From: Candidatus Latescibacterota bacterium
Lineage (GTDB): Bacteria; Latescibacterota; UBA2968; GCA-2709665
Assembly (NCBI GenBank): GCA_963667175.2
Contig: CAXXXF010000013.1
Span: 1 to 64,000, forward strand
Length of the DNA: 64,000 nt
Reading direction: 5' to 3'
Part shown: one piece after another, positions 1 through 64,000 of the stretch
Numbering within the stretch: the stretch's first letter is position 1
Layout: the number at the start of each line of letters is the position of its first letter
The notes under the pieces: generated by a model
The model's input: the letters and a program-made list of their open reading frames with translations, nothing else
What the model was told of the DNA's origin: nothing
Database searches by the model: none
Program-made: the position numbers and the translations under genes

Positions 1-229
1 ACTTCTTCGCGTCTTTCAAGATTTCGCAGGCTTCTTCCCCCCGAGTCGCGTGCAACAGCTCAACCTCGGGCAGAAAGTTCCGATTCTCTTCGACGATGAA
101 AGCAGCCGAAATTTCATCGGTTGCCAATTTCTCATCGTTGGGCTTCAACGTCTCGACAAAGTCGTCGTGAATATCTTTCTGATCATCGACGATCAGAACG
201 CGGTTGGTCCTGTTATCAACGGGTTGCAT
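1..229 (-). CDS. Response regulator receiver protein (5' part; runs off the window edge)
   Basis: Manual translation from ATG 229: MQPVDNRTNRVLIVDDQKDIHDDFVETLKP...LLHATRGEEACEIL. Receiver N-terminal motif RVLIVDD; AGAGAGGAA RBS; directly downstream of a histidine kinase. Confidence 0.8.
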   Translation of the reverse strand, partial: MQPVDNRTNRVLIVDDQKDIHDDFVETLKPNDEKLATDEISAAFIVEENRNFLPEVELLHATRGEEACEILKDAKK

Positions 230-289
230 CACGTTCCTCTCTATATACGATAAACGCCTGGAGCGACCGGAATCGCTTTCGTGTCGCGA

Positions 290-3200
290 CTAATCGGAAG
301 TCAACTGCTGCCGTTTTGGAACAATAGAAGAAAGGCGCAGCATAATTCGTATGGTTGTTCCGCGACCGATACCGTCGCTCATCGATTGAATCTGACCTCC
401 GGCGCCAATGACGAAGTTGGCGGCCGAATGGAGCCCGAGACCGCTTCCCGACCGTTTGGTGGTGTAACCGGCAGAGAAGATCTTCCTGGCGTCCGTTTTG
501 TCAATGCCGATGCCGTTATCGCTGACGTCGACGTTGAGATAATTGACGTTAGAGTACGCGTGTACCCGAATATGTGGCGGATCGTCGAGTCCGTCCGTTG
601 CGGCGAGTTCATCAATGGCCTCTATTGCGTTCTTAATCAGATTGACCATCATCTGATGAAACTGACTCTCCTGAATCTGAATCTCTTGCGGCGCGTCTTT
701 GCAATCGACGGTCGTCCGGATACCTCTTCTATCCACCGATTCCTGCAGCACTTTGACTGCGCCCTGAATCGCGTTCCGAAGATCAACCTCTTTTCGAACC
801 ATGGTGAGACCGCCGAGTGATTTTTGCGTGCGAATGATATCGGCGATGTGTTTCGTCCGCTCGTTGACGCGCGAAACCGTACTCAGCAAATTCGCGTTCC
901 GCCGGCTCAGGTCTTCCGCGAGCGCGATAACAAACGGCAACACGCGTTGGCCCTGCGGGTCATTCCGGATGTAATCCGCCCAATCTCCCCGACGCGCTTC
1001 GATTGCGTCGGCCACCGCGGAAAGACGGCGCGAAATCAGATCGTCCTTCAGCCCCTGGAAAACCGTATCCATCCCGATCGTGACGCTGTTGATCGCGTTG
1101 CCGATGTTGTGGAGAATGGTATCGACCACCTCCAGCCGCCCCTGGGCAAACGCCTGTCTCAACGCTTCTTCGTTGGCCGTCTGCTCCGTGACGTCGCGGA
1201 AGATAATCACGCCCCCTCTGATTTCGCCGTTCTCGTTGCGAAGCGGCCGCCCGCTCAATCGGATGTATACCCCCTCCGGCTTTTTTTCATTCCGGATGAA
1301 CATGTCGAAATCGTCAATCGCCTCGCCGCGGAACAGGATGCGCGCGAGCGGCTGTTCTCTGACGGAAATGATCGTATTCCGATCGGGATAGAAAACCCCG
1401 TGTTTTGCCGGCCAGTCCGCGAGCGGACCCGTCACCGAGTCGATGCCGGTAATCTGTACGGCGCTGTGATTGGCGTGGAAGGAACGTTCCGTCAGATCGG
1501 CAATGGCGATGCCGTCGCTGATGCTGTTGAACGCGGTCTCCATCAGTTCCTTCTGTTCCCGCAACTCACCCGCCGTCCGATCCAGTTCCATCTCCGCCTT
1601 CTTGCGCTCGGTGATGTCGCGGAACGCGCAGACGCCGCCGGCCGGACTTTCGTCGTCCGTTGACAACGGCCTCCCGTTCACACTGATATATAACCCCTCC
1701 GGCTTTTTCTCGTTCCGGATGAACAACTCCATATCGTCCGTGTGTCGCCCCATCATGGCGCGCACCAGCGGCAACTCTTCGGTTGGCACGTGCGTCTTCC
1801 CGTCAGGGAAGAAGATGCCGTACTGATCCGTCCATTCGTCGGGCGGCGCCTCCAGCATACCCACGCCGATGATGTCTTCGGCGCTCGGATTGAAAATCGT
1901 GAATTTCCCCGCCGCGTCAGCCACGACCACCCCGTCGCTGATGCTGTTGAAGACGGTTTCCAGAAGCTGGCTCTGATCCTGCAGCTTGCGCATGGTCTGT
2001 TCCAGCTCGATTTCCGCCTTCTTGCGCTCGGTGATGTCGCGGAACGCGATCACGCCGCCTCTGATCCCCCCGATCTCGTTTCGGAGCGGACGTCCGCTTA
2101 CGCGAATGTATACGCCGTCCGGCCGTTTCTCGTTGCGAATGAATACGTCCACGTCGTCTGTGGGTTCGCCCTTGAAGATGGCTCGGATGAGCGGCAGGTC
2201 CTCGGTAGGATAGGGGGTTTTTTCGTCCGGATAAAACGTGCCGTACGTTTCCGCCCATTCATCGGTGGGCGTCTCGGTCGCGCCCATGCCGACGATATCT
2301 TCGGCGCTGGCGTTCACGTAAAGGAATTCGCCTTTTTCATCGGCCACAACGATGCCGTCGCTGATGCTGTTGAAAGACGTCTCGATCATTTCGTTCTGAT
2401 CCTGCAGCCTGCGCATGGTCTGTTCCAGCTCGATTTCCGCCTTCTTGCGCTCGGTGACGTCGCGGAACGCGATCACGCCGCCGCCCGGATTTGCGACGTC
2501 CGCTGACAGGGGCCTCCCGTTCACGCTGATATACACCCCGTCCGGCTTCCTTTCGTTGCGGATGAACAACTCCATCTCGTTCGTGTGTTGCCCCATGATG
2601 GCGCGCACCAGCGGCAGCTGTTCGGTTGGCACGTGCGTCTTCCCGTCAGGGAAGAAGATGCCGTACCGGTCCGTCCATTGTTCGGGCGGCGCTTCCAGCA
2701 TACCGATACCCACGATTGCTTCGGCGCTCGGATTGAAAATGGTGAATCTCCCCTCCTCGTCGGCCACAACCACCCCGTCGCTGATGCTGTTGAAGACGGT
2801 TTCCAGAAGCTGGCTCTGATCGTGAAGTTGACGCACGGTCTGTTCCAGCACGATCTCCGCCTTCTTGCGCTCGGTGACGTCGCGCACCATCCCGACCGCC
2901 GCGGTTACCTCTCGATTGTCGCTGTCCGTAATGAAGCTTGCGCTGTACGTGACGTACGCTCCTTCGGGCCTTTGATCATTGCGAATGAACAATTCCACGT
3001 CATCCACGTCTTCGCCGCGAAGCGCGCGCACGAGCGGAAGCCGTTCATATGGCGCAGGCGTTTTTTCATCCGGGAGAAAGATTCCATAGGATACAGGCCA
3101 ATCGGCGGGTTTCACCTTTGTGTCCCCGATGCCGAAAATCTCTTCCGCGCTTGAATTGTAGAACAACAGGCTGCCCGTTGTATCCGAGACGACAAGGCCT

Positions 3201-5506
3201 TCGCTCATATTGTCGAAAACGGTTTCCAGAAGCTGAGTCTGTTGCCTGAGTTCGTTTACCGTCCGTTTCAATCGGGCGTCGGACTTTTTGACGTGCGTGA
3301 CGTCTCGAAAAACGACCACGCCGGCGCGAATCTCGGGATCGCCGGGCACCCGGACGGGCCGCCCGGTGGCGCTGACCCAGACGCCTTTCGGTCTTTCGTC
3401 GTTGCGAACAAACACCTCCATGTCGTCGGTGCTCTCGCCGCGGATGGCGCGCACGAGCGGAAGATCGTCGGTTGGAATGAACGTGTTATCGGTGTCGGAA
3501 TAGAAAGCGCCGTACGTCTCGGACCATTCGGACGGCTCCGATTCGAGCATCCCCTTGCCGAGAATCTGCTCCATCCTCGAATTGGCAAGGAGCAGGCGGC
3601 CGGTCGTATCGGCAACCACCACCCCTTCTTCCATGCTTTCGAAGACCGCCTCCATCAGCTGGGTCTGGTCGCGCAATTCGTCGGTTGTGCTCGCCAATCT
3701 CGCGTCTGCTTCTCTTTCCTCCGTGAGGTCGCGGATAATGGCCAGTCCCGCCACGACCTTAATCCCGTCGCCGGCGTATATGGGAAGGCCGCGAGCGGAA
3801 ATGTGCGTCCCTTCCGTGTTTTTCTGATTTCGAATATAGTACTCGATCTCCTCGGTAGTCTCGCCGTGGAGCGCGCGCGTAAGCGGAAGTTGCTCGACGG
3901 GGACGGGCGTTTTGACGTCGGGATAGAAGACGCCGAACTTTCTGGACCATTCGCCCGGTTCCGGATCCACGATCCACGTGCCGAAGATTCTCTCCACGGT
4001 CTTGTTGGCGAATACGATCTCGCCCGCCTGATTGGCGACAATGATGCCGTCGTTCAGACTGTCGCACATCGCTTCCAGGAGCTGGAGTTGCTTGCGCAGG
4101 TCCTCGATGATCACGACCGATTTTCCTTCCATCCGCTTTGCGTCATCGGCGGAGGGCAAATCGGAAACATCGGCCGTGAACTGATTCTCGTCGTTGCGGG
4201 AAACGGATTCCGACAGCGGGCGCTGATCCCGTGGTTCGACCGTAAGCTGCGCCAGTCTGTCTTTCGTCTCTCTGAGTTCGGTGACGTCGCGAAGTACGGC
4301 CATGCCGGCTTTCACCTTCGAGCCGCCGCCATCCATGATGGGGATCCCCCGCACGCCGACGTGAGTGCCTTGCGGATTTTTTTCGTTGCGCATGAACAGG
4401 TTCATCTCTTCCGTCTCTTCACCCTTGACCGCGCGCACGAGTGGAAGGTCGTCCGTTCGCACGAGCGTTGTCTTGTCTGAATAGAAAATGCCGTAGGTTT
4501 CGGATCGCTCATTGACGGAAATATCCGGGACGTCTTCCCCTGAGACGTTGCCTACGATCCGCTTCGCGGCGGAATTCATGTACAGGACGCGGTTTGTCGC
4601 GTCGGACAGGACAACGCCATTGTCTATGTTCTCAAAGACGGCTTCCATAATTCGGGCCTGATCGCGCCGTTCGCCGACTTCCTGCTCCAATTCGGCTTCC
4701 GCCTCTTTGTCTCGGGTGACGTCTCGAAACACGATCACGCCGCAGTTCGCCCCGCTCTCGTCGCGCGGCAGCGGTCTGCCGTTGACGCTGAGAAGCGCGC
4801 CTGCGGGAGAGGCGGAACTGCGTACGAAAATCTCCACGTTGTCGGTGGGTTCGCCGCGGATGGCGCGGGCGAGCGGGAGGTCTTCGCTGGGAAACACCGT
4901 GGCGCGATCCGGACAATAGAGGCCGTATGCTTCGGACCGCTCCTTCAGATCGACGCCGGGGATTTCGTCTCCCACGATGCGTTTCGCGCTTGAATTGAAC
5001 GTCAGGTAGTTTCCGTCTTCGTCGGCGGCGATCACGCCGTCGCCGATGCCGTCCAGAATGGTCTCCAGGCGTTGCGCCTGACGTTGCAGATCGCCGATTT
5101 TCCGGTTCAAGTCGTATTCGGTCTCCCTGCGCCTTCCGTTCAGGGAGAGAGCGGTCTTGACGTTCAGGTGAAGTTGGCGCGCGTCTATGGATTTAATCAC
5201 GTAGCCGGACGGTCCCGTCGCCTCTGCCCGCTGGAGCAGATCCTCGTCGGCGTCGTCCGTCAGAAAGACCACGGGCACCTCAAACTTGCCGCCGATCCGT
5301 TCGGCCGCGTCAATGGCGTCGACTTCCCCCTCGAGTTCGAGATCGATCAGCGCCAGATCGGGAGACAGGACAGCGGCTCTTTCAACCGCCTGAGCGCCGG
5401 AAGTTACGGTGGCGCAGACCTTATAGCCACGATCCGTCAGGTGTTCTTCGAGTTGTTCAGCGGCGGACCGATCCTCCTGGACAATGAGTATCTTTGCGTT
5501 TGTCAT
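290..5506 (-). CDS. Hybrid sensor histidine kinase: N-terminal receiver, nine PAS domains, His-phosphotransfer and HATPase_c domains
   Basis: REC motifs KILIVQED...DLALIDLEL...GYVIK. Nine repeats of the (L/M)ExxFxxIxDG(V/I)VVAD...LPL.RA..GE...(F/I)RD(V/I)T pattern. H-box ILHNIGNAINS; N/G boxes NLIKNA, DNGIG, GSGLGL. Start ATG 5506 (ORF track gives TTG 5527). Confidence 0.93.
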   Translation of the reverse strand: MTNAKILIVQEDRSAAEQLEEHLTDRGYKVCATVTSGAQAVERAAVLSPDLALIDLELEGEVDAIDAAERIGGKFEVPVVFLTDDADEDLLQRAEATGPSGYVIKSIDARQLHLNVKTALSLNGRRRETEYDLNRKIGDLQRQAQRLETILDGIGDGVIAADEDGNYLTFNSSAKRIVGDEIPGVDLKERSEAYGLYCPDRATVFPSEDLPLARAIRGEPTDNVEIFVRSSASPAGALLSVNGRPLPRDESGANCGVIVFRDVTRDKEAEAELEQEVGERRDQARIMEAVFENIDNGVVLSDATNRVLYMNSAAKRIVGNVSGEDVPDISVNERSETYGIFYSDKTTLVRTDDLPLVRAVKGEETEEMNLFMRNEKNPQGTHVGVRGIPIMDGGGSKVKAGMAVLRDVTELRETKDRLAQLTVEPRDQRPLSESVSRNDENQFTADVSDLPSADDAKRMEGKSVVIIEDLRKQLQLLEAMCDSLNDGIIVANQAGEIVFANKTVERIFGTWIVDPEPGEWSRKFGVFYPDVKTPVPVEQLPLTRALHGETTEEIEYYIRNQKNTEGTHISARGLPIYAGDGIKVVAGLAIIRDLTEEREADARLASTTDELRDQTQLMEAVFESMEEGVVVADTTGRLLLANSRMEQILGKGMLESEPSEWSETYGAFYSDTDNTFIPTDDLPLVRAIRGESTDDMEVFVRNDERPKGVWVSATGRPVRVPGDPEIRAGVVVFRDVTHVKKSDARLKRTVNELRQQTQLLETVFDNMSEGLVVSDTTGSLLFYNSSAEEIFGIGDTKVKPADWPVSYGIFLPDEKTPAPYERLPLVRALRGEDVDDVELFIRNDQRPEGAYVTYSASFITDSDNREVTAAVGMVRDVTERKKAEIVLEQTVRQLHDQSQLLETVFNSISDGVVVADEEGRFTIFNPSAEAIVGIGMLEAPPEQWTDRYGIFFPDGKTHVPTEQLPLVRAIMGQHTNEMELFIRNERKPDGVYISVNGRPLSADVANPGGGVIAFRDVTERKKAEIELEQTMRRLQDQNEMIETSFNSISDGIVVADEKGEFLYVNASAEDIVGMGATETPTDEWAETYGTFYPDEKTPYPTEDLPLIRAIFKGEPTDDVDVFIRNEKRPDGVYIRVSGRPLRNEIGGIRGGVIAFRDITERKKAEIELEQTMRKLQDQSQLLETVFNSISDGVVVADAAGKFTIFNPSAEDIIGVGMLEAPPDEWTDQYGIFFPDGKTHVPTEELPLVRAMMGRHTDDMELFIRNEKKPEGLYISVNGRPLSTDDESPAGGVCAFRDITERKKAEMELDRTAGELREQKELMETAFNSISDGIAIADLTERSFHANHSAVQITGIDSVTGPLADWPAKHGVFYPDRNTIISVREQPLARILFRGEAIDDFDMFIRNEKKPEGVYIRLSGRPLRNENGEIRGGVIIFRDVTEQTANEEALRQAFAQGRLEVVDTILHNIGNAINSVTIGMDTVFQGLKDDLISRRLSAVADAIEARRGDWADYIRNDPQGQRVLPFVIALAEDLSRRNANLLSTVSRVNERTKHIADIIRTQKSLGGLTMVRKEVDLRNAIQGAVKVLQESVDRRGIRTTVDCKDAPQEIQIQESQFHQMMVNLIKNAIEAIDELAATDGLDDPPHIRVHAYSNVNYLNVDVSDNGIGIDKTDARKIFSAGYTTKRSGSGLGLHSAANFVIGAGGQIQSMSDGIGRGTTIRIMLRLSSIVPKRQQLTSD

Positions 5507-5934
5507 GATGTTGTCCTGCCCTTCCAACGATGATTGCCGATTTACGTATTGATGGCCGACTTCGCCGACGCGTTTCCGGTTGTCCGGTTGGATTTCCTGA
5601 AACTACCGACGTAGATCGAGGGTGAAGTCCGCGACGCGCCCGCTCGCGTTGCAGGGTTCATTCGTCAGGACTCTCTGGAATATTTGCCTGTTGGATTGTC
5701 TTGCCAGTCGAAGTATATTGGACACCGCGGAGATATGCAACGTAATTTGCGGATCAGCCAGAGAACGGGGACAACGACGAGGCAAGCTGAAAAGACAATA
5801 TAACCAATGGCCTGTGATTAATTTGCGACTTTTCGGGCTGATTCGGTGATATTCTGGTGACTTTCAGGGTTTCCGACTCTTTTCCCGGCCTGAAGTACCG
5901 CATTTACCGGCGCGCACGCGGCCGGATTCGGGAG

Positions 5935-6400
5935 ATGGCGATGGATCGGGTGAAGGAACTCGAACGAGATCAGCAGACCGAACGCGAGCGTCTTACCCGG
6001 CTGAGCGAAGCGACCATCCGACGGGCCGACGGACGGGAGTCGTCCCTCGTGGAGTTGGCTTCGGCTGAGGCGCTGAACAAGGGCGAGACGATACGAGCCG
6101 AGGAGGTTGCCTTCGAGGCGCCCGGCGCCAGATGACCGTTGCCGGCCGGTCCCGCTTACCAGAATCGAGTATCGACTGCTCGCGGAGCTTTCATTCAACG
6201 CCGGCATGATCGTAACGTACGACGAATTGCTGCAACGGGTCTGGGGAAGGAGGCACGCGGACGACACGCGAACGCTGCGAACCGCGGTGAAGAAAGTACG
6301 CCGCAAGCCGGGAGATGAGGCGAACCAGCCCGTCTACGTATTCAACGCGCCTCGCATCGGCTGTCACATGGGAATGGCCGAGTACGCGGGACCCTGGTCA
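5935..6400 (+). pseudogene. Internally deleted remnant of a sensor/OmpR-type regulator gene
   Basis: ORF 5857-6135 reads like a sensor fragment (RERLTRLSEA...RRADGRE.SL.E...GETIRAEE). ORF 6107-6511, in another frame, carries a Trans_reg_C winged helix (LTRIEYRLLAEL...TYDELLQRVWG...VRRKPGDEANQPVYVFNAPRIG) with no receiver domain. Confidence 0.65.
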
Positions 6401-6456
6401 GCGTTCATCGGCGTCAATGCGAAGCGTGTCTCTGTAAGGCGCCAACCGCCCGGCTC

Positions 6457-7521
6457 TCAGTTCGCGTACACGAACTCTTCGAAGTCGTCTTTTTCGATCG
6501 GATGCAGGTAGAGGCGCATCTTTCGGTCTCTCGTGGTTGCGAACATCACCTGGCAGGAGATCAGATCGCTCACGTTCAGCCCGCGCATCTGAAGGATGCG
6601 CCCGGGCGCGTGCACGTCGAATGAGAAGTCGACCAGTTCCTGAAGGGTCTTCATCCGCGCGAACACGTTCCGATAGTGCGCGAAGTACATGACCCGCGCC
6701 TGGGAGTTGTAATAGTAGGGCCCGTCCCAGAACTCTGGATCGGCCGCGCGCGACGGATTCTGGAGCCTGGGATGCTGCCAGTGGTTGACCTCCAGGAGCA
6801 TGCCGTCCTGCGCCTCGGAAATGGCGACGTTCTCCGATTCGAGTTCCAGGCCGAGGATGTTTCCGTCCGCGTCGACCGTGACCAGATTCATGCCTTTCTG
6901 GCCCGAAATGCGATATTGTTCGACGAAATGGCGGACGTCCGCGCAGTCGCCGCAGTGCTGCGCGATCAGGTGGACGACGAAGTAGAGGTTGAGGTATTCC
7001 GGATTGGAGACGAGGTTGTATTTGCGGTGTCCGGAGTTGGCCCCCACGGCCAGCCCGGCGTCGTTCACGGCCATTCCCAGGGTGACCTGCCGCCGGGCGC
7101 CGAACCCCATCATCCCGTGCGGTTTCGCGTCGGGGAAAAACGAGACAACGGAATTCGATACGGTGCCGGGGACCGTGTCCGTGCCCCCGTCGTTGGTGGA
7201 CAGCATAGCCGGACCGTCTTCCTGAAGCACGATTCCCAGGGTCGAACAGGCGTCCCCCATCGGTCCCGACCAGAGCACGTGGCCATAATACGCGTGCTCG
7301 AAGGACGCCATTCCGGCGGCCTCGCCGAACGCGGCGATCTGTTCGATCATATCGGGGAACTCCCGGCGCATGAAAGCCAGATTTTCCCGAAAGTAGGCAT
7401 TCCGGAAGTCGTGCGGGCGGGCCTGCCAGAACGCCAGATAGTCCCGCGCGGCCTCCGGGTTCATGGCGCCCTGGGCCCTGCCGATTTCGGCGGGACTTCC
7501 GCGAAACGTTCGCGTTTCCAT
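6457..7521 (-). CDS. C45-family (AAT-like) N-terminal-nucleophile hydrolase/acyltransferase, paralogue 1
   Basis: Starts METRTFRGSPAEIGRAQG after a GAGGAG RBS; autocleavage Cys in ACST; VNDAGL and VNH motifs; paralogous to 12449-13516. Confidence 0.7.
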   Translation of the reverse strand: METRTFRGSPAEIGRAQGAMNPEAARDYLAFWQARPHDFRNAYFRENLAFMRREFPDMIEQIAAFGEAAGMASFEHAYYGHVLWSGPMGDACSTLGIVLQEDGPAMLSTNDGGTDTVPGTVSNSVVSFFPDAKPHGMMGFGARRQVTLGMAVNDAGLAVGANSGHRKYNLVSNPEYLNLYFVVHLIAQHCGDCADVRHFVEQYRISGQKGMNLVTVDADGNILGLELESENVAISEAQDGMLLEVNHWQHPRLQNPSRAADPEFWDGPYYYNSQARVMYFAHYRNVFARMKTLQELVDFSFDVHAPGRILQMRGLNVSDLISCQVMFATTRDRKMRLYLHPIEKDDFEEFVYAN

Positions 7522-7547
7522 CGGTGACTCCTCCTCAGTGATTGTCG

Positions 7548-9377
7548 TCACGCCGTCCAGACGGGCAGTTCGACGTACGAGGCGCGTGCGGCCTCGTGAT
7601 AGACGGTATTCCGGGCCGTTCGCCAGTCTCTGTCGTCCGGATCGCCGGTATTCCGGTTGATATCGTAATTCGGGAAGTTGCTGCTGCAGATATCCAGGCG
7701 GATCCGGTGGCCCGCCTGGAAGAGGTTCGCGGACGGCTGCATGTCGATTTCGACGCGATAGACGACGTCGGGTTCCATCGGACGCGGCTGTTCGAAGCTG
7801 TCTCTGTACCGCGCGCGCAGGATGCCCTCGGAAACGGGTAGCGCGTATCCGTTCGGAGAATCGAGACTTGAGGGATACACGTCGAGCAGCTTTAGAAAGA
7901 AGTCCGTATCGGGTGCGTCGGAGGATATCCAGAGAACCCCCCTGACGTTCCCGGCAATCGAGAGGTCCGCGCTCAATGGCCCGGTCTGAAAAACCAGAAC
8001 GTCCGGCCGCGAGGCGATGGGCATCCCCGGGATCCCATGGCCGGGTAGCGTCTCGATCTCGATCTGATCGCGGGGCCCCATCCCCTTGAACCACCCCTCC
8101 TTCATCGGACCGTAGGGGACGATACAGCGGCCGTTGCTGGACACGGTATTGCGCGGGTCATAGGTGTAGGTCGTCGACGCGTCTTCCCCGGCGGGCGCTT
8201 CGAGCGACAGCATGCCGTTCTCGTGGATATAGTACGGTGTTGCGCGTGAGCCGTCCGGCGGCCAGCCGTCCACACTGAACCACTTCCCGCCGTGCTGCAG
8301 AAGGCCGTCCCTGTCCCGGCTGCCGTCCCCGCCGCCCATCCGGAACATCCGCACCGCGCTGCCCACGTCCGCCCTCGCGTCCCCCTTCAGCCACCGGTTG
8401 AACCACCGCAGGTAGAGCTGAAGGAAGTTCTCGTGGAAGGGGAGACCTCCTTCCGGCCCGAAGTGCACGTCGCCGCATGACGGTTCGCAGTTGCCATGCG
8501 TCCATGGACCCACCAGCAGGTGCTGGTTCCGGCGTCCGATACTCAGCATCTTCCGGAAGCCGTCGATAATCGTCCTCGGGTACCAATCGAACCAGCCCAC
8601 CATCCAGAGCATGGGCATGTCCGGGAACGCATCGAAATACTCGTCCATGGCAAGCCCGGGCTGCCGCCAGAACTCAGTATAGTCGTTGTTCTCGAAATAC
8701 AGCCGGAAGACCGCGTCTTCGTATTGCGGGACCACCGCCAGCGGGGTCTGACCGCGCCGCCAGGGGATACGTGACGCCCACTCCAGGAATTGCGGCCCGT
8801 CCCCCGACATGGGCCTTATCGCCTCCGCGATCGCCGGGTTCGCCCGCGCCTCCTGGCTGGTGGTCGACATCCGGACCGCCCAGTTCAGAAGCCCCAGGTG
8901 CAGGGCGCCGCCCTCGCGCATGCTGTAATGATACGCGTTGATGGGGCCTTCAAAGGGGATCATCGTGGCCAGGGACGGGGGATTCTGCGTGGCCGCGTGG
9001 AACTGCACCCAGGCATCGTAGGAACACCCGTACATGCCCACCTTCCCGTCGCACGACGGATGATCGGCGATCCACTCGATGGTGTCGTACCCGTCCTCGG
9101 GGTCATCCACGAACGGAAAGAACGCGCCCTCGGAACCGTAGCGCCCACGGCAGTCCTGGACCGCGGCCATATAGCCGCGGCGCGCGAAGAAACTCGCCGC
9201 GTCGGCGCCGCCGGTCTTGTTGTACGGCGTCCTGCTGAGTACGGCCGGGAAGGTCTCGCCGCGCTGACGCGCGACCGTTCCGGGGAAGTACAGATCGGTC
9301 GCCAGGCGCACGCCGTCCCGCATGGGGACCATCACGTCTCTGGCCACAATCACGTCGCGCGTCTGTTCGTCATTCAC
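7548..9377 (-). CDS. CocE/NonD family (peptidase S15) serine hydrolase
   Basis: MVPMRDGVRLATD, RTPYNK, QDCRGRYGSEG, nucleophile motif GCSYD, GWFD, GPWTH, C-terminal GHRIRLDICSSNFP. GTG start after GGAGA. Confidence 0.92.
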   Translation of the reverse strand: MNDEQTRDVIVARDVMVPMRDGVRLATDLYFPGTVARQRGETFPAVLSRTPYNKTGGADAASFFARRGYMAAVQDCRGRYGSEGAFFPFVDDPEDGYDTIEWIADHPSCDGKVGMYGCSYDAWVQFHAATQNPPSLATMIPFEGPINAYHYSMREGGALHLGLLNWAVRMSTTSQEARANPAIAEAIRPMSGDGPQFLEWASRIPWRRGQTPLAVVPQYEDAVFRLYFENNDYTEFWRQPGLAMDEYFDAFPDMPMLWMVGWFDWYPRTIIDGFRKMLSIGRRNQHLLVGPWTHGNCEPSCGDVHFGPEGGLPFHENFLQLYLRWFNRWLKGDARADVGSAVRMFRMGGGDGSRDRDGLLQHGGKWFSVDGWPPDGSRATPYYIHENGMLSLEAPAGEDASTTYTYDPRNTVSSNGRCIVPYGPMKEGWFKGMGPRDQIEIETLPGHGIPGMPIASRPDVLVFQTGPLSADLSIAGNVRGVLWISSDAPDTDFFLKLLDVYPSSLDSPNGYALPVSEGILRARYRDSFEQPRPMEPDVVYRVEIDMQPSANLFQAGHRIRLDICSSNFPNYDINRNTGDPDDRDWRTARNTVYHEAARASYVELPVWTA

Positions 9378-9412
9378 GTGAGTTCTCCAATCGGCGTGGA
9401 TCGCGTTGTCCC

Positions 9413-10942
9413 TCAATCGAATCTGTATCCGTACAGCCGGGCTGCGCCGTATAGATGGAATCTCAGTTTGAACCGGTCCCGACCCGCGTCTGCAAGACGG
9501 TTGTCTCCCCACGTCACGGGGCGTCGGAGTCCGTCGACGTCGATATCGTCGCAGTCCTCGCATCCATATCCGGGAATCGGTTCATCGGAATCCGCGTCGA
9601 GGACCTCGACCTCGACCCAGTTGCGGTTCATTCGAACGTCTCCGACGTTTACGGTAAGCGCGGTCGAACGGTCTGTCAGTTCCAGCGGCGCGGTTGTCGC
9701 GTGTCCGGGCGTCTCCCGGTCCGGGGTCTCCAGGCAGGTGAAGCCATCCTCGCGGAGCGTGGCCAGGCCCATCCGCGCCATCCGCGCGCTCCCGCTCCCC
9801 ATCTCATGGATGAATTCGGGGATCTCGTTTTCCGGCGGCCAGCTCGTGAATTCTTCGCCCGCTCCGCCATAGAACAGATAGATGGTCCCGTCCTTGACGG
9901 CCGGCTTATCCGTAATGATGAGCAACCCCCCGTCCCATTCGCCGTGGGCGCCGCGGGCGATGACTTTCTGGCGGGGGTTGACGCGGTGGAAATTGAGCCC
10001 GTCGCCGCTGACCGCCAGGCGTACGTCCGCCGAGTACATCCCGTAGAAGCCATAGCGGCTCGGCACGTACCAGCCGTACTCGTAGCAGATGATCCACGCG
10101 CCGCCGTACGGCGACATCATGACGTGATGGTCTTCGTACTCGAGCCCGTCGGCCGGGGAGAGCAGGGGGTTTTCCTCCGCCCTCCGGAAGTGCTCGATAT
10201 CCGGGCCGTACGCCAGTATCTTGGCGCGCCCGAGGCCGCGGTACCGCGCGGCGTTTCGCTTGATGTCCGGCTTCTCGAACGGAACCATCTCCTGGAAGAC
10301 GGTCTTGTACCGGCGCGAGGGATCGGGGTCCTGGTCGTCGCGGACGAGCACGCCGATATCGGGCGGGCCGCGAAACCACTCCGGCAGGTCGATGTTCGGG
10401 CCCTCGGTCCAGTGGATCCCGTCGGGCGAGTAGTTGGCCCGGGCGCCCTTGCCGGCATAGACCTTCTGTCCGCCGAAGCTGCGCTTGATGCCTTTGAATC
10501 GCTTGTTCGGGTCCGGCTCGGTCTCGTCCTTGATGATCGGCCCGCGCCCGTCCAGGACGATGTTGTTCTTCCTGCTCCCGTTGTACTCGTACAGGCCCAG
10601 TTCGGGTTTGTGCCAGTTGACCCCGTCCTCGCTGACGGCGTACCCCATCGCCCACCACCGCGAGGGCGCGATGTCCGATCCGGCGTACCAGGCCTTGAAG
10701 AGCCTGTCTTCATCGTCGTAGATGACCGTGGGCGACGACCACGGCGCGCAGTGCGTGGAATCCCACTCGTGCGAGTCGCCCACCGGAAGCACGGGATTGA
10801 GGGGATGCTTTTCCGCCTCGCACACCGCCTGCGCCACGTGATGAACGGACTCGATCCCGTCCATCAACAGAAAACTGTCCGCGCTGCCGGCATTCGTGTT
10901 CAACCGGCCCAGGTTCCCGGCCTCATCGGAGTTCCCTGCCAT
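9413..10942 (-). CDS. Five-bladed beta-propeller glycoside hydrolase-like protein (GH32/GH130-like fold) with C-terminal beta-sandwich
   Basis: KHPLNPVL, FKAWY, Asp-box-like SEDGVNW/SPDGIHW/SGDGLNF, LATLREDGF motifs. Confidence 0.65.
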   Translation of the reverse strand: MAGNSDEAGNLGRLNTNAGSADSFLLMDGIESVHHVAQAVCEAEKHPLNPVLPVGDSHEWDSTHCAPWSSPTVIYDDEDRLFKAWYAGSDIAPSRWWAMGYAVSEDGVNWHKPELGLYEYNGSRKNNIVLDGRGPIIKDETEPDPNKRFKGIKRSFGGQKVYAGKGARANYSPDGIHWTEGPNIDLPEWFRGPPDIGVLVRDDQDPDPSRRYKTVFQEMVPFEKPDIKRNAARYRGLGRAKILAYGPDIEHFRRAEENPLLSPADGLEYEDHHVMMSPYGGAWIICYEYGWYVPSRYGFYGMYSADVRLAVSGDGLNFHRVNPRQKVIARGAHGEWDGGLLIITDKPAVKDGTIYLFYGGAGEEFTSWPPENEIPEFIHEMGSGSARMARMGLATLREDGFTCLETPDRETPGHATTAPLELTDRSTALTVNVGDVRMNRNWVEVEVLDADSDEPIPGYGCEDCDDIDVDGLRRPVTWGDNRLADAGRDRFKLRFHLYGAARLYGYRFD

Positions 10943-11052
10943 TGTTGTGCGCCCTCTCTAGTGAGACAACGGGTTGATGGTATGCCATGAATTACAAAAA
11001 AAGCAATCGACAGATTGGTTTCTCCACGGAAAAATCAGGAGTTAAGTTCCGC

Positions 11053-11081
11053 TTGACAGACGAGTGTTAGTGCCCTATACA
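11053..11081 (+). promoter_or_regulatory. Putative sigma70 promoter of the three-gene cassette
   Basis: TTGACA (11053-11058), 17 bp spacer, TATACA (11076-11081). Confidence 0.45.
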
Positions 11082-11155
11082 TACCGCTCTAATAGTCCAG
11101 GCCACAGTTTGACAACCTCCGTGATTTCCTGTATTCTTTGAGTTGGAGAATCTTG

Positions 11156-11398
11156 ATGTCGCCCAAGATTAGACTGAATAACGAGGAAGTCGAGTGCAAG
11201 AAAGTCAATATTATCGAATCCGTTGAGAGGTTTAGCCAGATTCGTCTAGATGACGGGACTATATTGAACATAAAGGCATCTCCGCAAGAAGTCTTTCGTG
11301 TGGACAATCGGTATGACCGTACCGGTAATCCCATCTACGTGGTAAATAGCAATAACGTAATTACCGTGCATAGCAGCCCGTTATCTCAGGAGCGTTGA
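11156..11398 (+). CDS. Small beta-rich hypothetical protein (80 aa)
   Basis: GGAG RBS then ATG 11156: MSPKIRLNNEEVECKKV...RLDDGTILNIK...YDRTGNPIYVVNSNNVITV. First gene of a tightly packed low-GC operon. Confidence 0.7.
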   Translation: MSPKIRLNNEEVECKKVNIIESVERFSQIRLDDGTILNIKASPQEVFRVDNRYDRTGNPIYVVNSNNVITVHSSPLSQER

Positions 11399-11399
11399 G

Positions 11400-11891
11400 A
11401 TGGTAAGCGCGCGCATTAGGGCAGGCAACTACCCCCCCGAAGATGTCCCGATCCTCAAGTATCAACAAACTGAGGTGGCTTGGAACGACAATATCAGTCA
11501 TATTTTTTTTGTACACAACGAGTTTTACGAATTTGAGTCGAGCTTAGATGTCTGTGATACCTCTGATCCCGAAATCGGGCGTCTCCCTGACGACACTCTG
11601 TTTTTGCTGCATATGCAAAGATGGGATGAAGAAGCGGGCGTTACATCCTCTCCAATTGAAATGGCCGAGTGCGACTCCTATCGGAAGATTGTCAAAATGG
11701 GACGCAGAGCGCTTCCTCTTATTATGGAACAGCTAGCGGCTAATTTGAATGATCCGGATCATTGGTTTATGGCGCTATCCGAAATTACTGGCGAAGACCC
11801 TGTTCCCGAGAAAGACTATGGTAAAACGCTAAACATGGCTGGGGCGTGGCTAGAGTGGTGGAGGAAGAATAGTGGCGAATATGTGGGCTGA
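11400..11891 (+). CDS. Hypothetical alpha-helical protein (candidate antitoxin/immunity partner)
   Basis: 163-aa ORF starting 1 nt after the previous stop; C-terminal SYRKIVKMGRRALPLIMEQL...HWFMALSEITGEDPV...AWLEW looks like a conserved helical domain. Confidence 0.75.
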   Translation: MVSARIRAGNYPPEDVPILKYQQTEVAWNDNISHIFFVHNEFYEFESSLDVCDTSDPEIGRLPDDTLFLLHMQRWDEEAGVTSSPIEMAECDSYRKIVKMGRRALPLIMEQLAANLNDPDHWFMALSEITGEDPVPEKDYGKTLNMAGAWLEWWRKNSGEYVG

Positions 11892-12342
11892 ATACGGCTT
11901 GCCATATCTTGATTCCGCAAATTATGCTATAACAAGCGACCGAAGTCGAAAATACAATTGCATTGCTTGGACTGCAGGAAGGGACGATCAATGGTGGTGG
12001 CCCATCTCGCCTGATCAGCCATTCGGTTCGTATTATTGGCCCTCTAAAGTTCCGCGGGAAGTGTCCATAGAAGCGTTCTCAAGGGCATTTGAAGGATTGG
12101 GATACAAAGAATGCAGGAATAGCGAGATCGAAGAAGGATTCGAGAAAATCGCGCTCTTCGCCAGGGATGGCCTTAGTCGACATCCTGTTCCCACACATGC
12201 AGCGCGACAATTGCCCAACGGTCATTGGACAAGCAAATTGGGACGACGTGAAGATATTGTTCATCGAAATGTCGGCGATGTAAGTGGTCCGGCCTACGGC
12301 ATTCCCGTCAAATTCATGAAACGAAAAATACCGGATCGTTGA
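11872..12342 (+). CDS. Uncharacterised protein with putative Cys-His catalytic dyad (papain/NlpC-like; resembles DUF7689, recalled not checked)
   Basis: Motifs YNCIAW, WWWP, YYWP, PTHAARQL, WTSKLG, EDI; overlaps the upstream gene; GGAGG RBS. Confidence 0.75.
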   Translation: MANMWAEYGLPYLDSANYAITSDRSRKYNCIAWTAGRDDQWWWPISPDQPFGSYYWPSKVPREVSIEAFSRAFEGLGYKECRNSEIEEGFEKIALFARDGLSRHPVPTHAARQLPNGHWTSKLGRREDIVHRNVGDVSGPAYGIPVKFMKRKIPDR

Positions 12343-12361
12343 AAAACAGTTTCAATGACCC

Positions 12362-12397
12362 AAAGCCCTGGCGAATAGCCGGGGTTTTTGGATTTTT
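12362..12397 (+). terminator. Rho-independent terminator
   Basis: AAGCCCTGGC-GAATA-GCCGGGGTTT stem-loop plus T tracts, just after the 12342 stop and between convergent genes. Confidence 0.7.
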
Positions 12398-12448
12398 GGG
12401 ACGATTTACTTGTGCACCCGAAAAGGGAAGGGATCGTATTCACCCAAG

Positions 12449-13516
12449 TCACTCGGAGTATGCCATTTCCGTGAATTGGCCCTTCTCCAGCGGGTACCGG
12501 TGAACCCGTATCTTCCGATCGCGCGAGGACATGAAGATCCCGTGGGTCGTGTGCCAGTTTCCGATATTGGTTTCCGGACGCTGCAGAATCCTCCCCGGCG
12601 CGTGTACGTCGAACGAGAAATCGGTCAGTTCATCCACGGTGCGCAAGCTTTCGAACGCTTCCCGATGACAGGCCATGTACTGGATGCGGTTCTGGGAGTT
12701 GTAGTACGAGGCGCTCGCCCACCAGTCCGGATCGGCCTCTCGGGACGGACGCTGAAGGTCCGGGTCCTGCCAGTGGTTGGTCTCGATCACCATCCCGTTT
12801 TCAGGTTCCCGAAGGGCAATGTTCTCCGACTCCAGTTCGAACCCGACCATATCGCCCGACGCGTCAACTGCCACGCCCGTGAGACCCTTGATGCCCGAGA
12901 TCCTGTACTGCCGGAGGAAGTGCCGCACGTCGTCGCAGTCGGAACAATACTGGGCGAGCAGGTGAGCGGTGAAATAGAGATTGACGTGTTCCGGATTGAC
13001 GCCCGGGTTGAACTTGCGATGGCCCGACGCGCTGCCGATCAGCAGCCCGGTGTCGTTGATCGCCGTGCCCACAGTCGTGCCGAACCGCTCCCCGATGCCG
13101 ACCAGTCCGCGCGGCCTGCTGTCCGGTAGACGAATCAGGATTTTGTCCTTCACGAAATCCTCAACCCTGCCGGCCGAACTCGTATCGTAGGTCCTCAACA
13201 TCGCCGGACCGTCGTCCTTCAGCATGATGCCAAGCGCCGAACATCCGTCCAGTTCGGCGGCGGTAAAGTAGACGTGCAGCAGATACGTATGATCGAAGCT
13301 CTCAATTCCCGCCGCGTCGCCGTATGCCTCCATCTGCTCGAGCAGTTCCGGGAACTCCCGCCGCATGAAGGCCATGTTCTCCCGGAAGTAGCTATCCTCG
13401 AAGTCCTGGGGCTGTTCCAACCGCTTCTCCAACTCACGCCTGGCGTATTCGGGATCGAGCGCGCCCTGCGCACGTCCCGCTTCGGCGGGACCTCCGCGAA
13501 AGGTGTATTTTTCCAT
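12449..13516 (-). CDS. C45-family NTN hydrolase/acyltransferase, paralogue 2
   Basis: MEKYTFRGGPAEAGRAQG; GCSA autocleavage Cys; INDTGL; ETNHWQ; collinear with 6457-7521. Confidence 0.7.
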   Translation of the reverse strand: MEKYTFRGGPAEAGRAQGALDPEYARRELEKRLEQPQDFEDSYFRENMAFMRREFPELLEQMEAYGDAAGIESFDHTYLLHVYFTAAELDGCSALGIMLKDDGPAMLRTYDTSSAGRVEDFVKDKILIRLPDSRPRGLVGIGERFGTTVGTAINDTGLLIGSASGHRKFNPGVNPEHVNLYFTAHLLAQYCSDCDDVRHFLRQYRISGIKGLTGVAVDASGDMVGFELESENIALREPENGMVIETNHWQDPDLQRPSREADPDWWASASYYNSQNRIQYMACHREAFESLRTVDELTDFSFDVHAPGRILQRPETNIGNWHTTHGIFMSSRDRKIRVHRYPLEKGQFTEMAYSE

Positions 13517-13567
13517 CTTTGCGCCCTTTTTACAATCGCTCCGAGACAATATCAACAGGATACATCC

Positions 13568-13605
13568 TTGACATGAACTGTGGGTGTAGTTACATTGTAG
13601 CTACA
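13568..13605 (+). promoter_or_regulatory. Promoter with overlapping palindromic operator of the antitoxin gene
   Basis: TTGACA (13568-13573), 17 bp spacer, TACATT (13591-13596). Near-palindrome TGTAGTTACATTGTAGCTACA (13585-13605) covers the -10, as expected for RHH antitoxin autorepression. Confidence 0.75.
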
Positions 13606-13622
13606 AAATGGAGGATGTGCCA

Positions 13623-13889
13623 ATGAGCAACGATGCTGTTGTACGGGCCCGTATCGACAGCGACGTCAAAGCCCGCGCCACCGAGGCGCTCGAAGCCATG
13701 GGTCTCTCCGTCTCCGATGCGATCCGCATGCTGTTGCTGCAGATAGCGGAAGAGAAGCGCCTCCCGTTCACCGTGAAGGTCCCGAATGCCGCCACCGTCG
13801 AAGCCATGGCTGAACTGGAAGCGGGAAAGGGCAAGCGATTCCGGAACGCCCGGGAGCTACTCAGAGATCTCAGACTTTTGGAGGACTGA
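13623..13889 (+). CDS. dinJ: RelB/DinJ family antitoxin
   Basis: MSNDAVVRARIDSDVKARATEALEAMGLSVSDAIRMLLLQIAEEKRLPF..KVPNAAT..AM, classic RelB/DinJ pattern; GGAGGA RBS. Confidence 0.9.
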   Translation: MSNDAVVRARIDSDVKARATEALEAMGLSVSDAIRMLLLQIAEEKRLPFTVKVPNAATVEAMAELEAGKGKRFRNARELLRDLRLLED

Positions 13890-14123
13890 CGGCTCCTCAA
13901 CTGCGCCAAACTATTGGCAGATAGAACGTCGACCAGTCCAAATAAACCGAAGGGGCGATCACAAGGATTGCCCCTTTTCCATTGAGAGTCCTGGCAGATG
14001 CTTATCAGACTCAATCGACTGACGTTCATTTGATAGATAATATGACCTTGTCTATTCATTCTTTTAGGCCGTTTCTCAACCGGGTTTCTCCGGTTTTCTG
14101 TTATCCAATTTCCCGGATCCATT

Positions 14124-14492
14124 CTATGTGTTGTCAGATGCCGCCGGTGGCGAAGGCGGAATTATTCGCTCCAACTGGGCGATTAACTCAGGAATCTGGT
14201 TGACAGTCAATGTCCACATACGCGATTGAATGATCTCGCCATATTCGTGCGCCAGAACGTTGCGCAGCCCCACGATCCTGTGCCACGGAATTTCAGGGTG
14301 AGCCTCCTTGTATGAATCGGATAGGCGTCTGGCCGCCTCACCCAGAATCTCCACTTGCCGTTCTACTGCTGCCTGGACCATTCGATTATGTAGAAATTGA
14401 TCGGACGTCAAACCTTCGACAAACTCGATGGCAGAACGGGCTGCTTCCAACATATCCCACAGATAAGCAGAGTCCCGGCTTTCAGGCTGCAT
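14124..14492 (-). CDS. hepT: HEPN (DUF86) ribonuclease toxin of MNT-HEPN TA system
   Basis: YLWDML...AAVERQVEILGEAA...IPWHRIVGLRNVLAHEY with the RxxxxH motif; overlaps the MNT gene. Confidence 0.9.
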   Translation of the reverse strand: MQPESRDSAYLWDMLEAARSAIEFVEGLTSDQFLHNRMVQAAVERQVEILGEAARRLSDSYKEAHPEIPWHRIVGLRNVLAHEYGEIIQSRMWTLTVNQIPELIAQLERIIPPSPPAASDNT

Positions 14493-14787
14493 AGATCACC
14501 TCTTTGGTGCTAAGAATGCCATACCTGCGGAAAGGATTTCGAAGCCCCTGTTCTTCTACGAGGTCAACAGCCCGTCCGAGGATTTCCGTTAATTCCTCCT
14601 GCATTTGTACCAGGTCCCACAAGCTGTGTTGTGCGCCCGGGGTGAATGTAACCAACAGGTCGACATCGCTGTCGTGTCCAAAGTCCTCACGAAGCACAGA
14701 ACCAAATGCAGCCAATTCGCTGATATTCCAGCGACCGCAGAAATCCTTAATCCGGGCCTGAGGCAAATGAATCCTGAGCCGAGACAT
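14482..14787 (-). CDS. mntA: Minimal nucleotidyltransferase antitoxin
   Basis: FGSVLREDFGHDSDVDLLV (GSx10DxD) and LGRAVDLV motifs. Confidence 0.9.
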   Translation of the reverse strand: MSRLRIHLPQARIKDFCGRWNISELAAFGSVLREDFGHDSDVDLLVTFTPGAQHSLWDLVQMQEELTEILGRAVDLVEEQGLRNPFRRYGILSTKEVIYAA

Positions 14788-14933
14788 GTCTTATCCTATT
14801 GTAAGCTACGATCAACCCAAGAACGTCTACAATATACCCATATGCGTTTGTTCCCGCTATCCATTAGATGGAAAGAGGTGGCTCGTCCACTTCAGATCAT
14901 TGACGTTACCGAAAAAGGGACGCTTGCTTCGAG

Positions 14934-15443
14934 TTACAGGTACGCGTAATAGATGACCTCTCTGCGCTCGATGTTGAACCCGGCTTTCTCGTAGGCCCTG
15001 CGGGCGCCGGCCTGCGCGTCGTTCAGCCCGGTCCGAACCTGCGCGTATTTGAGTCCTGCTTCACGGAACCGATCCATGACGAAATCGTACATCCGCGTGC
15101 CGATTCCCTGCCCCTGCAACCCGGCCGCCACGGCGTTCAGACCGACGATTCCGATCCCTCTCTTCGGTTCCAGCAGATAGGTGATGAACGCCACGACCTC
15201 GCCGCTGTCGCGCGCCTCCACGACAAACGCCCAGTCCGGGTGTTCCGCAAGGTGGCGTCCCACGCTGGCCCTGATATTTTCCGGCCAGTTCGCATACAGG
15301 ACGGCGAACAGTTCCTCGCCCCAGTTCTCTTCGTGCAGGCCGAAGATCGGCGCCCACGCCTGGCGGATGATTTCCCCGATCCGGTCCAGGTCGTCCGCGG
15401 TGGCGGCGCGAATCCGGTATCTGTCGTCCATTTCTTCTCGCAT
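14934..15443 (-). CDS. GNAT family N-acetyltransferase
   Basis: IRAATADD; acetyl-CoA motif QGQGIG; ARRAYEKAGF. Confidence 0.88.
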   Translation of the reverse strand: MREEMDDRYRIRAATADDLDRIGEIIRQAWAPIFGLHEENWGEELFAVLYANWPENIRASVGRHLAEHPDWAFVVEARDSGEVVAFITYLLEPKRGIGIVGLNAVAAGLQGQGIGTRMYDFVMDRFREAGLKYAQVRTGLNDAQAGARRAYEKAGFNIERREVIYYAYL

Positions 15444-15458
15444 CAGTAACGTGGCGGC

Positions 15459-16577
15459 CTAAAGCGAGTCCGGGAAACGCACACCCAACCGTTCGGCCCA
15501 CCCCTCCAGTTCCTCTCGCACGTCCGGTTCCAGCGGGATGCCGTGAATTTCGCATTCCCGCCGGGTCCGCTCCATCCTCTCGCCGGGCAGCCGGATCTCA
15601 TCTGACGCGCCGTCCGGGGGGCTGCCCTTCAGGTCGGCGATGAAGTCCGCCATCCGGGCTTCGAATGCCTCAATTGGCATGAACGCCCCGACGTCGATCG
15701 CGATGCAGCAGTGGCTCACCGCGTGGGTCTTGTCCGTTCTGTCCGCCTGGTCCCGGGGGGTGATATCGCTCAGGAAAGCCGCGCCGCCCAGCACGCCCGT
15801 CAGCGCCTCCACCAGAATGGCCAGCCCCGCGCCTTTGTGGACGCCGATGGGCAACGTCGTACCGCCGACGACGACGGCTTGAGGATCGTCGGTTGGCCGG
15901 CCGTCCCGGTCGAAGCCCTGAATATCCGGCGGAAGCCGTCTGCCTTCCCGGATCCACTGCCTCATCCTGCCCCCGGAGGCGGTCATGCACGCGTCGAACA
16001 GAATCGGAAAGCCGCCCGCGGTCGGTATGCCGAATCCCATCGGCGTGTTGCCGATGACGGAGCCGCGGGCGCCGGGATATCCCATGGATCCCCTGGTGTT
16101 CGAGAACGCGATGCCGATCATGCCTGCGTTGGCCGCTTCCAGGCAATACGGTACGGCGGCGAGAAAGTGGTTGTTGCGAACGATCAGGGCGATGCCGATG
16201 CCGCCCTCCCGGGCTTTGTCGATCGCCAGCCGCATCCCCTTCATGCAGCCGACGATGCCCACGCCGTGGTCGCCTTCGATGACCGCGGTCATCCCACGAT
16301 CGCTCAGGACGGGCTGATGGGGATTCGCCCGAATCGTCCCGTCCGCCAGCCCCCGCAGATTGAAATGGGTGAGCCGAAGTCCGTGCGTCGTGTTGCCGCG
16401 GATTTCCTGGCCGAGTGTCGCCCGGGCGATGGTTTCCGCATCGTCTCCAGGTACATCGGCAGCCAGAAACAGGTCGCGCACGAATGTTTCCAGCACGTCC
16501 GCGGCCACACGCGCTTCAGCCTGACCTACGTCTTCCATAACCTCGATCTCCCGTATCCGTTTGGTGTCGGCCGGCAA
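15459..16577 (-). CDS. Ldh_2 (malate/L-lactate/ureidoglycolate dehydrogenase-like) oxidoreductase
   Basis: RGNTTHG, NNHF, GNTP, HKGAGL, RLPGE motifs. Start uncertain (alternative ATG 16538). Confidence 0.88.
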   Translation of the reverse strand: MPADTKRIREIEVMEDVGQAEARVAADVLETFVRDLFLAADVPGDDAETIARATLGQEIRGNTTHGLRLTHFNLRGLADGTIRANPHQPVLSDRGMTAVIEGDHGVGIVGCMKGMRLAIDKAREGGIGIALIVRNNHFLAAVPYCLEAANAGMIGIAFSNTRGSMGYPGARGSVIGNTPMGFGIPTAGGFPILFDACMTASGGRMRQWIREGRRLPPDIQGFDRDGRPTDDPQAVVVGGTTLPIGVHKGAGLAILVEALTGVLGGAAFLSDITPRDQADRTDKTHAVSHCCIAIDVGAFMPIEAFEARMADFIADLKGSPPDGASDEIRLPGERMERTRRECEIHGIPLEPDVREELEGWAERLGVRFPDSL

Positions 16578-16597
16578 CCCCTATTCGGGACGGGACG

Positions 16598-18613
16598 CTA
16601 TCGCCACGTCATTTCCACGACCAGGAAATCGGTGTCATTCGACATCCTGACGGGCAGGATGACCTCGCTGCCGCGAACCTCCGACGCGGGAAGCCTGTCG
16701 TCCCCGCTGTAGACGTCGACAAGCGACGTGACTTCGGCTCCTTCCGGCGCGCGCATCACGAGATTCGTCCGGTAGGCCAGGCCCACGTAGTTGAAGATCA
16801 GACAGACCAGGCAGCCGTCGCCGATCATCGGAAACAGCTCCATGGTCGGCACGTCGCGGCGGTCCCACGGCCGCAGGTCACGGTAGGCGTTCGCCGGCGG
16901 GTAGGGCCAGAGGCGGGCAACCGGTTCGTCTTGCGCCAGCCATTTCAGGATGTTCCGCAGCAGAGGGATACCGTCCGTTGGCGTCCGGACGCCGTTGTGG
17001 TCACCCGGCGTCACGTAGCTGAACTCCGGGACTCCCGCCAGCCAGACCTGTCGGCCGCCGTTTTCCTCGTTCACGACCAGCGCCGGCCTTCCGTCGATCT
17101 CGCCCACCGTCTCCCCCTCGATGCCCGGCGCCGAAAACGCGGCCTGCAGCATCACGGGACGCGAAACGCCCGCCAGGAAAGGATGGTCGCGTTTCAGGGG
17201 CCGCATTTCCGCGCTGTCGATGGTTTTCCCCTCCGGCGGTGGGCAGGGCCCTGCTCCCGGCCAATCCCGGTTCGGGGTCCTTCCCACCCGGAGCAGGCCG
17301 TTTCCCGATGCGGCATGCCCCTCAAGTACAGCCCTCTGTTCGCCGGTCAGGCAATGGGTATCGGGCAGGATCGCCGGCCCATCCAGCATCTCCCCGGCGT
17401 CAACAAGCCGCCCGTCGAAATGCCAGCGCCACGGCAGCCCCACGTGGTTCATCACGTCGGGCCAGACCGCCAGCGCCTTCCGGCCCCAGCCGGTTTCCGG
17501 ATTCCCGTAGATTTCCGTCTGTGTGGGGTTGACAACGGTGGCGTACGCATAGGGTCTTGTCTTTTCGAAATAGGGGATGAGTTTCCCGGCTTCGTGGAAT
17601 CCGTCCAGAAATCCGGGGATGACGCGGGCCAGATCATTGGAATACGGCGTAACGTTCTCCGCGCCCAGCGCGTAGGGAACCGCGCCCGCCATGAATCCGT
17701 CGCGGCGGGTCAGCTCCGGGCCGCCCAGGGGCGGTCTGAACGCCTGCGGGTAGATATTCAGCGAACGCCGCGCCGTTGCGCCGCCGAGCGTCCGGGTCGC
17801 CTCGGCCAGGATCCGGCGCGCGGGCCGGTAGGTGAAATGCGACGTATGGTTGTAGTGATAGGGATCGGTACAGAGCACGTCCTGAGCCAGCGCGTCCTGC
17901 GAGAGATCGATCCCCGCGCGCCAGGTATTTTCGTTGAAGGACACGACCACCGGCGAATACTGAATGCCGACCAGCACGTCCGGGCGCTCTCTCTTGATTT
18001 GCTCGCGGAACCAGGCATGAACCCCGGTCCACCGTGCCATCCTGCGCTGTACCCACGCCCACCACGCCTCCGACTCCCAGTCGAAGTCGACGGGCGGCGG
18101 TGTTCCGGTTTCCTTTTCGTATTCGGCTACGCAGTGGTCGCAATAGCAGCCGACGTCGCCGTTGGCGAATCCGATCGCGGCTTCGTCGTTCAGATGGATC
18201 TCGCGGAGAGCCGGCAGTCCGATGACGCTCCTCAGGAGATCGAGGTATTCCGCCTTGTTCTGCGGCTGGAACGGGCACAGCCATTTGGTGCGCACGAGGT
18301 TATCGCTGTCCATCGCGGTCCCCGAACCGCCGACGCATACCATGGCCCGTTCCGGATGGTCCCGCAGAAAGGTCTCCCGGTACTTCATGTAGCCGGTGAA
18401 AACGGTCATCCCCAGGCCGAATTCATCGGCCCACGCGCCAAATTGACACACCTGTTCCGAGTCGAATCCCTGGCCCGTGAATTTCCGTTCCCCCGTTTTC
18501 AGGGAGACGCCGATATCCGTAAACCCCTCCGCCCGGACTCGCGCCACGTGGTCGCGGGAATAGCTCACTCTCTGAATATTCAGAAGCGCCGTACGTCGTA
18601 TCGTCCGTTTCAT
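16598..18613 (-). CDS. Putative glycoside hydrolase (TIM barrel with GH42-like CxCxxC and trimerisation-like domain), copy A
   Basis: LCP...IHLNDE...CYCDHC...TDPY pattern; 671 aa, collinear with 41910-43925. Confidence 0.55.
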   Translation of the reverse strand: MKRTIRRTALLNIQRVSYSRDHVARVRAEGFTDIGVSLKTGERKFTGQGFDSEQVCQFGAWADEFGLGMTVFTGYMKYRETFLRDHPERAMVCVGGSGTAMDSDNLVRTKWLCPFQPQNKAEYLDLLRSVIGLPALREIHLNDEAAIGFANGDVGCYCDHCVAEYEKETGTPPPVDFDWESEAWWAWVQRRMARWTGVHAWFREQIKRERPDVLVGIQYSPVVVSFNENTWRAGIDLSQDALAQDVLCTDPYHYNHTSHFTYRPARRILAEATRTLGGATARRSLNIYPQAFRPPLGGPELTRRDGFMAGAVPYALGAENVTPYSNDLARVIPGFLDGFHEAGKLIPYFEKTRPYAYATVVNPTQTEIYGNPETGWGRKALAVWPDVMNHVGLPWRWHFDGRLVDAGEMLDGPAILPDTHCLTGEQRAVLEGHAASGNGLLRVGRTPNRDWPGAGPCPPPEGKTIDSAEMRPLKRDHPFLAGVSRPVMLQAAFSAPGIEGETVGEIDGRPALVVNEENGGRQVWLAGVPEFSYVTPGDHNGVRTPTDGIPLLRNILKWLAQDEPVARLWPYPPANAYRDLRPWDRRDVPTMELFPMIGDGCLVCLIFNYVGLAYRTNLVMRAPEGAEVTSLVDVYSGDDRLPASEVRGSEVILPVRMSNDTDFLVVEMTWR

Positions 18614-18738
18614 TCAACCTCTCCGCATCCTGGGTTGGATACGATCAGTGGGCTCAATTCCGGCGACCACTCCGCTTCCCAACTTCTTGCATCGGCATTG
18701 GAAGGTCAGTCTCGTCAGCTATCGGGAATGCACAACTT

Positions 18739-19713
18739 CTATTTGGATAATCCTCTGTGGCGCCGCACGTTAAGAGCCTTCCATTCGAGAAGCGGCTGGG
18801 AATTGACGCGTTCCTGCAGGGATGTATCGGTTGTCAATACCGACCCGTTGATTTCACCTCTATCCAGCAGAAGGTCAAGGAATGTGCGCTCAGCGTCAGA
18901 AAAAGGCAACAGAGATGACAATCCTTGCCGGCATTCCTTGACGAGCATCTCTCCAAAGGCCGTCGCCTCGCGGTGCCCCTGTATCGCACCCGTATGGAGC
19001 GAAGGCACAAGCTGGCTGGCCAGCTCTGCAACGTCCAAATCCACGTCCGTGACCGAAATCGTGCGCCAGTCTCTCCGGTCCATCGCACCATAGACGACGA
19101 AGGCGATTCTGAGTCGATCGAGGTCGAGATCGTCCATGGAGAAGATCAAGCGGCCGTCGAATAGATCCCTCGCCCTGCGGCGCGCCAACAACGCCGAGAG
19201 CTTCCCTGCCGCGAGTTCGTGAATATCCATCACGGGGATATCCGTGACCTGCCAGCTACCCAGCGTGTGGGAGTCCATCGTGGTAACGGACCACAAAGGC
19301 ACGCGGTACATGAAATTGACATCCACGTCGAGTCTGCCGTGCTGCCCTGCTGCGCTTTCATAGCGGAGCGACCATTTCCCGCCAGCGTGTTCTTCAGGCA
19401 TCCGCCTGACTGAAAATCCCTCTCGATGGAACACGTCCTGTACCGCTTTCGTGATCCCTGGACGCTCTGCCAGCATGGCGTCCAGACGCTTTGCACCCAC
19501 GTAATTCAGATCGATGTCGACAGAAAGCCTGGGGGCGTCGAAGACGAACAGGTTCAAAGCCGTCCCGCCCTTGAGGACCAGTTTTCGCTCGAGAAAGGGG
19601 TGACTGTGCAAGGCGTCAAGCAGATCCAGAAGTCGGACCGCCTTTTCGAGCATGTCGGCTCTGAATCCCGTCGCCTCGGCTTCGGCGGACAGCTTCTCGG
19701 GCGAGATTCTCAA
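18739..19713 (-). CDS. abiEii: AbiEii nucleotidyltransferase toxin (type IV TA)
   Basis: LVLKGGTALNL, PRLSVDIDL, ELAAGKL, RARDLFD; TTG start overlapping the AbiEi stop. Confidence 0.92.
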   Translation of the reverse strand: MRISPEKLSAEAEATGFRADMLEKAVRLLDLLDALHSHPFLERKLVLKGGTALNLFVFDAPRLSVDIDLNYVGAKRLDAMLAERPGITKAVQDVFHREGFSVRRMPEEHAGGKWSLRYESAAGQHGRLDVDVNFMYRVPLWSVTTMDSHTLGSWQVTDIPVMDIHELAAGKLSALLARRRARDLFDGRLIFSMDDLDLDRLRIAFVVYGAMDRRDWRTISVTDVDLDVAELASQLVPSLHTGAIQGHREATAFGEMLVKECRQGLSSLLPFSDAERTFLDLLLDRGEINGSVLTTDTSLQERVNSQPLLEWKALNVRRHRGLSK

Positions 19714-20525
19714 ACGACCTCCGCCCAGGACCGTTCGAATACGTCTCTTGGAACCACCAGGTTCCATTTGGCAATGAGGCATCCGGGTTTGCGTCTGGCG
19801 CGGTCCAGGTAATGGGGCTGACGGGGGCGCCTATCCCGAAGTGGCCTGAGATGGCGCTCCTCAATCATCAAGGCGTCGCGATGCTGGTCCAGGAAGAAGC
19901 CCACCTTCGCGTTTGTCGTCGCATTGCCCAGCAGGAGCGCATAAGCCACGATTTGGTCGACGTCGAAGAATTCCACCGATTCCAGCGAGCGCCAGATCTC
20001 CTCCCAGCCCCCCGCAAGGTCCGGGCGATGGAGGACATCCACCAGCGTCCGCTCCAGACTCGTGACGCGCATTGCAACCCCTGAGCGCTCCGAGTTCAGC
20101 ACGTCAAAGTGCTCGGCCCCGAGGCGGAGAAGTGCATCGGGAAACTTGACGCCCCGGTAGACTTGAGACTGAAATGAAAGCGATCCGACCGGACGGGCCG
20201 CGGAATAGATCACGTGGTACCAGACCGAATACGCCCGACCATGAAACTCAAGCGCCGTGTGATGTGACAGGACCGCATCCCTTGTCAGCTTGGCAGCAAT
20301 CAGGTAGGGGTCGATCGGATAGGAATCGGGGTCAGCGCCTGACGGAATGACCGCGTAAAGCCCGCGTCGCACTCGAATGACCCGACCGGTCTTCCGGTAA
20401 TAGGCCAGAAGCGCTTCCTGCCCTCTTGCCCCGACCTCGCCTCGGTAGGCGAGATGTGCGGCCAGCGCCTCTCCGGTGAAGATCGGATGCATGCGAAAGA
20501 ACGCCTCATGTTTCACGACGGGCAT
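19710..20525 (-). CDS. abiEi: AbiEi transcriptional regulator/antitoxin (type IV TA)
   Basis: N-terminal wHTH RVRRGLY, LSHHTALEFHG, TSLERTLVD, C-terminal KWNLVVP; upstream of AbiEii. Confidence 0.88.
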   Translation of the reverse strand: MPVVKHEAFFRMHPIFTGEALAAHLAYRGEVGARGQEALLAYYRKTGRVIRVRRGLYAVIPSGADPDSYPIDPYLIAAKLTRDAVLSHHTALEFHGRAYSVWYHVIYSAARPVGSLSFQSQVYRGVKFPDALLRLGAEHFDVLNSERSGVAMRVTSLERTLVDVLHRPDLAGGWEEIWRSLESVEFFDVDQIVAYALLLGNATTNAKVGFFLDQHRDALMIEERHLRPLRDRRPRQPHYLDRARRKPGCLIAKWNLVVPRDVFERSWAEVV

Positions 20526-20623
20526 ACTTGACCTTCTATCGCGTTTCCCGGGTTTTTTTTATGGACCTATCGATCTATCTTCCGAATGGCCAATCCTCGT
20601 AATATGACAATATATCACAAATC

Positions 20624-20660
20624 CCATAATTATATTATGGCTTTCATGTTCTAATGTCAA
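20624..20660 (-). promoter_or_regulatory. abiE promoter with inverted repeat
   Basis: Minus strand TTGACA (20655-20660), 17 bp spacer, TAATAT. Inverted repeat CCATAAT-TAT-ATTATGG (20624-20640) over the -10. Confidence 0.6.
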
Positions 20661-20778
20661 AATAGGATTCCCATATTCACCAGCGCCGTTCCGTGAAGTT
20701 CCCGTCTCTTCCATCTTCCCCCTGACGCCGGCGGGATTCGGATTACCTTCAGGTTTCTCCCGGGTTGAGAACGTCACT

Positions 20779-22590
20779 TCAGGTCGCGGTGTCCATTCGA
20801 AGGGTACGGGGTGTTTCAGCGAACAGATCCAGGGTCACCGCCCGCTGGCGCCGTCCCTCCAGCACCACCTCACGGACGTCCAGGGCGTTCCCCGTTTCGG
20901 CAACGCGGATCCCGGTCACGGGATCGGGCAGCAGCAGGGTGAGTCCATGCAGGTCTGCCGGGGAGACCACGGTCAGAAAGACGGCTTCGCCCTCCTCCCG
21001 CCGCGCCACGAGCCGCACCTCCGCCCGGGCCCTGGAGAACCGGGACCAACGCTCCTGGTTCTCGAACCGGCACCCCGCCGCCCGGGCGCCGTCCAGGCCC
21101 ATCTCGAGCGACCGGCGGGACGCCCGGGGATGGTCCTGGGACATCGCCACGTAGCTGGGGTGGAAGTTGGCGATCTGACAGCCGTGCCAGCCCCGCGCCG
21201 CGTCTTCGGCGAACCGGGTGAGCTCCTCGCCGTACTCTTCCGTCGAAAGGCCCACCCTTCCGGTGGATTTCGGATCTCCGGGGTCCTCTTCGCCCAGTGT
21301 CTGACTCTCGTCCCATTGCGCCGGCATATGCCACAAGTCCAGGACCCCCACGCCATGCTGAAAGTATCGGAGGGGCAGGGCGGTCGAGATCATGTACGGC
21401 CCGTAGCGCTCATCATGGCGCATGCGAGGATCGTGGGATATGAAGTGGGTGGGCGTGTGCCAGCCGAGGTCGACCACCATCTCCGCCATGGGCTGCCCCG
21501 ACCACTGGCAGCCGTGGATGCAGATCGTGTCCATCTCCAGACCGGTGTCGCGGAAGAAGTTGTCGCGGTGCGTCTCGAGGTTGGCGCGGATATCGGGCAG
21601 CGCGTTTTCGTTCAGGTCCTCAGCCGTGCGGGACCGGCGGACCTTTTGTCCCGAGACCTCGGCGACGGGCCGCGTGACGTCGTCCAGGTTGGCTTCGATG
21701 GTGATGCCGTGCCCCCGCTCGTGCCAATCCTTCATCAGGTCGCCGCCGAAACGGCTCACGGGGGGTCTGTTGAAGGTCAGATAGGCGTCGTATTCCTCGA
21801 CGACCCGGACCACCACGTCCGCGCCGACCTCGCCGCAGCCATCGCCCTTCACGAACCAGAGCGCGGGGGCGGCGTCTGGAAAGTGCCAGAGCCGGGGAAG
21901 ACCGCTACCGGAGAGGGAGGACAGAACGAGCGTTCTCAGAATATCCTGATGCAGGTCGCATACCGGCACGTCCCGGGGCAGCTTGTCGGAAAGGTCGAAG
22001 AAACCGTAGATATGCCGCGGCCCGGTAAGCGGCCCCATATCCTTCGCCGGACGCTCGCGCACGTCTCCCGTGCCGTGTCGCAGCGTGGCCACGGTCCGGC
22101 AGAGGTCGTAGCCGTAGATCCAGGCCGTTCCCTTTCCCAGACGGGCGGATACGATTCCCGAACCGCATCGCTCGCCGTCAGCCGACCGCAACGCCGCCGC
22201 TTCCCGGCCGCCGCGAAGGGGGCGGGCGGTGTCGTCGGGGCACAGCAGCGGCACGTCGCCGTGTTCCCAGCCATTCAGCGCGGTTACGGACAAATGAGCG
22301 TCGGGGATGGCATCCGAGACGGAGACGCCGAACGCGGCCGCGACGGCGGGGTCGGGAGCGAGCGCGATCAGCGTCACACCCGAGGAGACAGCCCCGGCCA
22401 GGCGTTCGGCGGTGGTTCTGCCGATGCCCGCGCCTGCGAGAATCACCAGGCTCACGCCGGGAGGCACACCGTCGAATTCCGAGGCGGGGCGCTCTTCCAG
22501 CCAGGGAAAGCCCTCGCACCGGAGCGCCTCGGCGCACAGGTCTTCCGACGGGTCGCTTCTCGCGCGCAGAATCAGGATGGGTTGTTCCAT
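20779..22590 (-). CDS. Hypothetical protein; N-terminal glutamine-amidotransferase-like and C-terminal polysaccharide-deacetylase-like regions
   Basis: Long ORF with host codon usage; PRLWHFP...KGDG, HERGHGI, NFHP motifs reminiscent of NodB-like barrels. Confidence 0.45.
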   Translation of the reverse strand: MEQPILILRARSDPSEDLCAEALRCEGFPWLEERPASEFDGVPPGVSLVILAGAGIGRTTAERLAGAVSSGVTLIALAPDPAVAAAFGVSVSDAIPDAHLSVTALNGWEHGDVPLLCPDDTARPLRGGREAAALRSADGERCGSGIVSARLGKGTAWIYGYDLCRTVATLRHGTGDVRERPAKDMGPLTGPRHIYGFFDLSDKLPRDVPVCDLHQDILRTLVLSSLSGSGLPRLWHFPDAAPALWFVKGDGCGEVGADVVVRVVEEYDAYLTFNRPPVSRFGGDLMKDWHERGHGITIEANLDDVTRPVAEVSGQKVRRSRTAEDLNENALPDIRANLETHRDNFFRDTGLEMDTICIHGCQWSGQPMAEMVVDLGWHTPTHFISHDPRMRHDERYGPYMISTALPLRYFQHGVGVLDLWHMPAQWDESQTLGEEDPGDPKSTGRVGLSTEEYGEELTRFAEDAARGWHGCQIANFHPSYVAMSQDHPRASRRSLEMGLDGARAAGCRFENQERWSRFSRARAEVRLVARREEGEAVFLTVVSPADLHGLTLLLPDPVTGIRVAETGNALDVREVVLEGRRQRAVTLDLFAETPRTLRMDTAT

Positions 22591-22724
22591 GCAGGCACCT
22601 TTCTTGCTTAGCGATAGGGTATCAGGCAACCTTTGTCAACTCGTAGTCCGATCAGCGTGTCACCGTATGCAGATCGAGAGTGTGTTCCGGCTCGCCCGTC
22701 GTTACAGGCACAAAACAATTCCAC

Positions 22725-22753
22725 TTGACTATTAGTATCATTTTTGATATCAT
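22725..22753 (+). promoter_or_regulatory. hicAB promoter/operator
   Basis: TTGACT (22725-22730), 17 bp spacer, TATCAT (22748-22753). Inverted repeat TATCA-TTTT-TGATA overlaps the spacer and -10. Confidence 0.7.
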
Positions 22754-22758
22754 ACATC

Positions 22759-23007
22759 ATGGTGAGCACGACGGAAATCCTCAAAGCGCTTCGTAACAAT
22801 CAGAAAGGGGTCCGTTTTACGGATCTTGTAAAGCTCTGCGACGACTGTTTCGGGGAACCACGCCAGAAAGGGACAAGCCATCGGGTCTACCGGATGCCAT
22901 GGCCGGGCGATCCAAGGATAAACATCCAAAATCACAAAGGCATGGCGAAGCCGTATCAGGTGCGCCAGGTCATCAGGGCAATCAACAAACTCGAGGACTT
23001 AAAATGA
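22759..23007 (+). CDS. hicA: HicA mRNA interferase toxin
   Basis: VRFTDLVK...FGEPRQKGTSHRVY...INIQNHKGMAKPYQVRQV, with the catalytic GxSH. Confidence 0.9.
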   Translation: MVSTTEILKALRNNQKGVRFTDLVKLCDDCFGEPRQKGTSHRVYRMPWPGDPRINIQNHKGMAKPYQVRQVIRAINKLEDLK

Positions 23008-23336
23008 ACGATCATTTCACCTACCGGATCACGTGGTCCGCGGAAGACAGCGAACACGTGGGTCTCTGCGCGGAATTTCCGTCGTTGAGCTGGCTCGCGC
23101 CGTCACCCGACGAGGCCTTGTCCGGCATCCTGCGGCTGGTTCGGGAATCCATGGACGACATGCGCGCCAACGGTGAACCAACCCCGGCGCCATTGGCGGA
23201 CCGCGCGTATAGCGGTAAGTTCCTGGTTCGTCTGCCGCCGGAATCGCACCGCGCCCTGGTTATCGAAGCGGCCGAACAGGGCGTGAGCCTGAACCGGCTG
23301 GTGAGCGCGCGGCTGGCAGGCCCAACCGATTGGTAG
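23004..23336 (+). CDS. hicB: HicB antitoxin
   Basis: TYRITWSAED..VGLCAEFPSLSW...YSGKFLVRLPPESHRAL..AAEQGVSLN; ATGA overlap with hicA. Confidence 0.9.
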   Translation: MNDHFTYRITWSAEDSEHVGLCAEFPSLSWLAPSPDEALSGILRLVRESMDDMRANGEPTPAPLADRAYSGKFLVRLPPESHRALVIEAAEQGVSLNRLVSARLAGPTDW

Positions 23337-23367
23337 CGGCTGAGGAGACGATGCCGCGCCAGGCTCC

Positions 23368-23520
23368 TCAAATCCTGTCGATTCCCCAGAGGCGCCCCAG
23401 CAGGAAGTTGTTGATATTCCCTCGCTTCCCCCCGATGCCGCCCAGATGGTAGGCGCCGTCCACGGGATTCGCGGGCGCCTCCACCGCGCATCGGGCGCGG
23501 CGGTCCGCCGCCAGGATCAC
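23368..23520 (-). pseudogene. Possible short gene remnant (50 codons)
   Basis: GTG right after the upstream stop, high-GC3 codons (…PVDGAYHLGGIGGKRGNINNFLLGRLWGIDRI); no recognisable domain. Confidence 0.3.
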
Positions 23521-23524
23521 GGAT

Positions 23525-24808
23525 CTATCCATTGCCTGCATCAACCTCCCAGGTGTACGCGGCTGATCCGTTGTCATTTTCCACGCGGCAGGTTATCGAA
23601 TGCCTGCCCGCCCTGTCCGCCTCGAACCGCAGCGATCCGCCGTTTCCGGGTATTGCCTTGCCATCGGACGTCCACGAAAAGCGGAGGCCCGGATCCTCCC
23701 TTGCGTCGACAGGCAGTTCGGCGCAGCCGACGTGGCGGTACACCCCGTCGGCGTCCCGCTGGCGGGAACCGTCCGGCGCGATCCAGCCGTCGTCCAGGTC
23801 GCGCGCGGAATAGTACATCAGGTATCTGCCCGGCAATTTCAATACGTGAGGGGTGGACGTGTACCGGCCGTCGAACGCTTCCCTGCGCGGGTTCGGGGGA
23901 AACGTCGGCACGTCGTTCTGGTAGTACCAGGTGCGGCCGTCGCGGGTGCGCCCGAAGGAAATATCGAAAACGCCGCCCGCCCGGTGACCGCCGAACCACG
24001 TCGCCAGTTCGTCCCGGTCACGCATCACGAAGGGATACACGCAGGAGCGATAGATCCCGCCGTACCGGACCGCGTCCCCTTCGTGTTCCCAGCGCAGACC
24101 GTCCCCGGAACGGGCGGAAATGACGTTCAGCGTCATCTGCAGATCCGGATCCGTTCGGGACGGCGCGTTCACCCACATCCTGTACGTCCCGTCATCCAGT
24201 TTCAGGACACACGGTCGCCGCCCGGTACGCAGCACGGGCTCCGGGTGGAACGTCCATGAAATCCCGTCGGGACTCTCGCCGTACCCCACCCTCTGATTCA
24301 ACCACGGGCGTCCCTCCGCGTCGACTTCATCGACGGCGGTAAACCACATCCTGTAAATCTTCTGCTCCGGGTCGTAGAGCACGTACGGCGCCTGGAAACG
24401 CCGGCCCCACGGAATCGCATCGTCGGTGGCGATCGGATTGTCCGGATGCGGTTCCCAGCGCAGCCCGTCCGTCGACGTGGCGTATCCCAGGTGGATGTAC
24501 GAAGGGTTGCGCGCGTGGTCGGAACTGCCCACGTACCACATCTTGTAGATGCCGTCCGCCCTGAGCACGCAGGGCATGTAGAGGAGCACGCGGCACCAGT
24601 CCTGTTTCGTCGTCGAGGCCGACAGGATCGGCTCGGAACGGCGCCGCCAGTCCTGCCGGGAAGGAAGCGACTGACAGGGCTCTACCTCGAGACGAAGGGC
24701 AATGGTCTCACCGGCCTTAACCGAAATCGTCCGTCCCGTCGGGTCGACACCGCAGATGCGTGGGGCATACCACGCAGGTACGGGAATACACTCTGACACC
24801 GGTTTCAC
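23525..24808 (-). CDS. Beta-propeller glycoside hydrolase-like protein with flanking Ig-like segments
   Basis: YKMWY, ATSTDGLRW..HPDNP, SPDGISW, DGRYTSTP..YLMYYSARD; paralogue of 28873-29895. Confidence 0.65.
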   Translation of the reverse strand: MKPVSECIPVPAWYAPRICGVDPTGRTISVKAGETIALRLEVEPCQSLPSRQDWRRRSEPILSASTTKQDWCRVLLYMPCVLRADGIYKMWYVGSSDHARNPSYIHLGYATSTDGLRWEPHPDNPIATDDAIPWGRRFQAPYVLYDPEQKIYRMWFTAVDEVDAEGRPWLNQRVGYGESPDGISWTFHPEPVLRTGRRPCVLKLDDGTYRMWVNAPSRTDPDLQMTLNVISARSGDGLRWEHEGDAVRYGGIYRSCVYPFVMRDRDELATWFGGHRAGGVFDISFGRTRDGRTWYYQNDVPTFPPNPRREAFDGRYTSTPHVLKLPGRYLMYYSARDLDDGWIAPDGSRQRDADGVYRHVGCAELPVDAREDPGLRFSWTSDGKAIPGNGGSLRFEADRAGRHSITCRVENDNGSAAYTWEVDAGNG

Positions 24809-24817
24809 CTCCGCGTG

Positions 24818-25771
24818 CTATTCCCCTCGAGGCCGATATCTGGGCGTGAACGCTCGTCCGTAGAACAGCGGCATGATCTCATGCGGTACGTGGTCGGTCT
24901 GCCCCAGGGACTCCATGCCGCCGAACTCGTAGTCTGAATGGACAATCCTCGAGAGCATGATGAGCCGTTCCTTATCCGTCTCGATGTTGATGGTCCGGTG
25001 CATCAGCGGGCCGTCGGCGAACAGCAGCGCGGCGCCCCGCTTCGCCGTGGTCTGGTGGAAGAACTCGGAGTCCGGATGGTCCGTGATGTACTGCTTCAAG
25101 TCGTCGTATGAGAGGTCGAGTCGGTGACTTCCCGCAAAGATCCCGGTACCGCCGTCACCCGGGCCAACATCCGTAAGGTAGAGAATCAGGCCGAGGATCT
25201 GCGTATGGAACCATCCGTTTTTTCGGACCGCCCGGTCCTTGTGCCGGGTCACCCCGCCGTGCCATCCCAGAACGGGGGTTTCGGAACGCCGGTTGAAGCG
25301 GACGGCGACCTGGTGGAAGCGAAACGTCCCGCCCAGCAGTTCCGTGGCGACCCCGAGGACGCGCGGCCTGGTCAGCACCGACAGGTAGATGGGGTCCAGC
25401 CCCAGCACGTTCTCGATCTCCAGACGCTCCAGGTGGAGGTCGCCCGAAGCCGTCCTTCTCCGGTTCGCCCGCCAGATCGCCCCGTCCCTGAAGTCCTCGT
25501 ATTTCCTCGGCGGTGGAGGCGGCGTGATCTCGACGTCGCCGGCCGCGTCCAGGATTTCCGCCTTCAATCTGTTGGCTGACGCCTCGATGGACTGCAATTC
25601 CTGTTCCGTAAACAGATCCTCGACGATGGTGTACCCGAAGAGTTCGAACCGCATCCGCTGTTCCAGCGTCAGGGCCGGGAACGGAAAGTCGAATTCGGTC
25701 TGCGGCACGTCCGAGAATCCGAAACCGGGATTCGGCGCGGTATATGCGGTTGTCCTGGATGTCTCGGCCAT
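24818..25771 (-). CDS. Phytanoyl-CoA dioxygenase (PhyH) family protein, atypical triad
   Basis: FELFGY..VEDL, YLTDVGPGDGGT..FAGSH, distal His (LMHR). The HxD motif reads WHGG, so the carboxylate is missing. Confidence 0.75.
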   Translation of the reverse strand: MAETSRTTAYTAPNPGFGFSDVPQTEFDFPFPALTLEQRMRFELFGYTIVEDLFTEQELQSIEASANRLKAEILDAAGDVEITPPPPPRKYEDFRDGAIWRANRRRTASGDLHLERLEIENVLGLDPIYLSVLTRPRVLGVATELLGGTFRFHQVAVRFNRRSETPVLGWHGGVTRHKDRAVRKNGWFHTQILGLILYLTDVGPGDGGTGIFAGSHRLDLSYDDLKQYITDHPDSEFFHQTTAKRGAALLFADGPLMHRTINIETDKERLIMLSRIVHSDYEFGGMESLGQTDHVPHEIMPLFYGRAFTPRYRPRGE

Positions 25772-25859
25772 TTCGCTGCACCTCCGGACAAGATTGGCAG
25801 GTTTCGACAAGTCGCCAGGAAAAACGCGTGCCGATCGCGTTGCAGGGCCGTCCCTTGCA

Positions 25860-25903
25860 GGCCTGCCTGCCTGCCAAAGCGTCACTGGCAGGCGCAGGCA
25901 GGC
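25860..25903. repeat. CCTGCCTGCC/GGCAGGCAGG-type palindromic intergenic repeat
   Basis: GCCTGCCTGCCTGCCA...TGGCAGGCGCAGGCAGGC; the same family occurs at 47436-47493 and about 47973-48015. Confidence 0.6.
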
Positions 25904-25935
25904 GCCCGGCCACGGGCGGAGCTCTGACCATTCTT

Positions 25936-26772
25936 TTATTGGTTCTCTGATCGCACCCAGTGCCGAAAGAGGGGCTTCACCTTGCCCGGCATGGCATCGT
26001 AGACGTCACGCGGAACGGGCGGGACTTCGGGCGAATTCAGCCCCGTTGCCTCCAACATCAGTTTCCGCTCATCGGACCCGGGCATCAGGACACTTGTATC
26101 GAGCCACCAAGGGGCGTAGCGAATCACGACCGACACGCGCGGCTCGTCGGAACGGTTGGGGGCCGAGGCGTGCCAGAGCCGGCTGTCCAGCATCAGCACG
26201 CTTCCCGCGTCGCCTTCCGCGTTGCATTCGCCGGGAATCGCGCCGAGCGGGTCGAATCCGTTCTCCCCGCTTGGATTGTTGTTCGAACGGTGGCTGCCGG
26301 GAAGGATGAGGGTGCCTCCGTTCTCCGCGCTGAAGGGGGAGAGCATCCATAGCGTGGTGAGGTGCATCACCGCGTCGGGATAGGGCGCGGAGATATGTCC
26401 GGCGTTGTTCTGGTTGAAGGGCCAGTCGGCGTGCCATCCGCCGCGCGGGTTTCCGGGAAAGTTGACCGTTGCGGTCGTGAAAGAGATCCGGACGTGGTCG
26501 CCCAGCATGCCCTCGACGACCCCCATGACCCCGGAATCCGCCACGTACGGCGCGAAAGACTGCTCCCGGGCGACAAAGCCGGAGACGTGCCCGATGCCTT
26601 TGTCCTCGAGCGTTTCGGCGTTCGCGTGCCGATGCACGGCGTCCATCACGCGCGCGCTCACCGCCGCGACCCGTTCCCGGGGGATGACGTCCTCGACGAC
26701 ACACCAGCCGTTGACGCGCATCTGATTCAGTTTGCCCTGCGTCTGCTCGTCCACGTCCGTTCCCGCTTCCAT
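25936..26772 (-). CDS. Phytanoyl-CoA dioxygenase (PhyH) family Fe(II)/2OG dioxygenase
   Basis: WHADWP, ENGGTLILPGSH, GSVLMLDSRLWH, NRSDEPR. Confidence 0.9.
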   Translation of the reverse strand: MEAGTDVDEQTQGKLNQMRVNGWCVVEDVIPRERVAAVSARVMDAVHRHANAETLEDKGIGHVSGFVAREQSFAPYVADSGVMGVVEGMLGDHVRISFTTATVNFPGNPRGGWHADWPFNQNNAGHISAPYPDAVMHLTTLWMLSPFSAENGGTLILPGSHRSNNNPSGENGFDPLGAIPGECNAEGDAGSVLMLDSRLWHASAPNRSDEPRVSVVIRYAPWWLDTSVLMPGSDERKLMLEATGLNSPEVPPVPRDVYDAMPGKVKPLFRHWVRSENQ

Positions 26773-26836
26773 GTCTGCAACTCTCTTTCCGTGGATTGAC
26801 CGACCTCACGCAGCCTCATTCAATGCCGGCGCCCGG

Positions 26837-28846
26837 TTACGGCTGCAGGATCCAGATCCCGCCCACTTTACCGGTGATGCTGTCGATAACGATCCACGTC
26901 CCCAGGCAGACGGCCTCGCCCAGGATGATTCCCATGAAGAACGGCCGGGTCAACCTGTAGAGATTGGCGCCTCCGAACCGCAGCACGAGCGACTTGATTC
27001 CCCAGGCGAGAAACACGCTGAAAAAGTAATGATGCGTATAGGCGATCGTGCTCACCGGCAGCGCCACCGGGTGCAGCGGCCACCACGGGAGCCGCGACCG
27101 GAGCGACGTCAGAACGACGACGACGGCGGCGCCCAGCGCCGTGTATAGAAATCCGGGGTAGAAGACCGGGGTGGGCGAGAGCAGCCGGCGTCCGATGTAT
27201 TCGTCGAACGGAAGCGCGCAGTCGTTGACGTCTCTGAACCAGTAATCCAGGTTGCGGCCACCGTGCTCGTATCCCAGTTGAAGCGTCGTATAGCTTGCGG
27301 TGACGAGGCCAGCCGCAAGCGCTGCCCCCATCGCCAGGACCAGACCCCGCTTGCGTCCGATCTCCCGTGCGAGTCTCAGCGCGCCCGAGGCCCGGGGCAT
27401 CAGCGTATTCAACCGGGTCATCGTCCAGGCGAAGCCGACCCCGAGAGAAGTCAGTCCCGTTGGACCGAACGCCGCTGAACCCACCGCGCACACCACGAAT
27501 TCCGACGGGTTGAGCGGAGAATAGGCGACGGAGTATCCGGTCTCGCTCACGATGCGGGCGAGAACCAGAAAGACGACAAAGCAGAAGAAGCCCAGCAGCA
27601 GGACGAGATGGGGAGAGATGCCCGCCTGATAGAGCCAGCATCCGAGATAGAGCGTCCCCGCAACGATGCCGGCCACGGCGGAGCGGTAGGGAATCACCTC
27701 TTCCGAATCGTCCAGGCGCGACGGCCTGCCCATCGCCCGGTCCCATACCTCCCGCAGATGCCCCCTCGCGATCCACAGACTGTACCCCGCCAGGCCGAGC
27801 ATATAGCCCATGCCCATCATCGCCAGAAAGGCCGATCCCTGCGAACTGTGCCGCCCGACAACCCCGGAAACGCCGTAGGTTTCCGCTCCTACGATGGCCA
27901 GAATTCCGCTGACGCACTTGGCGATGACGTTGAACAGCCAGATGCTCAGGCTCACGTCCGTGTTCACGAAATACGAGTACCCAAGGATCGCGAAATGAAG
28001 ACCGATATGCAAGGGGATCGCGCGGCGAAAGATCCAGATCACCGTTCTCAGCGGAATCCGCGGAAGCGAATAGTAGTATCGCTGAAGGCCGTTCAACAGA
28101 CCGATCAGAAACGGAACCGCGAATCCGGCCCACGTCACCCTGCTGCGGAACAGGGGACCCACCCTTCGGGCGCCCGCCTCGCTCATCTCCAGCGGGACCT
28201 GCATGATGGGAAACGCGAATCGTTCGTGCTCCTCCCACTGCTTCCTCATCAGGACGGCCAGGCAGACGAGCACGACGTAGAGTACGACCAGGAACGACCC
28301 CCAACTCCACGTGGGTACCGCCCAGGCCCACCAGGGCGCCGGGTCGCCGGCGGGTAGACCGTCGTACAGCCCCCTTACGGCGTCCGTATCCAGAATCGAC
28401 AGCCAGGGAAGGGCATAGGGCAACACGGCTTCCAGATGCCGCATCTCCGGCGAGGCATAGTAGGTCACGCCCGTCATGAAGCCCAACAGGGCCTTGGTCA
28501 TCTTCCATGCCGGCATCAGAAACAGCAACGTCACGTAGATGGCCAGCAACTCGCCCCGTCCCAGCGCAAAGCGGCGCTTCAGGGCCGCCGCGAGGGGGTT
28601 CAGGGCCAGGACGAGGACAAAGAAAACGAACAGCACGCCGCGGTCCATGAAGTAATTGCCCATGAAGGGCCCCTGGACGACCATCCGGTTGTGCGTCAGC
28701 GCGACACCCAGGAACACGCAAAGCCCGAGCCCGATCAGGAACGCCCGCAACGTCAGGCCGTCCCGTGAAGACCCGGGTTGATGCTCCGAAGACGCGTGTT
28801 GTTGGTCGGCCCGATTCCCCAGGCGTTGTGCTCGGGAGCCTTCCAC
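26837..28846 (-). CDS. Multi-pass membrane protein, OPT-like putative transporter (DUF6785/DUF6784-like)
   Basis: Many hydrophobic helices; RKQWEEHERFAFPI, WWPLHP, FFMGIILGE motifs. Confidence 0.7.
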   Translation of the reverse strand: MEGSRAQRLGNRADQQHASSEHQPGSSRDGLTLRAFLIGLGLCVFLGVALTHNRMVVQGPFMGNYFMDRGVLFVFFVLVLALNPLAAALKRRFALGRGELLAIYVTLLFLMPAWKMTKALLGFMTGVTYYASPEMRHLEAVLPYALPWLSILDTDAVRGLYDGLPAGDPAPWWAWAVPTWSWGSFLVVLYVVLVCLAVLMRKQWEEHERFAFPIMQVPLEMSEAGARRVGPLFRSRVTWAGFAVPFLIGLLNGLQRYYYSLPRIPLRTVIWIFRRAIPLHIGLHFAILGYSYFVNTDVSLSIWLFNVIAKCVSGILAIVGAETYGVSGVVGRHSSQGSAFLAMMGMGYMLGLAGYSLWIARGHLREVWDRAMGRPSRLDDSEEVIPYRSAVAGIVAGTLYLGCWLYQAGISPHLVLLLGFFCFVVFLVLARIVSETGYSVAYSPLNPSEFVVCAVGSAAFGPTGLTSLGVGFAWTMTRLNTLMPRASGALRLAREIGRKRGLVLAMGAALAAGLVTASYTTLQLGYEHGGRNLDYWFRDVNDCALPFDEYIGRRLLSPTPVFYPGFLYTALGAAVVVVLTSLRSRLPWWPLHPVALPVSTIAYTHHYFFSVFLAWGIKSLVLRFGGANLYRLTRPFFMGIILGEAVCLGTWIVIDSITGKVGGIWILQP

Positions 28847-28872
28847 TCATACTCCTCTTTATGGATGACATA

Positions 28873-29895
28873 TCAGATCTTGGGCGCCATCGCCACGCCG
28901 ATGTGGCGGTAGATACCGGCCCTATCGATGCCCAGCGTGTCGGCGCCGGTTCTATAGAGGGTACCCCAGTCCCTGGCGGAATAGTACATCAGATAGCGGT
29001 CCCCGCCGTCGACGACGCAAGGCGTGGAGGTATACCGCCCGTCGTAGTCGACGGGATCCCGCGTGGCGGCCAGGGCGGGCGTGTCATGGTGGTGGGTCCA
29101 GTCCAGGCCGTCTGCCGACGTGGAGCAGTAGATTTCGAACACGGGGCGAACCAGCGGCGTCTCGGCGCCCGCGTCGATCAACACCTCGCCGTCGGCGGGC
29201 CAGGCCCCGTACCACATGGTGTATCCGTCGCCGTCCTGCATGACGAACGGATAGACCGTTCCCCGGAGCTTCTCGTTGAAGCTGACAGCAGGTTCGGGGT
29301 CCCGGGTCCAGTCGATGCCGTCCGTGGACTCCAATCGATAGATGTGATGGACCAGGTCGTCGAAGCTCCCGTCTGGCGTTGGCAGTGAGTTCATCCACAT
29401 CCGGTAGGCGCCGGGACCGTCCTTGATCACGCACGGACGTCGCCCGCTGGGGTAGATCGGCTCGGGATGCACGTCCCATTTCAGCCCGTCGCGGCTGGTG
29501 GCATACCCCAGCTGCTGCTCGAAGCTCACGAGCCAGGTTGGACCGCCCCGGACAACGGTCGACATGATGAACCACATCTTGAACAGGCCCTCGTCCGCGT
29601 CGAAGATCACGTGGGGCGTCTGCCAGGCGTCGCAGGCGGGCAGATCGTCGCGGGTGAGGATGGGGTTGTCCGGATGCTCGTTCCAGTGGATTCCGTCGTC
29701 CGAATCGGCGAAGCCCACGACCGAATCGTCCGTACGGGTGGCGGTACCGTGAGCGATGTACCACATCATGTACCGGTCCGCGACGCGCAGCACCGTCGGG
29801 TTGTAGAGTTCAACCCGGGACCAGTCCTGTCTGGTGGTCAGGGCCGACAGGACCGGCTCATTTCGTCGCTGCCATTTCAACAGATGCATGGACAT
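28873..29895 (-). CDS. Five-bladed beta-propeller glycoside hydrolase-like protein
   Basis: YNPTV, YMMWY, SDDGIHW..HPDNP, SRDGLKW, STDGIDW, SADGLDW Asp-box repeats. Confidence 0.7.
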   Translation of the reverse strand: MSMHLLKWQRRNEPVLSALTTRQDWSRVELYNPTVLRVADRYMMWYIAHGTATRTDDSVVGFADSDDGIHWNEHPDNPILTRDDLPACDAWQTPHVIFDADEGLFKMWFIMSTVVRGGPTWLVSFEQQLGYATSRDGLKWDVHPEPIYPSGRRPCVIKDGPGAYRMWMNSLPTPDGSFDDLVHHIYRLESTDGIDWTRDPEPAVSFNEKLRGTVYPFVMQDGDGYTMWYGAWPADGEVLIDAGAETPLVRPVFEIYCSTSADGLDWTHHHDTPALAATRDPVDYDGRYTSTPCVVDGGDRYLMYYSARDWGTLYRTGADTLGIDRAGIYRHIGVAMAPKI

Positions 29896-29907
29896 TGATC
29901 GGATCCT

Positions 29908-31122
29908 TTAGAGCCCCGAAAGGGCGCCGGATAGTTCGTCGAGCGAAACGGACTGTTTCCGCAACGGGCGCGAGTCCATCGTACAGGCCGTTTCCCGGTA
30001 TCCGGAGCCGCTGACGATGGCGACGACGACGTCTTCCGGACGGACGCGGCCCGAATCCATCAGGCGGGTGGTTCCGGCCAGGCAGGCGCCCGTGGACGGC
30101 TCCACGAACAACCCTTCCCGCCGTCCGCAGGCCTCCTGGGCGGCCAGTGCCTCGTCGTCTGTTACGGAAACGAAAAACCCCTTCGACGACCGGATGGCCC
30201 GAAGGGCTTCCATGCCGTCGGGGGGGTAGCTGTGGGCAAGCTTTACAAGAATCGAAGGCGGCAGGTTGTCATAGGGCAGCGCCAGGACGTCGTCCCACTG
30301 TTCCAGCCCGCGATCGAAGGCCGCCTCCAGCGCGTTATAGTCTCGCGGGACCACGCCAACCATTCGGGGCAGGGAGTCGATCTGCCCGAGCGCGCGGCAA
30401 TCCCGGAATCCGCGCCAGACCCCTGAAACCGTACCGCCGCCGCCCACGGGAACCACCACCCAGTCCGGCGCGCGCCCCAGTTCCTCCACGATCTCGAAGG
30501 CGATGGTCTTGTTCCCTTCGGACTGGTACGGATTGGATTCCCGGCTGGTGGTGCTCAGATAGAGGCCGTGCGCCCGACAGACGGAAATCACCCCCTCCAC
30601 GATCGGGTCGATCTGCGCGCTCACCTCGAGCAGCACGGCGCCGAGGCCGAACATGGGATAGAGCCGCTCCGGCGGCGTTCCTTCCGTCATCACGACCACG
30701 CTGCGCATTCCGGCCCTGGCCGCCAGGGCGGCGTTCGAGATGCCCGCGCTGCCCGTTGATACAATGACGGAGAGGTCGGCGCCCACGGACTTTGCGTGTG
30801 TGATCGCGACCGAGAGCGAACGGTCCTTGTGGGACCCTGTGGGGTTGCGGGTCTCGTCCTTCAGATAGACCCGGCGTCCGTCGAAGCTCCGCGCGGGAAG
30901 GAGTGGCGTGCCGCCTTCGCCCATGGTGACGGCGCCGTCGGGGCCGGCGACCGGAAGCAGGGGCCAGTAGCGCCACATCGAGCCTTCGAAGCGGTCGTCC
31001 CACTTTACATCGACATAGTTATAGCGAAAACCCAGCGGTCCCCCGCACACACCGCAATTCAAGGCCGCGGCATCGTCCTGATGCGCGGCGCACCTCAGGC
31101 AGTACTTTCGAAATCGACCCAC
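29908..31122 (-). CDS. Threonine synthase-like PLP-dependent enzyme (fold type II)
   Basis: N-terminal CxxC..CxxC, MGEGGTPL, KDETRNPTGSHKDR (PLP Lys), STGSAG, PVGGGG, EGLFVEP. Confidence 0.85.
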   Translation of the reverse strand: MGRFRKYCLRCAAHQDDAAALNCGVCGGPLGFRYNYVDVKWDDRFEGSMWRYWPLLPVAGPDGAVTMGEGGTPLLPARSFDGRRVYLKDETRNPTGSHKDRSLSVAITHAKSVGADLSVIVSTGSAGISNAALAARAGMRSVVVMTEGTPPERLYPMFGLGAVLLEVSAQIDPIVEGVISVCRAHGLYLSTTSRESNPYQSEGNKTIAFEIVEELGRAPDWVVVPVGGGGTVSGVWRGFRDCRALGQIDSLPRMVGVVPRDYNALEAAFDRGLEQWDDVLALPYDNLPPSILVKLAHSYPPDGMEALRAIRSSKGFFVSVTDDEALAAQEACGRREGLFVEPSTGACLAGTTRLMDSGRVRPEDVVVAIVSGSGYRETACTMDSRPLRKQSVSLDELSGALSGL

Positions 31123-31209
31123 GGCTCGCCCCTGACCGCCACTTAACCTCTTTAATTCAAATTTTTCGCGTGTTTGTCGTTGCTTATGCTATTTCCCAAG
31201 TAGCTTTAC

Positions 31210-31247
31210 AAAAAGAAATGGCAATCCCGGGGGACCGCCATTTCTTT
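31210..31247 (-). terminator. Bidirectional rho-independent terminator after the PorV-family gene
   Basis: AAAAGAAATGGC...GCCATTTCTTTT inverted repeat with T tracts on both strands. Confidence 0.75.
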
Positions 31248-31271
31248 TCCCTAACGATTACACGTGAAGCC

Positions 31272-32225
31272 TCAGAACGCGCCGCTCAGCGTGAACCGAA
31301 GCGGAGCATCCAGGTATGCGCCGAAGTCGCTGTACGCGACGTCGGCCTGCACCATCCGTCCGTTCGGCATCGAGAATTTCAATCCCGCCCCGACCGTCCA
31401 TGACTCTTCGTCGAAGTTCGCCTTGTAGCCCGCCCGGAGCGCAAAGTTGTTCTGAAGCCAGAGTTCGCCGCCGAACCGGTACTGCGGGTCTGCGAAATCC
31501 GTGGCGTACGTGTTTTCAAAGGTCGCCGTGATATAGGTCGGGTCGCCCACGGCGCCGACAATTTCCATTGCCGCGGCCGTGCTGAAGGCAACCGGCATTT
31601 TTCTGACGTCATCGATCACCTTGACGTCCTTGCCCATGTTCTCGAAGGTCATGCCGAGACGCAGGCTTCTGAACCCGGTGTAGAAAAAGGTGGATACGCC
31701 CACGTCCCACGCGGTCAGCCGGTCGGTGTCCAGCGTCTGCTGCGTCCAGCGGAACATCGAGCCGACGGAGAGTTTGTCCGTCAGTTTCCTGGCGTAGACC
31801 ACACCCAGCGAGAGATCGCCCATATCAGGGCGCCGTCCGGTCCCGGTGGGCTGGAAAATGGTCGTCTCTTCGAACTCGTGTGGGCTGAAGGTCACCACGT
31901 TAATTCCCAGAACGCCGTGCGCCGTGTTGTAGGCCATTCCACCCGTAAGGATGGGGTCGCCCATCAGCCACCGGGTGTATCCGAGCGTAAACGCGCCACG
32001 CTCGATATGCGTGAGACCCGCCGGATTCGAAAAGATAGCATCGATATTGTCCGATACGGCCACAAACGCTCCGCCCATACCGGCCATTCGCGCTCCGTGA
32101 TCGATCTTCAGAACAGGGAGGACCATCCGCGCCAACCGCCGCTGGTCCTGGGCATCCGCCGCCCGCGGGTAGAGCAGGGCGCAGATCACCGCCGCTGTCA
32201 GTCCGATCCACAACGTCCGTTTCAT
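31272..32225 (-). CDS. PorV/PorQ-family (UPF0164-like) outer membrane beta-barrel
   Basis: Signal peptide; GARMAGMGGAFVAVSD..AIFSNPAGL; ALRAGY; C-terminal Phe. Confidence 0.82.
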   Translation of the reverse strand: MKRTLWIGLTAAVICALLYPRAADAQDQRRLARMVLPVLKIDHGARMAGMGGAFVAVSDNIDAIFSNPAGLTHIERGAFTLGYTRWLMGDPILTGGMAYNTAHGVLGINVVTFSPHEFEETTIFQPTGTGRRPDMGDLSLGVVYARKLTDKLSVGSMFRWTQQTLDTDRLTAWDVGVSTFFYTGFRSLRLGMTFENMGKDVKVIDDVRKMPVAFSTAAAMEIVGAVGDPTYITATFENTYATDFADPQYRFGGELWLQNNFALRAGYKANFDEESWTVGAGLKFSMPNGRMVQADVAYSDFGAYLDAPLRFTLSGAF

Positions 32226-32284
32226 CGCGTCATCTCCTTGAGTTTCAGTATGGACCTGAGCCGAGCAGAAATAGAGATCTGCCC

Positions 32285-34561
32285 CTACTTGATGATCATC
32301 AACGTGCCCCGCTGCGTCCGGCCCGCGCTCCCCGGCATCTGGGATTCGACGATCCAGTAGTAGACGCCGGCGGGCACGTCCCCGCCGCGCGAATGGGGGA
32401 TCTGGTCCCATCCGGCTTCGCCCCGGGCGGGGTCGTTGTGTTCAATCAGGGCGGCAAGCTCGCCCGCCACGGTGTAGATTCGGATCGTGCATTTTTGCGG
32501 GACATTCGTAAACCGTATCAGACCCGCGGACGGGTAATTGTGGGCGCCGTCCACTTTGTGCGGATTGGGTACGACGATGACGTCCCGCGCCAACTGGTCC
32601 GCCGAGGCGTTGGCCGGCACGAAGGGAACGCTGGTCATAACGCCGCCCGCCCACTGCTCGGGCGCGCTGTTGCCGCCCTCCATGGAGGGAATGGCCATCC
32701 CGGTACCGTTCCAGTCGTCGTGCCCGGAGTCGTAGGCGGCCACGCGGTAGGTGTACTCGAAACCCGCCACGGACTTCCGGTCCTCAATCTGGTAGACGCC
32801 GCCGCTGTAGTACTCCGGGTCCTTCAGCGGAATTTCGGCCATCAGCTTCCAGTCGTCGATTTTATATTCCGAGCGGTAGGCCCGGTAGCCCACGATGTCC
32901 TGCGCCTCGGCGCCCGTGTAGTCCGGGTCGGTCGCGTCGTCGCCCGCGTCGGTCCACTTGATCAGGTTGAATCCGTCGACTGAAGCGGTCACCTCAGTCT
33001 TTACGTCAGGCGGGGGATCGGGCAGATCGTAGTTCCACCTGAAGGCGTCGGCGGCGGCCTTGTGGTGTTTGAGCAGGTTGTTCATGGGCTTGTCCGACAA
33101 CATATCTTCCTGTCGGCTCTGCTTGGCCCAACCATAGATATTCTCCTCCACCGGTGCGGCCGCGACCAGGGCGTAGACGATTCTCACCTTGTCACCCGGC
33201 GCCAGGTCGTACGGCCCGTAGGCGAAGGACGCAACGAGCCCGTCTATCGTGGTGGGATTGTCCATGATGAATGGCGCGGGACTCGTCAGTTCGTTGTAGA
33301 TTTGCTCGGAACTCCTGTTCTCGGATCCGGGTTCCGAGAAATCGGTGCGGTCCCGGTAGTCCCACCACTTGACGGTATGAGGCTGGTCGGCCACCCGCGG
33401 CGCGACAAAGCTTGCGTCTCCGCCGGTGTCGAACGTAAAGGTCGAGGCATCGTTGGCCGACCCGGGCGTGTACGCCAGCGGGGCGGCGCCGATGTACTGG
33501 AAGGCCCCCATCTCCCCCTCGATCTTCGTCTGCTTGAGACAGCACTGGTGCCAGCTCGAATGCGCGCGTTCCTCACTATATGGTTTGCCGACGTCGTTTC
33601 CCGGCAGGTCGGGATTCTCCCCGTCGAAGGCGTACCACATCTTGAGCCCCAACGCGTCGCCCGGCCCGTCGAAGTTGGCCGCTTCCGTGTATTTGTACCA
33701 GTCGTCCAGTGCGATCGGAATGGTGCGCCGGAAGAACGAATCCCCCGCATAGTGGGCCTGGCCGCACTGGGAGGCGTAAAAGCGGGTGGAGAAGATCAGA
33801 AACGTATCGTTCAGTTGCAGCCCACCGCCTCCGAGGTCGGCCACGCCGTCGCCGTCGGAGTCTCCGGTATTCTCAAACGTATATTCCAGAATCTGGAAGT
33901 CGTCGAAGTCCGGATAGCTCCATGCGTAAGACTTCTTGGTTACGGTGATGCCGTTCTTCGTCGTCCATTTGCTGACGATAATGCTTTCCGGGAAATTGTC
34001 CTTGTCGGCCTCCATATATTCGCTGTACCGGTAATTGTGGATCTCCACCGGCGAACCGGGCCCCGGCGCGGGCTGCCCCGACCACCAATTGGCCATCACG
34101 GGACCGAGGGGCGACACCTTCCGGTAGCCGATATTGCTCTCCGGCCCCTGCGAAGGATCGTAGGCCATCGGGACCACGTCCTCCGATTCAAGCGTGGCCT
34201 TCGACTCGGAAACGTGGTAATCGCCTCCGACCCGTGTCGCGATGAACTGGTTCCAGCCGGGCATGGTGCCGCACAATTCGTTGTAGTAGACCACCCACTC
34301 GGACCGGACGCCCCAGCGCCGGGTGCCCCAGTAGTCCACGAATTCCTGTGGGAACTGCACCCAGAACCTTCCCGGATAAGACATGCCGACGGGCCGGTAC
34401 CAGCTCATCGGCGTGGCGGCGCGCACGCCCTGTGTGCCCGAGTTCCAGTAGATGTCCCACACCTTCGCACGGGACTGGACCCGGAGTTCCGCATCTCCGG
34501 CGCTCGCGAACACCTGGGTCATGACCAGGAGTGCGATCGCCCGTAACATTTTCTTTTTCAT
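32285..34561 (-). CDS. Secreted protein with FnIII-like domain and T9SS-CTD/FlgD-like C-terminus
   Basis: Signal peptide MKKKML...; PDPPP..GYRAYRS..YTYRVAAYD; C-terminal VIVVPNP...IRFTNVP...IRIYTVAGE...W...GVYY...TLMIIK. Confidence 0.75.
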   Translation of the reverse strand: MKKKMLRAIALLVMTQVFASAGDAELRVQSRAKVWDIYWNSGTQGVRAATPMSWYRPVGMSYPGRFWVQFPQEFVDYWGTRRWGVRSEWVVYYNELCGTMPGWNQFIATRVGGDYHVSESKATLESEDVVPMAYDPSQGPESNIGYRKVSPLGPVMANWWSGQPAPGPGSPVEIHNYRYSEYMEADKDNFPESIIVSKWTTKNGITVTKKSYAWSYPDFDDFQILEYTFENTGDSDGDGVADLGGGGLQLNDTFLIFSTRFYASQCGQAHYAGDSFFRRTIPIALDDWYKYTEAANFDGPGDALGLKMWYAFDGENPDLPGNDVGKPYSEERAHSSWHQCCLKQTKIEGEMGAFQYIGAAPLAYTPGSANDASTFTFDTGGDASFVAPRVADQPHTVKWWDYRDRTDFSEPGSENRSSEQIYNELTSPAPFIMDNPTTIDGLVASFAYGPYDLAPGDKVRIVYALVAAAPVEENIYGWAKQSRQEDMLSDKPMNNLLKHHKAAADAFRWNYDLPDPPPDVKTEVTASVDGFNLIKWTDAGDDATDPDYTGAEAQDIVGYRAYRSEYKIDDWKLMAEIPLKDPEYYSGGVYQIEDRKSVAGFEYTYRVAAYDSGHDDWNGTGMAIPSMEGGNSAPEQWAGGVMTSVPFVPANASADQLARDVIVVPNPHKVDGAHNYPSAGLIRFTNVPQKCTIRIYTVAGELAALIEHNDPARGEAGWDQIPHSRGGDVPAGVYYWIVESQMPGSAGRTQRGTLMIIK

Positions 34562-34626
34562 CACCTTAACCTCCTCAAAAATGCCAACTGGGTTCAGGTT
34601 CTCCACTTCGGGAGGGTTCGCTCACG

Positions 34627-37600
34627 TCAGAAGCTCAACCTGATTCCCACGTGCGTAATCCGGGGATTGCCGATATAGCGGGAGCGGTCTGAAACGTCCC
34701 CGTAATTCAGGTAAGTCGCGTCGTCGGGCCTGGGCTGCTGGAGCCCCCACCACATGTAGTCCGTTCCGGTGATGCCGCTGGCGTCCTGCTGGTTGAACAG
34801 GTTGAACACTTCCACGAACACGTCGGCGTTCACGTCCCCAAAGCGGAAGTGCTTCTGCAGGTTGAGGTCGGCTTCCGTGTGCAAGGGCCGTCTCGCCGGG
34901 GTGTTGGCTCCGGTCAGCTTGATGTAATTGAACTTGCTGCCCGTGTAGATCCGGTAGATCAGGTTGGCGTTGATGCCGCCGAACAGCGTGGCGCCCGCGT
35001 ACTGCGCGCCCGGACCGTAGTCGAGCGGGGACGCGAAGAACATCTGAAGGCTGCCCTGGCTGCGGCGTCCGCGCGTGAAGATATTGCCGGTACTGAACCA
35101 GAGCTTCTGGAACCAGATGCCCTGAAGGTATTGCCTCGCTTCGTCCGTAAGACCCTCGACTTCCCACGCCGGCTGGACCGGACCTGCGCCGCCGCTGGTG
35201 AGAAAGGCATCAACATTCTCCCGGACCTTTTGCAGGTTCTCTTCCGCCTTGTCGCCGAGCGTCTTGATTTCTTCGGCCGTAAGCGGGACCGGTTCCCTTC
35301 GGCCGCCCGCGGCCCGCCATTCCTTGTGATACTTTCCGCTGGCGATGAAACTCCGGTCGGGATAGACCAGGACGCTGGCAACCGACTCGAGGTCGCCCAG
35401 CCAGTGGATGGCTTCCAGCCACTCCAGGTTCATCGCGGCGCGGAACGAGAAATAGTTGCTGAAGCCCTTTCGCATGCTGAACTCGAAACCCTTGACGTCT
35501 TCCGTCCGTTCGGAACCGTACGTGCCCCCGATGGCGCCCGTCCTGCCCGTGACCGGATCGACGGCGTCGTGCCAGATGCCGGTGCTCTGCAGGTGGCCGC
35601 TCTTGTAGAACGCCGCCAGAGAGAAGACATAGTCGCTTACGAAGTTCCAGTCGGTACCCACCTCGAAACTGTTCGTGGGGTGGCCGTGGTCCCAGACCGG
35701 GCTGATGACGTTGGCGCCGTAGCTTTCGTCTTTCGCGTTGAAATGACTCCACGGGACGCCCGGAATCCCCACCGGACCGGAAGCCGTTTCCCAGTGGCTG
35801 CCGAACTGCTGGCGGAAGGACGGGAGCATCATGAACCGGCCGTAGTAGAAGTGCATGCTGGATCTGGCCGTGATGGGGTGCGAGATTCCCAGCCTCGGGC
35901 TCCATCCTTCTATGGTCCGCATGGGTCCCGTGGGCGCCTGGATGAACGTATCCATTGCGTTGTACCACCCCGACGTGAACGACGGCAGCAACTGAACGTC
36001 CTGACCCCACATGCGGTCGTAGCGCAAGCCGACGTTGACGATCAGCCCCTCAAACTCCATTTTGTCCTGGACGTAGGCGCCGAACTGTTTTGGCGTCACG
36101 GCCTCGCCGGGTTCGGGCTGCCCGATGTAACGGATATCCCGTTTCGCGTCGCCGGGCGTCATGCCGGTCCACGTCCACCAGTTCTCGAACGTCATGAACT
36201 CGAAGCCGGTCTTGGCGAAATGGCCCCGCGTCATCTGGCTGGACAGGTCGGCTTTCAGGCCGAAACGGTTCTGCTCGCCCACCTTGAATGCCCAAACGTC
36301 TTCCCGGCCGATGTAGAAATATCCTTCGCTGTCGGTCCTGACGGCCGTGGTTTTGTTCCCCACTCCGCTCGTGTCCGTTCGGCTTCCATAGCGCGATACG
36401 CTCACTTCGTAGAACGTTCTGGGACTGATGGTGTGGGTGATCACGCCGTAGATCATGTTGTCCGTCTGTTTTTCCTCACCTGCGACCGATCCATCGGGAA
36501 TGAAGAGGTCGCGTCCCGGACCCCGGATGACGTTCGGAAAGCTGTACCTGGAGAGGCGGCCGTTGTTGATACCCTCCGAGAAGTCGTACATCCATCCGAT
36601 CCGCAACTTCATGTTCGACCCGGCCGGGACCGTCAGCTTTGCCGTGGTCCTCAGATTTGCCGGCCGGGTGCGCCACGGGCCGGGAAGCACAGCGGCGTCG
36701 CGCAGGTGCCGGGCGCTGGCGAAGAAGGACGACTGCCCGAACAGCGGTCCGCTCAGAAAGCCATCCAGGTAGTGGCCGCGCCAATCTGTATAATTGGTAC
36801 GCGGGTGGACCAGATTTCCCGTCTCCGGGTCCACCTCGGACGTCCACGACGGATCGTTCCACTTCGCGTTTCCACGCAACTCCGGCGCATCGTAGACGTT
36901 CTCGCCCCAGTGCTTCTTACCGGCGGGCGTCATACGATACTCCGCCTCGCCGTGATATTGCGCCCCGCCGTCGCGCGTAACGATCTGGATGACGCCGGCC
37001 TGCGCGTTTCCGTACTCGGCGTTCATCCCGCCCGTGATGACGGAGACCTCCTGCACCGCCTTCAAGTTGACGCCGTACCACTGTCTCTCGCCGCCGTCGC
37101 CCCATCCGCCGCCGATACCGCGCCCGTCTCTGCCGGACACGGGAACGCCGTCCACGTAGACGACGTTGTGGCTTGCCACCCAGCCCCGGATCGCGCCGCT
37201 GCCGTCAACGGCATAGCCCGGCTCCAGCTCCAGGACCTCGGTGACGTTTCTCAGAATGGGCGTTCGCTCGATCTCCTCGGCGGTCACGACGTAACGGCTG
37301 TCCGTCTTGTCGGGATCCACCGGCGGTCTCTCGGCGACCACCACCATTTCTTCCAGTTCCAACTCGGTTTCACGAAGCTGAAAGTCGACCGTCGTCGTGA
37401 AGTCCACCCGTATGCCTACCTGCTCTTTGACCACAGAGTGATACCCCACCATGGATGCAGTCAACTTGTACTGGCCGGGCGTTACGGAGACGATCACGTA
37501 GAATCCGTCCGCGTCGGTCGTTCCACCCAGCCGGATTTCCTCGATTGCGACACTCGCCCCCGGCAGGGGTTCGCCCTTCTCGTCCGTCACGCGACCGACG

Positions 37601-37695
37601 ATCTTGCCGGTTGTCGCGGCCATTATCGCGTCCGCGGCAAAGAACACGGCGAACAGCACGACCACAGCGCCCGTCAAAAATCTGAGCCTGCACAT
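34627..37695 (-). CDS. TonB-dependent receptor with N-terminal carboxypeptidase-regulatory-like domain
   Basis: GKIVGRVTDEKGEPLPGA; plug motif ITGGMNAEYGNAQAGVI; YVQDKMEF; NVGLRYD; SPRLGISHP; FNLFN; terminal F. Confidence 0.92.
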   Translation of the reverse strand: MCRLRFLTGAVVVLFAVFFAADAIMAATTGKIVGRVTDEKGEPLPGASVAIEEIRLGGTTDADGFYVIVSVTPGQYKLTASMVGYHSVVKEQVGIRVDFTTTVDFQLRETELELEEMVVVAERPPVDPDKTDSRYVVTAEEIERTPILRNVTEVLELEPGYAVDGSGAIRGWVASHNVVYVDGVPVSGRDGRGIGGGWGDGGERQWYGVNLKAVQEVSVITGGMNAEYGNAQAGVIQIVTRDGGAQYHGEAEYRMTPAGKKHWGENVYDAPELRGNAKWNDPSWTSEVDPETGNLVHPRTNYTDWRGHYLDGFLSGPLFGQSSFFASARHLRDAAVLPGPWRTRPANLRTTAKLTVPAGSNMKLRIGWMYDFSEGINNGRLSRYSFPNVIRGPGRDLFIPDGSVAGEEKQTDNMIYGVITHTISPRTFYEVSVSRYGSRTDTSGVGNKTTAVRTDSEGYFYIGREDVWAFKVGEQNRFGLKADLSSQMTRGHFAKTGFEFMTFENWWTWTGMTPGDAKRDIRYIGQPEPGEAVTPKQFGAYVQDKMEFEGLIVNVGLRYDRMWGQDVQLLPSFTSGWYNAMDTFIQAPTGPMRTIEGWSPRLGISHPITARSSMHFYYGRFMMLPSFRQQFGSHWETASGPVGIPGVPWSHFNAKDESYGANVISPVWDHGHPTNSFEVGTDWNFVSDYVFSLAAFYKSGHLQSTGIWHDAVDPVTGRTGAIGGTYGSERTEDVKGFEFSMRKGFSNYFSFRAAMNLEWLEAIHWLGDLESVASVLVYPDRSFIASGKYHKEWRAAGGRREPVPLTAEEIKTLGDKAEENLQKVRENVDAFLTSGGAGPVQPAWEVEGLTDEARQYLQGIWFQKLWFSTGNIFTRGRRSQGSLQMFFASPLDYGPGAQYAGATLFGGINANLIYRIYTGSKFNYIKLTGANTPARRPLHTEADLNLQKHFRFGDVNADVFVEVFNLFNQQDASGITGTDYMWWGLQQPRPDDATYLNYGDVSDRSRYIGNPRITHVGIRLSF

Positions 37696-37773
37696 GGTTC
37701 CTCCTTTTCGCGGCGTTTGTTTCACTTGCATGACGTTCCAACTGAAGACCAGCGGGCTACCAAGCCTGCCTGG

Positions 37774-38490
37774 TTATTTCTTGAAGTAGAACCGGATGCC
37801 GCCCCGCGCGTTCAGGAATTGCATGGGAAAGGTCTGGCCTTCGAGGCCCCATGCCTCCATCGGCCTCAGCTCGCCGAGCAGCAGATTGTACCGCGCCCGC
37901 ACGTCCAGCGAGATGTTGTCGAACACGAACGCTTCCACGCCAACGCCCACGTTGGCGCCGAGCGCCGTTCTCGTATCGCTGAACGGCTCTATGACGAGCT
38001 CCTTGTCAAGAGGGGCCTCTCGCTGACCCGGAAAGATCAGGCCGCTTACGTCCGTCTTATAGTCGTAGAATCCCGCGCCGACGGTCACGTAGGTGGAATA
38101 CTTCTCCTTGGCCAGGATGCCTCCGCCTCCGCGTCTGACCACCGCGTTCACCAGAAAGCTGCTGATGCGCATCTCGCTCACCGCGTCCGGCGACTTATAG
38201 TCCCTGCCGTCTATGGGCCAGGTAAACGCCCGGTCTTCCAGGGCGCCGTTCTCGAATATGGACCGGTGAAATTCCATCTCCACGCTCGTGCGCGGACTCA
38301 TCACGTAGGTGAACACCACGCCGGCCTGGCCCCGGCCGGTTTCGTACCAGTCCTTCAGCTTGAAGATCGACCGGTTGTAGTCCAGGAACGTGCCGAGTCC
38401 CCAACTGCCGGCCACGCCGCCCCCGTAGACCGTTCCCGCCGAAAGCAGCAGCAACGCCGCAGCGAACCCTACCAATATGCCGTTACGCAT
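37774..38490 (-). CDS. Outer membrane beta-barrel protein (OmpA-like transmembrane domain)
   Basis: Signal peptide; alternating strands YVTVGAG, LGANVGVGVEAF, ISLDVRARY, GGIRFYF; GGAGG RBS. Confidence 0.75.
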   Translation of the reverse strand: MRNGILVGFAAALLLLSAGTVYGGGVAGSWGLGTFLDYNRSIFKLKDWYETGRGQAGVVFTYVMSPRTSVEMEFHRSIFENGALEDRAFTWPIDGRDYKSPDAVSEMRISSFLVNAVVRRGGGGILAKEKYSTYVTVGAGFYDYKTDVSGLIFPGQREAPLDKELVIEPFSDTRTALGANVGVGVEAFVFDNISLDVRARYNLLLGELRPMEAWGLEGQTFPMQFLNARGGIRFYFKK

Positions 38491-38682
38491 ATAAAACCTC
38501 CTCAATAATTCAGATTCCTGGTGCAACGTCCGGACGACCCGGCGCCAAATGCCAAACATACTGCGTGTCCCGTCGAACCATCACCTCCTTCGTGCAATTG
38601 TCTGTCGTGTACGCGCAATGGTTCAGGAAAAGGTGAGAACGGATACCGAATTATTCTCGATCGCAGGATTAGTACGAATCGC

Positions 38683-38711
38683 AATTAATGGACAAGGATC
38701 ATGGTTGTCAA
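38683..38711 (-). promoter_or_regulatory. Putative promoter of the TonB-receptor operon
   Basis: Minus strand TTGACA (38706-38711), 17 bp spacer, TTAATT, in an AT-rich intergenic region. Confidence 0.35.
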
Positions 38712-38939
38712 GTGCTTTTCATCCGGAATTCAAAAGAATCTAATAACCGTCTCCCGAACGCGCCGACCCCGGTGAGGCGAGCGATGCCGCTCATCCTGAA
38801 AGGAAAGGAAACTGTGTTACAGTAATGTCGCGGTTCGGTCACGAACGGTTAACAGTCCGTTGATAAAGTCGCTCTGCAGGCGAGGCCGAAACTTCGTTCC
38901 CTTCGCTTCCCTGAAGAAATCGAGAGCCGGCTGATGGCT

Positions 38940-39737
38940 TCAACCGTCGATATATCCCTGCAGAAGGCGTGCCGTTTCCGATGCGACCCGCGCGAGGTCA
39001 TGGTCCTTCGAATACGGTTCCAGGACGTTGACGTACCCTTCATATCCGATGGTTTTCAGATTCGATATGAATTGAGGTACGTCAAGATGGTCCTCTTCGC
39101 ACAGGTACACTCTGCGGAACGTCGGGGTGGTCTTCAGGTAATACCGGCGAATGGTCTGCTCGCCCTGGTACAATACGCCGCCCTGTACGTTGACGATGCG
39201 GAGCAGGTCTCTCACCTGTTCCAGGGTGGCCAGGCCGTAGTCCTGTTCGGCCATGTGGATATTCAACGGATCGACGTTCAGCCCGAGGTTCGGGCGGTCG
39301 ACCTTCCCGATGAAATCGCGGGCGCGTAGGATATCCTCGAACATGCTGTTGAAATGACAGGCGATGACCAGCACGATTTCCTGACGCGCCGCCAACTCGC
39401 ACCATTCACGGATCAATTCGATATCCGTTGGATACCCGATCATCAGCTGGTCCAGGCCGACCCTCGGCAGAAAGGCCAGCTTCTTCCTTGTCAGATCCGC
39501 GTCGAACGATGCGGAATCAAGCCTACCCCAGAGCATGCTGCAGCCCAGCCCGTGGTCACCGTAAAGTGCTTCCAACTCTTCGAAGCGTTCTTCCTTGATG
39601 AGGTGATCGATCTGCCCGTCCCTCAAATGCACGCCCTGATAACCAGCCCTGACCGTCAGCTGCAGGAATTCTTCCACCGTCATCGCGTAGGACCGCTTTG
39701 TCGTTTCAATCAGCCTGCCGGACAGGGAGAGTTTCAT
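38940..39737 (-). CDS. Sugar phosphate isomerase/epimerase (xylose isomerase-like TIM barrel)
   Basis: AGYQGVHL, VDRPNLGLNVDPLN, LKTIGYEGYVNVLE. Confidence 0.8.
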   Translation of the reverse strand: MKLSLSGRLIETTKRSYAMTVEEFLQLTVRAGYQGVHLRDGQIDHLIKEERFEELEALYGDHGLGCSMLWGRLDSASFDADLTRKKLAFLPRVGLDQLMIGYPTDIELIREWCELAARQEIVLVIACHFNSMFEDILRARDFIGKVDRPNLGLNVDPLNIHMAEQDYGLATLEQVRDLLRIVNVQGGVLYQGEQTIRRYYLKTTPTFRRVYLCEEDHLDVPQFISNLKTIGYEGYVNVLEPYSKDHDLARVASETARLLQGYIDG

Positions 39738-39762
39738 CAGGATCTCCTGAAAGGTACGGAAT

Positions 39763-40755
39763 TCAAAACGCATTTCTCACGGGGACGGGATTGCCGGTTT
39801 CGATGGACTCCGCGCCGGCGATGCACGTGGCCGCGGATTTCGCGCCGTCCCGCACGTCGATCATGGGTGTTTTGTCGTTCAGGATACAGTCCACGAAATG
39901 CGCCATCTCCTCGGCGAACGTGGGATGTTCGGCGAGAATGGTGATCGGCAGCCGGATGAAATCCTCCAACTCTTCGATTTTGCTGAGATACAGCCTGTCG
40001 TTGATGGCCGTTCCCCTGGTTCCGTAAATGGCCAGGTTCAGCTCGTACGGACGCTGGCAACCGAGAAAGGCGGCCATCTTGCCCATGCAGCCGTTCTCGA
40101 ATCGGAAATTCATCAGGTATGCATCGTCGTGGGGGAATTCCGCGAGCACCTTATGGTTGGATATTGCGAACACCTCCTCGATATCCCCCACGATCCATCG
40201 CAGGAGATCGATGGGGTGGACGCCGCCGCCCATCAGTCCGAAATGCGGATTCCGGTCGTCCACCCACCAGTCCTTGATCCGGTTCCCGATGTTGTGCAGA
40301 TAGTCCGCCTCGGCGTAGAAGGCCTCTCCCAGTTCTCCCTCGTCGTACATGCGCTTGATCGTCTTGCAGATGGGATTGAACCGCGCGCTCTGCCCCACCA
40401 TGAACTTCAACGAAGGTTTCACGTCGGCCGTCCGCACGATCCGCTCGCAGTCCTCCAAAGTGGTTGCCAGGGGTTTTTCGCAGATTACGTGTTTGTCCGC
40501 TTCCAGCGCGGCAACCGCCTGATCGGCGTGCGCGTAGTTGGGGCTGCACAGGGAGATGATATCGATATCGTCGCGTTCCAGCATCGACTCGAAGGTCGGG
40601 GAAAACAGGTCCATGGCGCCCGGAAAGAGATCCAGCCTGCGCACGCTCGGCGCCCAGGCCGCCCGCACGTCGGCATCCGGATGCTCATCGAACGCCGTGA
40701 AGTGTTCCCGGCCCGCGTGTCCGATCCCCACGATTCCCACGCCCAGTTTCTTCAT
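39763..40755 (-). CDS. Gfo/Idh/MocA family oxidoreductase
   Basis: VGIVGIGHAG, SPNYAH, KHVICEKPLA, GVHPIDLLRW. Confidence 0.92.
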   Translation of the reverse strand: MKKLGVGIVGIGHAGREHFTAFDEHPDADVRAAWAPSVRRLDLFPGAMDLFSPTFESMLERDDIDIISLCSPNYAHADQAVAALEADKHVICEKPLATTLEDCERIVRTADVKPSLKFMVGQSARFNPICKTIKRMYDEGELGEAFYAEADYLHNIGNRIKDWWVDDRNPHFGLMGGGVHPIDLLRWIVGDIEEVFAISNHKVLAEFPHDDAYLMNFRFENGCMGKMAAFLGCQRPYELNLAIYGTRGTAINDRLYLSKIEELEDFIRLPITILAEHPTFAEEMAHFVDCILNDKTPMIDVRDGAKSAATCIAGAESIETGNPVPVRNAF

Positions 40756-40828
40756 TACAAGACCTCCCCGGCGGGTCCCGCGGTCCGGCAACGGTCCCGC
40801 CGTGATTCTTCCCGTGTCGACGCCCGGG

Positions 40829-41674
40829 TCACCGTTCGACTTCATCCAGCAAAGCCAGAAGATTGGCGCCCTCGATCCGCTTCCGGTTCGCGTCGTTCAG
40901 GAACGGCATCTTGGAAAACAGGTCGTACGTCTGTGGAAACGTCAGCCAGTCGAGGCAGGGTGAATAGTCCGATGCCCAGAGCAACCGCTCGACGCCGTAG
41001 GCATCCAGCAGGGCCTCCACGTAGGGCCACGCCGCGCGGTGCGGATAGTCGTGGCCCGGATCGGTCAGCGCGTAGAAGCCGCTCAGCTTGACCCGCGCCT
41101 GGGGATACCCGGACAGCGCCAGCACGCTGGCCATGGCCTCCCTGGCGCCGGCGGCGTCGGGCGCTTCGGCCTGTTTCGGGGGCAGACCCAGGTGGGAGAC
41201 GACGAGGCGCAACTCCGGATGGCGCGTGAGGACCTCCTGCCAGGCGTTCCAATCGTCCCCCTTTGAATTGACGCTTACGAGCCAGCGCTTCGAAACCAGC
41301 CAGCTCCATACCTCGTCCGATATGCGCAGGAGCGCGTCCACGCGATCCTGTCCGAATATATAGAAGCTCACCCCCACGAATCCGTCTGCCTGCAGTCGCG
41401 TCAACTCCTCCGTCGTCGGGGGCGCCGATGCATCGAAATAGGCCGCGGGATGGACCCAGTCGTACTGTTTCACCATTTGTGTCAGATAGCGGGTATTTTC
41501 CGCGGCCCACGGAACGTCCGCGTACCCGACGATCAGCGCGGCCTCTACCCCGTGGTCTTTCGCCAGCGACGCGTAAACCACGGCTTCGTCGACGGGCCGG
41601 CCAAATCGCTTCATCAAGGAATCCTGATAGCCTCCCTCGAACAGATGGATATGCGCGTCGGCTCGTTCGGACAT
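40829..41674 (-). CDS. Amidohydrolase_2 family protein (lactonase-like)
   Basis: DAHIHLF, VVSHLG, VKLSG, RLLWASDY. Confidence 0.88.
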   Translation of the reverse strand: MSERADAHIHLFEGGYQDSLMKRFGRPVDEAVVYASLAKDHGVEAALIVGYADVPWAAENTRYLTQMVKQYDWVHPAAYFDASAPPTTEELTRLQADGFVGVSFYIFGQDRVDALLRISDEVWSWLVSKRWLVSVNSKGDDWNAWQEVLTRHPELRLVVSHLGLPPKQAEAPDAAGAREAMASVLALSGYPQARVKLSGFYALTDPGHDYPHRAAWPYVEALLDAYGVERLLWASDYSPCLDWLTFPQTYDLFSKMPFLNDANRKRIEGANLLALLDEVER

Positions 41675-41725
41675 CGATTCCTCCTTGGATTTAGGGGAGA
41701 AACTTTAAGCCTCCTTCAAAAGTCG

Positions 41726-41897
41726 GGTAGACGTTAGACGGGAGACGGGAGAGATTGTCTGCCCCGTGTAGTTTCACTTCTTGCCAGCGGCATTAAGGTA
41801 GAATCAATCGGGCAAGGACGTCATCTACCGTCTCCCGTCTTACGTCTTACCGCTTTCAGGTTTTTCTTCTTCCTTCCTCCTTCTTCCTTCTTCCTTT
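41726..41897. repeat. Inverted pair of AGACGGG-type short repeats plus a TTCTTCC tandem tract
   Basis: GGTAGACGTTAGACGGGAGACGG (41726-41748) versus CCGTCTCCCGTCTTACGTCTTACC (41828-41851); TTCTTCC-like units at 41864-41897. Confidence 0.6.
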
Positions 41898-41909
41898 TAT
41901 CTTCTCACG

Positions 41910-43925
41910 TTACTCCCAGCGCAGCTCAACCGCCAGATAGTCCTGGTCGCCCGGCATGTTGACCGGCAACCGGACGACCTGTCCGTCGACCGTCGCGGAG
42001 GCCATCAGGTCCTCGCACGAAAAAATATCCACAAGCGTCGTGGCAGCGGCGCCTCCCGGCGCCCGCATCACCAGATTGGTCTCGTATGCCAGACCGAGAT
42101 AGTTGAAAATCAGACAGACGAGACACCCGTCTCCCAGCATCGGAAACATCTCCATCGTGGGTACGTCCCGCCGGTCCCATGGGCGAAGGTCTCCATAGTC
42201 GTTCCTGGGAGGATAGGGCCACAGCCTGGCCGCCGGCGCGTCCGCGGACAACCAGGACAGCGCGTTCCGCAACAGCGTCATCCCGCCCGTGGGCGTTCGT
42301 ACGGCTCCGTGATCGCCGGGTTCCACGTAGTTGAACAGGGGCGTTCCGGCCAGCCAGACCTCCCGACCGTCCGGGGACTCGCGCGCGATGAGCGCCGGAC
42401 GACCGTCAATTTCGGCAATCGTTTCTCCTTCCAGACCCGATTCCAGAAATCCCGATCCCAGCATGATGGGCGCATCGATGCCCTCCAGCAGCGGGTGTTC
42501 GGAGACGACCGGCTTCAACTCCGAAAGCCCCGCCTCGGCGCCGGACGGCGGCGGAAAGGCGCCTTCGCCGGGCCAGTTCCCGAGCGGCGTTCGCCCCACC
42601 CGGAGCAGGCCGTTGCCGCCCTTCGCGTGCGCGTCCAGCACGGCGCGCTGTTCCCGCGTCAGACAATGGGTCTCCGGCAGAATCACGGGGCCGCTCAGCG
42701 CCTCTTCCGCGTCCGAAAGCCGCCCGTCGAAGACCCATCGCCAGGGCAGCCCCACCTGATTCATCACGTCCGGCCATACGGCCAGGGTATCGCGGCCCCA
42801 GCGCCGGTCGGGATACCCGTAGATTTCCGTCTGAGAGGGCTTGATCAGCGTGGCGGCGCTGTAGGGCCGGGTCTTCTCGAAGTACGGAATCAGCCGCTTT
42901 GCCTCTTGCAGCCCTTCGTAGTAGCCCGGGATGATCTGACACAGTTCGAACGTATAGGGCGAGATATTCTCCGCGCCCAGCGCGAACGGAACGGACCCGG
43001 CCATGAATCCGTCCCGGCGCGTCAACTCCAGGCTCCCCGACGGCGGCATGAATCCCTGGGGATAGATGAACAGGGAACGTCCGACGGTCGCTCCGGCCAG
43101 CGCGCGCGTCGCCTCCGCCTGAATGCGGCGCATGGGACGATAGGTAAAGTGGGAGTAGTGGATGTGGTGGTACGGGTCGGTACACAGGACGTCCATGGCC
43201 TCCGCGTCGCGGGACAGATCGATCCCGGACAGCCAGGGGTTGTCGTTGAACGTCACGACCTTCGGCGAATGCTGGATGCCCACCACGACGTCGGGCCGCG
43301 CCTCCTTGATTTCCGCGCGAAAACAGGCGTGTACCCCGGTCCAGGCGTCCATGCGATGCCGCACCCACCGCCACCATGCCGGGGACGCCCAGTCGACCTC
43401 CCGGGGCGGTGGTTCGCCGGTATCGCGTTCGTATTCCGCGACACAGTGTTTGCAATAGCAGCCCACGTCTCCGTTTGAGAACCCGATCTCGGCCTCGTCG
43501 TTGAGATGGATTTCCCGAACCGACGGCAGCCGGATCACCCTGTGAATCATGTCCATGTATTCCGCCTTGTTCTCAGGCTGGAACGGACAGAGCCAACGGG
43601 TTCTCACGATGTTGTCGCTGTCCAGGGCCGTGCCGCTTCCCCCGACGCACACCAGGCTGCGTTCCGGATGAGTCCGCAGAAACGTCTCGCGATACTTCAT
43701 GTATCCTGTAAACACGATGACGCCCAGATCGAATTCCTCGCACCACTCAGCCAGCCGGCACACCTTCTCCCACGTGTACCCCTGTCCGGTCATTTTGTCG
43801 TCGTCGGGTTTCAGTCCCAGTCCGACGTCGCTAAACCCTTCCTCGCTGACCCACTTGACGTAGTCCCGGGAATAACTTGCGCTCTCGAAGTGCAGCATCG
43901 CCGTCCGTCGAATGGTCCTTTTCAT
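41910..43925 (-). CDS. Putative glycoside hydrolase (GH42-like features), copy B
   Basis: Same length as 16598-18613 with shared motifs: WLCPFQP, IHLNDEA, CYCKHC, TDPYH, RPWDRRDVPTME. Confidence 0.55.
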   Translation of the reverse strand: MKRTIRRTAMLHFESASYSRDYVKWVSEEGFSDVGLGLKPDDDKMTGQGYTWEKVCRLAEWCEEFDLGVIVFTGYMKYRETFLRTHPERSLVCVGGSGTALDSDNIVRTRWLCPFQPENKAEYMDMIHRVIRLPSVREIHLNDEAEIGFSNGDVGCYCKHCVAEYERDTGEPPPREVDWASPAWWRWVRHRMDAWTGVHACFRAEIKEARPDVVVGIQHSPKVVTFNDNPWLSGIDLSRDAEAMDVLCTDPYHHIHYSHFTYRPMRRIQAEATRALAGATVGRSLFIYPQGFMPPSGSLELTRRDGFMAGSVPFALGAENISPYTFELCQIIPGYYEGLQEAKRLIPYFEKTRPYSAATLIKPSQTEIYGYPDRRWGRDTLAVWPDVMNQVGLPWRWVFDGRLSDAEEALSGPVILPETHCLTREQRAVLDAHAKGGNGLLRVGRTPLGNWPGEGAFPPPSGAEAGLSELKPVVSEHPLLEGIDAPIMLGSGFLESGLEGETIAEIDGRPALIARESPDGREVWLAGTPLFNYVEPGDHGAVRTPTGGMTLLRNALSWLSADAPAARLWPYPPRNDYGDLRPWDRRDVPTMEMFPMLGDGCLVCLIFNYLGLAYETNLVMRAPGGAAATTLVDIFSCEDLMASATVDGQVVRLPVNMPGDQDYLAVELRWE

Positions 43926-43940
43926 CCTTACCCTTTCCGA

Positions 43941-44909
43941 TTAATAAAGGGTTGTCTTCTCAACCCGGACGGGTATGGCGCTGGTCCAGGCCCGGCGCCC
44001 GGTTGCGTCCTCCACGCACGCGAATACCCAGTCCCGCATGCGGTAACCTTCCACCGTCAGGTCGACCTCGAACCGTTTCAGAGGCGCCGCCGACTGTACG
44101 CTGCGGACCCCGAACCCCTTCGACCGCACGTGACACGCCGTGCAGGGGCTGCATTCCACGACGACCGCGCCCCGTGTTTCGATGCGGAAATCGCGAATTT
44201 CAGGCCCCTCGCTGGCGTACGTCCGGTGCGCGCGAATCCCCTCAAGAATTCCCTCGACTCCCGGTCGCCGTACGAGCACCCCGGTCCAGGTCCGCCCCGT
44301 CACGTCCGCGTCCTCCAGCACGATCGCATCGTCAACGCCGATCGCGGCCAGGCGGACCCCTGCGTTGAAGAGCATCTGCCAGAGTTCCTCCGAACGCTCC
44401 TTGCCGTTGATCTGCCACGTCAGCCTGTTGCTCACCTCGAACCCGACGATCCCGGACTTCGCCAGGGCATACGCTTTCTCCCAGGGATAGTCACTCCATG
44501 CGGGATGCGCCAGCACCGCCAGTCCGCCCAGAGCCTCGGTGTCCCGAACCAGGCGGGAGACGTCTTCCAGCGTGCCGTCAAGCGGCCGGGGCAGATGCCG
44601 GAGGCCCAGGCAGATAATGTGGGTCAGATCGTCCCCGTCAGGGCAGAACATCTCCGCCCCGGGCACGGGCGTGAAAGCGCGCGACGACTCCGGCATCGGC
44701 GTGATGCTGAGATAGTCCGTTGTCGCAAGAAAATCGAACCCCAGGTTCCTGTAGTGCTCGCAGACTTCGCGGGACTCTCCCATCTGCGCCACGTGGGAAT
44801 GCAGGCCGCCCCGAAGCCAGCGACCCCCGCCTTCGAACGGGTTGTCGACCTCTATCCTCAGCCGGATGGGTCCCCGCTTGTCCCGTCCTTCGATCTCGAA
44901 CGTCTTCAT
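43941..44909 (-). CDS. PHP-domain (CehA/McbA-like) metallohydrolase
   Basis: WLRGGLHSH, GFDFLATTD, VLAHPAWS, GFEVSN, RTYASEGP. Confidence 0.75.
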   Translation of the reverse strand: MKTFEIEGRDKRGPIRLRIEVDNPFEGGGRWLRGGLHSHVAQMGESREVCEHYRNLGFDFLATTDYLSITPMPESSRAFTPVPGAEMFCPDGDDLTHIICLGLRHLPRPLDGTLEDVSRLVRDTEALGGLAVLAHPAWSDYPWEKAYALAKSGIVGFEVSNRLTWQINGKERSEELWQMLFNAGVRLAAIGVDDAIVLEDADVTGRTWTGVLVRRPGVEGILEGIRAHRTYASEGPEIRDFRIETRGAVVVECSPCTACHVRSKGFGVRSVQSAAPLKRFEVDLTVEGYRMRDWVFACVEDATGRRAWTSAIPVRVEKTTLY

Positions 44910-44928
44910 CTCCCGCTCCGTCCGCCGG

Positions 44929-45978
44929 TCAAGTTGAGAATTCCGTCCGCAGCGGCGCCTTCCTCTCGGCCCTGTCGTACCATCCCCGGGGCGCGTAATC
45001 GTCCATGTGGAGATAGCACCTGATATTGACCTCCGAAGCCCCGTCCGAGAACGTGAAGAGCCGGCTCATCGATATGTTCTTCTTTCCGTGATATCGCGAA
45101 ATCGCCGCCACGTTGACGAAGGTCACCCCCCATTTCCGCTCCACGTGGGACCGCCCGCCATACGTGTCGTCCGGATTCGTGTGGGTATGCCCGCCCAGCC
45201 AGAGGTCGATGGCGCCCGGATGCGCTTCAAGATAGGACTCGAATGCCCCGGCATCCGGCTTCCCGCCGACGAAATAGAGATACGACGCGCCAACGGGGGC
45301 GCCCGCTTCGAACCGGCCGTGATATCCTCCGTCCACGCCCTCCCATGGTCCGGACGCCACCGTCGTGTCCCGCAGCATGTGGTGGTGCGCCGTTACGATG
45401 ATCCTGTCCTGGTTCGCCTCTACCTTTTCTTTCCACCACTCGAACGTCTCCCGCGTCACCGCGCCGGCCGGAAACCCGCCTCTGGCGGCCCGACCCACCG
45501 GGGGTCCGCCGTCGTTCCGGTCTCCCATCGCGAGAAACAGGATATTCCCGACCTGAAACGAATACCGCTCCCAGGTCCCCTCGATCGGATACGGCCGCCT
45601 GCCGGCGTGGACGTTGGAATACGCGGTGTTCTCGCCTGTGGGGTCCACCCATTTCCGAAACCACCACTGGCAGGGCTCGTCCGGGCCGCTGGCGTCGTGG
45701 TTGCCCACGATATTGTAGAAATCCTCCCGGGGATGACGGGTCGACGCGCTGTACTGCCGGACGACCTCTTTTCCTTCCTCGTCGTCCGGCGGCGTCTGCG
45801 AACCGGACAGGTCCCCGATATCGAGCATAATGTCCCACTCGAACGGCGGTCCGCCTTCCGAACCGCCGTTTTCGGCCTGGAGAATGGCCTCGGCCAGGCT
45901 GCGCCGATTCGCCGCCGCCAGGTCCGTGCCCACGTGCGCGTCGCCTCCCGCCCACAGTTTGAACGTTCGCGCACTCAC
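44929..45978 (-). CDS. Calcineurin-like metallophosphoesterase
   Basis: DAH, GD, GNHD, HH and GHTH metal-binding motifs. Confidence 0.85.
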   Translation of the reverse strand: MSARTFKLWAGGDAHVGTDLAAANRRSLAEAILQAENGGSEGGPPFEWDIMLDIGDLSGSQTPPDDEEGKEVVRQYSASTRHPREDFYNIVGNHDASGPDEPCQWWFRKWVDPTGENTAYSNVHAGRRPYPIEGTWERYSFQVGNILFLAMGDRNDGGPPVGRAARGGFPAGAVTRETFEWWKEKVEANQDRIIVTAHHHMLRDTTVASGPWEGVDGGYHGRFEAGAPVGASYLYFVGGKPDAGAFESYLEAHPGAIDLWLGGHTHTNPDDTYGGRSHVERKWGVTFVNVAAISRYHGKKNISMSRLFTFSDGASEVNIRCYLHMDDYAPRGWYDRAERKAPLRTEFST

Positions 45979-45985
45979 GCCATCC

Positions 45986-47401
45986 TCACTTCGCGGTATA
46001 GTTTGAGATCAGGGGGCAGCGGTCCCCGTGCATGGCGAGCATTGCCAGCCTCGCCAGCCCGTGCAGCAGGTCTCCCGGGACCATCTGGGACTCGTACCAG
46101 TCGATACCCGCCGCGCCCCGTACGAGATCCCGATCCATATAGATGGAAACCAGCTTCCGGGCCAGTTCAAACCCCTGTTCCAGCCAGAGGGAATCGCCAG
46201 TCAAATCGTAGAGGTCCGCCAGCAACTCCACCGCCTGTCCGCCATCCATCGACGGGATCGGCACGCCTTCGGGGAAGGGGGTCTTCAGGTGCCAGCGTCC
46301 GGCAAGTTCCGCCCACTTCAGCAGCCGTTCGTCCTCCGTCAGCCTGTAGATGCACAGGGCGATCAGCGCCACGTAAGCAAACGGCCAATTTCCGTATACG
46401 CTTCCCCAGACGGGGTTCGTGCTCACGACCTCATTCGTCTCACGCCGGCAGGCGGCCACGAAGACGCCCGCGTCCGGATCATGTGGGGCGGACAGAAAGC
46501 CTTCGATATACACGCCGGCGCGCTTCCGCATCCGATCGGTCAGATCGGGGGCGCTTCCGTCGAGCAGTTCGGCGGCTTCCAACAGGCTGGCCGCAAGGGA
46601 GACCGTCTGCGGCGGGGTGTTCGCGTTGTGCATCGGCGCCGGCGCTTGAGGTCCCCTCGACGTGGACAGCAGCAGACCGGCGGCGTCCCGGCGAGGCCAC
46701 CAGTAGTCCAGCATGATCTCGATCTGCCTCAGGAAGTCCGCGCGCGACGACTTCACGAAGGCAAACGACCAATCCAGAATGTAGAACCCGCCGTGCCGCG
46801 GAAAATCCGAAGACGCCGGCCCGCGTTCGAGGCGCTCTTTGCGCTCGATATGGGCGTGACGGATGTATTCCCTCGGCGCCCCGTCCTTGTAGTGGTAGTC
46901 CAGTCCTTCGGCAAACCGCTCGACGCACCCGGGATTGAATCCATACAGCTTTTCCCACAGCCAGACCGGCGCCTGCCGCAGATGGTCGTGCAGCGTGGTC
47001 CCCGGTGCCTTCTCCGGAAGCGCCAGCCGATGGCTGTCGCCCACCCGGTCCTCTTGAAGGTGCCAGTACGCGTGCTCGCCCCACGGGAACAGGCCGGTAA
47101 CCGTGTCCGTGCAATGGGTCGCAAACCGGCGCAGGTATCGGTCAGCCGCGTCCCGGTACCCGTCGCGGTCCAGGGCGTACATGATCTTGAGCACGTGCTG
47201 GTCGTGCATGAGATTGCTGCCGAGGAAGGCGCGGTCGCCCATGCGCTGTCCGTGAATCGGCGGCGGCAGTTCCGTCAACATCCGGTGCGTTTCCAGATCC
47301 AGCATGGATGGAAACAGACCGCTGTAGGGCTTTCCCGCCTCAATCAGCACGTCGATCGAATCGCAGACCTTGTTCAGAACGGCTTCAGGCGTCATGGTCA
47401 C
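45986..47401 (-). CDS. Hypothetical alpha/alpha-toroid protein, weakly PL2 pectate-lyase-like
   Basis: Helical protein with TGLFPWGEHAYW, DFPRHGG, LYDLTGD motifs; family assignment tentative. Confidence 0.45.
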   Translation of the reverse strand: MTMTPEAVLNKVCDSIDVLIEAGKPYSGLFPSMLDLETHRMLTELPPPIHGQRMGDRAFLGSNLMHDQHVLKIMYALDRDGYRDAADRYLRRFATHCTDTVTGLFPWGEHAYWHLQEDRVGDSHRLALPEKAPGTTLHDHLRQAPVWLWEKLYGFNPGCVERFAEGLDYHYKDGAPREYIRHAHIERKERLERGPASSDFPRHGGFYILDWSFAFVKSSRADFLRQIEIMLDYWWPRRDAAGLLLSTSRGPQAPAPMHNANTPPQTVSLAASLLEAAELLDGSAPDLTDRMRKRAGVYIEGFLSAPHDPDAGVFVAACRRETNEVVSTNPVWGSVYGNWPFAYVALIALCIYRLTEDERLLKWAELAGRWHLKTPFPEGVPIPSMDGGQAVELLADLYDLTGDSLWLEQGFELARKLVSIYMDRDLVRGAAGIDWYESQMVPGDLLHGLARLAMLAMHGDRCPLISNYTAK

Positions 47402-47424
47402 AATAAATCCACAAGACGGAACTC

Positions 47425-48240
47425 ACATGGATTGACCTGCCTGCCTGTCCAGCCGGCGCAGCCAGGCGGGCTGAAGCAGGCGAGGCAGGCAGGACGGACA
47501 GGACGAAAACCAAAAGCGCGGCAAAAACACGAAAGAACGAAATTCAGAAACTACGAAACACGCGAAAAAAACGAAATATCCGTGACTGAACCCCATAAAC
47601 CCTTCATGAAAACATCAAAAGGATCTTACTTGGATCGACAGGATGGGCAGGATAAAGGCGCAGTCGCCGAGAAGACGCACAGTTTTGCAGGCGATCGCGG
47701 TGAACCCGCTTCCCGCAGGCTGTGGGACAAGATGCTTGAAGGCATATCGGTCGCCATGTTCCGATCAAGATAAGGGAAGTATTGCGGTTTGCCAAACCCA
47801 AGTCCACGGTCCTGATTTGGCATCGCGAAGCGGTCGGCCCGGCGGCCTCGTCAGGATGGGAATCTGGCTGGAGAATCCAATGGTAGAGGCAGGTTTCAAA
47901 CCTGCCCGCCGCTGCCTCAATCCGCATTCCGACAGCAGAACGCTGATGCGGGCAGACAAGAATGTCTGCCCGCCTGCCGCCTGCCTGCGCCGCTTCGCTT
48001 CCCGCGGCAGGCAGGCCCCACCTTCAACAGTTGCTTCCTCAGGATGACAATGTTGGAGAGCGGCCGGCCTGTCATTCTGAGCGCAACGAAGAATCTCCCG
48101 TCTTCTGGGTCGTCCTGAACACAGCAACGCGGAAAACACATTGGCGCGGAGACCTGATTGGCATCGCGATGCGGTCAGACAATCGGATGACGGTAGGAAT
48201 CCAGCCACTGGTTTTCACTGACCACTGGCCACTGCTGTTC
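47425..48240. repeat. Mosaic of several REP-like palindromic and short repeat families
   Basis: CCTGCCTGCC..GGCAGGCAGG (47436-47493); GACAGGATGGGCAGGAT (about 47637-47653); ACGAAA-rich tract; GTAGAGGCAGGTTTCAAACCTGCCC (47883-47907); GCGGGCAGACAAGAATGTCTGCCCGC (47948-47973); TGTCATTCTGAGCGCAACGAAGAATCT (48070-48096). Confidence 0.7.
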
Positions 48241-49531
48241 GCTTCAATGAGGCCGCGATCAGATGATCGCGGAAATGCATGCCGATATCATCAATGCGCG
48301 CCGGCGCGCGACCGCTTCAATGAGGCCGCGATCAGATGATCGCGGAAATGCTGCTTGGACTTCCGCACTGCGAGCGAAGACCGTGTCGCTTCAATGAGGC
48401 CGCGATCAGATGATCGCGGAAATTCCGCAGTTGCGGCAACTGTGGTCCGCGGACGCAACCCGCTTCAATGAGGCCGCGATCAGATGATCGCGGAAATATA
48501 GACCGGTATTTAAATAAGGACAAGACATTTAATCGCTTCAATGAGGCCGCGATCAGATGATCGCGGAAATCTGTTACACGCCAGAGCCCCATGTCGGCTC
48601 GCAAATTTTCGCTTCAATGAGGCCGCGATCAGATGATCGCGGAAATCGTACGCTTCGTTACGAGATTCATTCCTCCCCCTCATCGCTTCAATGAGGCCGC
48701 GATCAGATGATCGCGGAAATCCGCAGAGGCCGAGAAGGCAAAGGCTGCTGCAATACGCGCTTCAATGAGGCCGCGATCAGATGATCGCGGAAATCCTTCA
48801 GCTTCTGTGATGCCCTGGCAAGACCCGACTTGCTTCAATGAGGCCGCGATCAGATGATCGCGGAAATGCGGAACACCGCGGACACGCTCCGCCTGAAGGA
48901 GGATAAGCTTCAATGAGGCCGCGATCAGATGATCGCGGAAATGCGGAACACCGCGGACACGCTCCGCCTGAAGGAGGATAAGCTTCAATGAGGCCGCGAT
49001 CAGATGATCGCGGAAATAAAGCATTCCTCACAGCCTTTGTCCGCTTCCCACCATGCTTCAATGAGGCCGCGATCAGATGATCGCGGAAATGTGGTTAGAA
49101 ATCTGGTTCCTGAGATCGCTGAAATGGAGCTTCAATGAGGCCGCGATCAGATGATCGCGGAAATTGCACGGCGGATGCGGAAAAGCTGGCCGTCCAACTG
49201 CTTCAATGAGGCCGCGATCAGATGATCGCGGAAATGTCCGGATATGCGGGGAACGTGACGGGGGATACGTCGTAGCTTCAATGAGGCCGCGATCAGATGA
49301 TCGCGGAAATATGCTCGCAGTGCAAAGATACCGGCTGGTATTGGGTGCTTCAATGAGGCCGCGATCAGATGATCGCGGAAATTGGCGGATTCCATTGTGA
49401 AGCCCAAGGACAATGACGGCGCTTCAATGAGGCCGCGATCAGATGATCGCGGAAATTTTATCGCTGGACAGTCCGATTCCCAACGCTTCAGCCAAGCTTC
49501 AATGAGGCCGCGATCAGATGATCGCGGAAAT
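48241..49531 (-). CRISPR. CRISPR array, 18 identical 36-bp repeats and 17 spacers (35-40 bp), type I-G (I-U)
   Basis: Plus-strand repeat GCTTCAATGAGGCCGCGATCAGATGATCGCGGAAAT (transcribed ATTTCCGCGATCATCTGATCGCGGCCTCATTGAAGC, hairpin CCGCGATCA/TGATCGCGG). Starts at 48241, 48314, 48388 ... 49421, 49496. Orientation from the ATTGAAGC 3' end and the leader next to cas1. Confidence 0.98.
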
Positions 49532-49713
49532 AGCGTCTACCCTACACAGCTTATTTTCAACAACTTGCCATCGCAATTGCGAGCAGCCGCCTCCATGATG
49601 CGGGTACGCGAATCTTTCATAGACACCTCCCTTATCTAAGTGATTGTAAATATTTCGTTTGTGCAATGCGAGCATCCCCCGGGAAATTTTCATCGCCTCG
49701 CCGTTCGTATTGC
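49532..49713 (-). promoter_or_regulatory. CRISPR leader
   Basis: AT-richer non-coding segment between the cas1 stop and the first repeat; IHF-like TTTCAACAACTTG (49555-49567); direct repeat TGCGAGCA (49578, 49667). Confidence 0.8.
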
Positions 49714-51520
49714 TCAGCGCGTCACGAAAACCGGATAACTGCCCAACTCCCCCTGGAGCGTCTTTGCGAGTAGGCGGGCCTGGATTTCGAGGAGTCGTCG
49801 ATAACTGACCCGGTAGTCGAAGAGCGGATGCGTGACCAGTGTATTCATACGGGCCTCATACGCACGGAAGAATCCTTTTCGACCCGCGGGCGTCAGCGAA
49901 ACCGCGTCCCCCGACAATACGAAGTCGCCTTCCGAGACCATCTTCGTATTCACCGCGCTCAGCACGGCCGAGTCCACGATCAGGGGTCGCAACGGTTCCA
50001 TCAGGTCCAGCGCAAGCGCCGGGCGTCCCTGGCGCGGCTGATGATAGAAGCCTACCATCGGGTCGAAGCCGACCGCGTAACAGGCAACGGTCAGATCCTT
50101 TGTCAGGAGGCTGTAACCGAGCGACAAAAGGGCATTGACCGGGTCTCGCGGGGGCCGGCGGTTTCTGGCGCGAAAATCGAAGGTGAACCCGGTCTCGCCG
50201 CCCTGTTCTTCCTCGCGTTTCAACATCCCTCCGAACAATCCGAAATAGATGCGCGCCGCCCAGCCTTCTACTCCCAACAGTTCCTCAAGCGATCCGGCTG
50301 TCTCCGCCTGATCGACAATCCACGACAACTCACGCAACGCCGCCCGGGACGGTTCGACGTGATTGCGGCGCAGCATTGTCCGTTGATTGCGAATCTTGCC
50401 TGCCACGAGTTCGCGGGCAAGACGCAGGCAGTACCCGGGTTGGTCTGAAAGACGGAACTGCGCCTGTCGCAGAAAGACGTTCTTCGTGTTCAGTCCCGAA
50501 GTGACCCCGTAGAACCACCCTCCCTGAGAGAAGTAGCAGATAGGAATCTCCGCGGTACACAGCGCCTGCACGGCCTGCGTCGTCATCTGGACGCTGCCCA
50601 TCAGGCTGACCTGACAGATTTCGTTGATGCGCACGTCCTGAACGACCTTATCGCGCTCTTTGACCCGGAGTACCCCGTTGCTCTTGCCCACGCGAAGTCT
50701 CTGAGAATTCAGATACAGCGGCTTCCTGTCCGTCCGGGGCGCGACCATGCGCCGCACTTCCTCCGGGACGGCATTGGGACTCTTCCCCGCGCCGGGAAAC
50801 AGTTCAAGTTGCCGCGCAACGTCGGTCTCGCCATTGGCCTTGAGTTGCCAGGTCTCATCGGGCATGCAGATGCCGACGAGGGAGCAGCCGGGACATTTCG
50901 GCGAGTCGATGAGCGGAAGCGGCCTCTCGCCGGCCTCGGCCGTGGCCCATGCGTCCGCGATGGCTCGCTCGGCTTCCTCAATCGTCTCTTCGTCGAACGG
51001 AACGCGCACACGCTGGCGCGTCTTGTGGTAGAAGATGACCCCTTCGTCGCAACGATACCCATTCGCGCGCAACACGAGCGCCTGAACGGCGAGTTGAACG
51101 CGGTCGCCCGGCCATGCTTCGACACCGTCCTCGCCGTCCATCGGCCGGCCGCGTTTGTAATCGACGGGCGTTGCCCTTCCCTCCGAGAACTCTGCCAGAT
51201 CGAGCTTGGCGATCACTCGATGGTCATCCGACGACAACGTTATCGAGCGGGCGACAACGGGTTTTTCGCGCGCTTCGTCCGGCGGCGGCGCCGGTTGTGT
51301 TTTCCTGTCGACGCGTTTGTGCTGCGTTTCGCCCTCGGCGGTGTACTCGTTGTGGACGAAGACGCCCTCCACGTGCTCGAAGTAGAACAGCCGCGGGCAA
51401 TACACGTACTGGTTGATCATGCGCGCCGGGAGATAGTCCGGCAACGGACGACCTGTCCGCGAAGGATTCTCGTCGGGCAGGCGGGACGGGGAGTGTCCCT
51501 GAGCGGGGGGAGCGCTCATC
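49714..51520 (-). CDS. cas4-cas1: Cas4-Cas1 fusion (type I-G)
   Basis: Cas4: YVYCPR, KLD, PVDYKRG, QL, CPGCSL..C Fe-S cysteines. Cas1: GKIRNQR, LLGVEG.AA..YF, RRPPRDPVNALLS.GY, GFYH, LALDLMEP.R. Confidence 0.95.
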
Positions 51521-51536
51521 ATGACGCTAACCTCCG

Positions 51537-54508
<2,972 letters not shown>

Positions 54509-54624
54509 GGGAGCACCTTGGGGCGCGTCGGGTCCATCGCCGTTTCAATTATCCTATTGAGGCTTCACTGTGCTCTGCCGCAACCAAATATGTGGTAGTG
54601 ACCGCGCGCACATCAAACGGTGTA

Positions 54625-54715
54625 ATCACTCCCCCCTTGAGGGGGAGTCGCAGAAGCCGAGCCGTTGCCCTGAGGTTGTCGAAGGGCCGGCGAAGGCTGA
54701 TGCGGAGGGGGGATT
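54625..54715. repeat. CTCCCCCCTTGAGGGGGAG-type palindromic intergenic repeat
   Basis: Hairpin ACTCCCCCCTTGAGGGGGAGT; internal CCTGAGGTTGTCGAAGG unit; closing GGAGGGGGGAT. Confidence 0.6.
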
Positions 54716-55005
54716 TCAACGCCGTACCGTATCCAGGTAACATGAACAATTATACGTGCATTTTGCGCCGCAGTCTTACTGTAAGATTCTATATCGTATT
54801 AATATAGGTGCCGTTTACAGCTTTCAAAGCAATGGATTCAATGAACCCAGAGCATCGAATCGGTCTTCCGTGGCGTGGTCAAAGCCCTTTGGGTTCCACG
54901 GCCGTCGTATCGAAGCATGAAAGCTCCTATAACGCGCCACTGAACTCCTATACGAGCCCTGGCTGTATAGTGTCGTGTTCTATTTCACTCAAATACGTTC
55001 CCCTT

Positions 55006-55167
55006 TCAGCAAGCAAGATGGCCAAGAAACTCCATAAATCCCTCGATGGCTTTCTGTTGTCTGTAATCCTCGATCAGACGCCAAATCCAATACACGATCA
55101 GCCCGGCGGTTCCCACCCCTAACGAGACCGCAAACGATCGACACAGCCAGACCTTGAATTCCGCCAT
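55006..55167 (-). CDS. Small putative single-pass membrane protein (53 aa), below the ORF-track cutoff
   Basis: Manual translation MAEFKVWLCRSFAVSLGVGTAGLIVYWIWRLIEDYRQQKAIEGFMEFLGHLAC*; GGGGG purine run upstream; AT-rich promoter-like DNA 5' of it. Confidence 0.45.
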   Translation of the reverse strand: MAEFKVWLCRSFAVSLGVGTAGLIVYWIWRLIEDYRQQKAIEGFMEFLGHLAC

Positions 55168-55469
55168 CTGTCGCCCCCATTTTCATAAGTATATATATTT
55201 ATTATTGTCATAAGTATACAGATAAATCGCACCTCAAGACACACTGAATCAAGTACATCCTGCATGAGGAATTGGGGGCCCTTCGGCGCCGACCCCCTCC
55301 GGCAAAGCCATGCTTCGTTCATGTTTAACTTAAGTTAAACATAACGCATCCCCAACATGCGTTAAACGTCGGCATCAGGCATTACGGCTTTCCACCGCTC
55401 TCCGCGGCGCGACGATTCTGAACGACGTCCTCAGGTTCAGCGGCGGAGTTATTACCAGGAACAGTAAAT

Positions 55470-55497
55470 AGTGGTCAGTGGTCAGTGGTCAGTGGTC
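55470..55497 (+). repeat. Heptamer tandem repeat (AGTGGTC)x4
   Basis: Direct reading; related inverted copy at 48205-48240. Confidence 0.8.
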
Positions 55498-55751
55498 AGA
55501 AAGAGCAGTTGTCCGCTTCCGTTTATTTTCATGAACTGCAAATAGCCGACATCCAGGCCCACCAAAGAAGAGTGGGAGGATGTAAACAATACGGTGCTCC
55601 CCGTAATAACGTCCACCGGCCCGCCGCGATAGCGCTGTCGAATGTAGGCTTGCTCTTCCTCAAACGTCATGCCGCTGATCTGCTCGCTAAGTTTGTCCCG
55701 GATCAAGCACATCATCCGGACGGCATCGAACGGCTTGTTACTGATTGCCAA
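55482..55751 (-). pseudogene. Small helical protein or remnant resembling short genes found beside PIN toxins
   Basis: N-terminal KPFDAVRMMCLIRDKLSEQISGMTFEEEQAYIR looks like a conserved small protein; the C-terminal half looks like read-through. Confidence 0.4.
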
Positions 55752-55760
55752 TGCTCGGTC

Positions 55761-56699
55761 TCACACTGGGACAGCAACGGTAAAGTTACTGTAGTACTGG
55801 TTTTGTTGGATGCGCTGACTTCGATAGACCTCTTCAATCCCTCGCCTGAAAAGGGATGAGCGGGGTATGGGATCTTTAAAGAGATCGTCGAGGGTCAGCA
55901 GAGATTTCACCGTTCCCAAACTCACCAGAGGTGTCCAGATCGGCCAGACGAAATAAGTCTGTCTCCTACCAACCCGGCGAAATCCCGTGGTTCGTGCTTG
56001 ACTTCCAATCAATACCGTAGGAAACCACCGTAATGCCTCAACCGCCAGACTGTTTGCCGCTAACATGGTGCCTTGTCTTGACTTGCTCGGACTTGGATCG
56101 TGCCAACGCAAGGCATACCGCTGATCTTCAATAGGGTCCCAACGAAGACTGCTATACCCTTTGTCCTGGTAATCCCAAGAATGAAAGAGAGTGCGTTGAA
56201 TGTGATCTATACCAACCTTTTTTCGCATTTCCCTGGCATAGAACGGTAATCCTTGTCCCGCACTGTCTCCGCTACGTACCATCCTGAACTTCGAATCCTG
56301 GAACTGTCCACTCTTATCATCGGGATACAGTTCGGTTCCGAAACCAGAGAAAAAATCGGCATCCCGCCGATCGGCAATGGATGAACTGCGCTGAACATCT
56401 CGCAGTTTTTGCGAAAATTTCTCGGCGTCAAAGGGCATCCTGTTGTCGATATCAAAAGCGGCCATTGAGGATTTCTGCAGCGTCTCCAAGAGTTTTTGCG
56501 AGAATTTCTGCTCATCGTCGTCACAACCCACCAGGGATGGCCTCCAACCGCCTTCTGCTTGTTGCCAGCCAAGGCATATTTCCGGGAATACATCTTGCAA
56601 GACAACCGCAGTGCCAACGGCCGCGAGGAATCCGAGCGGGTTGCTGCCGTCGAGTCCGTTCAGCAGAAGACCTGAAGCTGCTGATTCATTTGCCGTCAT
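55761..56699 (-). CDS. csb3: Type I-G large subunit Cas8g2 (Csb3)
   Basis: LNGLDGSNPLGFLAAVG, LRWDPIEDQRYALRW.DP, ANSLAVEAL, FVWPIW, RGIEEVYRSQR; overlaps the cas3 stop; GGAGGAG RBS. Confidence 0.8.
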   Translation of the reverse strand: MTANESAASGLLLNGLDGSNPLGFLAAVGTAVVLQDVFPEICLGWQQAEGGWRPSLVGCDDDEQKFSQKLLETLQKSSMAAFDIDNRMPFDAEKFSQKLRDVQRSSSIADRRDADFFSGFGTELYPDDKSGQFQDSKFRMVRSGDSAGQGLPFYAREMRKKVGIDHIQRTLFHSWDYQDKGYSSLRWDPIEDQRYALRWHDPSPSKSRQGTMLAANSLAVEALRWFPTVLIGSQARTTGFRRVGRRQTYFVWPIWTPLVSLGTVKSLLTLDDLFKDPIPRSSLFRRGIEEVYRSQRIQQNQYYSNFTVAVPV

Positions 56700-59658
56700 G
56701 TGTCTCCTCCAGATCGCTCTGCCGCCAGTCGGCGAGTCGCAGCAGGGCTTCCAGCCAGGCCAGGCCCCACCAGCCATAACGCCGCACCAGCCTCCAGTAG
56801 CGATCCGCGACGCCAGAATCGAGGCGCTCAAGGTTAGTAGGACCGGACCAGTGCATCCGATGGCCACTCAACTCGAAATCTACATCCACGCCCTGCTCAT
56901 CAAAGACCACCGGCGCGAACGGTCGACAGTGACCGTGATGGCTGGCTATCAGATGTAGAACCAGGTCGCGCAGACCGTCATCTTCCGGCAAAAGCGCCGT
57001 CGCACGTTCGGCCAAGCGCACCGAAAGCAATTCGTGCCGCCCTCCTTTCGGATACCCAGAGTCCTTACGGGCGCGCTCGCGAACAGCAAACGATCTCGGC
57101 AACCGAGCAGACTTGGCGAATAGCTCTCCGCCCAGCCAAGAAGCTCCGCCCTGCAACCAGGACTGGAATCTATGATCGGCCTTGCCCACGTCGTGCAACA
57201 GGCCCGCCCTGGCGATGGTCTCAACCAGGTCCTTCGGCAAGCCGCAACCCTTGGCATGACAGCGGGCGAACGCTTCGACACCGGGAAGGTGGAGTTGAAG
57301 CTTGACGGGATGCCCGTTGCGGTTCGAAATGCCGGACGCGGCGGCATCGTCCTCGTCGCTGAAGCTGTCGGCTTCGTGGGCGAGTTCAGGAATGCGGCGG
57401 CGTCCGACGAGGACGATACTTTCGCCGACAACTTGGTAGGCGTGGTCCAGTCTGGAGCCGGGGTACTCCCGGGAGAGTTCGTTAGCAGCCTTCCACAGCC
57501 AAGATTGTTCGGCTGGGTTGGAAAGTTCCGCCAGAAGGTCGTGCAGGGCATCGGTAATCACATCCGGGTCGTCGTCGAGCTTCCATTCCATATCGTTCAG
57601 CAACTCACGAGCGGTTTCCTTGGCCGTATCGGTATCCGGCCAAGCGTCCACCAACTTCAGGTGTATGCGAAGTATGGGCTTGGCCCTCGCAAGACGGTAG
57701 GCGCGGTCACCTACGTCCAGGTCCGCGTCCGGCGGCAGGTCTCCGAGTTGACGCGGATCCCCCGGATGGTTGGCTGGGATCACAATAACATCGCCGGGAC
57801 GAATCTTCTTGGGTTCCGCCGTGATGTCCTCCCCAGCTTCCGTCTCGGCCCCCCGCCACCGCACGACCAATCGTTCCACTGTGGACGAACCATTCCCGCT
57901 GACGTCGGCCTGAGTGCCTATTCCTTCCACATCAGCGCTGTCGTCTAGAGCGTCCTCTCCGGCTAACCAACGCTTGAACATACCGACCGGCACCGGGAGT
58001 GTCTCACTGCTGCTCGGCGGGCACAAGGCCAGAAGTCCCAGCGCCGTTTTCTTTTCTTGAACTAAGTCCATATCGGTGCGCCAGCAGACCTGAACATCCG
58101 CCGCGCCTTCACGGGGACCGTGCAGAAACGGAGCCAAATCGGGCGAAGGATTTGGCTCCGGCGCTGTCTGCGCCAAGCAATCGACGTGGGCGGGAAGCAT
58201 CACCGGGGCATCGGCGGAAGGTGCGTTGAGCGAAGAGTCGCCGTCCGGCAGATAGGCGATTCCAAAATCGACCTCGCCATTTTCGTTTTTGTGCTCGTTG
58301 AGCCAATTCCAAGTCTTGGTAAGGGCTTCGCCATACACGGGATCATCACCTTTGTCGCCTTTTTGGTCGCCGCGTATTAGAACCGCCGCTCGCGCATCAA
58401 TTTTCCGTCCCATGCGATTCAACCGGCCAAAGCGCTGGCGCAGGGCGTCGAGGCTCGCGCACTCCGTGACAAGACCATCGAAGTCAAGGTCGGCCCCTAC
58501 TTCCAAAGTTTGAGTGGCAACTACCACTACAGGCTTTTCCAGGACACGTTTTGGGGAGTTGCTGGAATGGAGATGCTGCAAATGCTGCTCAACTACGGTG
58601 TCCTTATCGACAGGGCGCATCCGGCCAGTGAGCAACACCGCTCGGTTTCCGTACTCAGCGGCCAACAGCCGATATGTCTCCCGCGCTGTGGCAACACGAT
58701 TGACGAACACCACGATAGCTCGGCGTTCTTCGTTGACCAGCCCCGATGCGGTTTCGGCCAAAGCACCAGCCAGTACGCTTGTGGCCTGCTTTCCCCTGGC
58801 TCTTTTGATCGTCTTCAAGGTTGCGGGCTTGCGCGCCAACTGGCGGCATCCTAGCGTATGGGCAGGATCGCGGCCTTCGTCGGATTGATCCTCAAATACA
58901 TCATCTATGCCCGGCGGCGGCGTGGCTGACATTACCACGGGATAAAATGGACGACCGAGCGGAGCGTGCGCCCATGTCTGGAAACGTCGGACCGCTTGCA
59001 GGGTCTGTAGAAACGGCTGTGCACAGTGCGCCTCATCAAGCAGAATCAGGCTGTCGTTAGCGACGAGTCCCGCGTAGACCGGCCAGGCGCCGTGGCGGCG
59101 CCCATAAGCACGGAACAACAAGCGGGAGCCGATCTGATCGACGGTCGAGGCTACCACCAACGGTTGCAGAGGATTGCGCGCCCACCCTTCGGACCGGTAC
59201 ATCCCGCCGCGCAATACATGGGCAGTGAGCGGCCAGACATCATGGGAACCGTTCATCTCAGCACCAGCGACCTGCCGGAGATTTCCGGCGACAGTATTCA
59301 GAATGCCCTTCTCAGCCTTCTTCAGTTTCTCGGCCAAACGGCGGGCGCGTTTATGCGCCTCATCAACGATCACGCGCCGGTCTACCACGAAGAAAATGCG
59401 GCGAGGTGCGGTGATGGTCTGTTTCCGGGACAGGCGGGACGCCTGGGCCGCTAAGGCGAACACTGCAATATCCAGGCACGCGGTCTTACCGGAAGCCGTT
59501 GGCAGGGCTATGGCCTCCGGCCATGGAGCTTCTTCCCGTTCCAGGACTCGATCCGCCAACGCCTGCTGCCAGGCGAAGGGCGGATGGCCCCACAACGCGG
59601 CGAAGAATTCGGCGAAGTGGGTGCTATTCAGGTTGGTTTGTCCCATATGTATGCCCAT
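56686..59658 (-). CDS. cas3: Type I-G Cas3: helicase with C-terminal HD nuclease
   Basis: PFAWQ, LPTASGKT, VVDRRVIVD, STVDQIGSRLLF, LDEAH, MSAT, TQTLEVGADLD, QRFGRLNR. C-terminal LLHDVGK, RHE, SHHG, YGWWGLAWLEALLRLAD. Alternative start 59646. Confidence 0.95.
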   Translation of the reverse strand: MGIHMGQTNLNSTHFAEFFAALWGHPPFAWQQALADRVLEREEAPWPEAIALPTASGKTACLDIAVFALAAQASRLSRKQTITAPRRIFFVVDRRVIVDEAHKRARRLAEKLKKAEKGILNTVAGNLRQVAGAEMNGSHDVWPLTAHVLRGGMYRSEGWARNPLQPLVVASTVDQIGSRLLFRAYGRRHGAWPVYAGLVANDSLILLDEAHCAQPFLQTLQAVRRFQTWAHAPLGRPFYPVVMSATPPPGIDDVFEDQSDEGRDPAHTLGCRQLARKPATLKTIKRARGKQATSVLAGALAETASGLVNEERRAIVVFVNRVATARETYRLLAAEYGNRAVLLTGRMRPVDKDTVVEQHLQHLHSSNSPKRVLEKPVVVVATQTLEVGADLDFDGLVTECASLDALRQRFGRLNRMGRKIDARAAVLIRGDQKGDKGDDPVYGEALTKTWNWLNEHKNENGEVDFGIAYLPDGDSSLNAPSADAPVMLPAHVDCLAQTAPEPNPSPDLAPFLHGPREGAADVQVCWRTDMDLVQEKKTALGLLALCPPSSSETLPVPVGMFKRWLAGEDALDDSADVEGIGTQADVSGNGSSTVERLVVRWRGAETEAGEDITAEPKKIRPGDVIVIPANHPGDPRQLGDLPPDADLDVGDRAYRLARAKPILRIHLKLVDAWPDTDTAKETARELLNDMEWKLDDDPDVITDALHDLLAELSNPAEQSWLWKAANELSREYPGSRLDHAYQVVGESIVLVGRRRIPELAHEADSFSDEDDAAASGISNRNGHPVKLQLHLPGVEAFARCHAKGCGLPKDLVETIARAGLLHDVGKADHRFQSWLQGGASWLGGELFAKSARLPRSFAVRERARKDSGYPKGGRHELLSVRLAERATALLPEDDGLRDLVLHLIASHHGHCRPFAPVVFDEQGVDVDFELSGHRMHWSGPTNLERLDSGVADRYWRLVRRYGWWGLAWLEALLRLADWRQSDLEETHDGK

Positions 59659-61102
59659 CGACCGGAACGAACTGGCCGAGCCCGAAGTGTGCGCCTACTC
59701 CCATAGGGCGTGGAATAACAACCGGATGATCGAATTCAAGCTCGAACCAGCCGGCAGCTCTCCTGGTCCAGCGCCACGTGCCACGTTGGTAGAGGTGGGT
59801 GCGAACCGGCGTGAGCCTGCCGAGCGACCCTGGGCCGGACGTCTGCGTCGCTCGGGGGCGTGCGGCCGTGGTTTCTTCGACCATTCTCTGAAGCTGCTCG
59901 GATGGCGTCGGTCCGCGTCGTCCTCGACGCGCGTGCAACGGCGCTAGGAAGGGCGTCAGGGATCGCCAGCACCGTGACGGCGTCGGCTCCGGGTATGTCT
60001 CGATCACACGCTCGACGACCACGAGGATCGGATAGTCTTCATCGCGGAAGATACGCTGGACTCCAAGCAGGGCGTCCAGCTCTCTTTGGTCGATGCCATC
60101 TGAGCCGTCCGGAAGCCACACAGTGCATCCCTTCAGGTACCCGTCTCCCGTATCAGGCTCCGGCAACCAGAACGCGTGCCGATGCCCCTTTGCGACGTTG
60201 CCATCAGGCTCCCGGCCGGTGAGCCGGCGGGACGGTACTCCAGCGGCGGACTCGAAGCGTGAGGCGGCCTGATCGCGAATCTGCCGAGCTACGCGTACCA
60301 GCTCCGACAGGTGGATCGGAACACGGCGGAACAGGCCGAACCGCACCGCTGCAACGCGTGGGCGCTCCTCTGACGAGGCTACTTGGCGTCGAGCAAGCCG
60401 GGGACGAACGAGCATCGGCGGCAACGCGTAGTCGATCCAGTCCGTGTTCGGAGGTCGCTTTCGACCCTCGACGATCATTGTTTGGACGAGATGGTCTCCA
60501 CCGGCTTCTCCCGCCCAGAGGTCGGGGGCGCAGAAGGCGTCGCGGGTGACCAACACTCGCCGCCGGATTTTGTTCGACAAGGGACGGCCGTCTGCCGGAG
60601 CTACCCTGTGCAAGTGCCTCGGAGGGGCTTCCACAAGCGCGAGGCGGGCCCTCGACTCCGCTCGCCCGAAGTAGGTCATGCGCGCAAGCAGAAGCGGGAG
60701 GCCGCTCCGCTGCCGGGCCGAGAGGGATACATCATAGTCGAAGCAGAAGCATGCGCCGTCATCGCCTTCCGAGAGCACCGCGAAGTGATCGAAGTGTAGA
60801 ACGCGCTTCGGCTCCTTGGTCTCGACGATGACGGGCTGGTAGTACGGAATCTCGGCGAACGACACCGGGGGCAGCCACATCGCCGGAGGCGAGGCCCGGC
60901 CGAGTGCTTGCAGCAGGTCGTCTCGTTCCACTTCCGTAACAGGGGGCGGGTTGGCGTCGAACCAGACAGCGGCCAGACCGCGCAGCAGCCGCCACGGAGA
61001 AGGGGGCCACTCGGGTCCCGCCATCGCGTGCTGCGCCTCGCCCCAAGGATGCGCGTGGTAACGCCCCGACAGCAGGCTCACTTGGACGATAGTGCGTGAC
61101 AC
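59624..61102 (-). CDS. csb2: Csb2 (Cas5-Cas6 fusion) of type I-G
   Basis: GRYHAHPWG...EWPPSPWRLLR.L, YFGRAES, GHRHAFWLP, WRSLTPF, C-terminal G-rich loop GVGAHFGLGQF. Confidence 0.92.
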   Translation of the reverse strand: MSRTIVQVSLLSGRYHAHPWGEAQHAMAGPEWPPSPWRLLRGLAAVWFDANPPPVTEVERDDLLQALGRASPPAMWLPPVSFAEIPYYQPVIVETKEPKRVLHFDHFAVLSEGDDGACFCFDYDVSLSARQRSGLPLLLARMTYFGRAESRARLALVEAPPRHLHRVAPADGRPLSNKIRRRVLVTRDAFCAPDLWAGEAGGDHLVQTMIVEGRKRPPNTDWIDYALPPMLVRPRLARRQVASSEERPRVAAVRFGLFRRVPIHLSELVRVARQIRDQAASRFESAAGVPSRRLTGREPDGNVAKGHRHAFWLPEPDTGDGYLKGCTVWLPDGSDGIDQRELDALLGVQRIFRDEDYPILVVVERVIETYPEPTPSRCWRSLTPFLAPLHARRGRRGPTPSEQLQRMVEETTAARPRATQTSGPGSLGRLTPVRTHLYQRGTWRWTRRAAGWFELEFDHPVVIPRPMGVGAHFGLGQFVPVDGHTYGTNQPE

Positions 61103-61105
61103 GAA

Positions 61106-62233
61106 CTACTTCCCGTAGGTGACGGTGGTCTCAAGTCCCAGTTCGAGTTCTTTCAAGAGTTCCTCAAAGATCGGCGGGTCCGAGAGGAGGCCAGTCAGGC
61201 CGCCGTCACATGGAGGTGTCACAAGCCTCTCCAGATCCAACGGGCTATTGTCCCCGAACGGGGCGCCCTGCTTCGACCCTGACCAACTCACCGACCCGAC
61301 CGCCAAGGAGCAATCGGCACGCAGACGGAGGGCGCCCATCGTGTCACCGGTACGGGCGTCGAATGCCGGCCCGTTCGTGAGGAACCGATGGATCTTCCAG
61401 AGGGCCAACGCGAGCAGGAAACGCTGGGCCGCGCAGTTGCCGGAGCCGTCGTCGGAACCCGCCTCGTCGGGCGCCGCGACAAGCGACCGTTCCCGAAGCG
61501 CCAGCACGTCGATCTCGAAGGTGGCCTGAATCGACTCGGAAACGTAGCGCTGCTTGTGAGCAATGCTCTGGCCCTTGTTGCTCTTCTTGGCAGCTGACGA
61601 CTCGGGCTCGATGCCGTCGACCTTGACGAGCCCATAGTGGACCTCGCCGTCCTCTGCGAGAGTCGCCTCCAGCCGCGCGTGGAGCAGGCGGGCAGCACGG
61701 AGGCCGACGGCCTCCCACTGCATGAACTGGAAGCCGTGCAGTATCGCGGCCGGATCCAGCGCGAACACGGCCTGAGTGAGTTTCTCGCGGCCGTCCAGCG
61801 GCCAGGTCTTGCCGTCGAGGCGGAGGTGCTCCTCCAGCTTCTCCTGTAGGGTCGTGCGGTCGTTCTTCGCAGGTTGCGTCCCGTTGACATCGCTCTCGAG
61901 CACGTATGACGAAGCGACCCGGTGGGGTTCGGTGAGGTTCGTCGCCAGAATACGGTTCTTCTTATCCATGACCCGGATGACAGGCAGTTGTGCGGCGAGC
62001 GGTTCCCGCCACACTCCGGGGGACCGCATGCAGACGGCCTCCAGCCGGTTGGCCATGCTCTGCTCGCTCTCAACCAAGCATCGGCGTTTCCCCTTGCCGT
62101 CGGTGTAGACACAGGCTCCAATGTCCGGGAACCCCGTCGGCTGGAAGAACGAGCCGTTCGCAAGGTGAAGCTTGGCCGAGATCAGGACGCGGTCTTGGTC
62201 CAGGAGTACGTCCACGAGGTTGTTGTCAGACAT
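61106..62233 (-). CDS. csb1: Cas7 backbone subunit Csb1 (Cas7g)
   Basis: FQPTGFPDIG, LVESEQSMANRLE, EPHRVASSY, DPAAILHG, LRLRADCSL. Confidence 0.92.
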   Translation of the reverse strand: MSDNNLVDVLLDQDRVLISAKLHLANGSFFQPTGFPDIGACVYTDGKGKRRCLVESEQSMANRLEAVCMRSPGVWREPLAAQLPVIRVMDKKNRILATNLTEPHRVASSYVLESDVNGTQPAKNDRTTLQEKLEEHLRLDGKTWPLDGREKLTQAVFALDPAAILHGFQFMQWEAVGLRAARLLHARLEATLAEDGEVHYGLVKVDGIEPESSAAKKSNKGQSIAHKQRYVSESIQATFEIDVLALRERSLVAAPDEAGSDDGSGNCAAQRFLLALALWKIHRFLTNGPAFDARTGDTMGALRLRADCSLAVGSVSWSGSKQGAPFGDNSPLDLERLVTPPCDGGLTGLLSDPPIFEELLKELELGLETTVTYGK

Positions 62234-64000
62234 GAGCAGTCTCCATTTCGGGGTTGGTGTCTGATTCGCGAGAAGTGGACGGCACAAGCAGGGTGTCTGC
62301 GAGGCACGCCACACTTTCTTCTGAAACCGGAATGAGCACGGCCGCAGCCATCAGCTCTGCCTGCTTGGATGTGAGACCGACGTCGGGTTGCGCCACGCTC
62401 TTCCCGCTCGGACGAACGTCGTCCGGCCAGTTACCCGGCAAACCCGCTATACGCAGTCGGCGCAGGGCGGCGTCGCAGGCAGCTGCAACCGAGCTCGCGG
62501 TACCGGTGGCGATGCCTCGCGGCACGTCACCGTCCATTGGTCGCCGCTCGCCCGGCGTCTGTCGGGCCGACAGCTCGAGCCAGAGTCGAAGTGCGGCGTA
62601 GACAGGCCCGGCCGGTCGATTCGCAGAAGCCGGCGGCGGCGCATGTCCACTCCCATCCAGTACCAGAAAGGCCAGGAAGTAGCGTTGTAGATCCTTCACC
62701 GGCACGTCACCGCGGAGCAGAGCGACCACGTCGGCGGCGGCGGCGGGACGAGTTCCCCTTGCCGGAAGCACCGGCAGGCTCGCGGTATCGAGCCACCTGC
62801 GCCAGAGCAGCGTCGCAAGCTCTCGGGCCGGATTGCGGCCGGGTTGCGGAACGCGCTGTGCAGGCGGAGGGTCTGGAACGCGGAGTCCGCGTTGGCCGTC
62901 ACTTGTCACGGACATGAGCTGTTCGATGACCGGCATCCGGACCATCTGCCCATTGTCATCCGGCACGGCGGCCCAGCCGAGGGAAGCAAGGGCCCATCCG
63001 AGACGGGCGGCAGGTGAGTCCGCCAGAAGCTCCGACAGCACCCGTCCCCACGCGCGCCCTTCCAGCAGCGGTACCGGGCGGAAAGTCGCTTGAGATCCAG
63101 GTCGCTCCGATACCGTCGTGTACAAGGTGACTTGGAGATTCCACAGCGCCTTCAGCACGTTGACGCGGTTCGCGTCTTCAGGCACGTCGATGGCGGCGTG
63201 GACAGTCTCATCGAAGCGCGTCTTGGCCAGTGCCAGCTTCTCGGAGCTGTCGTCCACCCTGCTCAACCGGAACTTCTCGATCCATCCCGAATCGTCGAGC
63301 GGTGCGAGGAGGAACCGCAAGCTGTCCCGTGCAGCCGACGTCGGCCCGACCTTTGTGGCCCCGCGGGAGACCGCTTGGTTCTGAGGGGCCTTCTGGCCGG
63401 GTTTCCTCGGTTCGAGGGCAAAGCGATGAAACGCATCGAACGCACCCGTGATCGCCCTGCTGGCGACGGCTCGTCGGAAATCGGCTGCACCGGAAGCGAA
63501 GTCCCTCTGACCGACTCGTGCCTGGAAGCCCCGCACTTGCGCCTGGAACTCGGACAGCGTCCTGGGATGGTCGCTGCTCCAAGTCGGAAGGAAGACCTCC
63601 TGCGTCTCTACCATTGAGCCCTGGGCCCGGATGACAGAGCCCGGAAGAACGAATGGAAACGCAGGATAGGAGCGGCGTGAGCCGCGTGGTGACCTGGCGG
63701 CGCCACGCAGGAGCAGCAGGCCTCGCATCGCGAGGATATAGTCCCAGTTGCTGAGTGGCTTCTTGGCCTCATGGATCCAAGCGGCCCCGGTGGCATAGCG
63801 CTTGATACCCTCGGGGAAGAGTAGGCCACCACCTCTCTTCAATCGGCCCTTGGGCACGCGTTCTTCGCTGAAGACCGCAGAATCGATGTCGGCCTCTGGA
63901 GCCTGTTTGGCAGCTTCCCGAAGGGTATTGAATTGGTTCGCTCTCCCGCCAATAGCTTGCCCCCAGCTACCGAGGACGGGATTCGGTTGGGGCAGTTCTC
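62226..64000 (-). CDS. csx17: Type I-G large subunit Cas8g1 (Csx17), 5' end outside the window
   Basis: Frame stays open to the window edge (ELPQPNPVLGSWG...). Motifs NWDYILAMRG, AFPF, EVFLPTW, AADFRRAVA..AF.RFA, RLGWALASL, AALRRLRIAGL; overlaps the csb1 start. Confidence 0.82.
   Translation of the reverse strand, partial: ELPQPNPVLGSWGQAIGGRANQFNTLREAAKQAPEADIDSAVFSEERVPKGRLKRGGGLLFPEGIKRYATGAAWIHEAKKPLSNWDYILAMRGLLLLRGAARSPRGSRRSYPAFPFVLPGSVIRAQGSMVETQEVFLPTWSSDHPRTLSEFQAQVRGFQARVGQRDFASGAADFRRAVASRAITGAFDAFHRFALEPRKPGQKAPQNQAVSRGATKVGPTSAARDSLRFLLAPLDDSGWIEKFRLSRVDDSSEKLALAKTRFDETVHAAIDVPEDANRVNVLKALWNLQVTLYTTVSERPGSQATFRPVPLLEGRAWGRVLSELLADSPAARLGWALASLGWAAVPDDNGQMVRMPVIEQLMSVTSDGQRGLRVPDPPPAQRVPQPGRNPARELATLLWRRWLDTASLPVLPARGTRPAAAADVVALLRGDVPVKDLQRYFLAFLVLDGSGHAPPPASANRPAGPVYAALRLWLELSARQTPGERRPMDGDVPRGIATGTASSVAAACDAALRRLRIAGLPGNWPDDVRPSGKSVAQPDVGLTSKQAELMAAAVLIPVSEESVACLADTLLVPSTSRESDTNPEMETAHV

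Follow-up and report, generated by a model that had tools for sequence, protein, structure and literature searches.

Described type I-G systems

Among Csx17-containing type I-G CRISPR systems, the one characterised comes from Thioalkalivibrio sulfidiphilus (PMC9638904; PDB 8b2x), with four effector genes in the order cas3-cas8g(csx17)-cas7(csb1)-csb2 (PMC9638904, PMC10482374). Cas3 is an integral subunit of the I-G Cascade (PMC9638904, PMC10482374), and in structure 8b2x the N-terminal domain of Cas8g contacts Cas7.1/7.2 and the crRNA (PMC9638904). A construct of the Cas8g2/Csb3 variant has the order cas3-cas8u2-cas7-cas5/6 (PMC6547450). A Bifidobacterium 'Csb3' co-purifies with Csb1, Csb2, and crRNA (bioRxiv 10.1101/2022.08.19.504415); it may be a protein of either the NF049934 or the TIGR04106 family. 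The I-G locus of B. moukalabense is described in PMC7284854 as having 'no cas8u2', with cas3 located between cas5/6 and cas1/4. Several interference modules that share crRNA sources are present in Pyrococcus furiosus, as reported in PMC4436667, although these modules are of differing types or subtypes, whereas all three modules described below belong to type I-G and their sharing of crRNA is putative. The literature searched contained nothing describing tandem or nested I-G modules, nor the NF049934 protein family.

Organisation of the composite locus

The window, i.e., the whole stretch of 64,000 nucleotides that was analysed, ends within a CRISPR locus that was followed further along the contig, the numbering of which is used throughout. 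The five genes at the end of the window, csx17, csb1_A, csb2_A, cas3_A, and ext_A, are transcribed in this order from the minus strand, with open frames that overlap or abut, as recorded in the initial annotation of this DNA. The lower GC content that it reported for cas3 and the fifth gene is also borne out, with values of 60.5% for cas3_A and 51.0% for ext_A versus 64.4% for csx17, 63.7% for csb1_A, and 65.2% for csb2_A. Beyond the window, these genes prove to be part of a contiguous run of eight, csb1_B-csb2_B-(cas3_B-csx17-csb1_A-csb2_A)-cas3_A-ext_A, in which the four genes in parentheses have a GC content of 63.7–65.2% and the outer ones 57.8–60.5%, with ext_A at 51.0%.

The complete locus comprises three complete type I-G interference modules on one strand, and the window covers its 3′ two-thirds. 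In the order of transcription, module C (csb1_C-csb2_C-cas3_C-ext_C, 81501–74864, minus strand) comes first and is followed by a pair of AAA-ATPase genes located between it and csb1_B. Next are csb1_B-csb2_B (70668–67034, minus strand), which form the 5′ half of an outer cassette, the 7.4-kb Csx17-type insert cas3_B-csx17-csb1_A-csb2_A (67030–59619, minus strand), and cas3_A-ext_A (59658–55761, minus strand), the 3′ half of the outer cassette. A second pair of AAA-ATPase genes, cas2, cas4-cas1, and one CRISPR array occupy the 3′ end.

The assignment to type I-G is based on the presence of Cas3g, Csb2, Csb1, a Cas4-Cas1 fusion, Cas2, and a 36-nt repeat ending in ATTGAAGC. The three copies of Cas3g score 729, 626, and 768 bits (TIGR02621, cut-off 400), and each retains Walker A, motif II (DEAH), and the HD motif, the HD domain being C-terminal. 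Three copies of Csb2 (TIGR02165; 99, 293, and 212 bits) are far apart in length, with 492, 564, and 786 residues, and the three copies of Csb1 (Cas7g) include two that match TIGR02570 (61 and 76 bits) and csb1_C, which was recognised by phmmer and its position in the tree. The frames of the 12 effector genes are all open, and their lengths are normal. Between positions 58500 and 68200, no promoter-like sites were found on either strand (the promoter type of this organism may differ from the one scanned), nor terminator-like sites on the coding strand.

The inner Csx17-type module

The window contains the 3′ 1775 nt of csx17 (Cas8g1; 62226–64000, minus strand), which the initial annotation had considered as possibly broken upstream. 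Read past the window edge to its ATG at 64346, the frame is intact and encodes 706 residues. The match to TIGR04113 is marginal (155.3 bits, cut-off 150) and spans model positions 179–714, with no alignment of residues 1 to ~140 to the model. Membership in Cas8g1/Csx17, as originally proposed, is thus indicated by a score above the curated cut-off, by the size class of ~700 residues, and by the position after cas3g. The protein is 23–24% identical to four canonical Csx17 proteins, and of its 76 relatives found, 5 are labelled Csx17 by JGI; judged by its sequence, it represents a divergent Csx17 subfamily.

A second cas3 had been considered possible upstream of csx17, outside the window, and cas3_B (64343–66943, minus strand) is found exactly there, directly preceding csx17, the start of which overlaps its stop (ATGA). 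On the other side of csx17 are csb1_A (Cas7g; 61106–62314, minus strand; TIGR02570 60.6 bits, PF09617 92.9 bits), which probably starts further downstream than the GTG at 62314, and csb2_A (a Cas5-Cas6 fusion; 59624–61102, minus strand; TIGR02165 99.3 bits), with a TAG stop (59624–59626) that falls within the new 5′ end of cas3_A. The four genes and their order are those of the T. sulfidiphilus Cascade (PMC9638904, PMC10482374), and the C-terminal HD domain of Cas3g and the 36-nt repeat are common to both systems. Unlike its counterpart, the inner module sits within another I-G operon and is not accompanied by a separate cas4-cas1, cas2, or array.

In the Csb1 tree, csb1_A groups with the Csb1 proteins of four Csx17-type modules (SH-aLRT 100), and cas3_B likewise clusters with Csx17-type sequences in the Cas3 tree (SH-aLRT 100). 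Other Csx17 modules, in genomes G041, G044, G015, and G043, have the order cas3-csx17-csb1-csb2 in all four cases, and among the paralogues of the present locus they match cas3_B, csb1_A, and csb2_A best. With cas3_B preceding them, the genes csx17, csb1_A, and csb2_A make up a complete canonical cas3-csx17-csb1-csb2 module. The label 'Geobacter type', initially attached to this layout, does not apply, as the GSU0052 model, named from a Geobacter locus tag, represents Cas8g2; we take Geobacter sulfurreducens to be the source of the Cas8g2/Csb3 construct mentioned above. A metagenome scan for neighbourhoods of csx17 relatives gave 596 pattern matches, none of which was confirmed.

The outer cassette and the ext protein

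The gene cas3_A (56686–59658, minus strand) encodes a Cas3g of 990 residues (TIGR02621 729 bits), 73–75% identical to Cas3 of the related loci L013–L015. Its overlap with csb2_A is 35 nt when the longest open frame is called, and its stop lies beyond the ATG of ext_A (56699), with an overlap of 14 nt. The 312-residue product of ext_A (55761–56699, minus strand) matches a single profile at E≤10, namely NF049934 (adjac_Cas3_IG; 199.5 bits, cut-off 65), described in NCBIfam as 'type I-G CRISPR-associated protein, Cas3-extension family'. The ext_C protein of module C also belongs to this family (298.5 bits), and both genes directly follow cas3g; the two proteins are only 25% identical.

The fifth gene had initially been taken for Csb3. 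This identification fails, since TIGR04106 (cas8c_GSU0052, 'Cas8g2', cut-off 125 bits) does not match ext_A at E≤10, nor any other protein of this genome, while the same model gives 156.7 bits on a true member in genome G094. The more general view of this gene as Cas8-like is upheld. An AF2 model of ext_A (pLDDT 93.2) has one match in the PDB at E≤0.001 in Foldseek, Cas8g of 8b2x (E 4.8e-6, probability 1.0, TMq 0.53), followed by weaker matches to 7tr6_C, a chain of the I-A Cascade and the next best, and to 8fcj_I of type I-B. The predicted model therefore resembles a solved N-terminal domain of a Cas8 large subunit. In hhalign, ext aligns with Csx17 with a probability of 87% (E 4e-6), residues 2–265 of ext being placed on residues 3–282 of Csx17; as the alignment is limited to this part of Csx17, ext lacks the bridge of Cas8g1 and its Cas11-like C-terminal domain. 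Profile and model comparisons thus identify ext as a short homologue of the N-terminal domain of Csx17/Cas8g1.

Csb3 matches the same three Cas8 structures in Foldseek, but more weakly, and the Cas8g2/Csb3 (GSU0052) variant resembles the ext type in having a small (~280-residue) Cas8-like gene right after cas3g, as well as in the repeat class (locus L099). The hhalign probabilities for ext versus Csb3 (11–13%) and for Csb3 versus Csx17 (22%) are too low to speak for or against homology. Of the two short proteins, ext is the one closer to the N-terminal domain of Csx17. A complex prediction for ext_A and csb1_B (score 0.01, mark 0.32) carries no weight either way on their pairing.

The NF049934 family comprises 1350 clusters at 50% identity, and it may already figure as a third Cas8g size variant in Supplementary Figure S9 of PMC9638904. 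Eighty related loci were found with a 13-sequence alignment of ext. With a strict script, ext directly follows cas3 in 76 of them, the other four consisting of two artefacts of overlapping open frames, one fragmented locus, and one that is cut. The layout is csb1/csb2-cas3-ext in 54 loci and cas3-ext-csb1-csb2 in 17, and nine are cut or were not recognised. The former arrangement, with the adaptation genes following ext, is shared by the outer cassette and module C, and the layout of the Bifidobacterium locus fits it because 'no cas8u2' is given there and cas3 lies between cas5/6 and cas4/1, according to PMC7284854. In the Cas3 and Csb1 trees, cas3_A and csb1_B are found deep within the ext-type clade, and the genes of the outer cassette are 69–82% identical to those of the ext-type loci L013–L016. 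With its genes csb1_B-csb2_B-cas3_A-ext_A, the outer cassette represents a compact I-G variant that is widespread and has a Cas8-like component of ~310 residues; it differs from the other compact loci in being split by 7.4 kb between csb2 and cas3.

Probed with the four canonical Csx17 proteins, the 10-kb flanks of the ext loci contain Csx17 in two of the 80 cases, so the search for loci carrying both genes, proposed in the initial annotation, yields few. In the single-chromosome assemblies G041 and G044, a Csx17-type module stands head-to-tail with a short-Cas8 module of ext type, with a single adaptation module. These are side-by-side tandems, whereas the locus described here has its Csx17 module nested in the operon of the other system and comprises a third module.

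Insertion into the csb2/cas3 overlap

The breakpoints of the insert were located by blastn and by alignment of the junctions. The right one is at 59615–59622 (59618/59619) and the left one, outside the window, at 67031. In all six close relatives (L013, L014, L015, L016, L058, and L069), csb2 and cas3 are adjacent and csb1-csb2-cas3-ext is uninterrupted; these loci align up to 67031 and again from 59618 at 72–81% nucleotide identity, leaving 59619–67030 unmatched. Their csb1 is 71–77% identical to csb1_B, csb2 73–82% to csb2_B, and cas3 69–76% to cas3_A, and their ext is 72–79% identical to ext_A in five and 41% in L069. Against csb1_A and csb2_A, the csb1 and csb2 of these loci show only local identity, or 24–36%. 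A chimera joined at csb2/cas3 had been postulated from the window, and a true breakpoint does exist there; the associated idea of two large subunits on one Cas7/Csb2 backbone does not hold, as cas3_A-ext_A belong with csb1_B-csb2_B, 7.4 kb upstream. The tree comparison suggested at the time separates the genes accordingly for Csb1 and Cas3, placing csb1_A and cas3_B with the Csx17 type and csb1_B and cas3_A with the ext type.

The site of insertion is the 4-nt overlap (GTGA) between the stop of csb2 and the start of cas3 in the outer cassette. In the junction alignment, GTGACTGAGT is retained on the left and homology returns from TGAA on the right; the junctions share at most 1 nt at the same host point, nothing is lost from the overlap, and all eight genes are intact. 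The first codons of cas3_A, including a new in-frame ATG, derive from the end of the insert. No terminal repeats, transposon-like ends, or target duplication were seen, there being no shared word of at least 9 nt within ±100 nt of both junctions. The nested form was found in one of 81 ext loci.

Module C, adaptation genes, and the array

In the Cas3 tree, cas3_C has a long branch that departs close to the root of the ext-type clade; the affiliation of module C is therefore mainly through ext_C (298 bits) and csb1_C. The spacer that follows ext_A (54509–55760, 51% GC) contains two segments, 55220–55451 and 55611–55742, that recur at 85–89% identity downstream of ext_C, and its open frames 55482–55751 and 54808–55122 have no match in Pfam. 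Two AAA-ATPase_like genes, recognised by Pfam and NCBIfam, lie with cas2 in 51537–54508 on the minus strand. The first (52958–54508) carries PDDEXK_9, and the second, starting at ~52913, is truncated and shares one open frame with cas2 (about 51537–51830, minus strand; PF09827 62.9 bits). In blastn, the segment 51770–54555 is a 90%-identical copy of 70796–73580. The cas4-cas1 fusion (Cas4g/Cas1g; 49714–51522, minus strand; NF049935 737.7 bits, cut-off 560) and cas2 are each present once in the locus.

The CRISPR array (48240–49536, minus strand) has 18 repeats of 36 nt, reading ATTTCCGCGATC..GATCGCGGCCTCATTGAAGC on the transcribed strand, with one repeat-spacer unit duplicated. It is the sole array of this contig, and the other array of the genome belongs to a different system. 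The same repeat class is found in 40+ other I-G loci of the Csx17, ext, and Cas8g2 types, and the ATTGAAGC end is common to all Cas8g types seen.

Proposed arrangement and alternative explanations

The locus combines known I-G variants in an unusual way. In our assessment, it is quite probable that a complete Csx17-type module is nested in a second, short-Cas8 I-G operon, with a third module upstream and with one adaptation module and one array beside them. The whole cas3-cas8g1-cas7-csb2 module is inserted into the csb2/cas3 overlap of the outer cassette, and all modules would be co-transcribed. Each of them may build its own Cascade, with Cas3 as an integral subunit as in the systems studied, and ext presumably binds to Cas3 where other Cascades have a large subunit. 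That the I-G repeat, with its ATTGAAGC end, is shared across the Cas8g types suggests that crRNAs from the single array could be loaded by all three modules; against this stand the three very unlike Csb2 proteins, each of which would have to process this one repeat. The outcome would be redundant interference with differing PAM-reading surfaces and surfaces exposed to anti-CRISPRs.

It might instead be supposed that the single csb1_A/csb2_A backbone serves Csx17 and ext_A alternately, giving two Cascades. The five genes of the window are contiguous and co-directional, both proteins are Cas8-like, and conservation of the I-G repeat and handle across the variants makes some cross-compatibility possible. 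Such an arrangement is nevertheless extremely unlikely, given that ext_A and cas3_A have cognate csb1 and csb2 genes upstream, contiguous with them in all six close relatives, that csb1_A and csb2_A side with modules of the Csx17 rather than the ext type, and that 78 of the 80 ext loci are without Csx17 inside 10 kb. We also judge it very unlikely that the assembler introduced the 7.4-kb module from a different strain or organism, which would require two independent switches at non-homologous sites without a repeat at the junctions, both at one host point with ≤1 nt shared, leaving the overlap undamaged and the start of cas3_A in frame. Adjoining modules of the Csx17 and ext types in G041 and G044 argue in the same direction. 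What speaks for an artefact is an assembly of 18 contigs with an estimated contamination of 4.75%, the GC content of the insert above that of its flanks, and the lack of a close csx17 relative among the 167 other genomes of the phylum. Only in two sequencing runs was a small fraction of the words of the locus present (0.15 and 0.10), and the short contigs from these runs, with 90–99% identity, correspond to portions of the inner module; no read or contig that bridges 59619 or 67031 was obtained.

The role of ext and the activity of the modules leave more room for other views. As an accessory or extension domain of Cas3g, acting for example in regulation of the nuclease, ext would not be the large subunit of Cascade, and ext-type I-G Cascades would be Cas8-free, like those of type I-F2. 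The curators' choice of the name 'Cas3-extension' for NF049934 runs counter to a Cas8 identity, a Cas3g match lies N-terminal to ext in eight of nine long hits (above the cut-off in five), these being Cas3g-ext fusions or fragments thereof, neither the bridge nor the Cas11-like domain of Cas8g1 is present, and type I systems without Cas8 do exist (PMC12956352). Set against this are the fold and profile homology to the very Cas8g domain that contacts Cas7.1/7.2 and crRNA in 8b2x (PMC9638904) and the 17 of 80 loci in which ext occupies the Cas8 slot (cas3-ext-csb1-csb2); we therefore regard a purely accessory role as improbable. Because Cas3 itself is part of the I-G Cascade, docking on Cas3 and membership in Cascade are compatible. 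Similarly improbable, in our opinion, is that activity is confined to one module, the remaining two being cargo of a recombination-prone island, newly acquired or in decay, and without functional interplay. The single adaptation module and single array, the AAA-gene repeats flanking the modules, which suggest repeated recombination, and the absence of the locus from 14 genomes of the same genus searched for Csx17 are consistent with such cargo, but all 12 effector frames are open and of normal length, the three Cas3 proteins retain their catalytic motifs, and the new junctions preserve gene overlaps that suggest translational coupling.

Returning to the nested arrangement, we can speculate, with considerable reserve, that three different I-G Cascades, one with full-length Csx17 and two with a mini-Cas8 docked on Cas3, draw on one array and one Cas4-Cas1/Cas2 module, and that the juxtaposition of long and short Cas8g, which recurs in G041 and G044, was selected rather than accidental. 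In that case, immunity would be spread over several PAM readers and several targets of anti-CRISPRs. A possible reason for the pairing is that short-Cas8 Cascades, with no Cas11-like belly, differ in R-loop locking or priming.

Significance

The tempting misreading of the window as one backbone with two large subunits is corrected here: two complete systems of one subtype are nested, operon within operon. The widespread compact I-G variant, consisting of csb1, csb2, cas3, and a ~310-residue homologue of the Cas8g N-terminal domain that can be fused to Cas3, receives an evidence-based identity. The identity of ext bears on target recognition and PAM reading in type I-G, and the compact variant is relevant to the construction of Cascade-Cas3 editing tools of reduced size. 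The locus itself, as a composite, offers a natural test bed for the use of one crRNA pool among effectors of the same subtype and for robustness against anti-CRISPRs or PAM escape.

Organization of the locus

Five large ORFs fill the minus strand between positions 55761 and 64000, and their matches to NCBIfam and Pfam models confirm the gene order proposed in the initial annotation. The gene csx17 (Cas8g1, 62226–64000) continues past the edge of the window and matches TIGR04113 with 155 bits (cut-off 150). It is followed by csb1_A (Csb1/Cas7g, 61106–62314) and csb2_A (Csb2, 59624–61102), both recognized by NCBIfam/Pfam models, by cas3_A (Cas3g, 990 aa, 56686–59658; TIGR02621, 729 bits), and by ext_A (55761–56867; NF049934, 199.5 bits, cut-off 65), the start of which is most likely the ATG at 56699, 14 nt ahead of the cas3_A stop. 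The GC step noticed previously is also present, with 64.4%, 63.7%, and 65.2% in csx17, csb1_A, and csb2_A versus 60.5% in cas3_A and 51.0% in ext_A.

On the 3′ side of ext_A, a spacer with 51% GC leads to two AAA-ATPase_like genes, cas2, a cas4–cas1 fusion (NF049935, 738 bits), and a CRISPR array of 18 repeats (48240–49536), in which one repeat-spacer unit is exactly duplicated (48832–48981, two identical 75-nt units). A single open frame on the minus strand (51537–53843) comprises a truncated AAA-ATPase_like domain (residues 311–506) and Cas2 (residues 677–741), and may represent either an AAA–Cas2 fusion or cas2 with an internal start. Just 3′ of both ext genes of the genome lies a conserved stretch of non-coding or small-ORF sequence (55611–55742 and 55220–55451, 85–89% identical to contig positions 74610–74740 and 74377–74607), which includes an 89-aa ORF (55482–55751) with no Pfam match.

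The window covers positions 1–64000 of contig C13, one of 18 contigs in the 5.5-Mb assembly. Past its edge, csx17 is complete (706 aa), its ATG at 64346 overlapping the stop of the preceding gene, which is the second cas3 suspected at this place, cas3_B (64343–66943, 626 bits for Cas3g). Farther upstream are csb2_B (786 aa), csb1_B, a second AAA gene pair, and a third module consisting of ext_C (298 bits), cas3_C (768 bits), csb2_C, and csb1_C; upstream of csb1_C, the contig shows no further cas gene. All three Cas3g genes of the genome are at this 33-kb locus, as is one of its two CRISPR arrays, the other being on contig C2 near a different cas3-like gene.

The paralogues of the three modules are old: identity is 35% between cas3_A and cas3_C and ~27% between cas3_B and either of them, 45% between csb1_B and csb1_C and 25–30% (in partial alignments) between csb1_A and either of these, and 25% between ext_A and ext_C. 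The sole recent repeat in the locus is the AAA-gene segment, a 2.8-kb direct repeat of the two gene pairs (51770–54555 and 70796–73580, 90% nucleotide identity). Genes of this family (PF09820, mostly with PDDEXK_9) flank each I-G module, six of the eight in the genome being within 40 kb (also at C13 85791–86246 and 89954–90544), and members of the family also stand beside I-G cassettes in nine of the 80 other loci, L069 having them on either side, as well as in the genome G015. Possible roles are as substrates for recombination or as accessory genes linked to CRISPR.

The reading frame is open, and of normal length, in each of the twelve effector genes, and the three Cas3 proteins keep Walker A, motif II (DEAH, DEVQ, and DEVH), and the HD motif, with the DEVQ variant also present in the other Csx17-type Cas3. 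The product of csb2_B (67034–69394) and its orthologues have 786 aa, compared to 492 and 564 aa in the other two Csb2 proteins, and the family model aligns to it in two blocks, suggesting that a large insertion divides its Cas5-like part from its Cas6-like part.

A Csx17-type module within an ext-type operon

The key result is that a complete, canonical Csx17-type module appears to be nested inside an ext-type operon. In the closest loci of other genomes, four contiguous genes correspond to genes that are set apart in this contig, with csb1 matching csb1_B (71–77% identity), csb2 (786 aa in several) csb2_B (73–82%), cas3 cas3_A (69–76%), and ext ext_A (72–79% in five loci, 41% in L069). For each of the six closest loci that were aligned (L013, L014, L015, L016, L058, and L069), the DNA matches the contig in one block that ends at 67031 and a second that begins at 59618 (for L069, at 59616), placing the junction at the csb2/cas3 boundary, as initially proposed. 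Between these two blocks the relatives have only 11–14 nt. Their csb2 stop and cas3 start overlap as GTGA; in this contig, GTGACTGAGT stays joined to csb2_B and homology restarts at TGAA before cas3_A, which now starts at an ATG (59658 or 59647) that comes from the insert's end and overlaps the csb2_A stop.

The unmatched 7.4 kb (59619–67030) comprises exactly cas3_B–csx17–csb1_A–csb2_A. The characterized Csx17 system has this canonical order, described as "cas3, cas8g, cas7 and csb2" (PMC10482374), and the order recurs in all four other Csx17 modules compared (G041, G044, G015, and G043), the best paralogues of which are here cas3_B, csb1_A, and csb2_A. In the Csb1 and Cas3 trees, a comparison suggested at the outset, csb1_A and cas3_B join the Csx17-type sequences with SH-aLRT support of 100, and csb1_B and cas3_A lie deep within the ext-type clade, although the trees were built quickly and have some long branches. 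The GC content of the four inner genes is 63.7–65.2%, and that of the outer ones 57.8–60.5%, apart from the lower value of ext_A.

The arrangement had been read initially as two large subunits, Csx17 and Csb3, around one Cas7/Csb2 backbone. That reading is not supported, as cas3_A and ext_A belong with csb1_B and csb2_B, and csx17 with csb1_A and csb2_A. An assembly artefact is also an unlikely source of the insert, since the assembler would have had to switch twice, each time at a site without repeats, and by chance recreate a precise insertion; for a check of the junctions, public sequencing runs provided only fragmentary contigs of relatives. Neither a terminal repeat nor a target duplication was found at the ends of the insert.

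Identity of ext_A

At E ≤ 10, the only match of ext_A is NF049934, "type I-G CRISPR-associated protein, Cas3-extension family". TIGR04106 (cas8c_GSU0052, described as Cas8g2) matches neither ext_A nor any other protein of the genome; the model itself works, as in another genome it gives 156.7 bits for a 283-aa protein encoded immediately after cas3g. Relatives of ext_A are numerous (732 at E ≤ 0.001 in a 90%-clustered collection, nearly all unnamed; 1350 clusters at 50% identity), and some matches are the C termini of proteins of 1300–1460 aa. A Cas3g match precedes the ext domain in eight of the nine long proteins scanned, exceeding the Cas3g cut-off in five.

The AlphaFold model of ext_A (70-sequence alignment; pLDDT 93.2, pTM 0.92) has one match in the PDB at E ≤ 0.001, the Cas8g chain of the type I-G effector 8b2x (E 4.8e-6, probability 1.0, TMq 0.53); the next is 7tr6_C from a type I-A Cascade (E 0.097), and a type I-B Cas8 comes lower down. 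In profile–profile comparison, residues 2–265 of ext align to residues 3–282 of a Csx17 alignment comprising 36 sequences (probability 87%, E 4e-6), that is, to the N-terminal α+β domain, which in 8b2x is described as touching Cas7.1/7.2 and crRNA (PMC9638904). The same comparison with Csb3/Cas8g2 gives 13%, and a Csb3 model (pLDDT 87.5) matches the same three Cas8 structures more weakly. By its fold, profile, and HMM matches, ext is a short Cas8g-like protein that lacks both the bridge and the Cas11-like domain, and ext_A is assigned to NF049934, outside the Csb3 family. The earlier name csb3 fails at the family level, and its implication of a short Cas8-like protein stands.

In L069 and L086, cas3 is 73–76% identical to cas3_A but ext only 39–41% to ext_A; DNA homology with L069 ends ~90 nt into ext_A, and the GC content of ext_A is 10 points below that of cas3_A. 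The Cas8-like gene seems to have been swapped independently of cas3.

Distribution of ext-type and stacked modules

We compared 80 loci that surround relatives of ext in many different phyla, with ORFs classed by phmmer using the proteins of this locus as probes. A strict script places ext immediately after cas3g in 76 of them; of the exceptions, L027 and L029 have an ext ORF that overlaps cas3, although their ORFs are listed in the order cas3 then ext, L059 is broken up by frameshifts, and the contig of L071 begins at ext. The layout csb1–csb2–cas3–ext, usually followed by cas4–cas1 and cas2, is present in 54/80, and cas3–ext–csb1–csb2, with ext in the exact Cas8 slot of the canonical order, in 17/80; nine are cut by a contig end or have no recognized csb1/csb2. 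Csx17 was found, with better probes, inside the 10-kb flanks of ext in only two (L014 and L028). The ext-type cassette is therefore, by gene content, normally a self-sufficient I-G system with ext as its only Cas8-like protein.

In some of these loci (L013 11083–15805, also L069 and L078, with similar trios in L023 and L082), a compact type III-like module lies between ext and cas4–cas1, consisting of a 498-aa Cas10-like protein (palm2 and Csm1_B), Csm2, a RAMP protein, a 316-aa protein with no Pfam match, and Cas_APE2256 (CARF-type). There, the partner with which the I-G cassette shares its array and adaptation genes seems to be a type III module in place of a second I-G one.

The locus is not conserved among relatives, as judged from the genomes searched: Csx17 is present in one of 40 other relatives and in none of 14 same-genus genomes, and a search of the phylum's 167 other genomes found no close relative of this csx17. 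Two further genomes combine a Csx17-type with an ext-type module beside a single adaptation module: G041, where the Csx17 module is directly upstream of the ext-type one, and G044, where it is downstream; stacking of same-subtype I-G modules is therefore apparently recurrent. The nested form, seen in one of 81 ext loci, is unique so far. In G044, a csb2_B-like fragment (L101, 14206–14544) between csb2 of the Csx17 module and cas4–cas1 may be the scar of a similar rearrangement between two I-G variants.

Proposed working of the three modules

Cas3 is described as an integral subunit of the I-G Cascade (PMC9638904, PMC10482374), and in Bifidobacterium Cascade function is reported to require Cas3 (PMC9335239). 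We propose that ext is carried on Cas3 and fills the Cas8 position, a model that the natural Cas3g–ext fusions fit. Each module has its own Cas7, Cas5–Cas6, Cas3, and Cas8-like protein, so three separate complexes, one per module, would be expected. Since the locus has one array and one adaptation module, and its repeat (...CGCGGCCTCATTGAAGC) is of a class common to ext-type, Csx17-type, and Cas8g2-type loci, it is plausible that the three modules jointly use one crRNA pool, the mature crRNAs of which would carry an 8-nt ATTGAAGC handle. Overall, the initial observation was largely right, and the locus combines known I-G variants in an unusual way.
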